In this document: one piece after another, positions 1 to 32,000 of the stretch
How positions within the stretch are numbered: position 1 is the stretch's first letter
Layout of the letters: every line of letters starts with the position of its first letter
Source of the DNA: Megasphaera elsdenii DSM 20460
Lineage (GTDB): Bacteria > Bacillota > Negativicutes > Veillonellales > Megasphaeraceae
Direction: 5' to 3'
NCBI RefSeq assembly: GCF_003010495.1
Contig: NZ_CP027570.1
Coordinates: 1,440,001-1,472,000, forward strand
DNA: 32,000 bases
The notes under the pieces: generated by a model
What the model was told of the DNA's origin: nothing
Database searches by the model: none
Seen by the model: the letters and a program-made list of their open reading frames with translations, nothing else
Translations under genes and position numbers: made by a program

Positions 1-685
1 TCTGTTCTTCTGTCATCATGTAGATGCGCTGTTCGATATTTTCCAGGGCAATCGTCTGGCCTTCGAGGATATTGAGGACCAGCGGGCTCTGCATGTGCTT
101 TTTGGCCAGGCCTTTGATCTTGTCCGGAACCGTAGCCGAGAAGAAGAGGAGCTGCCGCCGTTTCGGCGTCAGGCCGATGAGGGTATCGACATCTTCTAAG
201 AAACCGGCCTGCAGCATCTGGTCCGCTTCGTCGACGATGACCCGGCGGACGCCGCTCAGGTCGAGGGAATTGCGGCGGCAGTGGTCGAGCAGGCGGCCCG
301 GCGTACCGATGATGACGTGAGGATGGCGGTGCAGTTTCTGGAGCTGGTTCTCAATGGTCTTGCCGCCGATGAGGCTGAGGACGTCGACGCCCAGTTCCGG
401 TGCCAGGGTATCGGCGACGTCGGCAATCTGGCGGGCCAGTTCCCGCGTCGGCGCCATGACCAGGACTTGTTCGGCGTGGATATCTGTCTTGACCTGCTGC
501 AGTGACGGCAGGAGAAAGGCAAAGGTCTTGCCCGTACCGGTCTGGGCCTGGGCCAGGATGTCCCGGCCTTTGAACAAGGGGGGGATGGCCTGTGCCTGGA
601 CGGCCGTGGGTTCATTGATGCCCTGCTTGTGCAGGAGTTCACAAATCTTCGGCGTAATGCCGAGTGATTCAAAATTCTTTGTCAT
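1..685 (-). CDS. DEAD-box ATP-dependent RNA helicase, N-terminal part (C-terminus lies beyond the window edge)
   Basis: Reverse-strand translation from ATG (complement of 683-685) reads MTKNFESLGITPKICELLHKQGINEPTAVQAQAIPPLFKGRDILAQAQTGTGKTFAF...VIVDEADQML...LLFFSAT. It contains a Q-motif, Walker A (AQTGTGKT), DEAD and SAT motifs. It is absent from the ORF track because it is open at the window edge. Confidence 0.9.
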   Translation of the reverse strand, partial: MTKNFESLGITPKICELLHKQGINEPTAVQAQAIPPLFKGRDILAQAQTGTGKTFAFLLPSLQQVKTDIHAEQVLVMAPTRELARQIADVADTLAPELGVDVLSLIGGKTIENQLQKLHRHPHVIIGTPGRLLDHCRRNSLDLSGVRRVIVDEADQMLQAGFLEDVDTLIGLTPKRRQLLFFSATVPDKIKGLAKKHMQSPLVLNILEGQTIALENIEQRIYMMTEEQ

Positions 686-832
686 GTATGTCCCTTTCTA
701 TGCGAACTAAAATTACTTCTTATTATTTCTATTTTACACAAAAGCCAGGGCTTGCGCAAACTTTTCTTTCCTTTTGGGATATGGTATACTAAAGTGATTT
801 CGTTTGCGTTGTTTTAGGAGGTCTTGCAGAAA

Positions 833-1255
833 ATGAGTTGGTGGCGCGATATTTTGCGGCAAAGTGTCTTCATGTGTTTCTTTATCATTCCCATCCCGAT
901 CGGAGCCTATACCATTCACAGCGGTTCCAGTGCCGTCGTGGCCATGGTCAGTTATGTCTTTTTGTCCCTGGTCATCCCCGTCGCCTACGTGGGCTGCCAG
1001 GATGCGTCTTTTGGCCCTCAGGGCGGGCGGATCCGCCGCTGGGTCATGGCCCTCATGTGGTTCATCGTCTTTGCGGCTATCGGGGCTTTTACGGCTTTCA
1101 TGGGCGTCTATTGGAAGGCAGCTCCTTTCTGGGAATGGCCGACCATTGGCCGCGACGTCGTCTTCATCGCCGGCATGTATGGGGAAATCAGTCTGACCAT
1201 GCTCCTTGCCTTTGTCGTCTCCCAGCTTTTGCCAGGCCGAAAGGAAGTAAAATAA
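833..1255 (+). CDS. hypothetical integral membrane protein (about 140 aa, 4 predicted hydrophobic segments)
   Basis: ORF 824-1255. AGGAGG at 816-821 lies 11 nt before ATG 833. The protein is strongly hydrophobic, and its stop overlaps the start of the next gene (TAATG). Confidence 0.6.
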   Translation: MSWWRDILRQSVFMCFFIIPIPIGAYTIHSGSSAVVAMVSYVFLSLVIPVAYVGCQDASFGPQGGRIRRWVMALMWFIVFAAIGAFTAFMGVYWKAAPFWEWPTIGRDVVFIAGMYGEISLTMLLAFVVSQLLPGRKEVK

Positions 1256-2121
1256 TGGATCATTTACAAAAACAGAAGTGGCATGACCGGCTGCTGGCCA
1301 TCGTCTGGGCGGCCTGCGGTATCCTGCCATTGCCTTTCGGGGCCTTTGCTTCGGATAAGCCATATATCGCCTCAGCGTCGATTCTGGCCTTTTTTATCTT
1401 GTCCTTTGCTGTTCCCTTGTGGCTGGGGCATCGCCGCCGTCGTGCGGGCAGAGACGATGATTATGCTTCGGCTGGGGCGACCCTCTATGGCGGGGCTGTC
1501 GTCCTGATCATTGCCGTCGGCTTGCTCAACGGTTTGACCGGCTGGGACTGCTGGCATGATTATCCTGTCCGCGTCGGCTTATTCGCCTTGTGGATGCTTT
1601 TGACCATCGGTGCCCAGTACCTGGCTGCCAGGGCCGTCGATTTCTGGCTGCAGCGCCGCCGGAAATACTGGTATTCCCAATTCCTGGACCCTATCATCTA
1701 CAGCCTGCCTCTGCCGTGTGCTATCCTGGGTATGTTCCTCTTTCCGGCTGTCAGTGACTCTTCGGTGACGCAGAGCCTGGTCGTCGGCGTCATGGCCATC
1801 ATGGGTTTCTGCTTCATCGGCATGAGTATCTTCGTCATCGCCACCTTCGCGCTTTATTTCTTCCCGTACAAACGCTATGGTTATAGCCGCAAGGAGCGCC
1901 TGGTCCATATCGTGGCCATCGTCGTCATGGTCCTCATGTGGGCCCTGGTCCAGCATATCCTCTTCGATAGCCAGATCCACGTCTTTACGTACATCTTCAA
2001 GGCCATGCCGATTCTCCAGAACAATCCCCTGGTCTTCATCACACCCTTCGTCGTAGCGGCATTGACCATCATAGGCTGCGTAGCCCTGCGCAACGTCGTC
2101 ATCGCGGCGTTTAAGGCTTGA
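1255..2121 (+). CDS. hypothetical polytopic membrane protein (288 aa)
   Basis: This is the in-frame downstream part of track ORF 838-2121, starting MDHLQKQKWHDRLLAIVWAACG. ATG 1255 overlaps the TAA of the upstream gene, suggesting translational coupling. There are multiple hydrophobic helices. Confidence 0.6.
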   Translation: MDHLQKQKWHDRLLAIVWAACGILPLPFGAFASDKPYIASASILAFFILSFAVPLWLGHRRRRAGRDDDYASAGATLYGGAVVLIIAVGLLNGLTGWDCWHDYPVRVGLFALWMLLTIGAQYLAARAVDFWLQRRRKYWYSQFLDPIIYSLPLPCAILGMFLFPAVSDSSVTQSLVVGVMAIMGFCFIGMSIFVIATFALYFFPYKRYGYSRKERLVHIVAIVVMVLMWALVQHILFDSQIHVFTYIFKAMPILQNNPLVFITPFVVAALTIIGCVALRNVVIAAFKA

Positions 2122-2300
2122 TCGTTCATCGTAGGCCGTTCGTCGTTCATCGAGGTATCTGGTGGCTGTGCCGCCGTGAGCCGTTTGCCGTGGCTCGTGG
2201 GCTGTAGGGGCCCATGTGGGGCGCCCGCGTGAATCCTGTGCACAGCCTGAAGCTGCAGCTGTGTGAATTTTCGTCAAACAAACCACGCCCAACGGACCAC
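2122..2300. repeat. degenerate inverted-orientation copy of the GT-heptad / GC-hairpin intergenic repeat family
   Basis: It contains 7-nt phased GT-rich units (gtggctc gtgggct gtagggg) followed by gggcccatgtggggcgccc. The reverse complement resembles the ggcccctac-gaaccacgag arrays elsewhere in the window. Confidence 0.5.
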
Positions 2301-2334
2301 AAAAAAACCTGCCGCTTTCGCGACAGGTTTTTTC
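2301..2334. terminator. bidirectional rho-independent terminator between the membrane-protein gene and potE
   Basis: aaaaaaa-CCTGCCGC-tttc-GCGACAGG-tttttt: a hairpin flanked by an A-tract and a T-tract. Confidence 0.6.
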
Positions 2335-2337
2335 TAT

Positions 2338-3663
2338 TCATTTTATTTCCACAATGGTCTGCTTCATGATGGTGAAGCGGATGACGTATACCAGCCATCC
2401 CAGGAAGGCTGCAAGACAGCCGCTGAGGAAGGTCGTGGCATCGGTAGTAGTCAATGCATATACGCAGTAGATAATGGATACGCCTGCCAGGAATATCGAC
2501 GTATTTCTGTTACAGACTTCATTGGGGATATGTTCCTTGGTGAGGATCGTCGTCAGGGCCCCGGCACAGAGCATGTAGGGGATGACGTTGGTGACGACGG
2601 CCAGGTTGGCCAGGAGTTCGAACTGGGCAGCCAGGGTCGGGCTGATGGTCATGAGGGCCAGGAGGCTCTGCATGCAGAGGATGCACAGCATGCCTTTGAC
2701 CGGTACGTCAGCGCTGGTGACTTTGGCAAAAATCTTGGGGAACAGGCCGCGCTGGGCGCTGGTCTTGAAGACGCGGGCCAAGGTGAACTGCCAGGACAAG
2801 AGGGAACCGGCACAGGAGAATACCATGAGGCCCATGACGGCTTTGCCAGCCGTATCGCCGAGCATGTACGAGAAGGCCAGGCCGAAGGGAGCGCTCGATG
2901 CCAGGATTTCCGCATTGGGGACGATGCCGGCGATGACATTCGTCGAGGCGACGTAGATGATGGCGACGCCGAGGGTGCTGACGAAGGTGGCAATCGGAAC
3001 GGATTTCTTCGGGTTTTCAACGGCATCCATGTTGACCGCTGCCGATTCGAGTCCCAAGAAGGACCACAACGTCAGGGCGATGGAATTGCCGACGGCATCG
3101 CTGAGTCCCAAATCATTGGGGTTCCACGAAGCCAGCCACGTAGCCGGGCTGAACCAATGCCAGCCGATGATGGAAATGCCCAGGACCGGGATGATGGCAC
3201 CCCAGATGGTAATGGCGCTGAGCTTGCCGGAATAACGGGAGCCGCTGAAATTGAGGGCTGCCGCGATCCACAATAAAGCGATCGTATATAAACACGTCTG
3301 CAACGGCGTAAAGGTTGTCTCAAGGAAACCGGCGCCGTAACCCACAGCCGTAATGGCAATGGCGACGTTTGCAATTACGATGGAAACAGAGTAGGCGTAA
3401 TTAGCCATAAAATGTCCTACACGCCCGAAAGCGTATTCGGAGTAACCGCCCATACCGCCTGGCTTTGTCGTGAACATGCCACATCGGGCAAAAGCCATGG
3501 CCAGGGCTAAAGAGCCTAGTGAGGTAATAATCCAGGAAATAATCGAGATCGTACCGACTTCGGCGAGCTTGGTCGGCAGCATGATGATACCGGCGCCAAG
3601 CATGTTGGCAGCAGTGACAAAGGTCAACTGTACCACAGACATTTTACGACATGTAGTTTTCAT
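2338..3663 (-). CDS. potE: APC-superfamily basic amino acid/polyamine antiporter, PotE-like (putrescine:ornithine antiporter family)
   Basis: Track ORF 2338-3699. The internal ATG at 3663 (MKTTCRKMSVVQLTF...) follows GAAGGA. From memory, long stretches match E. coli PotE (GIIMLPTKLAEVGTISIISW, GGMGGYSEYAFG, FMANY, NVAIAI(T/S)AVGYG). There are about 12 TM segments. Confidence 0.8.
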   Translation of the reverse strand: MKTTCRKMSVVQLTFVTAANMLGAGIIMLPTKLAEVGTISIISWIITSLGSLALAMAFARCGMFTTKPGGMGGYSEYAFGRVGHFMANYAYSVSIVIANVAIAITAVGYGAGFLETTFTPLQTCLYTIALLWIAAALNFSGSRYSGKLSAITIWGAIIPVLGISIIGWHWFSPATWLASWNPNDLGLSDAVGNSIALTLWSFLGLESAAVNMDAVENPKKSVPIATFVSTLGVAIIYVASTNVIAGIVPNAEILASSAPFGLAFSYMLGDTAGKAVMGLMVFSCAGSLLSWQFTLARVFKTSAQRGLFPKIFAKVTSADVPVKGMLCILCMQSLLALMTISPTLAAQFELLANLAVVTNVIPYMLCAGALTTILTKEHIPNEVCNRNTSIFLAGVSIIYCVYALTTTDATTFLSGCLAAFLGWLVYVIRFTIMKQTIVEIK

Positions 3664-3824
3664 TATCAGTCCTTCTTTCGTGTTGATGCGTATAAGCATG
3701 ACTTGAGTTTTTTAGCAAATTAATTCTATCATTTTTGCCGGGAAAATTAAATACTTTTTGAAAAAACGTTATATGTATTTGGGCCACTTTTCACGCTCTA
3801 TATTCCAAATGGGAATAGAGTTTA

Positions 3825-3898
3825 GTGGTTCGTAGCTCGTGTTTCGTGGCTAAATTTAAAACCATCCGCTAGCTACTAACAACTAGCTACTAACAACT
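3825..3898. repeat. composite intergenic repeat: GT-heptads, then TAAATTTAAAA palindrome, then AC/CTA heptads
   Basis: gtggttcgtagctcgtgtttcgtggc TAAATTTAAAA ccatccgctagctactaacaactagctactaacaac. The array is 7-nt periodic (ctagcta ctaacaa ctagcta ctaacaa). Confidence 0.7.
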
Positions 3899-3936
3899 AA
3901 AAAAAGGTCTTGTCGCACTGCGACAAGACCTTTTTT
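3899..3936. terminator. rho-independent terminator (serves the minus-strand thiolase; A/T tracts on both sides)
   Basis: aaaaaaa GGTCTTGTCGC act GCGACAAGACC tttttt. The 25-nt hairpin spans 3906-3930. Confidence 0.8.
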
Positions 3937-3951
3937 ACATGAGAGATGAAA

Positions 3952-5133
3952 TTAGTCGATGTTTTCTACGACGCAAGCCGTACCCTGGCCGCCACCGATG
4001 CACAGTGTAGCCAAGCCGTATTTGCCGCCGACTTCTTTCAAGCCATAGAGCAAGGTTACGAGGATACGAGCGCCCGATGCACCAATCGGATGGCCGAGGG
4101 CGATAGCACCGCCATGGATGTTGACTTTATCCATATCGAAGCCGAGTTCACGGCAGCAATATACAGCCTGAGCTGCGAAAGCTTCGTTAGCTTCGACGAG
4201 GTCGAGGTCTTTGACTTCGAGGCCAGCTTTAGCCAATGCTTTACGGGAAGAAGGAACAGGGCCGGTACCCATGATGGACGGATCGACGCCAGCGGAAGCA
4301 TAGCTTACGACTTTAGCCATCGGTTTGAGGCCGAGTTCTTTCGCTTTATCAGCGGACATAACTACGAATGCAGCTGCGCCGTCGTTGATGCCGGAAGCGT
4401 TACCAGCAGTAACTGTGCCGCCTTTTTTGAAGGCCGGTTTCAATTTAGCAAGGCCTTCCATGGTCGTGCCTTCACGCGGGAATTCGTCTGTATCGATGAC
4501 GACGTCCTGTTTTTTCTGATGAACCGTTACCGGAACGATCTGAGATTTGAATGCGCCGCTCTTGATAGCTTCGCAAGCTTTGACCTGAGAACGGACACCA
4601 AGTGCATCCTGGTCTTCACGAGTGATGCCGAAGCGTTCAGCAACGTTTTCAGCCGTGATGCCCATATGATAGTCATTGAATGCATCCCAGAGGCCATCTT
4701 TGATCATGGTATCGACGAGGACACCGTTGCCCATACGATAGCCATAACGAGCTTTAGGAACAGCGAAAGGAGCCATGGACATGTTTTCCATGCCGCCTGC
4801 TACGATGACGTCAGCGTCGCCGGCTTTGATCATCTGAGCTGCCAAGGATACGCAGCGGAGACCGGAACCGCAGACTTTGTTGACCGTAAGAGCCGGTACT
4901 TCGATAGGCATGCCAGCTTTAATCATAGCCTGACGAGCCGGGTTCTGGCCCTGAGCAGCCTGAAGGACGTTGCCCATTACGACTTCATCGACGTCTTTAC
5001 CTTCGATGCCAGCACGTTTGAGAGCTTCTTTAATGACAACAGCGCCGAGTTCTACAGCCGGTGTGTTTTTGAAACCGCCACCGAATTTACCAATTGCTGT
5101 ACGGCAAGCGCTTACGATAACTACTTCTTTCAT
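3952..5133 (-). CDS. acetyl-CoA C-acetyltransferase (thiolase II), paralog 1
   Basis: Track ORF 3952-5142. ATG 5133 ([19 protein letters not shown]) follows AAGGAG. Thiolase signatures are NKVCGSG (active-site Cys), GHPIGASG and CIGGGQG. Confidence 0.95.
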
Positions 5134-5208
5134 TGGAATCACTCCTTGGATAATTTTTTACGTATGAAATAGGTGCCGGCGAATCAGTATGAGAGGATAC
5201 ACCGGGCG

Positions 5209-5235
5209 AAAGTATCATAATAAAAATGATACTTT
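5209..5235. promoter_or_regulatory. 10-bp perfect inverted repeat AAAGTATCAT-N7-ATGATACTTT in the thiolase-1 upstream region (candidate operator)
   Basis: Read directly from the sequence. It lies about 75-100 nt upstream of the thiolase-1 start on the minus strand. There is no adjacent T-tract, so it is not a typical terminator. Confidence 0.35.
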
Positions 5236-5344
5236 GATATTGCTATCATACACCTTTTTTAAGGAAATGTACAGAGCACGTTCAAAAAATTACGTACTCC
5301 ATACATCTCCCTTACTTATGGCTAGGGAATAGGGAATTTTTGAA

Positions 5345-6529
5345 TTACAGACGTTCTACGATGATAGCCGTGCCCTGGCCGCCGCCGATGCAGAGGGAAG
5401 CCAGACCATATTTACCGTTGATTTCCGGTTCAGCCAATGCGTAGAGCAAGGTGACGACGATACGAGCGCCGGAGCAGCCAATCGGATGGCCGAGGGCGAT
5501 AGCGCCGCCGTGGATGTTGACTTTGTCCATGTTGAGGCCGAGTTCGCGGACGCAGTATACGGACTGAGCTGCGAAAGCTTCATTCAATTCGATGAGGTCC
5601 ATCTGGTCGACGTTCATGCCGGTCTTCTTCATGACTTTGCGGACTGCCGGAACAGGGCCAGTACCCATGATTGCCGGTTCAACACCAGCCGAAGCCCAGT
5701 CGATGATGCGAGCCAGCGGTTTGATGCCGAGTTCTTTAGCTTTTTCAGCGGACATTACGACAACAGCAGCTGCGCCGTCGTTGATGCCGGAAGCGTTACC
5801 AGCGGTAACTGTGCCGTCTTTGATGAAGGCCGGACGGAGTTTAGCCAGTGTTTCCATGGTGCAGTTCGGACGGATGAATTCGTCTTTGTCGACGACGACA
5901 TCGCCTTTTCTCTTATGGATCGTTACCGGAACGATCTGGCTGTCGAATTTGCCTTCCTGCTGAGCTTTGTAAGCCAAGTTTTCAGAACGGCAAGCCAGCT
6001 TATCCTGGTCTTCACGGGTTACACCGAAGCGAGCGGCAACGTTTTCAGCCGTTACGCCCATGTGGTAGTTGTTTTCCGTGCAGAACAGGCCATCGCGCAT
6101 GAGCAAGTCTTCGAGGACGCCGTTGCCCATACGATAACCGCGGCGGCCTTTAGCGATGGAGTAGGGGGCGTTGGACATGGATTCCATACCACCGGCTACG
6201 ATGATGTCAGCATCGCCGAGTTTGATCTGCTGGGAAGCGAGGGAAATGGCACGCATACCGGAACCGCAAAGTTTATTTAATGTGAAAGCAGGAACTTCCT
6301 GAGGAATACCCGAATGAAGGGCTACCTGACGGGCCGTGTTTTCACCGCAGCCAGCCTGGAGTACGTGGCCCATGATGACTTCGTCGATCTGGTCGACAGG
6401 AATACCTGCGCGTTTGATTGCTTCAGTAACAGCAGCTACACCGAGGTCTACCGCGGTGACGTCTGCGAACTGGCCATTGAAACTGCCGATGGCCGTACGG
6501 CAAGCACTTACGATAACAGCATCTCTCAT
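5345..6529 (-). CDS. acetyl-CoA C-acetyltransferase (thiolase II), paralog 2
   Basis: Track ORF 5345-6688. The internal ATG at 6529 ([19 protein letters not shown]) follows AAAGGATGG. Motifs are [15 protein letters not shown] and CIGGGQG. It is clearly homologous to, but diverged from, paralog 1 over the N-terminal stretch I aligned by eye. Confidence 0.95.
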
Positions 6530-6802
6530 TAGAAAAACCATCCTTTCGTGATGTGAAACAAAGTATAGAATAATATAGTATATAAGACTTAGTTGACGGA
6601 GCCGCCGCTTACGCAGCTCCTTGGGGGTTACGCTGAAATGAAGAACTTGAGTTCTAAATTTCACAATCTCCATGCCTATATAGTACATTTTTTCACAAGG
6701 AAATGCAAGAGGAAAATGAATTTTCCCTATGCTAGATAATCATGATAAAGAAAGGGTCAGATGAGAAAAGAATAAAGAGAACGAATAATTTGGTATACGT
6801 AT

Positions 6803-6893
6803 GGTTGGCGGCTAGCAGTCAGCAGCTAGCCGCTCGTAGGGCCGCCCTTTGGGACGGCCCCTACGAACCCCTAGCCACTAGCCCCTAACCACT
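6803..6893. repeat. composite intergenic repeat containing a GC-rich REP-like hairpin and CTAGCC/CTAACC heptads
   Basis: The hairpin is GTAGGGCCGCCC ttt GGGACGGCCCCTAC (6836-6864). It is followed by gaacccc tagccac tagcccc taaccac taaaaaa. Confidence 0.7.
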
Positions 6894-6928
6894 AAAAAAG
6901 GGCTTGCCGCGACGCGGCAAGCCCTTTT
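6894..6928. terminator. rho-independent terminator downstream of the 26-aa minus-strand ORF
   Basis: aaaaaa GGGCTTGCCGC gac GCGGCAAGCCC tttt. The hairpin spans 6900-6924. Confidence 0.7.
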
Positions 6929-6938
6929 CCTATTCCTT

Positions 6939-7019
6939 TTAAAGAAGATGAGCGATGAAACTGTACGAAAGTAAAGCGCCCATGGAGATGATGATTTTTG
7001 CGTCTGCACTTAAATTCAT
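6939..7019 (-). CDS. candidate 26-aa hydrophobic small protein (MNLSADAKIIISMGALLSYSFIAHLL)
   Basis: Hand-translated; not in the track. AAGAGGT lies 7 nt before the ATG (complement of 7017-7019). A strong terminator follows immediately after the stop. Confidence 0.35.
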   Translation of the reverse strand: MNLSADAKIIISMGALLSYSFIAHLL

Positions 7020-7505
7020 AGTTCTTACCTCTTTTCTTCTTTAATATATTGCAAAACTTAATAATTTTAATTATGTATCAGATATTGAATCCGGAAAGCG
7101 GAACTCTTTATCTATAAATATAATATCATATGCGTAAATAAAATCAATAGCCAGAAAATGCAACGACTTGACACCTGTATTACCACAATGCAAATATAGG
7201 CGTTTGAACAGTATAAAAACAGGAAAATGGCCGAAAAATCCTTTTAAATAGAATAAACAAAAGCAAAGGACAAGAAGTGTAAAAGTGAATAAAATAGATA
7301 TTTATTCAAAACAGAAAAATATTAAATTTTACGTTAAAATAAAGTATAAACTTAAAAATAGAAAAATGGTGACTGACAGGCACTAGCGACAGGGCGGGAA
7401 ATGCCTTATAATGGATACAATATCCTTTGATGCCGTGACGTCGTTACGGCTGTCATCAGTAAGTGAAATTATTATATAAATGTTTTATATAGTGGGAGGA
7501 GTATC

Positions 7506-8138
7506 ATGGGATTTTTTGATGCCTTTTTTAAAGAACACCAGAGAACGAAGAGCGAGGAAATCTATGACAAGGCCTTGCAGATTTTCAATTCGCCGGAATT
7601 ACAGAATCAGGCCCTGTCAGGCAAACTGGCCGACAAGGTGACGCATGGCGAAGATTGCGACATCATTCCAGGTTCATATGGTCGTTTTGGCCACGATAGG
7701 ACCAATCCAATTCCCGTCAATGGACCGAGTGGAGAATTTGTCTACTTATCGCGCCTGCGCCTGCGCCGGACCGGATCGATGGTCTTTTTCCACAAAGCCG
7801 GCAGCGTCGACGGCATCGATGTCTTTGAACTGACCAACGTCAGCGGCAAGTTCGTCGACCGCCTGTATGTCGACATGTACCATCCCCGCTGTTCCCGCCG
7901 CTATCCGGAAGGCTATACGCTGGAAAAGGAAGCTGTCTTTCCCCGCGGCGTGACGACGAACCTGCCCGATTTCCCCAAAGGACTCTACAAGGCCATCAAA
8001 AAAGAAGCCAAGCAGCGCCTGGGCATCGACGTCGCTGATAAAGAAAGCGATTGCATCGATGTACCGGCTGTCCAGGAGGCGTTAGCCCATCTGCGGAAGG
8101 AAAGGCCGGTGGCTCCTGTCATGAAGCCATTGAAATAA
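7506..8138 (+). CDS. hypothetical protein (210 aa)
   Basis: Track ORF. GGGAGGAG lies 6 nt before the ATG. Codon usage resembles the flanking genes. I recognise no family. Confidence 0.7.
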   Translation: MGFFDAFFKEHQRTKSEEIYDKALQIFNSPELQNQALSGKLADKVTHGEDCDIIPGSYGRFGHDRTNPIPVNGPSGEFVYLSRLRLRRTGSMVFFHKAGSVDGIDVFELTNVSGKFVDRLYVDMYHPRCSRRYPEGYTLEKEAVFPRGVTTNLPDFPKGLYKAIKKEAKQRLGIDVADKESDCIDVPAVQEALAHLRKERPVAPVMKPLK

Positions 8139-8157
8139 AGGGAAACTATGGTATAAT
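8130..8157 (+). promoter_or_regulatory. sigma-70-type promoter for the DUF1653 gene
   Basis: TTGAAA (8130-8135), a 16-nt spacer, then TG-extended TATAAT (8152-8157). Confidence 0.5.
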
Positions 8158-8197
8158 TACACCAGGTTAGTAATGTAGATTATTAGGAGGGTTATCG

Positions 8198-8428
8198 ATG
8201 AGAGAATTACCAAAAGCCCATGAAATTTGGCGCCATTTCAAAAAAAATACTTATGAAATCATCACCATTGCCGAACATACGGAAACCGGTGAAAAATTTG
8301 TCATTTACAAGGCCTTGCACGATACGATGAAGACCTATGCCCGCCCGTTGAAGGATTTCATGAGCGAAGTCGATAAGGAAAAATATCCCCGTGCTGAACA
8401 GGATTATCGTTTCGTCAAGATTAAATAA
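8198..8428 (+). CDS. DUF1653-family small protein
   Basis: Contains WRHFKKNTYEIITIAEHTETGEKFVIYKAL...YARPLKDFM, which matches the DUF1653 pattern (YRHYKG..Y.V...A.HSET.E..V.Y..L...W.RP...F). AGGAGGG SD. Confidence 0.8.
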   Translation: MRELPKAHEIWRHFKKNTYEIITIAEHTETGEKFVIYKALHDTMKTYARPLKDFMSEVDKEKYPRAEQDYRFVKIK

Positions 8429-8430
8429 CC

Positions 8431-8459
8431 TTGACAAGGCCTGCCATGGCTGATATAAT
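8431..8459 (+). promoter_or_regulatory. consensus sigma-70 promoter of the infC-rpmI-rplT operon
   Basis: TTGACA (8431-8436), a 17-nt spacer, then TATAAT (8454-8459). Confidence 0.8.
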
Positions 8460-8594
8460 ATGTACTGTTGAAAATAAAGCAGAAGCTATCCGCTTCTCAC
8501 CTTACAAGACGGTCGTGTCACTAGGGTCTATGACGGAAACGTAGAGCGGATAGTCATGCTATCCGTTCTTTTTTTATTTCGGAGGTGAAAGACG
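8460..8594 (+). promoter_or_regulatory. L20-leader-type transcription attenuator
   Basis: The terminator is GAGCGGATAG tcatg CTATCCGTTC plus T8 (8544-8576). An upstream segment GCTATCCGCT (8485-8494) can pair alternatively with the left terminator arm. Its position upstream of infC matches the Firmicutes L20 leader. Confidence 0.65.
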
Positions 8595-9107
8595 ATTAGT
8601 AAGGAATTACGTATCAACGATCAAATCAGAGCCCGTGAAGTACGCGTGGTCAGTGATTCTAACGAACAGCTCGGTGTCATGTCTCTCCGTTCGGCCCGCC
8701 AGATTGCGGAAGAACGGCATTTGGACCTGGTAGAAGTCGCACCGAATGGCAAACCGCCTGTCTGCCGCATCATGAACTACGGGAAATACCGTTATGAACA
8801 GCAGAAGCGTGAAAAGGAAGCCAAGAAAAAACAGAAAGTCTTGACATTGAAAGAAGTAAAGCTTCGTCCCAATATCGAAGACCATGACTTCTACGTTAAG
8901 ATGAAAGCTGCGCAGCGTTTCCTGGGTGAAGGCAGCAAAGTCAAAGTTACGATCATGTTCCGCGGCCGCGAAATGAGCCATCCGGAACTGGGCCGTGATT
9001 TGCTGGTTCGATTCGCTGATGAATTGAAAGACACCGCCCATGTAGAAAAAGAACCTAAAATCGAAGGCAGAAACATGACCATGGTCATCGCTGTCAACAA
9101 GAAGTAA
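8595..9107 (+). CDS. infC: translation initiation factor IF-3, with a non-canonical ATT start
   Basis: GGAGGTG (8581-8587) lies 7 nt before ATT 8595, which is in frame with track ORF 8646-9107. The N-terminus (M)[19 protein letters not shown] aligns with B. subtilis IF3 [36 protein letters not shown] is conserved. Confidence 0.9.
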
Positions 9108-9123
9108 CAGGAGGACAATTATT

Positions 9124-9321
9124 ATGCCGAAATTGAAAACTCGCCGTGCTGCGGCAAAACGCTTTAACACAACTGGTACAGGTAAAATCAAACGCATGAA
9201 ACCGTATAAGAGCCACATCCTGGAAAGCAAGAGCCCGAAACGTAAACGTAACCTGAGAAAAGCTACGCTCGTTTCCAAGACCATGACCGAAGCCGTCCGC
9301 AAGATGTGCCCGTTCATCTAA
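9124..9321 (+). CDS. rpmI: 50S ribosomal protein L35
   Basis: [22 protein letters not shown], the typical L35 N-terminus; 65 aa. Confidence 0.95.
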
Positions 9322-9365
9322 TAGGGAAAATACTTTTTTTGATATAGATTCGGAGGAATAGACTA

Positions 9366-9716
9366 ATGGCAAGAATCAAAGTTGGCGTTACAGCACACGC
9401 TCGTCATAAAAAAATCTTAAAAATGGCTAAAGGCTACCGCGGTACCCGCAGCCGTCTCTTCAAAAAAGCTAACGAAAGCGTCATGAAAGCGCTCTACTAC
9501 GCTCGTCGTGACCGCCGCGCCAAGAAACGCGAATTCCGTAAATTGTGGATTGCCCGTATCAACGCTGCAACCCGCGCTAACGGCCTCAGCTACAGCCGCT
9601 TCATCTGCGGCCTCACCAAAGCTGGTGTCATCGTAAACCGCAAAATGCTCGCTGACCTCGCCGTCAACGACGCAGCTGCTTTCGCAAAACTCGTAGAAGT
9701 CGCAAAAGCACAGTAA
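9366..9716 (+). CDS. rplT: 50S ribosomal protein L20
   Basis: [26 protein letters not shown]...[20 protein letters not shown], the typical L20 sequence. Confidence 0.95.
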
Positions 9717-9731
9717 TTTATGTAAATAAAA

Positions 9732-9776
9732 ATCCCCTGCATGAAGGTTTCCACCGTCATGCAGGGGATTTTTTTC
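9732..9776 (+). terminator. rho-independent terminator of the rplT operon
   Basis: ATCCCCTGCATGA (9732-9744) pairs with TCATGCAGGGGAT (9757-9769), followed by T7. Confidence 0.85.
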
Positions 9777-9798
9777 TGCAGGGGCTGGCAACTATCAG

Positions 9799-9837
9799 CC
9801 ACGAATCACGAACCACGAATCACGAACCACGAAAAAA
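9799..9837. repeat. tandem 7-nt repeat array (CACGAAT/CACGAAC, 5 units)
   Basis: ccacgaat cacgaac cacgaat cacgaac cacgaaaaaa, directly abutting the terminator hairpin. Confidence 0.8.
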
Positions 9838-9869
9838 GGCGCTGTCTTCATGCGACAGCGCCTTTTTTT
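9831..9869. terminator. bidirectional terminator (serves the minus-strand MFS gene)
   Basis: aaaaaa GGCGCTGTC ttcatgc GACAGCGCC ttttttt. The hairpin spans 9838-9862. Confidence 0.75.
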
Positions 9870-11038
9870 CAATGCCGCCAGGCCTTGGGCACGGGGATGA
9901 GGAAGGCAAAGATGGCGCCTATGATGGCGCAGATCCAGAGGCACTGCAGGGCCGTAGGGATGCCCCACTGGTCAGCGCCCCAGCCGACGATTGGCGAAAT
10001 GAGGCCGCCAATCGTCGTCGTCAGACCCAGGGTGACGCCAGAAGCGAAGCCGACGTTTTTGCCGAGGTATGTCTGTCCCAGGACGACGATGGGACTGTAA
10101 GCGGCGAACAGCGAAAAGGCGACGGGGATGAGCAGCAACGTCGCTGCGATGAGGTTCGTACTGTTTACCAGGAAGAACATGGAAGGAATCATGATCAGCA
10201 TGGAGCCGCGAAGGACGCGGAGAAAGCCGAAACGGTCGGCCAGGACCCCGCCGAGGAAGGTGATGACGACGCCCATGGAAAAGAGGATGGACAAGGCCAG
10301 ACTGCCTGTGGACGGCGAGGTGTGCAGGACGTGGATCCAATAGAGGGGAATGAAGGTGTTACAGACCGTAAAGCCGACGGAACGGACGAAGATGACGACG
10401 GATAAGCGTCCAAACGCGTTCCAGTCGTTGGTCAGGACTTCGCCGGGATGAGCCTGTTTTTCGGCCAGGTTGGCATCGTTGACCAGGGCTAAGATGTGCG
10501 GCATCTGGTGATAGAGGATGAAGGCGATGATTGCATTGACGATGCCGAAGATGACCAGACCGTGGATGTCGAAGGCATAGGCACAGGCGCCGGCTACCAT
10601 GGGGCCGATGGCGAAGCCGGCATTGCCGCCGACGGAGAAAGTCCCCAGGGCCTGTCCCTTGCGGTCGCCGGCGATGTTATTGACCATACGGGCCGCTTCG
10701 GGGTGATAGATGGAAGAACCGAAGCCGCTGAACATGGAACAGAGGAAGATGAACCAATAATTCTGAGTAAAGGCCAGCAGGGTCAGGCAGAGGCCGCAGA
10801 GGACGGGGCCGAGCGGTGCGAACCAGGGCTTGGACACCTTATCGGAGTAATAGCCGAAAATCGGCTGGGATACGGACGATAAGAGCATATTGGCAAAGAT
10901 GAGCGTCGCCGCGTCTTGATAACTCAGGTTACACGACGAGATGAAATAGGGCAGGAGGGCCGGGATGGCGCCTTGCGCCCAGTCTACGGAAAAATGGCCC
11001 GTAGCGAATAGGTATACATAAGGACTTAGTTTCTTCAT
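9869..11038 (-). CDS. MFS transporter (Fsr/fosmidomycin-resistance-like subfamily)
   Basis: 389-aa track ORF with about 12 TM segments. The N-terminus GHFSVDWAQGAIPALLPYF is typical of the Fsr-like MFS family. AGGAGG SD. Confidence 0.8.
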   Translation of the reverse strand: MKKLSPYVYLFATGHFSVDWAQGAIPALLPYFISSCNLSYQDAATLIFANMLLSSVSQPIFGYYSDKVSKPWFAPLGPVLCGLCLTLLAFTQNYWFIFLCSMFSGFGSSIYHPEAARMVNNIAGDRKGQALGTFSVGGNAGFAIGPMVAGACAYAFDIHGLVIFGIVNAIIAFILYHQMPHILALVNDANLAEKQAHPGEVLTNDWNAFGRLSVVIFVRSVGFTVCNTFIPLYWIHVLHTSPSTGSLALSILFSMGVVITFLGGVLADRFGFLRVLRGSMLIMIPSMFFLVNSTNLIAATLLLIPVAFSLFAAYSPIVVLGQTYLGKNVGFASGVTLGLTTTIGGLISPIVGWGADQWGIPTALQCLWICAIIGAIFAFLIPVPKAWRH

Positions 11039-11157
11039 ACAAATCCTCCTTTCAAGAAATATGAATCGTTTCTATTATAACATAGACTATTTTCCTTTTC
11101 CTGTTGGTGTTATAATAATAACAAACTAATCAATATATATTAGAAGGAGTGGTTATT

Positions 11158-12345
11158 ATGGCATCAAAAGAAATGTACGCCCTGGGGTCACAGGCTTCGG
11201 TCATCCGCGACCTTTTTGCTTATGGCCAGCAGCAGGCGGCTGTCGTCGGCAAGGAAAATGTCTTTGATTTCAGTATCGGCAATCCGACCGTCCCGGCTCC
11301 AGCCTGCGTCAAAGAAGCCATTGAAGATATCATGGAAACGCGGGAATCGGCAGCCATCCACGGTTATACGGCCGCTGCTGGCGATACGGCTGTCCGCCAG
11401 GGCCTGGCTGACTTCATGAACCAGACTTATGACGCCCAGGTACGGGCCGATAATTTCTATATGACCTGCGGGGCTGCGGCCTCTTTGACGATCAGCCTCA
11501 AAGCCCTCGTCGAAAGCCCGGATGACGAAATCATCCTCATTGCACCGTTCTTCCCGGAATATACGGTCTTCGTCCAGAATGCCAATGCCAAATCCGTCGT
11601 CCTGCCGCCGGATACGGAACACTTCCAGATTTCCCTGGATGCCTTGGAAAAGGCCATTACGCCTCATACGCGGGCAGTCATCATCAATTCGCCGAACAAC
11701 CCGTCTGGCGTCGTCTATTCCGCCGATACTTATGAAAAACTGGCCGCTTTGCTGACGCGGAAATCCCAGGAAATCGGTCATGCCATCTATATCATCTCAG
11801 ATGAACCGTACCGGGAAATCATTTACGATGGCCTTCCCATCCTCTATGTCCCGAAATTCTATAAAGATACGATTATCTGCTATTCCTACAGTAAATCCCT
11901 GAGCCTGCCTGGCGAACGTATCGGCTACGTCCTGGTCCCGGACTGCGCTGCCGATGCCAAGGAAGTCTATACGGCTGTCTGCGGGGCCGGCCGTTCCATG
12001 GGCTTCGTCTGCGCACCTCATCTCTTCCAGGACGTCGTCCTCAAATGCCTGGGCCAGACCAGCGATATGAATATTTACGACGAAAACCGCAAGCTCTTAT
12101 ATAATGGATTAAAAGAAATGGGCTACGACTGCGTCTATCCGAGCGGTGCTTTCTACCTCTTCGTCAAATCGCCCGAAGCCGATGCCAAGGCTTTCTCCGA
12201 TAAGGCCAAGAAACTGAACCTGCTCATCGTCCCGGCCGACAGCTTTGGCTGCCCTGGCTACGTCCGCGTATCGTATTGCGTCGATCCGGATATGATCAAA
12301 CGGTCTTTTGCCGCCTTTAAGAAATTGATGGAACAGTATCAATAA
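11158..12345 (+). CDS. pyridoxal-phosphate-dependent aminotransferase, class I/II (aspartate/alanine aminotransferase family)
   Basis: Track ORF 11149-12345. ATG 11158 lies 8 nt after AAGGAG. Motifs include FSIGNP, INSPNNPSG and the YSYSKSLSLPGERIGY PLP-lysine motif. Confidence 0.9.
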   Translation: MASKEMYALGSQASVIRDLFAYGQQQAAVVGKENVFDFSIGNPTVPAPACVKEAIEDIMETRESAAIHGYTAAAGDTAVRQGLADFMNQTYDAQVRADNFYMTCGAAASLTISLKALVESPDDEIILIAPFFPEYTVFVQNANAKSVVLPPDTEHFQISLDALEKAITPHTRAVIINSPNNPSGVVYSADTYEKLAALLTRKSQEIGHAIYIISDEPYREIIYDGLPILYVPKFYKDTIICYSYSKSLSLPGERIGYVLVPDCAADAKEVYTAVCGAGRSMGFVCAPHLFQDVVLKCLGQTSDMNIYDENRKLLYNGLKEMGYDCVYPSGAFYLFVKSPEADAKAFSDKAKKLNLLIVPADSFGCPGYVRVSYCVDPDMIKRSFAAFKKLMEQYQ

Positions 12346-12373
12346 AAAAGTGTAAGAAATTGGAAGAATTTCC

Positions 12374-12401
12374 TTGACACGTCCTGTATCTGTGGTATAC
12401 T
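12374..12401 (+). promoter_or_regulatory. promoter of tRNA-Ile copy 1
   Basis: TTGACA (12374-12379), a 16-nt spacer, then TG-extended TATACT (12396-12401). Confidence 0.7.
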
Positions 12402-12420
12402 AAACAAGTCGTTAGGAAAT

Positions 12421-12497
<77 letters not shown>

Positions 12498-12507
12498 ATT
12501 TTTTCAC

Positions 12508-12535
12508 TTGACAATTTTCTGCGATATGTTATACT
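12508..12535 (+). promoter_or_regulatory. promoter of tRNA-Ile copy 2
   Basis: TTGACA (12508-12513), a 16-nt spacer, then TATACT (12530-12535). Confidence 0.7.
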
Positions 12536-12553
12536 AAGCAAGTCCCATGACAT

Positions 12554-12630
<77 letters not shown>

Positions 12631-12634
12631 CACA

Positions 12635-12675
12635 GACCATCGTTTGGATTATTCCGGAACGATGGTTTTTTTTTC
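12635..12675 (+). terminator. rho-independent terminator after the tRNA pair
   Basis: ACCATCGTT ...loop... AACGATGGT followed by T9. Confidence 0.8.
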
Positions 12676-12694
12676 AACAGAAGGAGGGGAGACC

Positions 12695-13633
12695 ATGACG
12701 GAAAGTGAAAGGCAGCTCCAGGCGATGGCCCTGTCGATTCAGGCAGCCCGTCAGCAGGCCGGATGCAAGGTACCTGTTGCGGCACCGCCAGCAGCGGCTG
12801 ATGCGATTCCCAATCTCGGCGGCGAAGCCCGGTCAGGCGACTGCCTGGTCAGTATGCTGGCCAGCGGCAGCAAGGGCAATGCGGCCTATATCCGTTGTGG
12901 GAAGACGAATATCCTCATCGACGCCGGCATCAGCTGTCGCCGTATCGAACAGGGGTTGAAGCGCTATGACTGCACCTTGAGCGACCTCGATGCGGTCTTC
13001 ATCACCCATGAACATTCAGACCACGTCAACGGCTTGGCGACGCTTCTCAAGCGGACGGCCATGCCCGTCTATACGACGGCCGAGACCTGGCAGGCCATGG
13101 GCCGGAAAGTAGAAGGCTTCCAGGACCGTTTCGTCCGGCTGACGCGGCGCGTAGGCCTAAAGGACATCCAGGTCATCCCCTTTGCCATCTCCCACGATGC
13201 GGCCCGGCCCGTCGGCTATACCCTCTGCCACGGCGATTCGAAGATTACCTTGGCGACGGACTTAGGCTGTGTCAGCCCCGATGTCGCAGCCGCTGCGGCT
13301 TATGCGGATATCCTCATCTTAGAAGCCAATCACGATGAGCAGATGGTCCGCAACGGTCCGTATCCGTATCCGCTCCAGCAGCGCATCCTCGGCCGCTGGG
13401 GGCATCTGTCCAACAAGACGGCAGCCGCTTTTCTGGCCGGGTTGCCGACGAAAGGCGTCATGCGGGTCCTCCTGGCCCACCGCAGCGAAAAGAATAATAC
13501 GCCGTCCCTGGCGCTGCACACGATGCGTACAGTCTTATCCCAGGCCGGCCGGGTCATCGGCCAGGATATCTTATTACGGCTGGCCTGCCAGAAGGGCAGT
13601 GTCCGCTTCCAGGAAGGGAGTCATGAACTATGA
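12695..13633 (+). CDS. MBL-fold metallo-hydrolase, WalJ/YycJ-like
   Basis: Track ORF 12644-13633. ATG 12695 follows AAGGAGGGG. It has the HEHSDH metal motif. Its synteny with an htrA-like gene and rlmH matches B. subtilis yycJ-yycK-yydA. Confidence 0.85.
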   Translation: MTESERQLQAMALSIQAARQQAGCKVPVAAPPAAADAIPNLGGEARSGDCLVSMLASGSKGNAAYIRCGKTNILIDAGISCRRIEQGLKRYDCTLSDLDAVFITHEHSDHVNGLATLLKRTAMPVYTTAETWQAMGRKVEGFQDRFVRLTRRVGLKDIQVIPFAISHDAARPVGYTLCHGDSKITLATDLGCVSPDVAAAAAYADILILEANHDEQMVRNGPYPYPLQQRILGRWGHLSNKTAAAFLAGLPTKGVMRVLLAHRSEKNNTPSLALHTMRTVLSQAGRVIGQDILLRLACQKGSVRFQEGSHEL

Positions 13634-14763
13634 TGCAACGCAAACATATCATCACGGCAGCTGCTGCCGTCGTCCTCATCGCTGTCGGCGTCTTCGGCGG
13701 CTTCAAGATCCACGATGCCTTTTTTACGCCGAGCGGCACTTATAACGGAACCGTGAACCAGCTCCAGGAACCGTCGAAATCGGATTCCATCTCGGATGCC
13801 CGAAATACGGCTGTCGTCCAGGCTGCCAAGAAGGTCAGCCCGGCCGTCGTCGGCATTACGACTAAAGTCTATAACCGCGATATGTTCAACCGGAAAGTCC
13901 TGGTCGGTGAAGGCGTCGGTTCCGGCGTCATCTTCGACAAGGCCGGCTATATCGTAACCAATAACCACGTCGTCGGTACGGCCAAGACGGTCATCGTCTC
14001 CCTGGCCGATGGCCAGAGTACGGAAGGGACCGTCGTCGGCCGCGATGAAAAGACGGACTTAGCCGTCGTCAAGATCAAGATGGACAACCTGCCCGTCGCT
14101 GAATTTGGCGACAGCGATTCCCTGCAGGTCGGCGAACCGGCCATTGCCATCGGCAACCCGCTGGGCCTGGAATTTCAGGGGACCGTCACGGTCGGCGTCA
14201 TCAGCTCTTTGAACCGGACTATCGGTGCCGAAGGGCAGAGCATGAAGCTCATCCAGACTGACGCTGCCATCAATCCGGGCAATTCCGGCGGCGCTCTCGT
14301 CGATGCTGACGGCAAGGTCATCGGCATCAACAGCGCCAAGATTTCTAAAGAAGGCGTCGAAGGCCTGGGCTTCGCCATTCCTATCAACGCAGCCCGCCCG
14401 ATTCTGCAGGACCTCATCCAGAACGGCAAGGTCGTCCGCCCGTACCTCGGCTTATACGGCCTGGACCAGCAGATGGCTGCCCGCTTCGGCATGAGATTGA
14501 ATGTACCTGGCATTTACGTCTATAAAGTCGCTGCCGGCGGACCTCTGGATCAGGCTGGACTCAGACACGGCGACGTCATCTTGAAACTCGATGGCACCGA
14601 TGTCAAAGACTTCAGCGCCCTCCAGAGCGTCATGGACAAGCACAATGTCGGCGATTCTGTCAGCCTGGATTATACGCGCAACGGTTCGGACCACGAAGTC
14701 ACCGTCGTCCTCCAGGAAAGTCCGCAGAATGATTCGTCAGACCAGGGGGATGGGACCAACTGA
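13630..14763 (+). CDS. HtrA/DegP-family S1C serine protease with N-terminal TM anchor and C-terminal PDZ domain
   Basis: Motifs are TNNHVV (His), DLAVVKI (Asp) and GNSGGAL (Ser). A PDZ-like region (GIYVYKVAAGGPLDQAGLRHGDVILKLDG) is present. The ATG overlaps the upstream stop (ATGA). Confidence 0.9.
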   Translation: MMQRKHIITAAAAVVLIAVGVFGGFKIHDAFFTPSGTYNGTVNQLQEPSKSDSISDARNTAVVQAAKKVSPAVVGITTKVYNRDMFNRKVLVGEGVGSGVIFDKAGYIVTNNHVVGTAKTVIVSLADGQSTEGTVVGRDEKTDLAVVKIKMDNLPVAEFGDSDSLQVGEPAIAIGNPLGLEFQGTVTVGVISSLNRTIGAEGQSMKLIQTDAAINPGNSGGALVDADGKVIGINSAKISKEGVEGLGFAIPINAARPILQDLIQNGKVVRPYLGLYGLDQQMAARFGMRLNVPGIYVYKVAAGGPLDQAGLRHGDVILKLDGTDVKDFSALQSVMDKHNVGDSVSLDYTRNGSDHEVTVVLQESPQNDSSDQGDGTN

Positions 14764-15242
14764 TGAAGTATCACGTCATTACCATCGGCAAGATCAAAGA
14801 GAAATACCTCACCGCCGGCATCGACGAGTTTTTGAAGCGCCTGCGCCCGTATGGCCAGGTCGAAGTGACCGTCCTTCCTGAAGAGAAGATGCCTGAGAAT
14901 CCGTCGCCGGCCCAGAAGGCCCAGGTCCTCGACAAAGAAGGGGAGAAGATGCTGCGCCACGTCCGCCAGGGCTCGCACCTCTTCGCCCTGGATGTACAGG
15001 GGAAACTCGTATCCTCTGAAGATCTGGCAGCGTCCTTTGCCAAACTGGCTCTGTACGGCTGCAGTGAAATCTCCTTCATCATCGGCGGCCCCTTCGGCCT
15101 GAGCGACCTCGTCCGCCGCAAAGCCGACAACTGCATTTCCTTTGGCCGTATCACCTTGACCCATCAGATGATACGCCTCCTCTTATTGGAACAAATCTAC
15201 CGCGCCATCAAGATCGACCGGCACGAGCCGTATCACTTATAA
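14763..15242 (+). CDS. rlmH: 23S rRNA (pseudouridine1915-N3)-methyltransferase RlmH
   Basis: 159 aa. MKYHVITIGKIKEKYL...IIGGPFGLS...SFGRITLTHQMIRLLLLEQIYRA is the typical SPOUT RlmH sequence. Confidence 0.9.
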   Translation: MKYHVITIGKIKEKYLTAGIDEFLKRLRPYGQVEVTVLPEEKMPENPSPAQKAQVLDKEGEKMLRHVRQGSHLFALDVQGKLVSSEDLAASFAKLALYGCSEISFIIGGPFGLSDLVRRKADNCISFGRITLTHQMIRLLLLEQIYRAIKIDRHEPYHL

Positions 15243-15246
15243 AACA

Positions 15247-15292
15247 AAGCCCCTCCCGTGGAAGTTCTGCCTATCCAGGGAGGGGCTTTTTC
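15247..15292 (+). terminator. rho-independent terminator after rlmH
   Basis: AAGCCCCTCCC (15247-15257) pairs with GGGAGGGGCTT (15278-15288), then TTT. Confidence 0.75.
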
Positions 15293-15322
15293 TTGACATC
15301 TCCCGGCTGCGGACGGTATAAT
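15293..15322 (+). promoter_or_regulatory. promoter of the riboswitch-purH transcript
   Basis: TTGACA (15293-15298), an 18-nt spacer, then TATAAT (15317-15322). Confidence 0.65.
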
Positions 15323-15330
15323 AAACCTGA

Positions 15331-15427
15331 AACATGTGACTGACGGAAGTGGAGTTACCACGGGGAGCATGATTCATACGAGCCGACCGTCTGGGCGAAA
15401 CGTTCCAGAAGTGTCGGTATTTTTTTA
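15331..15427 (+). promoter_or_regulatory. ZTP (pfl-motif) riboswitch with terminator expression platform
   Basis: Conserved blocks are UGACUGACGG, GGAGUUACCACGGGGAGC and CCGACCGUCUGGGCG. Pseudoknot GACGG/CCGUC covaries with the consensus GGCG/CGCC. P1 is CATG/CATG. The terminator 15383-15427 shares CCGTCTGG with the aptamer and ends in T7. The downstream gene is an AICAR transformylase. Confidence 0.8.
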
Positions 15428-15457
15428 TTTTTGCTTAACTATTCAGGAGGAATCACC

Positions 15458-16633
15458 ATGAAAGAACTGCAATTAAAATACGGCTGCAATCCCAACCAGT
15501 CGTCGGCCCGGGTTTATATGAAAGATGGCAGCGACCTGCCCTTTACGGTCCTCAACGGCCGCCCCGGTTATATTAATTTGCTCGACGCCTTCAACAGCTA
15601 TCAGCTGGTCAAAGAATTGAAAGAAGCAACGGGCCTTCCGGCTGCGGCTTCCTTCAAGCACGTCAGCCCGGCTGGGGCCGCCGTCGCCACGGAAATGAGT
15701 GATACCCTGAAAAAAATATACTGGGTCGACGATCTGAAATTGTCTCCCCTGGCTTCGGCTTATGCCTGTGCCCGCGGTGCTGACCGCATGAGCTCTTATG
15801 GTGATTTCGTCGCCTTGTCCGACGTCTGCGACGTTGAAACGGCAACGCTCCTCAAACGGGAAGTTTCGGACGGTGTCATCGCTCCGGGCTACAGCGACGA
15901 AGCCCTGGCCATTTTGAAGACCAAGAAGAAGGGGAACTACTGCGTCCTCCAGATTAACCCGGACTACAAGCCGCGCTTAATCGAATCGAAGGAAGTCTAC
16001 GGCGTCACTTTTGAACAGGAACGCAACGAAGCTAAGATTACGACGGACCTCTTTAAGAATATCCCGACGAAAAACAAGGATATCCCCACCGATGCCCAGC
16101 GCGATTTGATGATCGCCCTCATCACCCTGAAATACACTCAGTCCAACTCGGTCTGCTACGTCAAAGACGGCATGACCATCGGCGTCGGCGCCGGTCAGCA
16201 GTCCCGCGTCCACTGCACGCGCCTGGCTGGTAACAAAGCCGATATCTGGTGGCTCCGCCAGAATCCGAAAGTCCTGAATCTGCCTTTCCGCGACGATGTC
16301 CGCCGCCCGAACCGTGACAACGCTATCGACGTCTACATCTCTGATGATTACGAAGACGTCCTGGCCGACGGCATCTGGCAGGATCTGTTCACGGAAAAAC
16401 CGGAACCGCTCACACGGGAAGAAAAGAAAGCCTGGATTGCCCAGCTCCACGGCGTCGCCTTGGGCAGCGATGCTTTCTTCCCCTTCGGTGACAACATCGA
16501 ACGGGCTCATCGCAGCGGTGTCGACTACATCGCCCAGGCCGGCGGCTCCATCCGCGATGACAATGTCATCGAAACGTGCGATAAATACAACATCGCCATG
16601 GCCATGACCGGCCTGCGCCTGTTCCATCATTAA
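15458..16633 (+). CDS. purH: phosphoribosylaminoimidazolecarboxamide (AICAR) formyltransferase, stand-alone AICARFT-domain PurH-like protein
   Basis: Track ORF 15431-16633. ATG 15458 lies 7 nt after AGGAGG. Contains KHVSPAG, SDGVIAPGY, GVGAGQQSRV, LGSDAFFPF and AQAGGSIRD. At about 391 aa it lacks the N-terminal MGS/IMP-cyclohydrolase domain. Confidence 0.85.
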   Translation: MKELQLKYGCNPNQSSARVYMKDGSDLPFTVLNGRPGYINLLDAFNSYQLVKELKEATGLPAAASFKHVSPAGAAVATEMSDTLKKIYWVDDLKLSPLASAYACARGADRMSSYGDFVALSDVCDVETATLLKREVSDGVIAPGYSDEALAILKTKKKGNYCVLQINPDYKPRLIESKEVYGVTFEQERNEAKITTDLFKNIPTKNKDIPTDAQRDLMIALITLKYTQSNSVCYVKDGMTIGVGAGQQSRVHCTRLAGNKADIWWLRQNPKVLNLPFRDDVRRPNRDNAIDVYISDDYEDVLADGIWQDLFTEKPEPLTREEKKAWIAQLHGVALGSDAFFPFGDNIERAHRSGVDYIAQAGGSIRDDNVIETCDKYNIAMAMTGLRLFHH

Positions 16634-16680
16634 GCATATCCCCCTTTCTGTCGGGAAAGGTCGTTTTCTTTTATATTCAA

Positions 16681-16773
16681 TGTTTGGGGTTTGATGTTTG
16701 AAGTTTGATGTAATGGCTTTTAAATTTAAAATCATTTGCTAACTGCTAACCCCTAACTGCTAACTGCTTAAAA
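16681..16773. repeat. composite intergenic repeat: GT-heptads, then TTTTAAATTTAAAA, then GCTAACT heptads
   Basis: tgtttggggtttgatgtttgaagtttgatgtaatggc TTTTAAATTTAAAA tcatttgctaactgctaacccctaactgctaactgc. Confidence 0.7.
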
Positions 16774-16804
16774 GGAGCTGTCGCGATGCGACGGCTCCTT
16801 TTTT
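16774..16804 (+). terminator. rho-independent terminator after purH
   Basis: GGAGCTGTCGC gat GCGACGGCTCC followed by TTTTTT. Confidence 0.8.
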
Positions 16805-16816
16805 CACCAATTCCAG

Positions 16817-16900
16817 GCGGGCCGCCCTTTGGGACGGCCCCTACGAACCACGAGTCACGAACTACGAACCACGAGTCACGAGCCACGAACCACGAAACAA
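16817..16900. repeat. REP-like GC hairpin plus CACGA(A/G)N heptad array
   Basis: GGGCCGCCC ttt GGGACGGCCCC (16819-16841), then ctacgaa ccacgag tcacgaa ctacgaa ccacgag tcacgag ccacgaa ccacgaa. Confidence 0.75.
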
Positions 16901-16911
16901 GAGGTGATATC

Positions 16912-18912
16912 ATGAAAACCTATACATCTGTCTGCCCTTATGACTGCCCCGATGCCTGCGGGCTTGTCGTTTCTGTCGACGACGGCCGCGTCGTGTCCGT
17001 CGCCGGCGATGGGGCCCATCCTTTTACGCGCGGGACGTTGTGCCCGAAGATGGCCCATTATGAACGGACCGTTCATTCGCCGCGCCGCCTGACGACGCCG
17101 TTGAAGCGGACCGGGCCCAAGGGAAGCGGCCAGTTTGCACCCATTTCCTGGGACCAGGCCCTGGCGGAGATTGCTGAAAGGTGGAAGGCGATTATTGCCG
17201 ATTGTGGTGCCGAAGCCATCCTGCCTTATTCCTATGCCGGCACCATGGGCATTGTCCAGCATGATGCCCTGCACGGACTGTTTTACCGTCTGGGCGCTTC
17301 GGAACTGGATCGGACCATCTGCGCTCCGGCCAAAGGGCAGGGATTCAAGGATGTCATGGGCAGCACCATGCCGACGGCACCGCAGGAAGCTCAGGACAGC
17401 GACTGCATCTTCCTCTGGAGTCTCCACATGGTGGCGACGAATATCCATTTCCGCCACGATGTCGAAGCGGCCCGGCGCAAAGGGGCCGTCGTCTGGTGTA
17501 TTGATACGTACCGCCATAAGACGGCTGATTTAGCCGACCATTTCGTCGCCGTCCGCCCGGGGACCGATGGAGCCCTGGTCCTGGGCATGATGTATGTCCT
17601 CGACCGCGATGGACTGGCCGATGAAGCCTTTCTGGCGGCAAACGTCCTCGGCTGGGACGAACTGAAAGTGCAGGTCCTCCCCAAGTATACGCCGGAAGCC
17701 GTGCAGGCTATCACCGGCGTACCGGCTGCGACTGTCGTCGCCTTGGCCCAGGCCTACGGACAGGCCCGGGCGCCTTTCATCCGCCTCGGCAGCGGCCAGT
17801 CGCGCTATCGCAACGGCGCCATGACGACACGCCTCATCACCTGTCTGCCTGCCGTCGTCGGCGCCTGGGGCAAGAAAGGGGCCGGCCTGTTGACGTCGGC
17901 ATCGGCGTCGAAAGCCTATAATAAAGAAATCGTCACCCATTCCGATTGGAAACAGCCAGGCAAGCGCATCGTCAACATGTGCTGTCTCGGCCAGGCCTTG
18001 ACGGAAGATGATAGCATCCGCAGTCTCTTCGTCTATTCGTCGAACCCGGCCTGCACGGCGCCGGACCAGAACCAGGTCCTGAAAGGCCTTTGCCGGGACG
18101 ATTTATTCACCGTCGTCCATGAACGCTTCATGACCGATACGGCCCGCTATGCCGACATCGTCCTGCCGGCGACGACGTCCCTGGAGCACGACGATGCTTA
18201 TTATTCTTATGGTAACTATACGATTCAGTGCGGCTATGCGGCCATTCCACCAGTCGGCCAGAGCCGCTCCAACTGGCGCATCGCCTGTGACCTGGCCCAT
18301 GCCCTGGGAATCGACGATGAGTTCTATAATCGCTCGGAAAGGGACCTCGTCGAAGCCCTGGCTGCATCGACGACGAAATGGCCCCTTCCGGTAGACCGGC
18401 AGCGGCTGCTCCAGGGATTGCCGACGCCGCTGCCCCTGCCGGACGATTATCAGACCCGCTTTGGAACGCCATCAGGGAAAATCGAAATCCGCAACGAAGC
18501 CCTGGCCCAGCCTTTGCCCGACTATATGCCTTTGGCTGAAGATGACGGCACCCTGGCTTTCGTCAACGGCCCGGATATGCGCATCCTCGATTCGTCCTTC
18601 AATGAACGGGACGAGCTGACGGCCGGCCACATCATGGACCTCTTCGTCCATCCCGATGATGCAGCCCGCTATGGACTGACAGAAGGGCAGACCGTGACCT
18701 TGGCCAATGAACGGGGCCAGGCCGATTTCACCGTCGTCATTTCCGACCGGACCGTACCAGGCCAGGTCGTCAGCGAAGGCGTCTGGTGGCGCGAACGGGT
18801 CAAAGGGCAGGGGGCTTCGGTCAACGTCCTCACGTCCCAGCGTCTGACCGATGAAGGTGCCGGCAGCACCTTCTATGACGTCCGCGTTCATCTGACAAGT
18901 AAAAATACTTGA
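16912..18912 (+). CDS. molybdopterin-dependent oxidoreductase (DMSO-reductase/MopB superfamily, cytoplasmic, N-terminal Fe-S motif)
   Basis: Track ORF 16786-18912. ATG 16912 follows AGAGGTGA. The N-terminus has the CPYDCPDACG...C Fe-S cluster motif. It is 666 aa, and the C-terminal region (VHPDDAARYGL..GQ.V) is typical of the molybdopterin dinucleotide-binding domain. Confidence 0.85.
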   Translation: MKTYTSVCPYDCPDACGLVVSVDDGRVVSVAGDGAHPFTRGTLCPKMAHYERTVHSPRRLTTPLKRTGPKGSGQFAPISWDQALAEIAERWKAIIADCGAEAILPYSYAGTMGIVQHDALHGLFYRLGASELDRTICAPAKGQGFKDVMGSTMPTAPQEAQDSDCIFLWSLHMVATNIHFRHDVEAARRKGAVVWCIDTYRHKTADLADHFVAVRPGTDGALVLGMMYVLDRDGLADEAFLAANVLGWDELKVQVLPKYTPEAVQAITGVPAATVVALAQAYGQARAPFIRLGSGQSRYRNGAMTTRLITCLPAVVGAWGKKGAGLLTSASASKAYNKEIVTHSDWKQPGKRIVNMCCLGQALTEDDSIRSLFVYSSNPACTAPDQNQVLKGLCRDDLFTVVHERFMTDTARYADIVLPATTSLEHDDAYYSYGNYTIQCGYAAIPPVGQSRSNWRIACDLAHALGIDDEFYNRSERDLVEALAASTTKWPLPVDRQRLLQGLPTPLPLPDDYQTRFGTPSGKIEIRNEALAQPLPDYMPLAEDDGTLAFVNGPDMRILDSSFNERDELTAGHIMDLFVHPDDAARYGLTEGQTVTLANERGQADFTVVISDRTVPGQVVSEGVWWRERVKGQGASVNVLTSQRLTDEGAGSTFYDVRVHLTSKNT

Positions 18913-18937
18913 CAGATGGGGCGCTTTCCGTTATAAT
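18909..18937 (+). promoter_or_regulatory. consensus promoter for ylxM-ffh, overlapping the oxidoreductase stop codon
   Basis: TTGACA (18909-18914), a 17-nt spacer, then TATAAT (18932-18937). Confidence 0.7.
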
Positions 18938-18970
18938 ACCAAAGTACGCTGTTTGAAAGGCGGTGAAGCC

Positions 18971-19300
18971 ATGCTTGAAGATGTAGTCCGCAAGGGACGG
19001 CTCCTCGATTTGTACGGGCCTTTGCTTACGGAAAAACAACGGCGCTGCATGGAAATGTATTTCGATATGGACTTGTCCCTTAGCGAAATCGGTGAAGAAC
19101 TGCACATTTCCCGTCAAGGTGCCTATGACATGCTCAAGCGTGCGTCCCACTCGCTGGAAAATTACGAACAGCGCCTTCATCTGCTGGCCCGCTACGATGC
19201 GGTCCGGGATAAAATCGATGAAGTAGAGCGGCTTCTCGACCGGGAAGAACCGCAGACCCTTGAAAGAGCGAAACAGCTTTTGCATGAAATAGAGTTATAG
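18971..19300 (+). CDS. ylxM: YlxM/UPF0122 putative helix-turn-helix protein (SRP-operon associated)
   Basis: LLDLYGPLLTEKQRRCMEMYFDMDLSLSEIGEELHISRQGAYDMLKRA matches the YlxM family. It lies immediately upstream of ffh, as in Firmicutes. Confidence 0.85.
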   Translation: MLEDVVRKGRLLDLYGPLLTEKQRRCMEMYFDMDLSLSEIGEELHISRQGAYDMLKRASHSLENYEQRLHLLARYDAVRDKIDEVERLLDREEPQTLERAKQLLHEIEL

Positions 19301-19313
19301 AAGGAGGCCCCTT

Positions 19314-20666
19314 ATGCCATTTGAAAGTCTGTCCGAACGATTCCAGGCGGCATTTAAAAAACTCCGCGGCAAAGGGAAGCTTTCTGAAGAGGATGTCAGC
19401 GAAGCGCTGAAAGAGATGCGCCGCGCCCTTCTGGAAGCGGACGTCAACTTTGCCGTCACCAAAGATTTCATCAAGAAAGTAAAAGAAAAGGCCGTCGGCG
19501 AAGAAGTCTTCGGCAGCCTCAACGCGTCGCAGACGGTCATCAAGATTGTCCGCGATGAACTGACGGAACTCCTCGGCGGGACACAGAGCCGGATCACCAT
19601 CGCCCCCAAGCCACCGACCATCATCATGCTCGTCGGCCTCCAGGGCGCCGGCAAGACGACGACAGCTGCCAAACTGGCTAAGAAGCTGAAATCCCAGGGA
19701 AAGAGCCCGCTCATGGTTGCAGCCGACGTCTACCGTCCGGCCGCTATCACGCAGCTGCAGGTCCTCGGCCAGGAACTGGACATGCCCGTCTACACTGAAG
19801 AGGGCAGCAAGGACCCTGTAGCCATCGCCCAACATGCGATACCCTATGCGACCAGCCATTTACGCGATGTCGTCATCATCGATACGGCCGGCCGTTTACA
19901 TATCAATGAAACACTCATGGATGAACTCATCAATATCAAGAATGAAGTCCATCCCCATGAAATCCTGCTCGTCGTCGACGCCATGACCGGTCAGGATGCC
20001 GTTACGGCTGCATCGGCCTTCGATAAAGCTCTCGGCATCGACGGTATCATCATGACCAAGCTCGATGGCGATGCCCGCGGCGGTGCTGCCTTGTCCATCA
20101 AGGCCGTTACGGGCAAACCGATCAAGTTCATCGGCGTCAGCGAAAAGCTCGACGGTCTGGAAGAATTTCATCCGAACCGCTACGCGTCGCGTATCCTCGA
20201 TTTAGGCGACGTCGAAACAATCATCGAAAAGGCCCAGGCAGCCTTCGATGAAGAGTCGATGGAAAACATGAAGAAGACCATGAAAAGTGGTACCTTCACC
20301 TTCGATGACTTCCTGTCCCAGCTCCATATGATCAAGAAGATGGGCAATATGGGCAGTCTCCTGAGCCTCATTCCGGGCATTGGGAAATACAAGAAAGAAC
20401 TCGACAAAGTCGACATGGACGGCAAAGAATTTAAACGGATCGAAGCCATCATCACATCCATGACGGCCCAGGAACGGTCGAGTGCCAATCCGAAGATGCT
20501 CATCAAGGACAGCCGCAAGCGCCGCATCGCCAAAGGCAGCGGCACCCGCGTACAGGATGTCAACCGCCTCATCAAGCAGTTCGCAGAAATGCAGAAGATG
20601 ATGAAGCAGGCCAAGAAAGCACAGAAGAATAAACGACGGGGTTTCATGCCGCGTCTGCCTTTTTAA
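19314..20666 (+). CDS. ffh: signal recognition particle protein Ffh
   Basis: Has the NG domain (GLQGAGKTTT, DTAGRL, TKLDGDARGG) and a Met-rich M domain; 450 aa. Confidence 0.97.
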   Translation: MPFESLSERFQAAFKKLRGKGKLSEEDVSEALKEMRRALLEADVNFAVTKDFIKKVKEKAVGEEVFGSLNASQTVIKIVRDELTELLGGTQSRITIAPKPPTIIMLVGLQGAGKTTTAAKLAKKLKSQGKSPLMVAADVYRPAAITQLQVLGQELDMPVYTEEGSKDPVAIAQHAIPYATSHLRDVVIIDTAGRLHINETLMDELINIKNEVHPHEILLVVDAMTGQDAVTAASAFDKALGIDGIIMTKLDGDARGGAALSIKAVTGKPIKFIGVSEKLDGLEEFHPNRYASRILDLGDVETIIEKAQAAFDEESMENMKKTMKSGTFTFDDFLSQLHMIKKMGNMGSLLSLIPGIGKYKKELDKVDMDGKEFKRIEAIITSMTAQERSSANPKMLIKDSRKRRIAKGSGTRVQDVNRLIKQFAEMQKMMKQAKKAQKNKRRGFMPRLPF

Positions 20667-20720
20667 ATGGATTTCCCTTTTTTGTGGAAATAAGATACTA
20701 TATCAAGGAGGTGATTTTCA

Positions 20721-20990
20721 ATGATTAAAATTCGTTTGGCTCGTTTAGGTGCTAAAAAGAAACCGATCTACCGTGTCGTCGTCGCTGATTCCCGCGATGC
20801 TCGTAACAACGGTCGTCCGGTCGCTACGTTGGGCATGTACGATCCGTCCAAAGACATGGACTCTCGTCTGACTGTCGATGCTGAAGCAGCTGTAGCATGG
20901 CTCGGCAAAGGCGCACAGCCTACAGATACGATCCGTTCTATCTTCAAAAAAGCTGGCATCATGGCTCAGTTTGAAGCATCCAAAAAGTAA
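20721..20990 (+). CDS. rpsP: 30S ribosomal protein S16
   Basis: MIKIRLARLGAKKKPIYRVVVADSR, the typical S16 sequence. AGGAGGTG SD. Confidence 0.95.
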   Translation: MIKIRLARLGAKKKPIYRVVVADSRDARNNGRPVATLGMYDPSKDMDSRLTVDAEAAVAWLGKGAQPTDTIRSIFKKAGIMAQFEASKK

Positions 20991-21005
20991 GTGAGGCTGG
21001 ATACT

Positions 21006-21233
21006 ATGGAAGAATTGATTGCATGTATCGCCCGGTCCCTCGTCAAGAACCCGGATGCGGTTACAGTTACCAAGATTCAAAAAAAAGGCCTCGAAGTCTA
21101 TCAGCTTCATGTCGCACCCGAAGATATGGGTAAAGTCATTGGCAAACAGGGTAAAATTGCGAAAGCATTGCGCCTTGTTGTCAAGGCTGCGGCAGTGAAG
21201 GCTAACAAGAAAGTATCAGTGGATATCGTATAG
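21006..21233 (+). CDS. KH-domain RNA-binding protein (YlqC/UPF0109)
   Basis: Contains the GKVIGKQGKIAKALR GXXG KH motif. The ATG 21006 start is preferred over GTG 20991. Confidence 0.85.
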   Translation: MEELIACIARSLVKNPDAVTVTKIQKKGLEVYQLHVAPEDMGKVIGKQGKIAKALRLVVKAAAVKANKKVSVDIV

Positions 21234-21241
21234 GAGGAACC

Positions 21242-21649
21242 ATGGATCAGATTACATTGCGCGTTCCTGTCGCTGTCAAAGCAAAGGTGACGCAGGCCCT
21301 CAAGGATCGTATCCTCAAAGGTGCTGACCAGGCCCTGAGTGACATCGATCGGGAAATGCAGAACCTGGAATTCCAGGCTAAACGCATGATGACCGAACAG
21401 GCTAAAATCGATGCCCAGGGGTTGATTTCCTTGCGTGCTAAAGTAGAAGAACAGAAACAGCGTCTCGCTGCAGCAAAAGCAAAGGCACAGCACGACAGAG
21501 AAGAAGCTGAACAGTTGACAATCGGTTCCGAAATCAGACAAGGCACGCTCGAACAGACTGTCGTTGTCAAGGTCGGCGATGATTTAGAAAAATTGATGGG
21601 AACAGAAATCTTGCTTGAAGACGGCAAGATTGTTTCTATCCGCCAATAG
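21242..21649 (+). CDS. YlqD-family protein
   Basis: 135-aa coiled-coil-rich protein between the KH gene and rimM, the same position as B. subtilis ylqD. Confidence 0.7.
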   Translation: MDQITLRVPVAVKAKVTQALKDRILKGADQALSDIDREMQNLEFQAKRMMTEQAKIDAQGLISLRAKVEEQKQRLAAAKAKAQHDREEAEQLTIGSEIRQGTLEQTVVVKVGDDLEKLMGTEILLEDGKIVSIRQ

Positions 21650-21655
21650 AATACG

Positions 21656-22159
21656 ATGGCTGAATTAGATCTTTTCACAATCGGTCAAATCGTTGCCCCG
21701 CACGGCGTGCGGGGTGATGTTCGTATTTATCCCGATACGGATTTTCCGAAACGATTCCTGAAAATGAAATACGGCTACATCAACGGCAAAAAATATGAAG
21801 TAGAATCTGCACGTCTTCATAAGCGGGTCGTCCTCATGAAATTTGTCGGCGTCGATGATCGCAACGCAGCGGAACTCTTGGTCAAGAAAGACCTGCAGGT
21901 CCCGCGCGAAGATTTAGTACCCCTGAAAAAAGGCCAGCACTATATTTACGACATCCTCGGCTCGGCCGTATATGACCTTCAGGGCCATGAACTGGGAAAA
22001 CTTACAGACGTACTGCGCACGGGCAGCAACGACGTCTACGTCGTCACTGCCGATGACGGCAAGGAAACACTCCTGGCCGCCATTCCCGATGTCATCAAGT
22101 CCATTGATGAAGGCGAAAAGAAAATCGTCGTCGATCCGCCGGAGTGGGTGGACGAATGA
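21656..22159 (+). CDS. rimM: 16S rRNA processing protein RimM
   Basis: Contains GQIVAPHGVRGDVRI and a PRC barrel C-terminus. Lies upstream of trmD. Confidence 0.92.
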   Translation: MAELDLFTIGQIVAPHGVRGDVRIYPDTDFPKRFLKMKYGYINGKKYEVESARLHKRVVLMKFVGVDDRNAAELLVKKDLQVPREDLVPLKKGQHYIYDILGSAVYDLQGHELGKLTDVLRTGSNDVYVVTADDGKETLLAAIPDVIKSIDEGEKKIVVDPPEWVDE

Positions 22160-22893
22160 GAATCGACATTATCTCACTCTTTCCGGAGTTCATCGAAGCT
22201 TTTTTTCAGCACAGCATCATCGGGCGGGCCCGGGCAGCCGGTCTGTTGGATCTGGATGTGACCAATCCACGTAATTTCACGTATGACCGCCATCACATGG
22301 TCGATGATACCATCTATGGCGGCGGCTGTGGGATGCTCATGAAAACAGCGCCCCTCTATGCCGCTGTCGAAGCTGTGCGGCGCCAGGTGCCGCGGCGGCG
22401 CATCATCTTCATGGGGCCCGCAGGGCAGACCTTTGACCAGGCCAAAGCACGCGAGCTGGCGACATACGACCAGCTTATTTTATTATGCGGCCATTATGAA
22501 GGCGTCGATTACCGCGTCGAACAGGATCTGGCCGACGAAACCATTTCCGTCGGCGATTACGTCCTTACTGGCGGTGAACTGCCGGCTATGACCGTTACCG
22601 ATGCCGTGGCCCGCATGATTCCCGGAGTCCTCGGCGCAGCTGCCGGGGCCGCTGACGATTCTTTCTATTCGTCGCTCCTGGAATATCCGCAGTACACTAA
22701 GCCTGCCGTCTTTCGCGGCATGGCCGTACCGGAAGTCCTGCGAAACGGCGATCACGCCAAAATCGATGCCTGGCGCCGGGAGGCGTCGCTAGCGCGGACC
22801 TTGGAATTACGGCCAGATCTTTTGCAGCACTGCGATTTATCGCCAGCTGACCAAAAGATACTGGCAAAACTGAAAGGGGCGAAAAAAGGATGA
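22156..22893 (+). CDS. trmD: tRNA (guanine37-N1)-methyltransferase TrmD
   Basis: Contains MRIDIISLFPEF...DDTIYGGGCGMLM...LLCGHYEGVDYRV...SVGDYVLTGGELPAM. The ATG overlaps the rimM stop (ATGA). Confidence 0.95.
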   Translation: MRIDIISLFPEFIEAFFQHSIIGRARAAGLLDLDVTNPRNFTYDRHHMVDDTIYGGGCGMLMKTAPLYAAVEAVRRQVPRRRIIFMGPAGQTFDQAKARELATYDQLILLCGHYEGVDYRVEQDLADETISVGDYVLTGGELPAMTVTDAVARMIPGVLGAAAGAADDSFYSSLLEYPQYTKPAVFRGMAVPEVLRNGDHAKIDAWRREASLARTLELRPDLLQHCDLSPADQKILAKLKGAKKG

Positions 22894-23462
22894 CTTCCCC
22901 TTTGTATGTAGGATTGGTTCATTATCCCATATATGATAAGAACTTTAACGTCATTGCCACGGCTATTACGAACTACGATTTGCACGACATTTCGCGGTCA
23001 GCCAAGACGTATGGCGTCAAGAAATATTTCATCATCCACCATATTCCGGGGCAGCTCGATATGGTGCATAAAATCATGGATTTTTGGGAAAGCCCGGTTG
23101 GTCGTAATTATAACGGCTACCGCACACAGGCTTTCGATATCGTAGACATCCGCCCGTCCATCGAAGCGGCTGTCGAAGCAGTTACCACCGCAGAAGGGAA
23201 GAAACCTTACGTCGTCACGACGGATGCGCGGACCTATGCCAATACCATTTCCTACAAGGATTTGCGGCACAAGCGGGAAGAAGACGATACGCCGATCCTC
23301 CTGCTCTTTGGCACGGGCTATGGCATGACCAAAGAAACGATGGAAAAATTTGATTTCATCCTGGAACCGATTTACGGCGCCGGGGAATATAATCACTTAT
23401 CTGTCCGTTCGGCAGCAGCTATCATCTTAGATCGCCTGGCCGGCGAAGATTGGTGGAAATAA
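22890..23462 (+). CDS. predicted SPOUT-like RNA methyltransferase (Methyltrn_RNA_4-like family)
   Basis: 190 aa. LYVGLVHYPIYDKN..VIATAITNYDLHDISRSAKTYGV...LLFGTGYG...NHLSVRSAAAIILDRL resembles the family often linked to trmD. The ATG overlaps the trmD stop. Confidence 0.65.
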   Translation: MTSPLYVGLVHYPIYDKNFNVIATAITNYDLHDISRSAKTYGVKKYFIIHHIPGQLDMVHKIMDFWESPVGRNYNGYRTQAFDIVDIRPSIEAAVEAVTTAEGKKPYVVTTDARTYANTISYKDLRHKREEDDTPILLLFGTGYGMTKETMEKFDFILEPIYGAGEYNHLSVRSAAAIILDRLAGEDWWK

Positions 23463-23476
23463 AGGGAGGCATTTGA

Positions 23477-24211
23477 ATGTCTGGACATTCTAAATGGGCG
23501 AATATTAAACGTAAAAAAGGGAAAAACGACGCAATCCGCGGCAAAATCACGACCAAGATCGGCCGTGAAATCACGATTGCTGTCCGCATGGGCGGCCCGG
23601 ACCCGGTCGGCAACATGCGTCTGAAACTGGCCCTTCAGAAAGCTAAGGAAAACAATATCCCGAAAGATAACATCAAACGGGCTATCCAGAAAGGTGCTGG
23701 CGCTACGGAAGGACAGAACTATGAAGAAATCGTATACGAAGGCTATGGCCCGGCAGGCGTTGCCGTTACGGTCAACGTCCTCACGGATAACCGCAACCGC
23801 GCAGCCGCTGCTGTCCGTCACGAATTTTCCAAATCCGGCGGCAACCTCGGTGCTACGGGCTGTGTCAGCTGGATGTTCCACAACACGGGCATCTTCGTCG
23901 TCAACCGCGACCAGGCTGATGAAGACCAAATCATGGAAGTCGCTCTCGACGCCGGTGCCGATGACGTAAAAGTCTCCGATGAAGACTACGAAATCATCAC
24001 GACGCCGGAAGCTTTCGATGCTGTCGAAAAAGCTTTGGCTGACAACAACATCGAAACGGAACACGCATCGATCACCATGGTTCCGGAAAACACGATTAAA
24101 CTCACCGGTGAAGACGCTGAAAAAATGGAACGCTTCGTAGACGCTCTCGACGAACTCGACGACGTCCAGGACGTATACCACAACGCAGAACTTCCGGAAG
24201 AGGAAGAATAA
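23477..24211 (+). CDS. yebC: YebC/PmpR-family DNA-binding transcriptional regulator
   Basis: MSGHSKWANIKRKKGKNDAIRGK...YEGYGP.GVA..V..LTDNRNRT-like sequence; 244 aa. Confidence 0.95.
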   Translation: MSGHSKWANIKRKKGKNDAIRGKITTKIGREITIAVRMGGPDPVGNMRLKLALQKAKENNIPKDNIKRAIQKGAGATEGQNYEEIVYEGYGPAGVAVTVNVLTDNRNRAAAAVRHEFSKSGGNLGATGCVSWMFHNTGIFVVNRDQADEDQIMEVALDAGADDVKVSDEDYEIITTPEAFDAVEKALADNNIETEHASITMVPENTIKLTGEDAEKMERFVDALDELDDVQDVYHNAELPEEEE

Positions 24212-24212
24212 G

Positions 24213-24306
24213 AGTGGTTAGTGGCTAGTTGTTAGTGGTTAGTCGATGGCTTTAAATTTAAAAACCTTCACTAAAAACTACAAACTGCAAACTTAATACT
24301 CAAAAA
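24213..24306. repeat. composite intergenic repeat: GT-heptads, then TTTAAATTTAAAAA, then AAACTNC heptads
   Basis: gtggttagtggctagttgttagtggttagtcgatggc TTTAAATTTAAAAA ccttcactaaaaactacaaactgcaaacttaatactc. Confidence 0.7.
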
Positions 24307-24337
24307 GAGGCTGTCTTAATGCGACAGCCTCTTTTTT
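24307..24337 (+). terminator. rho-independent terminator after yebC
   Basis: GAGGCTGTC ttaatgc GACAGCCTC followed by TTTTTT. Confidence 0.8.
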
Positions 24338-24380
24338 ACTAGCCCCTAGCTCCTAGCCACGAACCACGAGCCACTAATTC
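24338..24380. repeat. CTAGCNC/CACGA heptad array distal to the terminator
   Basis: actagcc cctagct cctagcc acgaacc acgagcc actaatt. Confidence 0.6.
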
Positions 24381-24503
24381 CCAAACCGTTGTAATAACAA
24401 CAGATTCCCTCCACTATCCATGGTATACTACGTTCAGAAGTTGAGAGAAAGCTCACTCAGAGATAAGATAAAAGTTGTCCACATACTTTAGGAGGTAGTT
24501 ACT

Positions 24504-24746
24504 ATGTTGAAATCCGTTCTGAATAAATTTGCTGCTAATGAAAAAGTTACGTCTGACATGATCATGGGCGATATCCTGCGTATGCATCCAGAAGTCGTCG
24601 ATACCCTCATCGGTCAGGGCATGCACTGCCTGGGCTGCCCGTCTTCCCAGCAGGAAAGCCTGGCAAACGCCTGCTTCGTACATGGCCTCGACCCGGAAAT
24701 TGTTACCAAAGCCGTCAACGTTGCCATTGAAGCAAACAAACAGTAA
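24504..24746 (+). CDS. DUF1858 / hybrid-cluster-protein-associated redox disulfide domain protein
   Basis: Contains MIMGDILRMHPEVVDTLIGQGMHCLGCPSSQQESLANACFVHGLD with the characteristic MHCLGCP motif. AGGAGG SD. Confidence 0.8.
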   Translation: MLKSVLNKFAANEKVTSDMIMGDILRMHPEVVDTLIGQGMHCLGCPSSQQESLANACFVHGLDPEIVTKAVNVAIEANKQ

Positions 24747-24771
24747 GAGACGATAAGAGGAGGAAACGACA

Positions 24772-25365
24772 ATGAGCGCATTTTTAGGACCTATCCATTT
24801 TTGGTTATACAATAAAATCCAGTTCCAGGAAAGCTTGATCGACGAACTCGTCCGCGTTGCTACAGCGCAGGGCTGGTCCGATGAAGACCTGGCTGATAAA
24901 TACTGCAGCAAAGACCGCCGCAAACTCGATGAAGTCATCGACGAAGCGAACATCCACGGCTGGCTCCAGTCGCGCATCCACGACGCCGAAGGCCGCTATG
25001 CCGCTTTCGTCCTCGCCGTTGCCGGCAATGATGATGCCCGCCTGGAAGCACTGAAAAAAGCCGCTTACGACTTCGGTGCCAGCCAGCACCTGAGCGCCGC
25101 TACGGCACCGGAAGCCTTCCACCGCCTGGACGACCTGCTCCTGGACGGCATGCCCTGTGACCAGGTCAACCGCGTCCGCGAAAGCGATGACAACCGTATC
25201 GCCTGGGACCGCACCATGGACCTGCACAGCGAATTCTGGCAGGGCCGCGGCGACCTCTACTATGCCCTGCGCCAGTCCTTAGTCGAAGGCATTCTCGCCG
25301 GCACGGACTACACTATGGTCAGCCCGGCTGACGGCCAGTACGAAATCGTCAAAAAAGCTGCGTAA
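24772..25365 (+). CDS. hypothetical protein (197 aa)
   Basis: Track ORF with a GAGGAGG SD, tightly spaced between the DUF1858 and hemerythrin genes. I recognise no family. Confidence 0.7.
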   Translation: MSAFLGPIHFWLYNKIQFQESLIDELVRVATAQGWSDEDLADKYCSKDRRKLDEVIDEANIHGWLQSRIHDAEGRYAAFVLAVAGNDDARLEALKKAAYDFGASQHLSAATAPEAFHRLDDLLLDGMPCDQVNRVRESDDNRIAWDRTMDLHSEFWQGRGDLYYALRQSLVEGILAGTDYTMVSPADGQYEIVKKAA

Positions 25366-25387
25366 ATACGAAAGGGGAGAGAACATC

Positions 25388-25948
25388 ATGTACTGTACAG
25401 AAGTTATGGTCAAACAGCATGCCAATATTTCCCGCATGCTGAAAGTCATCAAAGAAATTTGCTGCGGCATCCTCGAAGGAGCTGAAATCGATCAGAAAGA
25501 ATTCGCGGAAATCCTCGATTTCATCCGTCGTTATGCCGATGGCCATCATCATCGCCGGGAAGAACTCGTTCTCTTCCCGGAAATGGTTGACCACCTGGAA
25601 GAAGTCGCATCGATCATCATCAAGCACGGCATGCTCGTCGAACACGACCTCATCCGTGCCCACGTCCGGGCCCTCGACGAAGCATTGAAACTCTACGCCC
25701 AGGAACCGAAGACCGAATATAAACTCCAAATCCTGACGGAAGCCATGGCCTATGCCAACCGCCTGCAGCAGCACGTAGAAAAAGAAAATAACGTCGTCTA
25801 CCCCTTAGCCGACCGCGGCCTCTCGGGCGACATTAAAGCCAAGATCGACCAGACCGTCAAAGACATGGAAGCGGAAGAAGGACCGGACTTCGCCAAAGGC
25901 TACATGGACCTCCTGGACCGCCTGGAAAAGAAATACAAAATCGCGTAG
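25388..25948 (+). CDS. hemerythrin-like HHE cation-binding domain protein
   Basis: Contains H..I..ML...GHHHRREE..LFP...H..H...H..KEN.V.YP, a spacing of His/Glu ligands typical of hemerythrin-like domains. Confidence 0.75.
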   Translation: MYCTEVMVKQHANISRMLKVIKEICCGILEGAEIDQKEFAEILDFIRRYADGHHHRREELVLFPEMVDHLEEVASIIIKHGMLVEHDLIRAHVRALDEALKLYAQEPKTEYKLQILTEAMAYANRLQQHVEKENNVVYPLADRGLSGDIKAKIDQTVKDMEAEEGPDFAKGYMDLLDRLEKKYKIA

Positions 25949-26316
25949 GGCGTCCTGTGGGGCGCCCGCCGGTCGCAGTTTGCAGGTCGCCGGCCGCTTC
26001 GGACGCAGAGGCGGCTTCGCCGCGACAGACTCATGATTGTATTACGATCGTGTACCACTGGTCATAAATTTCGGCTGTATCCAGGATTCACAGCGGGACG
26101 CCTTAACAGGACGTCCCCTACGAAATCGCATACAGGCGATGAAAATGAATGCCGGCGCAGTCCGCAGGCGGCAGGTCGCCGCGGTCCATGGGACCGCATC
26201 GTAGGGGCCGTCCCGAAGGGCGGCCCGGCTCTCCTTATAGGAGAGCTGTCAGCGAAGCTGACTGAGAGGTTGCTTTTAAATTTAAAACCATCCGCTAGCC
26301 AACTAACAACTTAAAA
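25949..26316. repeat. about 370-bp GC-rich repeat cluster (several REP-like hairpins, a GCAGGTCGCCGG element, a TTTTAAATTTAAAA palindrome and CTAAC heptads)
   Basis: Hairpins are GGGACG..CGTCCCCTACGAA (26095-26124) and GTAGGGGCCGTCCC gaa GGGCGGCCC (26201-26226, the reverse complement of the 6836/16819 element). It also has GTCAGC gaa GCTGAC, the palindrome at 26274-26287, and the 52-nt element 25982-26033, which is repeated at 26921-26972. Confidence 0.75.
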
Positions 26317-26346
26317 GGGCTTGTCGTCGTGCGACAAGCCCTTTTT
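26317..26346 (+). terminator. rho-independent terminator
   Basis: GGGCTTGTCG tcgt GCGACAAGCCC followed by TTTTT. Confidence 0.75.
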
Positions 26347-26422
26347 GCCTCACCATGACAAAACCTGTCCTCCTCAGATGCTATAGTGAAGATAGAACTT
26401 GTATTTCACAGGAGGGATAGTC

Positions 26423-26914
26423 ATGGACAGAAGCGAACAGACCAAGAAAAATCAGGCCATCAATTTGTATACGTGGGGCTTAGAACTCCTCTCTGACGGC
26501 GGCCACGTCCGAGATGCCGATAAAGTGGGCTGGATGCTGATAGAAAATGCAGCCACCCAGGGCGACCGAGACGCTCAGAACTATTTAGGCGATGCCTATT
26601 TTTACAGTTACAAAAAAGATGAAAAAGCCGCCTTTTGGTACACCAAAGCCGCCGAACAAGGCCTGCCGGAAGCCCTGGCTATGCTGGGGATGTTGTATCT
26701 CCTCGGCCGTGGCGTAACACGGGACTATATCAAAGCACGCCAATACTTTGAACAAGCCTTACAAGACAACGAAGTAAATGTCGAAGCCGCTGTGGCCCAA
26801 TACTGGCTGGGCCAGATGTATAAAGAAGGCATCGGTGTTCCGAAAGACAGCGAAAAAGGCGAAAAACTGATATACCTGGCCGCCATAAACGGTTATGCAC
26901 CCCGTGGAAAATAA
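26423..26914 (+). CDS. Sel1-repeat (TPR-like) protein
   Basis: Track ORF 26399-26914. ATG 26423 follows AGGAGGGA. The repeats are AATQGDRDAQNYLGDAYFY..., AAEQGLPEALAMLGMLYLLGRGVTRDYIKARQYFEQA and YWLGQMYKEGIGVPKDSEKGEKL. Confidence 0.85.
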   Translation: MDRSEQTKKNQAINLYTWGLELLSDGGHVRDADKVGWMLIENAATQGDRDAQNYLGDAYFYSYKKDEKAAFWYTKAAEQGLPEALAMLGMLYLLGRGVTRDYIKARQYFEQALQDNEVNVEAAVAQYWLGQMYKEGIGVPKDSEKGEKLIYLAAINGYAPRGK

Positions 26915-27086
26915 GTGAGCGCAGGTCGCCGGTCGCCTCGGAATCAGATGCGGCTTTGCCGCAACAAACTCAAACTGACAACGGCGCTTCGGGAAACCCT
27001 CAGTGCGTAGCGGGCCGCCCGTCGTTGCCATTCGTCCAGGTAACCGTTCTGTACTTGACGTGTTAGGATATTTGGGCGGCCCCTCG
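26915..27086. repeat. GC-rich repeat block ending exactly at the left edge of the AT-rich island
   Basis: 26921-26972 matches 25982-26033 at 44 of 52 positions (hand alignment). GCGGGCCGCCC and GGGCGGCCCCTCGTATC are REP-like fragments. Confidence 0.7.
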
Positions 27087-27090
27087 TATC

Positions 27091-28710
27091 ATGATATATG
27101 GTATTTACAATGCAGGTAAAAGCAGTATCATCAATGAACTTATTCGTGAAGATAAAGCGAAAGTACAGGATATACCGACGACTGATAGCGTGGATTCTTA
27201 TGAATGGAATGGATACACCATTGATGACACACCGGGAGTTGGTGCTCCGATGAAACATGAAGAAGTAACTCAGGCACATTTAAAGCGAGCTGATATCGTG
27301 CTTTTTGTGATGAGTACGACTGGAGCTAATGAATTAAAACAAAATTATGAGCGAATGAAAGATATTGTAGATGCTGGTAAAAAACTAATTATTGTTTTAA
27401 ATGATAAAAATAGTGATTTAGAAACTAATGACAATGCGATTCAACTGATTAAGATGAAAGTTATCGAACACATGGAACAAGTCGGGATAGGGCAAGCTAA
27501 CGCTAACTATCATTTTGTTGTTGTCAATGCTCGCAGAGCTCATAAGGGAAGAATTGAGGATAAAATTCGCTTGTGGCAAAAGTCCCACATGGAAGAGTTA
27601 GAGCAGGTAATGCTTACAGAATTAAAACGGGCGGGTGGCTTTGAAGTTCTACAAAGAGCTATTCGGGATGTGGAACATTATATGGAACAAGCCATTGGCA
27701 TGCTGAGTAAAGTAGAAGGAGATAAACAGATAGAAGTACTTCATGAGGTTCTGGTCAATCTTCAAGAAAAAGGGAAACAAATGAAAGAAAACTTGAACCG
27801 AACAATCACTCTTGGCACTCAGCATTTAGGGACTACCTTACCGCAATTGATTTGGAATGAAAGTCAGCAAGGAGAAAAGAATGTCGAAGAGGACGTTGTA
27901 AATCAATTAATTAAAAAACATGAATCGCAGCTCATTGAAAAGATAGACAAAGAGCTATCTTTTCAATTTGAAAATATATGCCACGATGTGTCTGACTTAT
28001 TACAAGAACAATTAGAAGCTAATGTTTTGAAGGATTCACAAAATTTGCATTGTGTAGAAGTAGAAAAGGGAGGCGTGCAAGAATCTTCTTTGCAGGAAGT
28101 ATTAAATAAAGTACAGGAAATTTGCAATGCTGAAAATGCCATTACTGCCGGGAATTTTGATTCCTCTGAAGTAGATACCAACATTGGAGAAGATGTACTA
28201 AAGGCAGTTGCTAAAGGGAAGGCATTGGGCGAAATCGGTAATAGTGTAGGAAAAGCTTTGTTAGGTACGCAGCTGGGATCTATTTTGGGTAAATCAACGT
28301 TAGGGAAATTGATTCTTCCTTGGTTTCCGCCGGCTGAGGTTATCATGACTATTGTAGGTATTGCTCAACTCTTATTTGGTGATCATGGCGAAGCTAAACG
28401 AAAGCAGCAAGAAGCTGAAATGCAAAATGAAAGAATGCGACAAATCGCAGTAGCCAAACAACAAGCCAGAGAACAGTTACAGCAAAATTTTCAATATTAT
28501 GCGGATGACATGAGAAATAAATTATTAGCAGCTGTATTTTCTAATATTGAATTACGTATGAAAATTTTGAGAGAACCAGTTGTAACAGAGATTCAGCAAT
28601 TAAAATCAGATACAAAATCTCTAATGACAGATATTGATCAAATGCACCACTTATTAAATGGTTGTGAAGAATTACGTTGTCAAATAACAGATAATAAGCA
28701 GATTTGCTAA
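27091..28710 (+). CDS. dynamin-like / HSR1-type P-loop GTPase with C-terminal glycine-rich hydrophobic hairpin and coiled coils (possibly 5'-truncated)
   Basis: G1 is GIYNAGKSS at residues 4-12, G3 is DDTPG, and an NKxD-like LNDKNSD is present. A long helical middle region is followed by GKALLGTQLGSILGKSTLGKLILPWFPPAEVIMTIVGIAQLLFG, then a Q/E/K/R-rich coiled coil. There is no SD before the ATG, and only 3 residues precede the P-loop glycine. Confidence 0.75.
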   Translation: MIYGIYNAGKSSIINELIREDKAKVQDIPTTDSVDSYEWNGYTIDDTPGVGAPMKHEEVTQAHLKRADIVLFVMSTTGANELKQNYERMKDIVDAGKKLIIVLNDKNSDLETNDNAIQLIKMKVIEHMEQVGIGQANANYHFVVVNARRAHKGRIEDKIRLWQKSHMEELEQVMLTELKRAGGFEVLQRAIRDVEHYMEQAIGMLSKVEGDKQIEVLHEVLVNLQEKGKQMKENLNRTITLGTQHLGTTLPQLIWNESQQGEKNVEEDVVNQLIKKHESQLIEKIDKELSFQFENICHDVSDLLQEQLEANVLKDSQNLHCVEVEKGGVQESSLQEVLNKVQEICNAENAITAGNFDSSEVDTNIGEDVLKAVAKGKALGEIGNSVGKALLGTQLGSILGKSTLGKLILPWFPPAEVIMTIVGIAQLLFGDHGEAKRKQQEAEMQNERMRQIAVAKQQAREQLQQNFQYYADDMRNKLLAAVFSNIELRMKILREPVVTEIQQLKSDTKSLMTDIDQMHHLLNGCEELRCQITDNKQIC

Positions 28711-28797
28711 ATTATTATGTCATCCTTTAGAATACGAGAAAAGTAAATGAATATGTTTTTTGTCTTATAGTATTCTCCCTCCCTGGAAGATAAAATG

Positions 28798-28826
28798 TCT
28801 TGTGGGGGGGATTTTTATGCTATAAT
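28798..28826 (+). promoter_or_regulatory. candidate promoter of the 92-aa/rSAM operon with a G7 homopolymer in the spacer
   Basis: TG-extended -10 (TGCTATAAT; TATAAT at 28821-28826). The -35 is weak (TCTTGT/TTGTGG around 28798-28805). GGGGGGG occupies 28804-28810. Confidence 0.45.
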
Positions 28827-28862
28827 TGGTGCAAATAGAAAACGTGGAAGAAGGTAATCTAA

Positions 28863-29141
28863 ATGCCATTTTATAGTAATGCTGAATTTGCGGAAAAATT
28901 TGTTGAAGAAGTCATGCATTGGTATTGTAGTGATGATCACAGCAATACACAAGAAGAAGTTGCGAGACGTATGACTGATAAATATCATGTTGAATTTACA
29001 GTTAATGATATTAGAGAAATTACACAGTCTACTGGATTTTCTCATCGTATAAAACCGGAAAATTCTAGTAAACAGATAGTCCTACGATTGAGTAAAAATT
29101 TGCGTGATAAAATTGATAAGGCTAATCCACAAAAAAGCTAA
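28863..29141 (+). CDS. hypothetical 92-aa protein, possible small DNA-binding/regulatory protein
   Basis: Track ORF with a GAAGG SD. TQEEVARRMTDKYHVEFTVNDIREI is HTH-like, and the C-terminal KQIVLRLSKNLRDKIDKA resembles an RHH beta-strand/helix start. This assignment is weak. Confidence 0.6.
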   Translation: MPFYSNAEFAEKFVEEVMHWYCSDDHSNTQEEVARRMTDKYHVEFTVNDIREITQSTGFSHRIKPENSSKQIVLRLSKNLRDKIDKANPQKS

Positions 29142-29179
29142 TCTACCAAGTTGTTAAATGTTTACATGGAGGAAGTTTG

Positions 29180-30490
29180 ATGGGAATTAGCATAAGGTTG
29201 AACCAAGATATTTTTTATCGTAAATATGATAACAGTTATTATGTTTGGTCAACTTATAATCAAAGCGTTCAAACAGTCAATGAAATGGCGTTTGACATTA
29301 TTTCTAATTTGACTAAATCTTATATGCAAGACGATGAATTAATTGATAAATTAGCTTCGATTTATGATTTAACAACTGAAGACATTCAATGTATACTTGA
29401 TTTTTTATATGAATTAGAACGCATGAATATTGTTACAATAAAGGAAGACAATATCAGGCAGGGGTCTCCCGGAGATTTGAGTAACGAAATTGTTCGTTTA
29501 ACGGCAGAAAATCATCTTCTATATCAGGTCATGATTGAACTGACTTATGATTGTAATGAACGGTGTAAACACTGCTATGTAGAAACTTTTGATAAAAAAC
29601 AAAAACTTACTACATCAGAAATTTTTAATATTATTGATCAACTCAATGAAATGAATGTAGCTGATGTGGCTTTTAGTGGTGGTGATGTTTTTACTCGTCC
29701 TGATACCTTGGATATCCTTCAGTATGCTGTTGATAGTAATTTAATGGTAACAGTATTTACTAATGGCATAGCGTTGACAGATGATATGATAGAACGTATG
29801 TCGAAAATGGGATTAAAATGCGTCCACTTTAGTATATATGGAAGTAACGCTGAAACTCATGACGGTATTACAGGCGTACATGGATCATTTCAAAAGACAA
29901 TGCATTCCTTAAAAAATTTTAAAGCATTAGGCACTCCTGTCAATATGAAAGTTGTTTTAATAAAAGACAATATTCAAGAATATGATAATATTATGAACAT
30001 GGCTCAAGCCTTGGGAATCACGACACAGGTATCGACCAGTATCAGGCCAACTATGATAGGTGATAAAAGGCCAACTTTTCTTAGGGCTGATTTAGAAGAT
30101 ATTAAATATGTTATGCAACAAGAAGAAATTAAGCATCCTGAAGATAAAAATGTTTCTATTAATTTGAAACCTCAGACGATTTGCAATGCAGGTTTTAATT
30201 CCTTGACGATTAACCCTTACGGAGAAGTTTTTTTATGTATTTCTTTTGGGAAAAGCCTCGGCGATTTGAGAACAGAAAAGTTAGAAAATATATGGCATCA
30301 TTCTCCGATATTAAAAAAATGGAGACAATATAGATTTAAGGATATAGAGAAATGTTCTACTTGCGATTTATTGCAATATTGTAATTTCTGTCCTTCACAA
30401 GCTTACTTAGAAAATGGTGGGAATTGGCATAAGGCTTATGATGAGGCTTGCAAACTTGCAGCTCTTCAAAAGACAATTCTTAATCATTAA
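29180..30490 (+). CDS. radical SAM / SPASM-domain peptide-modifying enzyme with N-terminal RRE (PqqD-like) region
   Basis: GGAGGA lies 6 nt before ATG 29180. The CX3CX2C motif sits in ELTYDCNERCKHCYVE, with FSGGDVF also present. The C-terminal SPASM pattern is CNAG...GEVFLC...CSTCDLLQYCNFCPSQAY. About 105 N-terminal residues precede the rSAM core (YKLNESA-type: FYRKYDNSYYVWSTYNQSVQTVNEMAFDII). Confidence 0.85.
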   Translation: MGISIRLNQDIFYRKYDNSYYVWSTYNQSVQTVNEMAFDIISNLTKSYMQDDELIDKLASIYDLTTEDIQCILDFLYELERMNIVTIKEDNIRQGSPGDLSNEIVRLTAENHLLYQVMIELTYDCNERCKHCYVETFDKKQKLTTSEIFNIIDQLNEMNVADVAFSGGDVFTRPDTLDILQYAVDSNLMVTVFTNGIALTDDMIERMSKMGLKCVHFSIYGSNAETHDGITGVHGSFQKTMHSLKNFKALGTPVNMKVVLIKDNIQEYDNIMNMAQALGITTQVSTSIRPTMIGDKRPTFLRADLEDIKYVMQQEEIKHPEDKNVSINLKPQTICNAGFNSLTINPYGEVFLCISFGKSLGDLRTEKLENIWHHSPILKKWRQYRFKDIEKCSTCDLLQYCNFCPSQAYLENGGNWHKAYDEACKLAALQKTILNH

Positions 30491-30516
30491 AGAATAATCG
30501 AAAGGAGGGAGCGTCA

Positions 30517-30639
30517 ATGAAAGATAAAAAGAAATTTGTAAATCCTAAGATTATGAGTAAAACTAAATATCGTACTGCACAAAGCAGACCTTGTGCTCAT
30601 AATTTCAGCAATTGTACGTATAATCTGTATGTTAATTGA
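30517..30639 (+). CDS. candidate RiPP precursor peptide A (40 aa): MKDKKKFVNPKIMSKTKYRTAQSRPCAHNFSNCTYNLYVN
   Basis: Hand-translated and below the track cutoff. AAAGGAGGGAG lies 6 nt before the ATG, 27 nt after the rSAM stop. It aligns without gaps to peptide B. Confidence 0.7.
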   Translation: MKDKKKFVNPKIMSKTKYRTAQSRPCAHNFSNCTYNLYVN

Positions 30640-30656
30640 TGTAAGGAGAGATTATT

Positions 30657-30776
30657 ATGGAACAGAAGAAACAATTTTGTTTACCCAAAGCTTCTGCAGC
30701 GCAAAAATATGATATTGTTGTTGGAGCACGGTGTGCTCATTATATGACACATTGTAGTCACGCTAATACCAACTGA
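30657..30776 (+). CDS. candidate RiPP precursor peptide B (39 aa): MEQKKQFCLPKASAAQKYDIVVGARCAHYMTHCSHANTN
   Basis: Hand-translated. TAAGGAGAG lies 7 nt before the ATG. It shares M1, K4, K5, F7, P10, K11, K17, Y18, C26, A27, H28 and C33 with peptide A at identical positions. The DNA tgtgctcat is identical in both. Confidence 0.7.
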   Translation: MEQKKQFCLPKASAAQKYDIVVGARCAHYMTHCSHANTN

Positions 30777-30801
30777 TATATGTACTAATCATAGAAATAA
30801 T

Positions 30802-30845
30802 GACCATGAGCTTACGATTTTTTGTTATAAGCTCATGGTTTTTTA
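30802..30845 (+). terminator. rho-independent terminator after the precursor genes
   Basis: GACCATGAGCTTA (30802-30814) pairs with TAAGCTCATGGT (30828-39), followed by TTTTTT. Confidence 0.8.
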
Positions 30846-30879
30846 TCATATATTTTTGAAAAAGAGAAGGGAGAATAAT

Positions 30880-31188
30880 ATGGATCCGTATATTGTTACT
30901 GAGCAAGTAATAGACCTTATTATCGAACAATTGGCCCCAAGTGCCGATGAAATAGACAATATTCGGTTAGATACATGTTTGGTGGGTGATTTAGGCGCCG
31001 ATTCATTAGATATAGTAGAACTTACGGGAGCATTTATGGAAACTTTTGATATTTTCATTTCAGATGAAGAAGTTCGATCACTTGTATATAAAGATTACAT
31101 GGGTTCAGATATAGAAATACAGAGTTTTTTAGGTCTTATTATGTATAAAATAGAAGAAAGGGAAAGGCTTGAAAAAGAAGAAAAATAA
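30880..31188 (+). CDS. acyl/peptidyl carrier protein-like protein (102 aa)
   Basis: Track ORF 30835-31188. ATG 30880 follows AAGGGAG. It has the carrier-protein signature LVGDLGADSLDIVEL, with the DSL phosphopantetheine serine in a helix II context. Confidence 0.7.
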   Translation: MDPYIVTEQVIDLIIEQLAPSADEIDNIRLDTCLVGDLGADSLDIVELTGAFMETFDIFISDEEVRSLVYKDYMGSDIEIQSFLGLIMYKIEERERLEKEEK

Positions 31189-31237
31189 TTAGGGCTGATG
31201 AAAAAAATGATATAATATAAATAGATGGCATGGTGAA

Positions 31238-31273
31238 GGTATTGGATAATATTGAAAAATATTATCCAATACC
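31238..31273. repeat. perfect 16-bp-stem inverted repeat with GAAA loop (terminator or protein-binding site)
   Basis: GGTATTGGATAATATT gaaa AATATTATCCAATACC, read directly. Only a weak T-run follows it. Confidence 0.6.
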
Positions 31274-31346
31274 TATTTGTGATATTCGAATTTAATAGCG
31301 GGCCTTTATATTTATGATTTAGGTTTTCGAAGATGCTTTGCATGAG

Positions 31347-31368
31347 ATTCACAATAATTATTGTGAAT
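31347..31368. promoter_or_regulatory. perfect 22-bp palindrome ATTCACAATAATTATTGTGAAT (candidate operator upstream of ecsC-like gene)
   Basis: Read directly. It lies 74 nt upstream of ATG 31442. Confidence 0.4.
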
Positions 31369-31441
31369 GACAGAATTTGTCGTCATCATCTGCTATGATA
31401 TAGGTAAAGGAAGAATTTAGATGTTAGGGTAAGGTGATATT

Positions 31442-32000
31442 ATGGATGTAACGGCTATGGGAAAAGCTTTGTCAATGTCTTATGATAAGGCCCTCAGCGG
31501 CATTGCCGGTATGAAGGGCGCCGAGGCGTTGGCGGCGGAATATATGGCGACTGGCGATGATTTGGAGAAACAGGTGGATATGTTGATCCGCAATCAGGTC
31601 ATCAAGTGCGGTGCATCTGGCTTTTTGACGAGTTTAGGCGGCGCTATTACGCTGCCCGTGGCTTTGCCGGCCAATGTCCTCAGTGTGCTGTATATGCAGC
31701 TTCAGATGATTGCGGCCATTGCTCATATGGGCGGCTATGATTTGCAGAGCGACCGCGTGCGGACGCTGGTCATCGCCTGTCTTTGCGGCAACCAGCTCAA
31801 GGAAGTCTTGAAACAGGCTGGCATCAAGGTGGGGACGACGTTGACGGCTAAGGCGATTCAACGGTTGTCGGCAGTACTCTTCAACCGCATTAATCGGACG
31901 GTTACGATGCGTTTGTTGTCGCGTTTCGGGACGAAGAGCGCCATTAATTTAGGGAAGGCCATTCCCCTCGTTGGCGGTCTGATTGGCGGCGGCTTCGATG
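31442..32000 (+). CDS. EcsC-family protein (N-terminal part; continues beyond the window)
   Basis: Hand translation: MDVTAMGKALSMSYDKALSGIAGMKGAEALAAEYM...GFLTSLGGAITLPVALPANVLSVLYMQLQMIAAIAHMGGYDL...GKAIPLVGGLIGGGFD. It is open to the window end, and G+C returns to the core level. AAGGTGA SD. Confidence 0.7.
   Translation, partial: MDVTAMGKALSMSYDKALSGIAGMKGAEALAAEYMATGDDLEKQVDMLIRNQVIKCGASGFLTSLGGAITLPVALPANVLSVLYMQLQMIAAIAHMGGYDLQSDRVRTLVIACLCGNQLKEVLKQAGIKVGTTLTAKAIQRLSAVLFNRINRTVTMRLLSRFGTKSAINLGKAIPLVGGLIGGGFD

Follow-up and report, generated by a model that had tools for sequence, protein, structure and literature searches.

The AT-rich segment at 27087-31440 of the 32,000-nucleotide stretch of Megasphaera elsdenii DNA analysed here (the window) carries co-oriented, closely spaced genes for a GTPase, a 92-aa protein, a radical-SAM/SPASM (rSAM) enzyme, two short peptides and an ACP-like protein, the same content that the initial annotation had read from it. 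Are these genes one unrecognised cassette inserted between core genes, as that annotation supposed, or do they have separate histories? The comparisons described below (features in Table 1) make it likely that the segment is accessory, composite and decayed in part, that it consists of two modules and holds a RiPP-type cassette, and that it lies in a hotspot.

Table 1. Features of the AT-rich segment and its borders (window coordinates)
Feature	Position	Strand	Basis or remark
GC-rich REP-like repeat copy	26915..27084		its end is the left junction of the island
Module 1, 3' remnant of a dynamin-like GTPase and radical-SAM six-gene cassette	27082..28785	+	nucleotide homology to L025 and L121
5'-truncated LeoA-type bacterial dynamin-like GTPase ORF, 539 aa	27091..28710	+	Pfam MMR_HSR1, Dynamin_N
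Module 2	28786-31191	+	92-aa protein, RRE-rSAM-SPASM enzyme, two precursor peptides, ACP-like gene
Extended -10 promoter-like element TGCTATAAT	28818..28826	+	upstream of the 92-aa gene; direct sequence reading
92-aa all-helical protein	28863..29141	+	no significant Pfam or NCBIfam match
Peptide-modifying radical-SAM/SPASM maturase, 436 aa	29180..30490	+	Pfam Radical_SAM, SPASM, Fer4_12
Precursor peptide A, 40 aa, MKDKKKFVNPKIMSKTKYRTAQSRPCAHNFSNCTYNLYVN	30517..30639	+	strong Shine-Dalgarno sequence
Precursor peptide B, 39 aa, MEQKKQFCLPKASAAQKYDIVVGARCAHYMTHCSHANTN	30657..30776	+	Shine-Dalgarno sequence present
ACP-like (phosphopantetheine-binding) gene, 102 aa from a Shine-Dalgarno-preceded ATG	30880..31188	+	PF00550, 22.0 bits (cut-off 20.8)
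AT-rich spacer, 171 nt	31192..31362		window-type specific; right-hand replacement junctions at 31191 and 31363
Perfect 17-bp-stem palindrome, terminator-like	31237..31274	+	after the ACP-like gene; terminator scan
EcsC-family gene, start	31442..32000	+	G+C recovers here; variable region, not core genome

Composition and setting of the segment

The G+C content of the segment is 0.338, whereas the rest of the window has 0.527±0.032 (z = -5.9; the 455 upstream windows of 4354 bp have a mean of 0.527, a standard deviation of 0.032 and a minimum of 0.464), and the abrupt drop reported in the initial annotation is still there in this windowed calculation. A 500-bp profile runs at 0.30-0.40 across 27001-31500, mostly at 0.47-0.62 over the 26 kb before 27001, and at 0.554 in 31501-32000. 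Both edges are as sharp as had been claimed, within 50-100 bp (100-bp windows go from 0.60 at 26987 down to 0.34 at 27087, and from 0.35 at 31390 up to 0.54 at 31440); the approximate positions given for them, 27087 and 31440, need small corrections: the left compositional edge and homology breakpoint is at 27082/27083, and the EcsC gene starts at 31442. The claim that the island genes use A/T-rich codons is upheld by GC3 values of 0.18-0.29 in six island genes versus 0.55-0.71 in nine upstream genes (EcsC, 0.43), and the proposed tetranucleotide check also sets the island apart, with r = 0.42-0.47 between island and flanks versus 0.93 between the two halves of the flank. The AT-rich segment is real, accessory and compositionally foreign-looking. 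Similar AT-rich cassettes (0.25-0.40 G+C) are found in L021 and L025 within flanks of 0.53-0.60, and the low G+C would stem from an origin in low-GC Firmicutes; it persists in each genome where the cassettes were found within flanks of higher G+C.

M. elsdenii DSM 20460 (HE576794.1) and some 200-230 assembly blocks carry identical rSAM and GTPase proteins, and synteny is the same at all places shown in the M. elsdenii-type blocks. We compared the locus among 12 Megasphaera species, fetched via the hemerythrin gene. M. intestinihominis, Megasphaera sp. WILCCON 0056 and MGYG-HGUT-00612 align with the window to 27084 and then carry different genes, and in UMGS1114 the distance from the hemerythrin gene to the carboxyltransferase gene is 2.1 kb; the initial annotation had named a segment shared by all close relatives as the sign of ancestry, and in the sister species the left flank is instead shared precisely as far as 27084, beyond which the sequences differ. 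The Sel1 and EcsC genes, which had been taken for core genes on either side of an insertion, lie themselves inside this interval, whose content differs in every species examined, and the sister species examined showed no EcsC gene at this locus. The locus is a hypervariable, defence-island-like hotspot that extends from a hemerythrin-domain gene to a methylmalonyl-CoA carboxyltransferase gene.

A truncated dynamin-like GTPase at a repeat junction

The GC-rich REP-like repeat that had been noticed to the left of the island has a second copy in the window (26921-26972 and 25982-26033 are 85% identical), so that repeat copies bracket the Sel1 gene, and additional copies in the relatives L029 and L034 stop at the same base. 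The window likewise stays homologous to L030 and L034, two sister species, exactly as far as 27084; the junction sequence is ...GGGCGGCCCCT on the left and CGTATCATG on the right. The GTPase ORF begins immediately beyond it. Close homologues of this protein, at 93%, 91%, 58% and 50% identity, have lengths of 594-598 aa and read ...KPRIMIYGIYNAGKSS; the window copy, which directly adjoins the REP-like element, begins at their internal Met56 and is without their first 55 codons. Upstream of its ATG there is an in-frame stop at 24 nt and no Shine-Dalgarno sequence, whereas such a sequence precedes the rSAM, both peptide and ACP-like genes; the initial annotation was right to suspect that the original 5' end is missing. 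Deletion or illegitimate recombination would have fused the repeat end, at codon 53/54, to the gene that closes a cassette, leaving an ORF that starts from an internal Met without a ribosome-binding site. The truncated ORF is most likely a relic. Some residual function from the internal Met could nevertheless persist, because the ORF is intact and, compared with full-length copies, has a low dN/dS (0.14-0.16); the window-type copies are all identical and so tell nothing about selection after the truncation.

The cassette from which this remnant derives can be seen in L025 and L121. There the GTPase homologue has its start 156 nt farther upstream and is preceded by genes for an rSAM/SPASM and a B12-rSAM enzyme, with two more GTPase genes upstream of these (complete in L025; the L121 contig begins inside the 598-aa one). 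The full set, a mobile cassette, has six genes: a 306-aa GTPase, a 138-aa coiled-coil membrane protein, a 598-aa GTPase, rSAM/SPASM, B12-rSAM and the 594-aa LeoA-like GTPase. In L025 these six stand alone at another locus, and their homology to the window (L025 8157-9860, 92.8% nucleotide identity) stops 75 nt past the GTPase stop, at window position 28785; in L121 the same stretch is part of one 94.6% alignment that begins at L121 4090.

Over nearly all of its length the window GTPase matches the PADLOC profiles LeoA (E = 1.1e-36, spanning 63-528 of the 559 profile positions) and LeoBC (E = 3.5e-32), and its full-length homologues are clustered with two more Leo-like GTPases. To our knowledge the LeoABC locus has no rSAM genes. 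The window copy differs from that system in its missing N-terminal 55 residues and partner GTPases. The source cassette differs as well, interleaving dynamin-like genes with rSAM/SPASM and B12-rSAM genes, and the three-gene LeoABC locus of ETEC is named for LeoA, LeoB and LeoC only (PMC4159319).

The radical-SAM maturase, its precursors and the ACP-like gene

The promoter-like element at 28818 is likely the start of the putative module-2 operon; a generic promoter scan also gives a 9/12 site at 28704-28733. The 92-aa protein that follows has only 9 relatives among 1.84 billion representatives, with the conserved core TQxxVA...KY.V..T.NDIREITQS.GFSH.IK, and its dN/dS is 0.47 versus the L043 variant. 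Its AlphaFold model has five helices (mean pLDDT 75) and no significant fold match in the PDB. It is probably a regulator, possibly of the helix-turn-helix type.

The rSAM enzyme has the CX3CX2C motif at C125/C129/C132 and seven SPASM cysteines (335, 353, 392, 395, 401, 404 and 424), and a dN/dS of 0.22 indicates purifying selection. It falls under the cut-off of every NCBIfam model among the best 25 of its 70 matches, and beyond the M. elsdenii group the nearest rSAM shares only 47% identity with it. The family profile matches SkfB (1e-29), PqqE (5e-25) and CteB (1e-18, profile positions 18-430), and some relatives give weak matches to PF05402 (PqqD). The window protein itself gives no significant RRE match; its N-terminal domain is predicted to be RRE-like from the collinear CteB alignment and the weak PqqD matches in relatives.

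Its best sequence match among solved structures is the sactipeptide maturase SkfB (PDB 6EFN; 1e-14 with the single sequence), and AlbA (NF012164) aligns to residues 35-409. These systems share short Cys-bearing precursors with the window, but at 94.5 bits versus a cut-off of 850 AlbA is a distant relative only, and no ABC transporter, protease or immunity gene is present here. The SCIFF/ranthipeptide system (maturase CteB, PDB 5WGG; TIGR03974, precursor TIGR03973) shares the collinear RRE-rSAM-SPASM architecture, the minimal cassette in which a short Cys-containing precursor directly adjoins its maturase, the lack of a dedicated protease or exporter, and a scattered distribution through anaerobic Firmicutes. 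The window rSAM is nevertheless not a member of that family: SCIFF is absent from its best 25 NCBIfam matches, all far below cut-off, its precursor genes lie downstream of the maturase, and they encode 2-3 cysteines in a C-x6-8-C arrangement behind an F/YxxPxΦ...Y leader in place of the six-Cys SCIFF motif.

Peptide B has the same layout as peptide A, FxxPK...Y...CxH...C...N. In 93-95% variant loci peptide A is an identical protein (3 synonymous and 0 non-synonymous changes), and peptide B has 1 synonymous and 0 non-synonymous changes relative to L043. Homologues of the peptides are found directly downstream of an rSAM homologue at about 20 other loci and upstream at two. Both belong to a conserved, uncurated precursor family, F/YxxPxΦ…Y…C-x6-8-C.

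The ACP-like gene behaves differently. Its product matches AcpP structures (about 1e-7) and is under the cut-off of every NCBIfam ACP model; the DSLD serine is present in the window and lost in L043 (GAFYLD) and P0169. Forms of 73, 78 and 63 aa are found in other strains, P0171, P0172 and P0174 are truncated, and dN/dS versus L043 is 0.88. The gene is probably a decaying, dispensable passenger under near-neutral evolution, and the decay that the initial annotation had raised for the island can be seen in it. Beyond it, the right edge is a second junction, at which other strains carry an IS and a second dynamin-like cluster. In L121 and L122 the spacer is replaced by 9.9 kb with a transposase and five genes, including more dynamin-like GTPases; this fuller version comprises the intact six-gene cassette plus the 9.9 kb. 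In a smaller version (L123/L124) only the last 63 ACP codons remain, beside IS fragments, and L123 retains the spacer.

Alternative readings and the predicted product

No protease, exporter or immunity gene is present at the locus, and a role as a secreted bacteriocin is therefore unsupported. This absence (no such gene was recognisable either among the neighbours listed at eight other loci, read as unannotated N-terminal sequence) and the minimal two-gene layout like that of SCIFF would both suit an intracellular peptide, SCIFF- or cofactor-like, or a phage-defence component, and the defence-island-like position of the pair would follow if it were the latter. Its neighbours do include defence-associated genes (LeoA/LeoBC-like dynamins, EcsC, a WYL regulator and AAA/PDDEXK, with NERD/helicase and Rpn-like genes in sister species), the full EcsC protein from L003 matching the PADLOC candidate PDC-S29 at E = 1.8e-80. 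In most other genomes, however, the rSAM and peptide pair sits amid housekeeping genes, and the PADLOC matches of the rSAM to pVip span only the generic radical-SAM core; we regard this alternative to a bacteriocin or signal cassette as rather improbable.

Less probable still, and in our judgement unlikely, is that the five proteins and two peptides form a new single operon in which the GTPase and a phosphopantetheinylated carrier aid the rSAM enzyme, for instance in that they acylate the peptide or tether it. The genes are indeed co-oriented and tightly spaced, the order GTPase, 92-aa protein, rSAM, peptides and ACP is kept in window-type and L121/L043-type loci, and the window ACP keeps its DSLD serine. 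An ACP-related protein is also a recognised part of the CLI_3235/CcpM Cys-rich peptide system, which combines a TIGR04068 rSAM with TIGR04066, the ACP-related TIGR04069, a subtilase and an ABC transporter (SacP23, PMC10731318; Roseburia, PMC4573289) and is the only described rSAM peptide system with such a protein beside its maturase. The window ACP, under relaxed constraint as described above, gives no TIGR04069 match at E <= 0.1, TIGR04068 is not among the best listed matches of the window rSAM, no TIGR04066 protein, subtilase or ABC transporter is present here, and the precursors fall outside the CLI_3235 family. The GTPase, moreover, lacks its 5' end and Shine-Dalgarno sequence and is the last gene of a separate cassette that occurs without RiPP genes. 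Outside the M. elsdenii-type loci (L041-L043) the rSAM and peptide unit is found alone or with an XRE-type HTH gene (L021, L022, L044-L066); none of the other loci of the rSAM family, about 20 with peptides, has a GTPase or an adjoining ACP gene (L055 has a weak ACP-like match about 4 kb off). The single unrecognised five-gene cassette of the initial annotation is not borne out; module 1, module 2 and the decaying ACP gene appear to make up a composite.

That the island is what remains of a prophage, plasmid or integrative element is very unlikely. Mobile neighbours do occur: the rSAM homologue of L022 lies by relaxase and RelB/YafQ genes and that of L021 by a tyrosine recombinase, L123 has IS fragments at the site, and in L121 the ACP gene is followed by a transposase. 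Against this, there are no relatives in 2.9 million viral contigs, known plasmids match at <=30% identity only, and the island is free of phage, conjugation and integrase genes and is not flanked by direct repeats. That it lacks recognisable mobility genes and a tRNA attachment site had been noted correctly; a domain search found no integrase or transposase domain in it, and the only tRNAs in the window are two tRNA-Ile genes at 12421 and 12554. The lack of mobility genes is explained by edges that are deletion or replacement junctions, with IS elements at equivalent places in other strains. The locus resembles known genomic and defence islands in its atypical composition, strain- and species-specific content, defence-associated neighbours, and REP-like repeats and IS remnants at its borders; it differs in having no integrase, tRNA attachment site or direct repeats, and in edges that are secondary deletion junctions, not insertion ends. 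That the segment is ancestral, with G+C lowered by local mutational drift or selection, is scarcely credible: identical proteins occupy the same locus at all places shown of about 200 M. elsdenii-type assembly blocks, but the segment is missing there in sister species at about 88% nucleotide identity, the same cassettes are equally low in G+C at other loci and in other genomes, and the GC3 and tetranucleotide values are those given above.

In the composite reading that we prefer, a larger accessory region would have been trimmed by deletion to the present island, with junctions at both ends, although events could have run either way, with deletion in an ancestor that resembled L121 or with gain by L121 itself. 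Within what is left, the N-terminal RRE of the rSAM enzyme would bind the conserved leader F/Y-x-x-P-x-Φ ... Y, and 5'-deoxyadenosyl radical chemistry together with the SPASM auxiliary clusters would crosslink the C-x6-8-C cysteines to acceptor carbons. Each 39-40-aa precursor would in this way become a small peptide with thioether bridges like those of sactipeptides or ranthipeptides, and a thioether-crosslinked, sacti- or ranthipeptide-like peptide is most likely the product. Module 2 without the ACP-like gene would then be a compact, so far undescribed radical-SAM peptide-modification cassette.

A compositionally atypical segment in a hypervariable interval

The abrupt drop in base composition described in the initial annotation is real and large, and it persists when G+C, GC3 and tetranucleotide usage are each calculated systematically. 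In 500-bp windows the G+C content is 0.30–0.40 across 27001–31500, against mostly 0.47–0.62 over the 26 kb 5' of the island and 0.554 in 31501–32000. The segment 27087–31440 has a G+C content of 0.338, which gives z = -5.9 relative to 455 other upstream windows of the same length (mean 0.527, sd 0.032, minimum 0.464). Both edges are sharp in 100-bp windows: G+C falls from 0.60 to 0.34 between 26987 and 27087, and rises from 0.35 to 0.54 between 31390 and 31440. GC3 is 0.18–0.29 in the six island genes vs 0.55–0.71 in nine upstream genes, and normalised tetranucleotide usage correlates at r = 0.42–0.47 between island and flanks vs 0.93 between the two flank halves. Gene calls and domain matches bore out the gene list proposed earlier, and, as it had stated, we found no integrase, transposase or tRNA attachment site within the island; nor did we find a tRNA or flanking direct repeats there. 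A second, small AT-rich dip further upstream (G+C 0.30 in 7001–7500) contains no ORF of at least 60 aa and appears to be a non-coding intergenic region.

Coordinates of features in the window and in related loci, with the genes of the six-gene cassette
Feature	Location	Remarks
AT-rich island	window 27087-31440	as first noted
Module 1	window 27082-28785	GTPase part
RiPP module	window 28786-31191	p92, rSAM, peptides, ACP-like
GTPase gene	window 27091-28710	truncated copy of cassette gene 6
p92 gene	window 28863-29141	92 aa
rSAM gene	window 29180-30490	
pepA	window 30517-30639	
pepB	window 30657-30776	
ACP-like gene	window 30880-31188	
EcsC gene	window 31442-32000 (5' part); with the genes 3' of it, L003 12263-15968	
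Extended -10 element TGCTATAAT	window 28818-28826	5' of p92
GC-rich REP-like repeats	window 25982-26033, 26921-26972	bracket Sel1 gene; one copy is the left island junction
Motifs related to REP-like repeat	window 6839-6866, 16815-16846, 26199-26230	
Small AT-rich dip	window ~6930-7505	
7-nt tandem-unit runs (CCACGAA/CTAGCTA-like)	window 9776-9847, 16825-16903, 24334-24391; also 3851-3903, 16721-16773, 24253-24305	
ZMP/ZTP riboswitch	window 15326-15403 (+)	5' of ORF starting 15431
Tandem thiolase-like genes	window 3946-5172, 5345-6688	paralogous
Six-gene cassette	L025 1907-9785; L027 1893-9794; L121 2-5718	
Cassette gene 1		306-aa GTPase
Cassette gene 2		138-140-aa membrane and coiled-coil protein
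Cassette gene 3		LeoBC-like GTPase, ~598 aa
Cassette gene 4		rSAM/SPASM protein; top matches DynA- and anSME-like, below cut-off
Cassette gene 5		580-aa B12-binding rSAM
Cassette gene 6		LeoA-like GTPase, ~595 aa
Second cluster in L121	L121 8236-17952	transposase + five genes (538, 760, 514, 341, 662 aa); absent from window (31191 to 31363)
IS fragments	L123/L124 7986-10192	in place of GTPase, p92, rSAM, both peptides, ACP 5' part

M. elsdenii is a key lactate utiliser of the rumen, the pig gut and the human gut, and is used as a probiotic. Proteins identical to the island's radical-SAM (rSAM) protein and GTPase are recorded for M. elsdenii DSM 20460 (HE576794.1), two other NCBI assemblies and numerous metagenome assemblies from gut and rumen, with about 200 blocks for the former and 234 for the latter; all the places listed share the gene order Sel1, GTPase, 92-aa gene, rSAM, peptides, ACP, EcsC. 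For comparison with sister species we used the upstream hemerythrin-domain protein as query with one genome per species, which returned 12 Megasphaera species; the GTDB representative of M. elsdenii was left out, as its contig stops 0.6 kb past the hemerythrin gene. Three close relatives (M. intestinihominis, Megasphaera sp. WILCCON 0056 and MGYG-HGUT-00612; ~88% nucleotide identity to the window) have the hemerythrin gene, Sel1 and the REP-like repeat in common with it, 27084 being the exact last shared position; past it they have wholly different genes, for example for Rpn/PD-(D/E)XK-like proteins. In the close relatives a NERD/helicase pair sits between hemerythrin and Sel1. In UMGS1114 the carboxyltransferase gene lies within 2.1 kb of the hemerythrin gene, nothing but a gene for a small secreted protein and a fragment of an IS separating the two, and more distant Megasphaera species retain only DUF1858, p197 and hemerythrin. 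Because its content differs across these species maps, the interval from hemerythrin to carboxyltransferase is a hypervariable hotspot, to which Sel1 and EcsC themselves belong, so that the island does not lie between core genes as had been supposed. That it is accessory held up, since the close species diverge after 27084 and relatives therefore do not all carry the segment. Of the marks of a horizontally acquired genomic island, atypical composition and absence from close taxa at the same locus are found here; mobility genes, a tRNA attachment site and flanking direct repeats are not.

The right flank resembles a defence-island neighbourhood, because EcsC hits PDC-S29, a defence-candidate model of PADLOC (E = 1.8e-80), and downstream of it come two small ORFs, a WYL regulator that matches CRISPR-associated WYL models (PADLOC) and an AAA-ATPase/PDDEXK_9 protein. 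The GC-rich repeat noted earlier at the left edge belongs to a genuine repeat family, and REP-like repeats turn up repeatedly between genes, both in the window and in sister genomes. The 7-nt tandem runs are likewise intergenic and frequently adjoin TAAATTTAAAA motifs and terminator-like hairpins. Elsewhere in the window are a ZMP/ZTP riboswitch (Rfam RF01750, 59.1 bits vs a gathering score of 39) and two thiolase-like genes that share 70–79% nucleotide identity over ~1.2 kb, the copies being 1396 bp apart.

A truncated GTPase and two separable gene units

The window GTPase ORF encodes 539 aa with a P-loop at residues 4–11. Its closest homologues (93%, 91%, 58% and 50% identical) are 594–598 aa long and read ...LKNFKPRIMIYGIYNAGKSS; in alignment with them the window protein begins at their internal Met56, so that 55 residues are absent. 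Besides the complete N-terminus, a Shine-Dalgarno sequence is missing from the GTPase ATG, and an in-frame stop lies 24 nt 5' of it. At the junction, REP sequence ending in ...GGGCGGCCCCT passes directly into CGTATCATGATATATGG; here the sister species run on with further REP sequence, and L121 and L025, two loci with the full-length gene, extend upstream as GTPase coding sequence. Homologue lengths, the homology breakpoint, the junction and the missing Shine-Dalgarno sequence together confirm the earlier suggestion that the gene lost its original 5' end at the REP element. The protein matches the PADLOC LeoA model across GTPase and stalk (E = 1.1e-36, residues 3–503 against profile positions 63–528 of 559) and the LeoBC model (E = 3.5e-32), and is therefore a bacterial dynamin-like protein. 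No LeoBC-type partner GTPase is found in the same operon within the window; such partners are present in L025, L027 and L121.

Window positions 27082–28785 align with L025 at 92.8% nucleotide identity, beginning 156 nt inside the L025 gene and stopping 75 nt past its stop codon. In L025/L026 and L027/L028 the full-length GTPase is the last gene of a six-gene cassette, and by this comparison the window GTPase is best read as the beheaded last gene of that cassette. The cassette is AT-rich and found at different loci in different Megasphaera genomes. L025 carries it alone, at a different locus, in a 9-kb island with a G+C content of 0.32–0.40 vs 0.56–0.60 in the flanks, whose tetranucleotide signature correlates with the window's at r = 0.90; in L027, from a lower-GC relative, it lies directly 5' of WYL and carboxyltransferase, that is, in the homologous hotspot. 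Relatives of its last GTPase, ~38% identical, occur across the Selenomonadaceae. The combination of three dynamin-like GTPases with two radical-SAM proteins did not turn up among the papers retrieved on LeoA, dynamin-like and radical-SAM proteins, none of which contained the term 'radical SAM', and the cassette is the least familiar item in this analysis; it lies outside the window save for its last, truncated gene.

Strains of the M. elsdenii group preserve both fuller and smaller versions of the locus. The 198-kb scaffold L121, which starts inside the gene for the preceding 598-aa GTPase, carries the rSAM/SPASM protein, the B12-rSAM and the full 594-aa GTPase; L122 starts inside the last GTPase gene, so the upstream cassette genes are visible in L121 only. 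Both next carry p92, rSAM, pepA, pepB and the ACP gene, then an opposite-strand transposase, five genes and EcsC; in this second L121 cluster two proteins, of 538 and 760 aa, are dynamin-like, and Sel1-like repeats occur in the one of 662 aa. Window 27082–31191 matches L121 4090–8203 as one block of 94.6% identity, and homology picks up again at window 31363 (L121 18112). Compared with L121, the window is thus without all sequence 5' of GTPase codon 53 and without a 9.9-kb block between the ACP gene and EcsC, where it has instead a 171-nt spacer with a 17-bp-stem palindrome. The smaller version, in L123 and L124 (311-kb and 286-kb contigs), retains Sel1 and its REP, after which come IS fragments (rve_3, HTH_Tnp_1), a 3' remnant of the ACP gene of only 63 codons, a spacer of the window type and EcsC; window 31041–32000 aligns with it at 96.6% identity. 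On sequence comparison this arrangement resembles a natural knockout of the entire module.

These alignments indicate two separable units, the six-gene cassette and the RiPP module, which became juxtaposed in an ancestor of the M. elsdenii group. The notion of one mysterious cassette was not borne out in the comparisons with L025, L027 and L121. The sharp edges of the island are secondary junctions, which explains the missing mobility genes; the window island has no IS remnants, and those that were found lie in other strains. As to the direction of change, parsimony would favour deletion over gain. We hold this structural history, that of a trimmed accessory region, with high confidence, and as a genomic phenomenon the island is an ordinary, well-resolved variable island in a hotspot.

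The radical-SAM maturase and its peptide neighbours

The rSAM protein has the CX3CX2C motif as C125-N-E-R-C129-K-H-C132, invariant in 21 family members (Pfam Radical_SAM, E = 6e-24), and a SPASM domain (PF13186, E = 1.8e-11) with seven conserved cysteines at 335, 353, 392, 395, 401, 404 and 424; seven SPASM cysteines correspond to two auxiliary Fe-S clusters. For every one of its NCBIfam matches listed (best 25 of 70), with TIGR04053, AhbD, NirJ2 and MftC at the top, it scores far below cut-off. A profile of the 21 members matches SkfB (1e-29), PqqE (5e-25) and the ranthipeptide synthase CteB (1e-18); the CteB alignment covers family profile positions 18–430, the putative N-terminal RRE region included, and 8VPO aligns from position 13. 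Pfam detects no PqqD-type domain in the window protein, and three relatives (P0009, P0021, P0037) carry PF05402. The family is sparse, with 45 matches in 5.8 billion clusters. Its nearest members outside the M. elsdenii group, 47% and 44% identical, are encoded in AT-rich inserts in metagenomic contigs, and no match outside the group points to a donor lineage. Scanning viral contigs with the family alignment returned no relative, and plasmid tblastn with rSAM and GTPase gave only matches of at most 30% identity, which are uninformative about a vector. An exact-protein look-up from a TTG start came back empty; the start on record is the ATG at 29180. The PADLOC pVip match (E = 1.5e-17) was discounted as evidence for a viperin-like role, as it spans only the generic radical-SAM core, residues 118–267.

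A peptide of 33–50 aa with conserved leader and core is encoded directly 3' of the rSAM gene in ~20 of the family loci inspected, and 5' of it in two. The aligned peptides share the layout F/Y-x-x-P-x-Φ, followed eight residues later by a Tyr, then by C-x6-8-C and a short tail. The second Cys does not vary, and conservation of Pro, Tyr and the first Cys is 90% or higher. pepA has two cysteines; pepB has three, of which one lies in the leader. None of eight family peptides matched an NCBIfam model at E ≤ 10, and pepA and pepB are also without a Pfam match. Between the window and the 93–95% variant loci, pepA and pepB show three and one synonymous changes, respectively, and no non-synonymous ones, and the dN/dS of the rSAM gene is 0.22. 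GGAGG-type Shine-Dalgarno sequences precede rSAM, pepA, pepB and the ACP gene (from its ATG at 30880). At other loci the genes around the rSAM-peptide pair are unrelated to it and mostly of the housekeeping kind, and some loci have an XRE-type HTH gene 5' of the pair; no protease or exporter is evident beside it, most of these neighbours having been read as unannotated ORFs. In L021 the pair is an AT-rich insert (0.25–0.33) in a genome of G+C 0.53 and adjoins a recombinase gene, and in L022 a relaxase gene and a RelB/YafQ pair are close by. We propose that the rSAM protein would crosslink both conserved cysteines to acceptor carbons, and that the product would be small and sacti- or ranthipeptide-like. 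We place medium confidence in this putative chemistry.

The p92 protein is a near-orphan (9 matches in 1.84 billion representatives) with a conserved core TQxxVA...NDIREITQS.GFSH.IK. It has no match in Pfam, NCBIfam, PADLOC or PDB sequences, and its predicted model, all-helical with a pLDDT of 75, found no significant structural neighbour in a fold search (best E = 1.3). Between the window and the variant loci its dN/dS is 0.47. Our guess, from motif, position and analogy with the XRE genes in L021, L022 and L056, is that it may be a helix-turn-helix regulator. The ACP-like protein is a genuine, if divergent, carrier-protein homologue: it matches PF00550 (22.0 bits vs a cut-off of 20.8) and AcpP structures (~1e-7), and its window copy has the serine motif GADSLD (DSLD); 13 NCBIfam ACP models matched it, all below cut-off. 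Outside the M. elsdenii group it has a single relative, an 81-aa ACP that is 51% identical. Against the variant locus L043 it shows 35 non-synonymous and 10 synonymous differences (dN/dS 0.88, almost neutral), the serine is lost in the L121/L043 variant (GAFYLD) and replaced in P0169, other strains carry fragments of 73, 78 and 63 aa, and P0171, P0172 and P0174 are truncated. Because of the near-neutral dN/dS, the serine loss and the fragments we treat the gene as a decaying passenger; the same dN/dS and serine loss, with its absence from other loci, led us to reject it as a core pathway component.

Relation to known systems and implications

Of the features of the general class of radical-SAM/SPASM RiPP maturases, the cluster motif, the SPASM domain and a co-located, co-varying peptide are present. 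The RiPP module resembles minimal RRE-rSAM-SPASM systems such as SCIFF/CteB and the sactisynthases SkfB and AlbA. The SCIFF maturase model (TIGR03974, cut-off 425 bits) is not among the 25 best NCBIfam families for the window maturase, the weakest of which scores 66.9 bits, and the SCIFF precursor (TIGR03973) has six cysteines in ~45 residues, unlike pepA and pepB. Against the sactipeptide synthases the window protein scores 94.5 bits vs a cut-off of 850 for AlbA, and 89.6 vs 625 for StsB. The CLI_3235/CcpM system is the only literature precedent we found for an ACP beside an rSAM peptide maturase; its ACP-related protein belongs to TIGR04069, which the window ACP does not match (at E ≤ 0.1), and its TIGR04066 protein, subtilase and ABC transporter are absent from the gene lists of L001–L020. 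By these comparisons the module falls outside every specific family considered (SCIFF, AlbA/StsB, CLI_3235/CcpM), and its precursor family is uncurated. Literature searches on radical-SAM, RiPP, sactipeptide and ranthipeptide systems of Megasphaera yielded no account of the cluster.

We think it improbable that the maturase and its F/YxxPxΦ…Y…C-x6-8-C peptides constitute a RiPP class not described so far, belonging to anaerobes of gut and rumen and novel in its crosslink topology, that is functionally tied in Megasphaera to the neighbouring clusters of dynamin-like GTPases and rSAM proteins. Were it so, the window would hold the wreck of a new multi-component system, not two unrelated passengers, and such a tie could mean a system for membrane remodelling, in defence or for the release of vesicles, by which the modified peptide is made, sensed or delivered. 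Current understanding is not overturned by our findings. What they correct is the reading of the island as one cassette between core genes; that it is accessory, 5'-truncated and decaying stands. The maturase with its 33–50-aa peptide forms a small, testable RiPP family without a curated precursor model, its two-gene unit being compact enough for direct expression, and the locus is a base-resolved example of cassettes being gained, joined and eroded at one hotspot, with three stages kept in different strains.

Follow-up and report, generated by a model that had tools for sequence, protein, structure and literature searches.

Do the two small ORFs that follow a radical-SAM (rSAM) enzyme gene in Megasphaera elsdenii DSM 20460 encode the substrates of that enzyme, and if so, what kind of peptide product might the locus make? 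We addressed this in a window of DNA (the whole stretch that was analysed, 32,000 nucleotides), in which the relevant features are as follows.

28863..29141, plus strand: 92-aa protein, no family assignment; overlaps the block shared with contig L005 at 95%
29180..30490, plus strand: RRE-rSAM-SPASM peptide maturase, 436 aa; ORF with ATG start; PF04055, PF13186
29180..29446, plus strand: N-terminal RRE (precursor-recognition) domain of the maturase, aa 1-89; family profile, AF2 model
29534..30001, plus strand: radical-SAM core, aa 119-274, CX3CX2C (C125, C129, C132); PF04055
30182..30451, plus strand: SPASM domain, aa 335-424, seven Cys; PF13186 on aa 335-396
30503..30508, plus strand: Shine-Dalgarno sequence AGGAGG, 8 nt 5' of the pepA ATG, read in the sequence
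30517..30639, plus strand: precursor peptide pepA, 40 aa, MKDKKKFVNPKIMSKTKYRTAQSRPCAHNFSNCTYNLYVN; ORF with the pattern Y-x7-C-x6-C-tail
30643..30648, plus strand: Shine-Dalgarno sequence AAGGAG, 8 nt 5' of the pepB ATG, read in the sequence
30657..30776, plus strand: precursor peptide pepB, 39 aa, MEQKKQFCLPKASAAQKYDIVVGARCAHYMTHCSHANTN; ORF that fits the family pattern
30802..30845, plus strand: intrinsic terminator at the end of the enzyme-pepA-pepB unit; 13-bp stem and U-tract
30880..31188, plus strand: orphan ACP-like (phosphopantetheine-binding) gene, 3' of the terminator; PF00550 1.9e-4

Organization of the locus and domains of the maturase

The enzyme gene, pepA and pepB form an operon of three intact genes, located in a chromosomal island of low GC content in Megasphaera elsdenii. 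All three ORFs were found where the initial annotation had placed them, separated by gaps of 26 nt (enzyme/pepA) and 17 nt (pepA/pepB), and each small ORF is indeed preceded by the Shine-Dalgarno sequence that had been claimed for it. The terminator had likewise been proposed, and its stem, U-tract and shuffle test agree: the folding energy is -20.8 kcal/mol (z = -6.65), and equally good folding was seen in none of 200 shuffles. A simple terminator scan returned no match at this site owing to a loop of more than 8 nt. Promoter scan matches were no more common than in shuffled sequence.

The rSAM core and the SPASM domain assigned earlier were both recovered by Pfam models, PF04055 (6e-24, aa 119-274) and PF13186 (1.8e-11, aa 335-396). 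The three cysteines of the CX3CX2C motif are invariant in 22 of 22 homologs. The SPASM cysteines (C335, C353, C392, C395, C401, C404 and C424) include a CX2CX5CX2C motif; only C392 varies, occurring in 20 of the 22 homologs, and the other six are invariant. All seven line up with SPASM cysteines of CteB and are predicted to be the set for two auxiliary clusters. The clade of the window enzyme has exactly seven SPASM cysteines, while the Clostridia clade features one more, at position 320.

Several observations argue for the RRE-like N-terminus that had been proposed. The enzyme-family profile matches the lasso-peptide RRE TbiB1 at profile positions 3-85 (E = 2e-4) and can be aligned with CteB over its full length, from residue 15. 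In the AF2 model (pLDDT 89.9), four strands precede three helices within residues 1-89. Records of three homologs (P0009, P0021 and P0037) list PF05402; the direct check suggested by the initial annotation, PF05402 against the window enzyme itself, gave no match in the Pfam scan.

The closest solved structures are those of CteB, SuiB, SkfB and PqqE. In Foldseek, SuiB and CteB lead over about 460 columns and are tied with each other; when the family profile was compared to PDB sequences, SkfB scored best (6e-34), with PqqE at 2.7e-26 and CteB, over its full length, at 1e-20. None of the best 25 of 70 NCBIfam matches of the enzyme reached its curated cut-off. The identical protein is found in M. 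elsdenii records (CCC73276.1 / AVO74685.1) and on 127 contigs.

The small ORFs as a conserved partner of the enzyme

The peptides encoded by pepA and pepB align without gaps and share 12 identities (positions 1, 4, 5, 7, 10, 11, 17, 18, 26, 27, 28 and 33), every one of which had been listed correctly; at least 12 ungapped identities occurred in 3 of 200,000 shuffles. There are two cysteines in pepA and three in pepB, one of the latter in the leader, and the C-termini are ...YVN and ...NTN, respectively. The core-coding DNA of pepB is a repeat of that of pepA at a spacing of 140 nt, and therefore suggests that the pair may have arisen by tandem duplication. The two peptides had been described as absent from the ORF track, which was true of the earlier reader's own track; in public records, on the contrary, both are called genes. 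The first is deposited as a 'hypothetical protein' under CCC73277.1 (MELS_1055, M. elsdenii DSM 20460) and occurs on 396 contigs; the second carries the same description and occurs on 559. Complete genomes are among the contigs that contain the exact enzyme or peptides.

A comparison contig, L005, is 95% identical to the window over the block 28973-31191. Against it, pepA shows four synonymous and no nonsynonymous substitutions, and pepB shows one synonymous substitution, a TGA to TAA stop swap and no nonsynonymous change: all six substitutions in the two genes are silent. The corresponding counts are 26 synonymous and 18 nonsynonymous for the enzyme gene, and 7 and 31 for the ACP-like gene. 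Coding constraint acts on pepA and pepB.

A census of 5.8 billion proteins, with enzyme clusters taken at E <= 1e-10, yielded 45 clusters for the enzyme, of which about 20 are full-length, and about 47 for the peptides, with hosts among gut and rumen Clostridia, Selenomonadaceae (including Selenomonas) and Endomicrobium. The enzyme and its peptides belong to a small, unnamed and uncurated RaS-RiPP family. The idea that small ORFs accompany such maturases holds in other genomes, where a related ORF lies in the same position: next to all evaluable full-length enzyme homologs (33-47% identity), an ORF of 32-50 aa abuts the enzyme stop codon. The precursors consist of a very short leader, a tyrosine, seven residues, a first cysteine, five to nine residues, a second cysteine and a tail of 6-9 residues. 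Their leaders (8-17 residues) contain a hydrophobic strand, often with F-x-x-P-K-hydrophobic. In comparisons of 30 to 49 family peptides, conservation is limited to Tyr18, Cys26 and Cys33, and in one peptide (P0170) a phenylalanine replaces the tyrosine. The alignment contains no strictly conserved acceptor position; 29 of 30 peptides carry a polar side chain (E, Q, D, N, S or T) 2-3 positions ahead of Cys2. The cores diverge strongly between clades. The C-A-H-x4-C motif was emphasized in the initial annotation; the exact C-A-H does occur in both pepA and pepB, but it is restricted to these two peptides and is not a family signature, and C-x-H is found in three close relatives and not in a fourth.

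The linkage of enzyme and peptide was quantified by matching small ORFs to the pattern Y.{7}C.{5,8}C.{3,10}$. At the loci of full-length homologs, which contain 584 small ORFs, 25 of the 27 matches were the ORF abutting the enzyme stop codon. The loci of shorter or more distant homologs gave one match among 1098 small ORFs. Within the window, pepA and pepB were the only matches among 133 small ORFs, and 46 of 49 peptides in an independent set fit the pattern. Six shorter homologs examined directly had no such adjoining ORF; in these same proteins, the first ~95-110 enzyme residues (the RRE) are unaligned.

These findings bear on two readings in which the small ORFs would have no present role. 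Stop-free constraints are few in AT-rich sequence and neither peptide matches any model, as might be expected if the ORFs had arisen by chance and the enzyme had its substrate elsewhere. That reading is effectively refuted by the cross-genome linkage, with position and pattern kept in several phyla beside enzymes of 33-47% identity, by the silent substitutions and by the shuffle test. We also consider it improbable that the operon is an unexpressed relic in a decaying mosaic island of M. elsdenii DSM 20460. Decay is suggested by a dynamin-like (LeoA-like) GTPase gene from which the left edge of the island has cut 55 codons, by the promoter-like matches at shuffled-sequence frequency, and by a premature stop in the L005 enzyme gene, such that function may be lost in at least one lineage. 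Against this stand three intact ORFs with strong Shine-Dalgarno sites and a terminator, peptide genes that have changed only silently, and the recurrence of the exact enzyme on 127 contigs and of the peptides on 396 and 559. Taken together, it is very likely that the locus is a real cassette for an rSAM-modified RiPP.

Relation to characterized maturases and candidate chemistry

The SCIFF/thermocellin system (CteA-CteB; ranthipeptides) resembles the Megasphaera cassette in several respects. In both, the enzyme combines an RRE, an rSAM core and a seven-Cys SPASM domain, the cassette is limited to enzyme and small peptide without protease or transporter, the hosts are anaerobic Firmicutes, and the C-terminal core contains cysteines. 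In contrast, family precursors have two (or three) cysteines, whereas SCIFF peptides have about six in their 45 C-terminal residues; the Tyr-x7-Cys element has no SCIFF counterpart; the order of genes in the present family is enzyme first, then peptide; and identity between the enzyme and CteB amounts to only about 17%. The peptides matched none of the NCBIfam precursor models, SCIFF included, at E <= 10, and the SCIFF maturase model is not among the best 25 of the 70 NCBIfam matches of the enzyme.

Sactipeptide synthases share other properties with the family. No PDB sequence matches the family profile better than SkfB, the AlbA model aligns over enzyme residues 34-408, RRE included, and sactipeptide precursors are likewise short with few cysteines; SkfA carries one thioether and one disulfide. 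The scores are nevertheless far below the curated thresholds (AlbA, 94.5 bits against a cut-off of 850; StsB, 89.6 against 625), and the enzyme falls outside the characterized sactisynthase families (AlbA, StsB, SkfB, Trn, Thn). Its similarity to SkfB is confined to the core domain. SkfB has a twitch domain with one auxiliary cluster instead of a full SPASM domain (PMC8172795). The protease, ABC transporter and immunity genes usual in sactipeptide clusters are missing from the Megasphaera locus.

SuiB, the streptide enzyme, has the same three-domain layout as the Megasphaera enzyme in addition to its top Foldseek rank, and the streptococcal RaS-RiPP maturases, which include WgkB and NxxcB, also act on short precursors in small operons. 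These enzymes join Lys to Trp, form other cross-links that do not involve Cys, or install a beta-thioether at NxxC; KxxxW, WGK and NxxC motifs are all absent from pepA and pepB, the WgkB model was matched at 118.8 bits (cut-off 650), and the Megasphaera locus contains no Rgg/SHP regulator or exporter. PqqE and MftC are, like the Megasphaera enzyme, SPASM rSAM proteins associated with very short peptides in which a tyrosine is critical. Their models score 114.8 bits (PqqE, TIGR02109, cut-off 381) and 123.8 bits (MftC, TIGR03962, cut-off 265). Unlike these systems, in which PqqD or MftB is a separate protein, the Megasphaera enzyme has its RRE fused. The peptides have neither the Val-Tyr end of mycofactocin precursors nor the E-x3-Y of PQQ precursors, and the neighbouring genes mftB/D/E/F and pqqB/C/D are absent.

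The best explanation overall, and in our judgement a probable one, is an RRE-rSAM-SPASM maturase with two tandem precursors and a thioether-type product. The leader strand would dock on the N-terminal RRE. A 5'-deoxyadenosyl radical generated at the SAM cluster would then abstract a hydrogen atom from an acceptor residue of the core, and the two conserved cysteine thiols would each form an intramolecular thioether, giving one or two rings with a loss of 2 Da per link. The chemistry might be of the sactipeptide or the ranthipeptide type; as in CteB, the SPASM clusters would anchor the thiol and serve as a sink for electrons. Candidate acceptors are the conserved tyrosine and the polar residue preceding Cys2; as a ranthipeptide-type acceptor, the latter is only suggestive.

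We lean slightly towards a cysteine thioether as the modification itself. Two conserved cysteines beside a SPASM enzyme are most often thioether donors, and cysteine is the sole side chain conserved along with the tyrosine. The best PDB matches of the profile are the thioether synthases SkfB and, at full length, CteB, in which an open auxiliary-cluster site binds a substrate cysteine (PMC8172795). The count of exactly seven SPASM cysteines in the clade of the Megasphaera enzyme points the same way. The open-site argument is weaker, however, for the additional Cys320 of the Clostridia clade, which could complete auxiliary-cluster ligation. Neither fold nor sequence similarity separates thioether from C-C chemistry: SuiB, which forms a Lys-Trp C-C bond, ties with CteB, and PqqE, MftC and WgkB score like AlbA and StsB.

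A different outcome, unlikely in our view, would be a tyrosine-based C-C or C-O cross-link (cyclophane, streptide-like or PqqE-like), in which case the two cysteines could form a disulfide or serve as mere cluster ligands or handles. The tyrosine is as well conserved as both cysteines, and its invariable spacing to Cys1 suggests that it is located within the modified core. The same comparisons that blur the assignment also speak for this outcome: a C-C-forming enzyme, SuiB, heads the Foldseek list, and the scores of PqqE (Glu-Tyr C-C), MftC and WgkB equal or exceed those of the sactisynthases. On the other hand, the phenylalanine of P0170 indicates that the hydroxyl may be dispensable, the tyrosine sits at the expected leader/core junction or RRE-binding motif, and the usual role of paired cysteines next to a SPASM enzyme favours the thioether. 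The tyrosine might just as well serve in leader recognition or take part in a C-C cross-link.

Genomic context, possible role and significance

The initial annotation had found no leader peptidase, exporter or immunity gene and called this unusual. Such genes are absent here, but their absence is the family norm and therefore no oddity of the Megasphaera locus. The conserved unit is the enzyme with its peptide or peptides alone, usually a bare cassette at the loci inspected, and the surroundings vary from ribosomal-protein genes to ylqF/obg-type housekeeping genes and integrases or transposases. In Megasphaera, the neighbours encode the GTPase, the 92-aa protein and the ACP-like protein. The 92-aa protein, which had no match in Pfam, NCBIfam or PADLOC, is co-inherited with the module in Megasphaera and is not a family-wide component; a role as a conserved regulator was rejected, as it has no similarity to the HTH protein at the same position in locus L001. 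The ACP-like gene matches ACP models of NCBIfam at up to 1.9e-12, all below cut-off. It is absent from the other family loci inspected and linked only in Megasphaera, and is at most a candidate member of the system.

Two annotations as defence genes were rejected. The PADLOC match to a prokaryotic viperin (pVip) covers the generic rSAM core only (aa 118-274, 62 bits), and enzymes of the pVip family have no SPASM domain or RRE. A dynamin-type system (LeoA/LeoBC) would here consist of a single, N-terminally truncated LeoA-like GTPase, which is not a constant neighbour of the enzyme family. The island borders showed neither flanking direct repeats nor a tRNA. Megablast of positions 26500-32000 against E. 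coli genomes and PLSDB plasmids returned no match, tblastn of the enzyme against plasmids gave only matches of <= 30% identity that did not extend over the N-terminal RRE region, and a scan of IMG/VR yielded one relative, at 25%. By these searches, carriage of the cassette on a phage or plasmid could not be demonstrated.

The bare cassette also raises the possibility, rather unlikely but compatible with the thioether explanation because it concerns function, that the product is an intracellular or signalling peptide, such as a quorum or physiological signal of the SCIFF kind, or a redox-cofactor precursor comparable to those of mycofactocin or PQQ, not a secreted bacteriocin. This would explain why protease, exporter and immunity genes do not accompany a unit that is conserved amid very different neighbours, and the short peptides and leaders are in keeping with it. 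Cassettes of the SCIFF type are comparably small, and a link to quorum sensing has been reported for their ranthipeptides. A cofactor precursor in particular is disfavoured by the lack of mft and pqq companion genes, by MftC and PqqE model scores far under their cut-offs, and by the combination of core divergence and gene duplication (pepA/pepB, and a second locus, L030, with two copies of the peptide gene), which is more typical of diversifying natural products. We regard it as doubtful that the Tyr-x7-Cys-x5-9-Cys signature marks a RaS-RiPP class of its own, with an undescribed link (for example, Cys-Tyr or another tyrosine-centred link plus a thioether), an unusually short leader, a stand-alone two-gene cassette and, in gut and rumen anaerobes, an intracellular or signalling role in place of that of a classical bacteriocin.

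The earlier statement that the core belongs to no recognized named family agrees with our searches. Ten diverse peptides of the family had no meaningful match in Pfam or NCBIfam scans at E <= 10, and the publications that could be searched contained nothing on this locus or its peptides. The peptide family is not modelled by Pfam or NCBIfam and is a new family within a well-known kind. The locus makes a solid, well-validated lead for genome mining but no surprise, its family being one of many uncharacterized RaS-RiPP families.

For RiPP research, the locus offers a compact and easily testable enzyme-substrate pair with natural substrate variants, two here and about 47 core variants elsewhere. 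One solved product would annotate the whole family and provide a data point for predicting rSAM/SPASM chemistry from sequence. M. elsdenii, which also serves as a probiotic, is an abundant lactate user of the rumen and the pig gut; if many of its strains make a modified peptide, competition or signalling within these communities could be affected.

Cassette architecture and enzyme domains

The enzyme and the two putative precursor peptides, pepA and pepB, lie exactly where the initial annotation had placed them, as does the terminator, and both peptide genes have the Shine–Dalgarno sites it described.

Features of the cassette (enzyme plus peptide genes; ORFs from the ORF list)
29180-30490 (+), enzyme ORF, 436 aa, its ATG 3 bases past an in-frame TTG
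30517-30639, pepA ORF, 40 aa, MKDKKKFVNPKIMSKTKYRTAQSRPCAHNFSNCTYNLYVN
30657-30776, pepB ORF, 39 aa, MEQKKQFCLPKASAAQKYDIVVGARCAHYMTHCSHANTN
30802-30845, hairpin, 13-bp stem followed by a U-tract (dG -20.8 kcal/mol, z -6.65; 0/200 shuffles fold equally well)

The cassette carries operon signals: an AGGAGG stands 8 nt 5' of the pepA ATG and an AAGGAG 8 nt 5' of that of pepB, and the intergenic gaps are 26 nt (enzyme–pepA) and 17 nt (pepA–pepB). The 12 positions listed as identical in the two peptides are indeed so, and the same ungapped identity arose in only 3 of 200,000 shuffles. The DNA that encodes their cores is likewise repeated, consistent with an origin by tandem duplication; L030, another locus of the family, has two peptide copies as well. 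By exact look-up in M. elsdenii, the enzyme is CCC73276.1/AVO74685.1. PepA is CCC73277.1 ('hypothetical protein MELS_1055', M. elsdenii DSM 20460), and pepB is likewise an already called hypothetical protein. Exact matches occur on 127 contigs for the enzyme and on 396 and 559 for the peptides.

The proposed RRE–radical SAM (rSAM)–SPASM architecture of the enzyme is borne out by Pfam, profile, structural and cysteine evidence. Pfam places Radical_SAM at residues 119-274 (6e-24) and SPASM at 335-396 (1.8e-11). Compared with solved structures, a family profile built from 22 homologs matches SkfB (6e-34), PqqE (2.7e-26) and, over the full length, CteB (1.3e-20; profile positions 18-431 to chain residues 15-442) and 8vpo (3e-16), while positions 3-85 match the lasso-peptide RRE TbiB1 (2e-4). 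An AlphaFold2 model of the cluster representative P0001, one residue from the window protein (S96F, in a disordered linker), has a mean pLDDT of 89.9 and features strands followed by three helices (residues 1-89), a partial TIM barrel and a C-terminal Cys-rich domain. In a Foldseek search of the PDB, SuiB (2.5e-18) and CteB (3.9e-18) come out on top, with ~460 aligned columns. The SAM cluster is formed by C125/C129/C132; the SPASM cysteines are C335, C353, C392, C395, C401, C404 and C424, arranged CX2CX5CX2C.

None of the best 25 of 70 NCBIfam matches reaches its curated cut-off, the top score being TIGR04053 (132.7 of 395 bits). On these best 25 matches, the enzyme falls outside every characterised equivalog: membership failed for mycofactocin (MftC, 123.8/265 bits), PQQ (PqqE, 114.8/381) and the characterised sactisynthase families (AlbA, 94.5/850; StsB, 89.6/625), and WgkB scored 118.8/650.

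Linkage and conservation of the peptides

Among 5.8 billion proteins, 45 clusters of enzyme homologs were found at E <= 1e-10, about 20 of them full-length. Every fetched context of homologs with 37–47% identity has a small gene immediately downstream of the enzyme.

Example downstream peptides of enzyme homologs
MKTKQKKFVIPKVRKVAKYSIVNSARCLHLRSTGCQHTYNN
MKREKKKFTMPKVRKIKTYGIATSGACKHLRSTGCGHTYNN
MKENNKKTFVLPKLIASGNYEIAYGKGCMKYPSKCSHTHTK
MTFKMPSIIAAGEYVQSMANCCTRLSQGMCGITYRTNS

Scanning GTDB species genomes for enzyme relatives yielded 79 loci. Related small ORFs adjoin homologous maturases, the point on which the initial annotation had staked its proposal: a 32–50-aa ORF sits at the enzyme stop in 25/25 evaluable full-length loci, starting -34 to +76 nt from it except in the frameshifted locus L036 (+207). 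Six shorter homologs were examined as well, whose alignment to the enzyme omits its first ~95–110 residues, the RRE; no such ORF abuts any of them. The pattern Y.{7}C.{5,8}C.{3,10}$ matches 27 of 584 small ORFs in full-length loci (25 of the 27 being the abutting ORF), 1 of 1098 where the homologs are shorter or more distant and, of 133 in the window, pepA and pepB only. Both peptides are genuine and cognate to the enzyme.

Searching the protein database with a 30-peptide profile returned 47 peptide clusters, whose names are all uninformative; the family is covered by neither a Pfam nor an NCBIfam model. The pattern fits 46 of 49 peptides checked (46 of the 47 clusters plus three window-clade sequences), the misfits being one peptide whose tail is frameshifted, one on a 556-nt contig in which Cys has become Gly, and one with Phe for Tyr. 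Only Tyr18, Cys26 and Cys33 (pepA numbering) are invariant in the 30-peptide alignment. The C-A-H-x4-C core reported initially holds for pepA and pepB but not for their relatives, where the exact A-H after the first Cys is absent: the motif is C-L-H or C-K-H in three close relatives and C-M-K in a fourth. Peptides of a Clostridia clade read CC-T/S-K/R ... C-G-I-T-Y-R-T-N-S, those of a third group H-C-H/T-Q-...-C-x-P. The leaders, at 8–17 residues N-terminal to Tyr, are very short and include a hydrophobic strand, often F-x-x-P-K-hydrophobic, and a polar residue (E, Q, D, N, S or T) precedes the second Cys by 2–3 residues in 29/30 peptides. The enzymes divide as the peptides do: Clostridia-clade enzymes, whose precursors carry the CC doublet at the first Cys position, have four extra co-varying cysteines (134, 247, 320 and 360, window numbering), absent from the Megasphaera/Selenomonas clade of the window in the 22-homolog alignment. 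These may reflect a different cluster ligation or an additional cross-link.

The peptides are under coding constraint. Relative to L005, a 95%-identical metagenomic contig sharing window block 28973-31191, pepA shows four synonymous and no nonsynonymous differences and pepB one synonymous difference plus a stop-to-stop swap; the enzyme shows 26 synonymous and 18 nonsynonymous. At L005:208-1518 the maturase is split into 276 and 145 aa beside two intact peptides of identical protein sequence; there is no indel, implying a premature stop codon, and the alternatives are a pseudogene and a sequencing error.

Island and neighbourhood

The cassette lies inside a mosaic island of ~33% GC (about 27082-31450) in DNA of ~53% GC, flanked by ffh, rimM, trmD, yebC and other housekeeping genes; no tRNA or direct repeats were found at the island flanks.

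Parts of the island
27082-28785 (ORF 27091-28710), truncated gene for a LeoA/LeoBC-like dynamin GTPase, 3' portion only, first 55 codons gone
28973-31191, RiPP module common to the window and L005

Across the family loci inspected, enzyme and peptide(s) are the sole conserved unit, among neighbours as varied as ribosomal-protein genes, integrases, relaxases and transposases. The leader peptidase, exporter and immunity gene noted as missing are indeed absent here, but this is not unusual: in the family contexts inspected the cassette is unaccompanied by any protease, exporter or immunity gene, a feature shared with SCIFF. A 92-aa upstream protein and a post-terminator ACP-like gene are linked to the cassette in Megasphaera only. 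The latter, an orphan (30880-31188) with a DSL phosphopantetheine motif, differs from L005 by seven synonymous and 31 nonsynonymous changes (15% nucleotide divergence versus 3.7% for the enzyme), which suggests either a recombination breakpoint at the terminator or selection that is relaxed or diversifying. Beyond it, a terminator-like inverted repeat (31237-31274), perfect over 17 bp and with a loop of 4 nt, lies near the right-hand GC transition.

The intact 594-aa form of the left-edge GTPase is P0089; at locus L090:2000-10900 its gene comes last in a ~9-kb low-GC cluster, itself uncharacterised, that comprises three dynamin-like GTPases and two rSAM enzymes, an rSAM/SPASM one of 362 aa and a B12-binding one of 580 aa. 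In L005, the only other context of the near-identical RiPP module, the module again adjoins two dynamin-like GTPases (3402-7333; 538 and 763 aa), distantly related to that of the window (31% over the G domain). A hotspot shared by the islands, or a functional link, could account for this; the GTPase neighbour was not seen at more distant family loci. In place of the GTPase 5' end stands a GC-rich 170-nt non-coding spacer (26915-27085), without an Rfam match, which follows a Sel1-repeat gene (26399-26914). Sel1/TPR-repeat proteins recur near cassette relatives (L001:7411-11320; L010:1-3933 and 5796-7250), as does an AAA+ ATPase in L001 and L010; in most loci these genes do not directly adjoin the cassette. 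Elsewhere, the window holds tandem tRNA-Ile(GAT) genes (12421-12497 and 12554-12630) and a ZMP/ZTP riboswitch (15326-15403; Rfam RF01750, 59 bits) directly 5' of a gene encoding an AICARFT/IMPCHase (purH-type) domain (15431-16633), the classic context of this riboswitch.

Predicted chemistry and family status

The system would operate along the lines of a SCIFF/ranthipeptide system or a small sactipeptide system. SCIFF membership failed on Cys count and on models. By analogy with CteB, SkfB and AlbA (review PMC8172795), the leader would dock on the RRE, the 5'-deoxyadenosyl radical would take a hydrogen from the acceptor residue, and a Cys thiol would form an intramolecular thioether; in CteB, one auxiliary cluster has an open site, to which the substrate Cys binds (PMC8172795).

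We lean, by a little over even chances, towards thioether chemistry, given the two conserved cysteines, the seven-Cys SPASM domain of the window's clade and a sequence similarity that is highest to thioether synthases. Counting against certainty, the peptides share no fixed acceptor position. A different cross-link is distinctly less probable but a serious contender: SuiB and PqqE, which perform C–C chemistry, are just as close to the enzyme by profile and Foldseek, and the Tyr is conserved as strongly as the cysteines. The remaining probability covers an inactive system or another outcome.

Among the papers searched, none covers the cassette. Uncharacterised rSAM/SPASM-modified RiPP families are numerous, and the most fitting description of the cassette is a new family, as yet uncurated, of this known kind. 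It represents an unusually well validated lead that is cheap to test.
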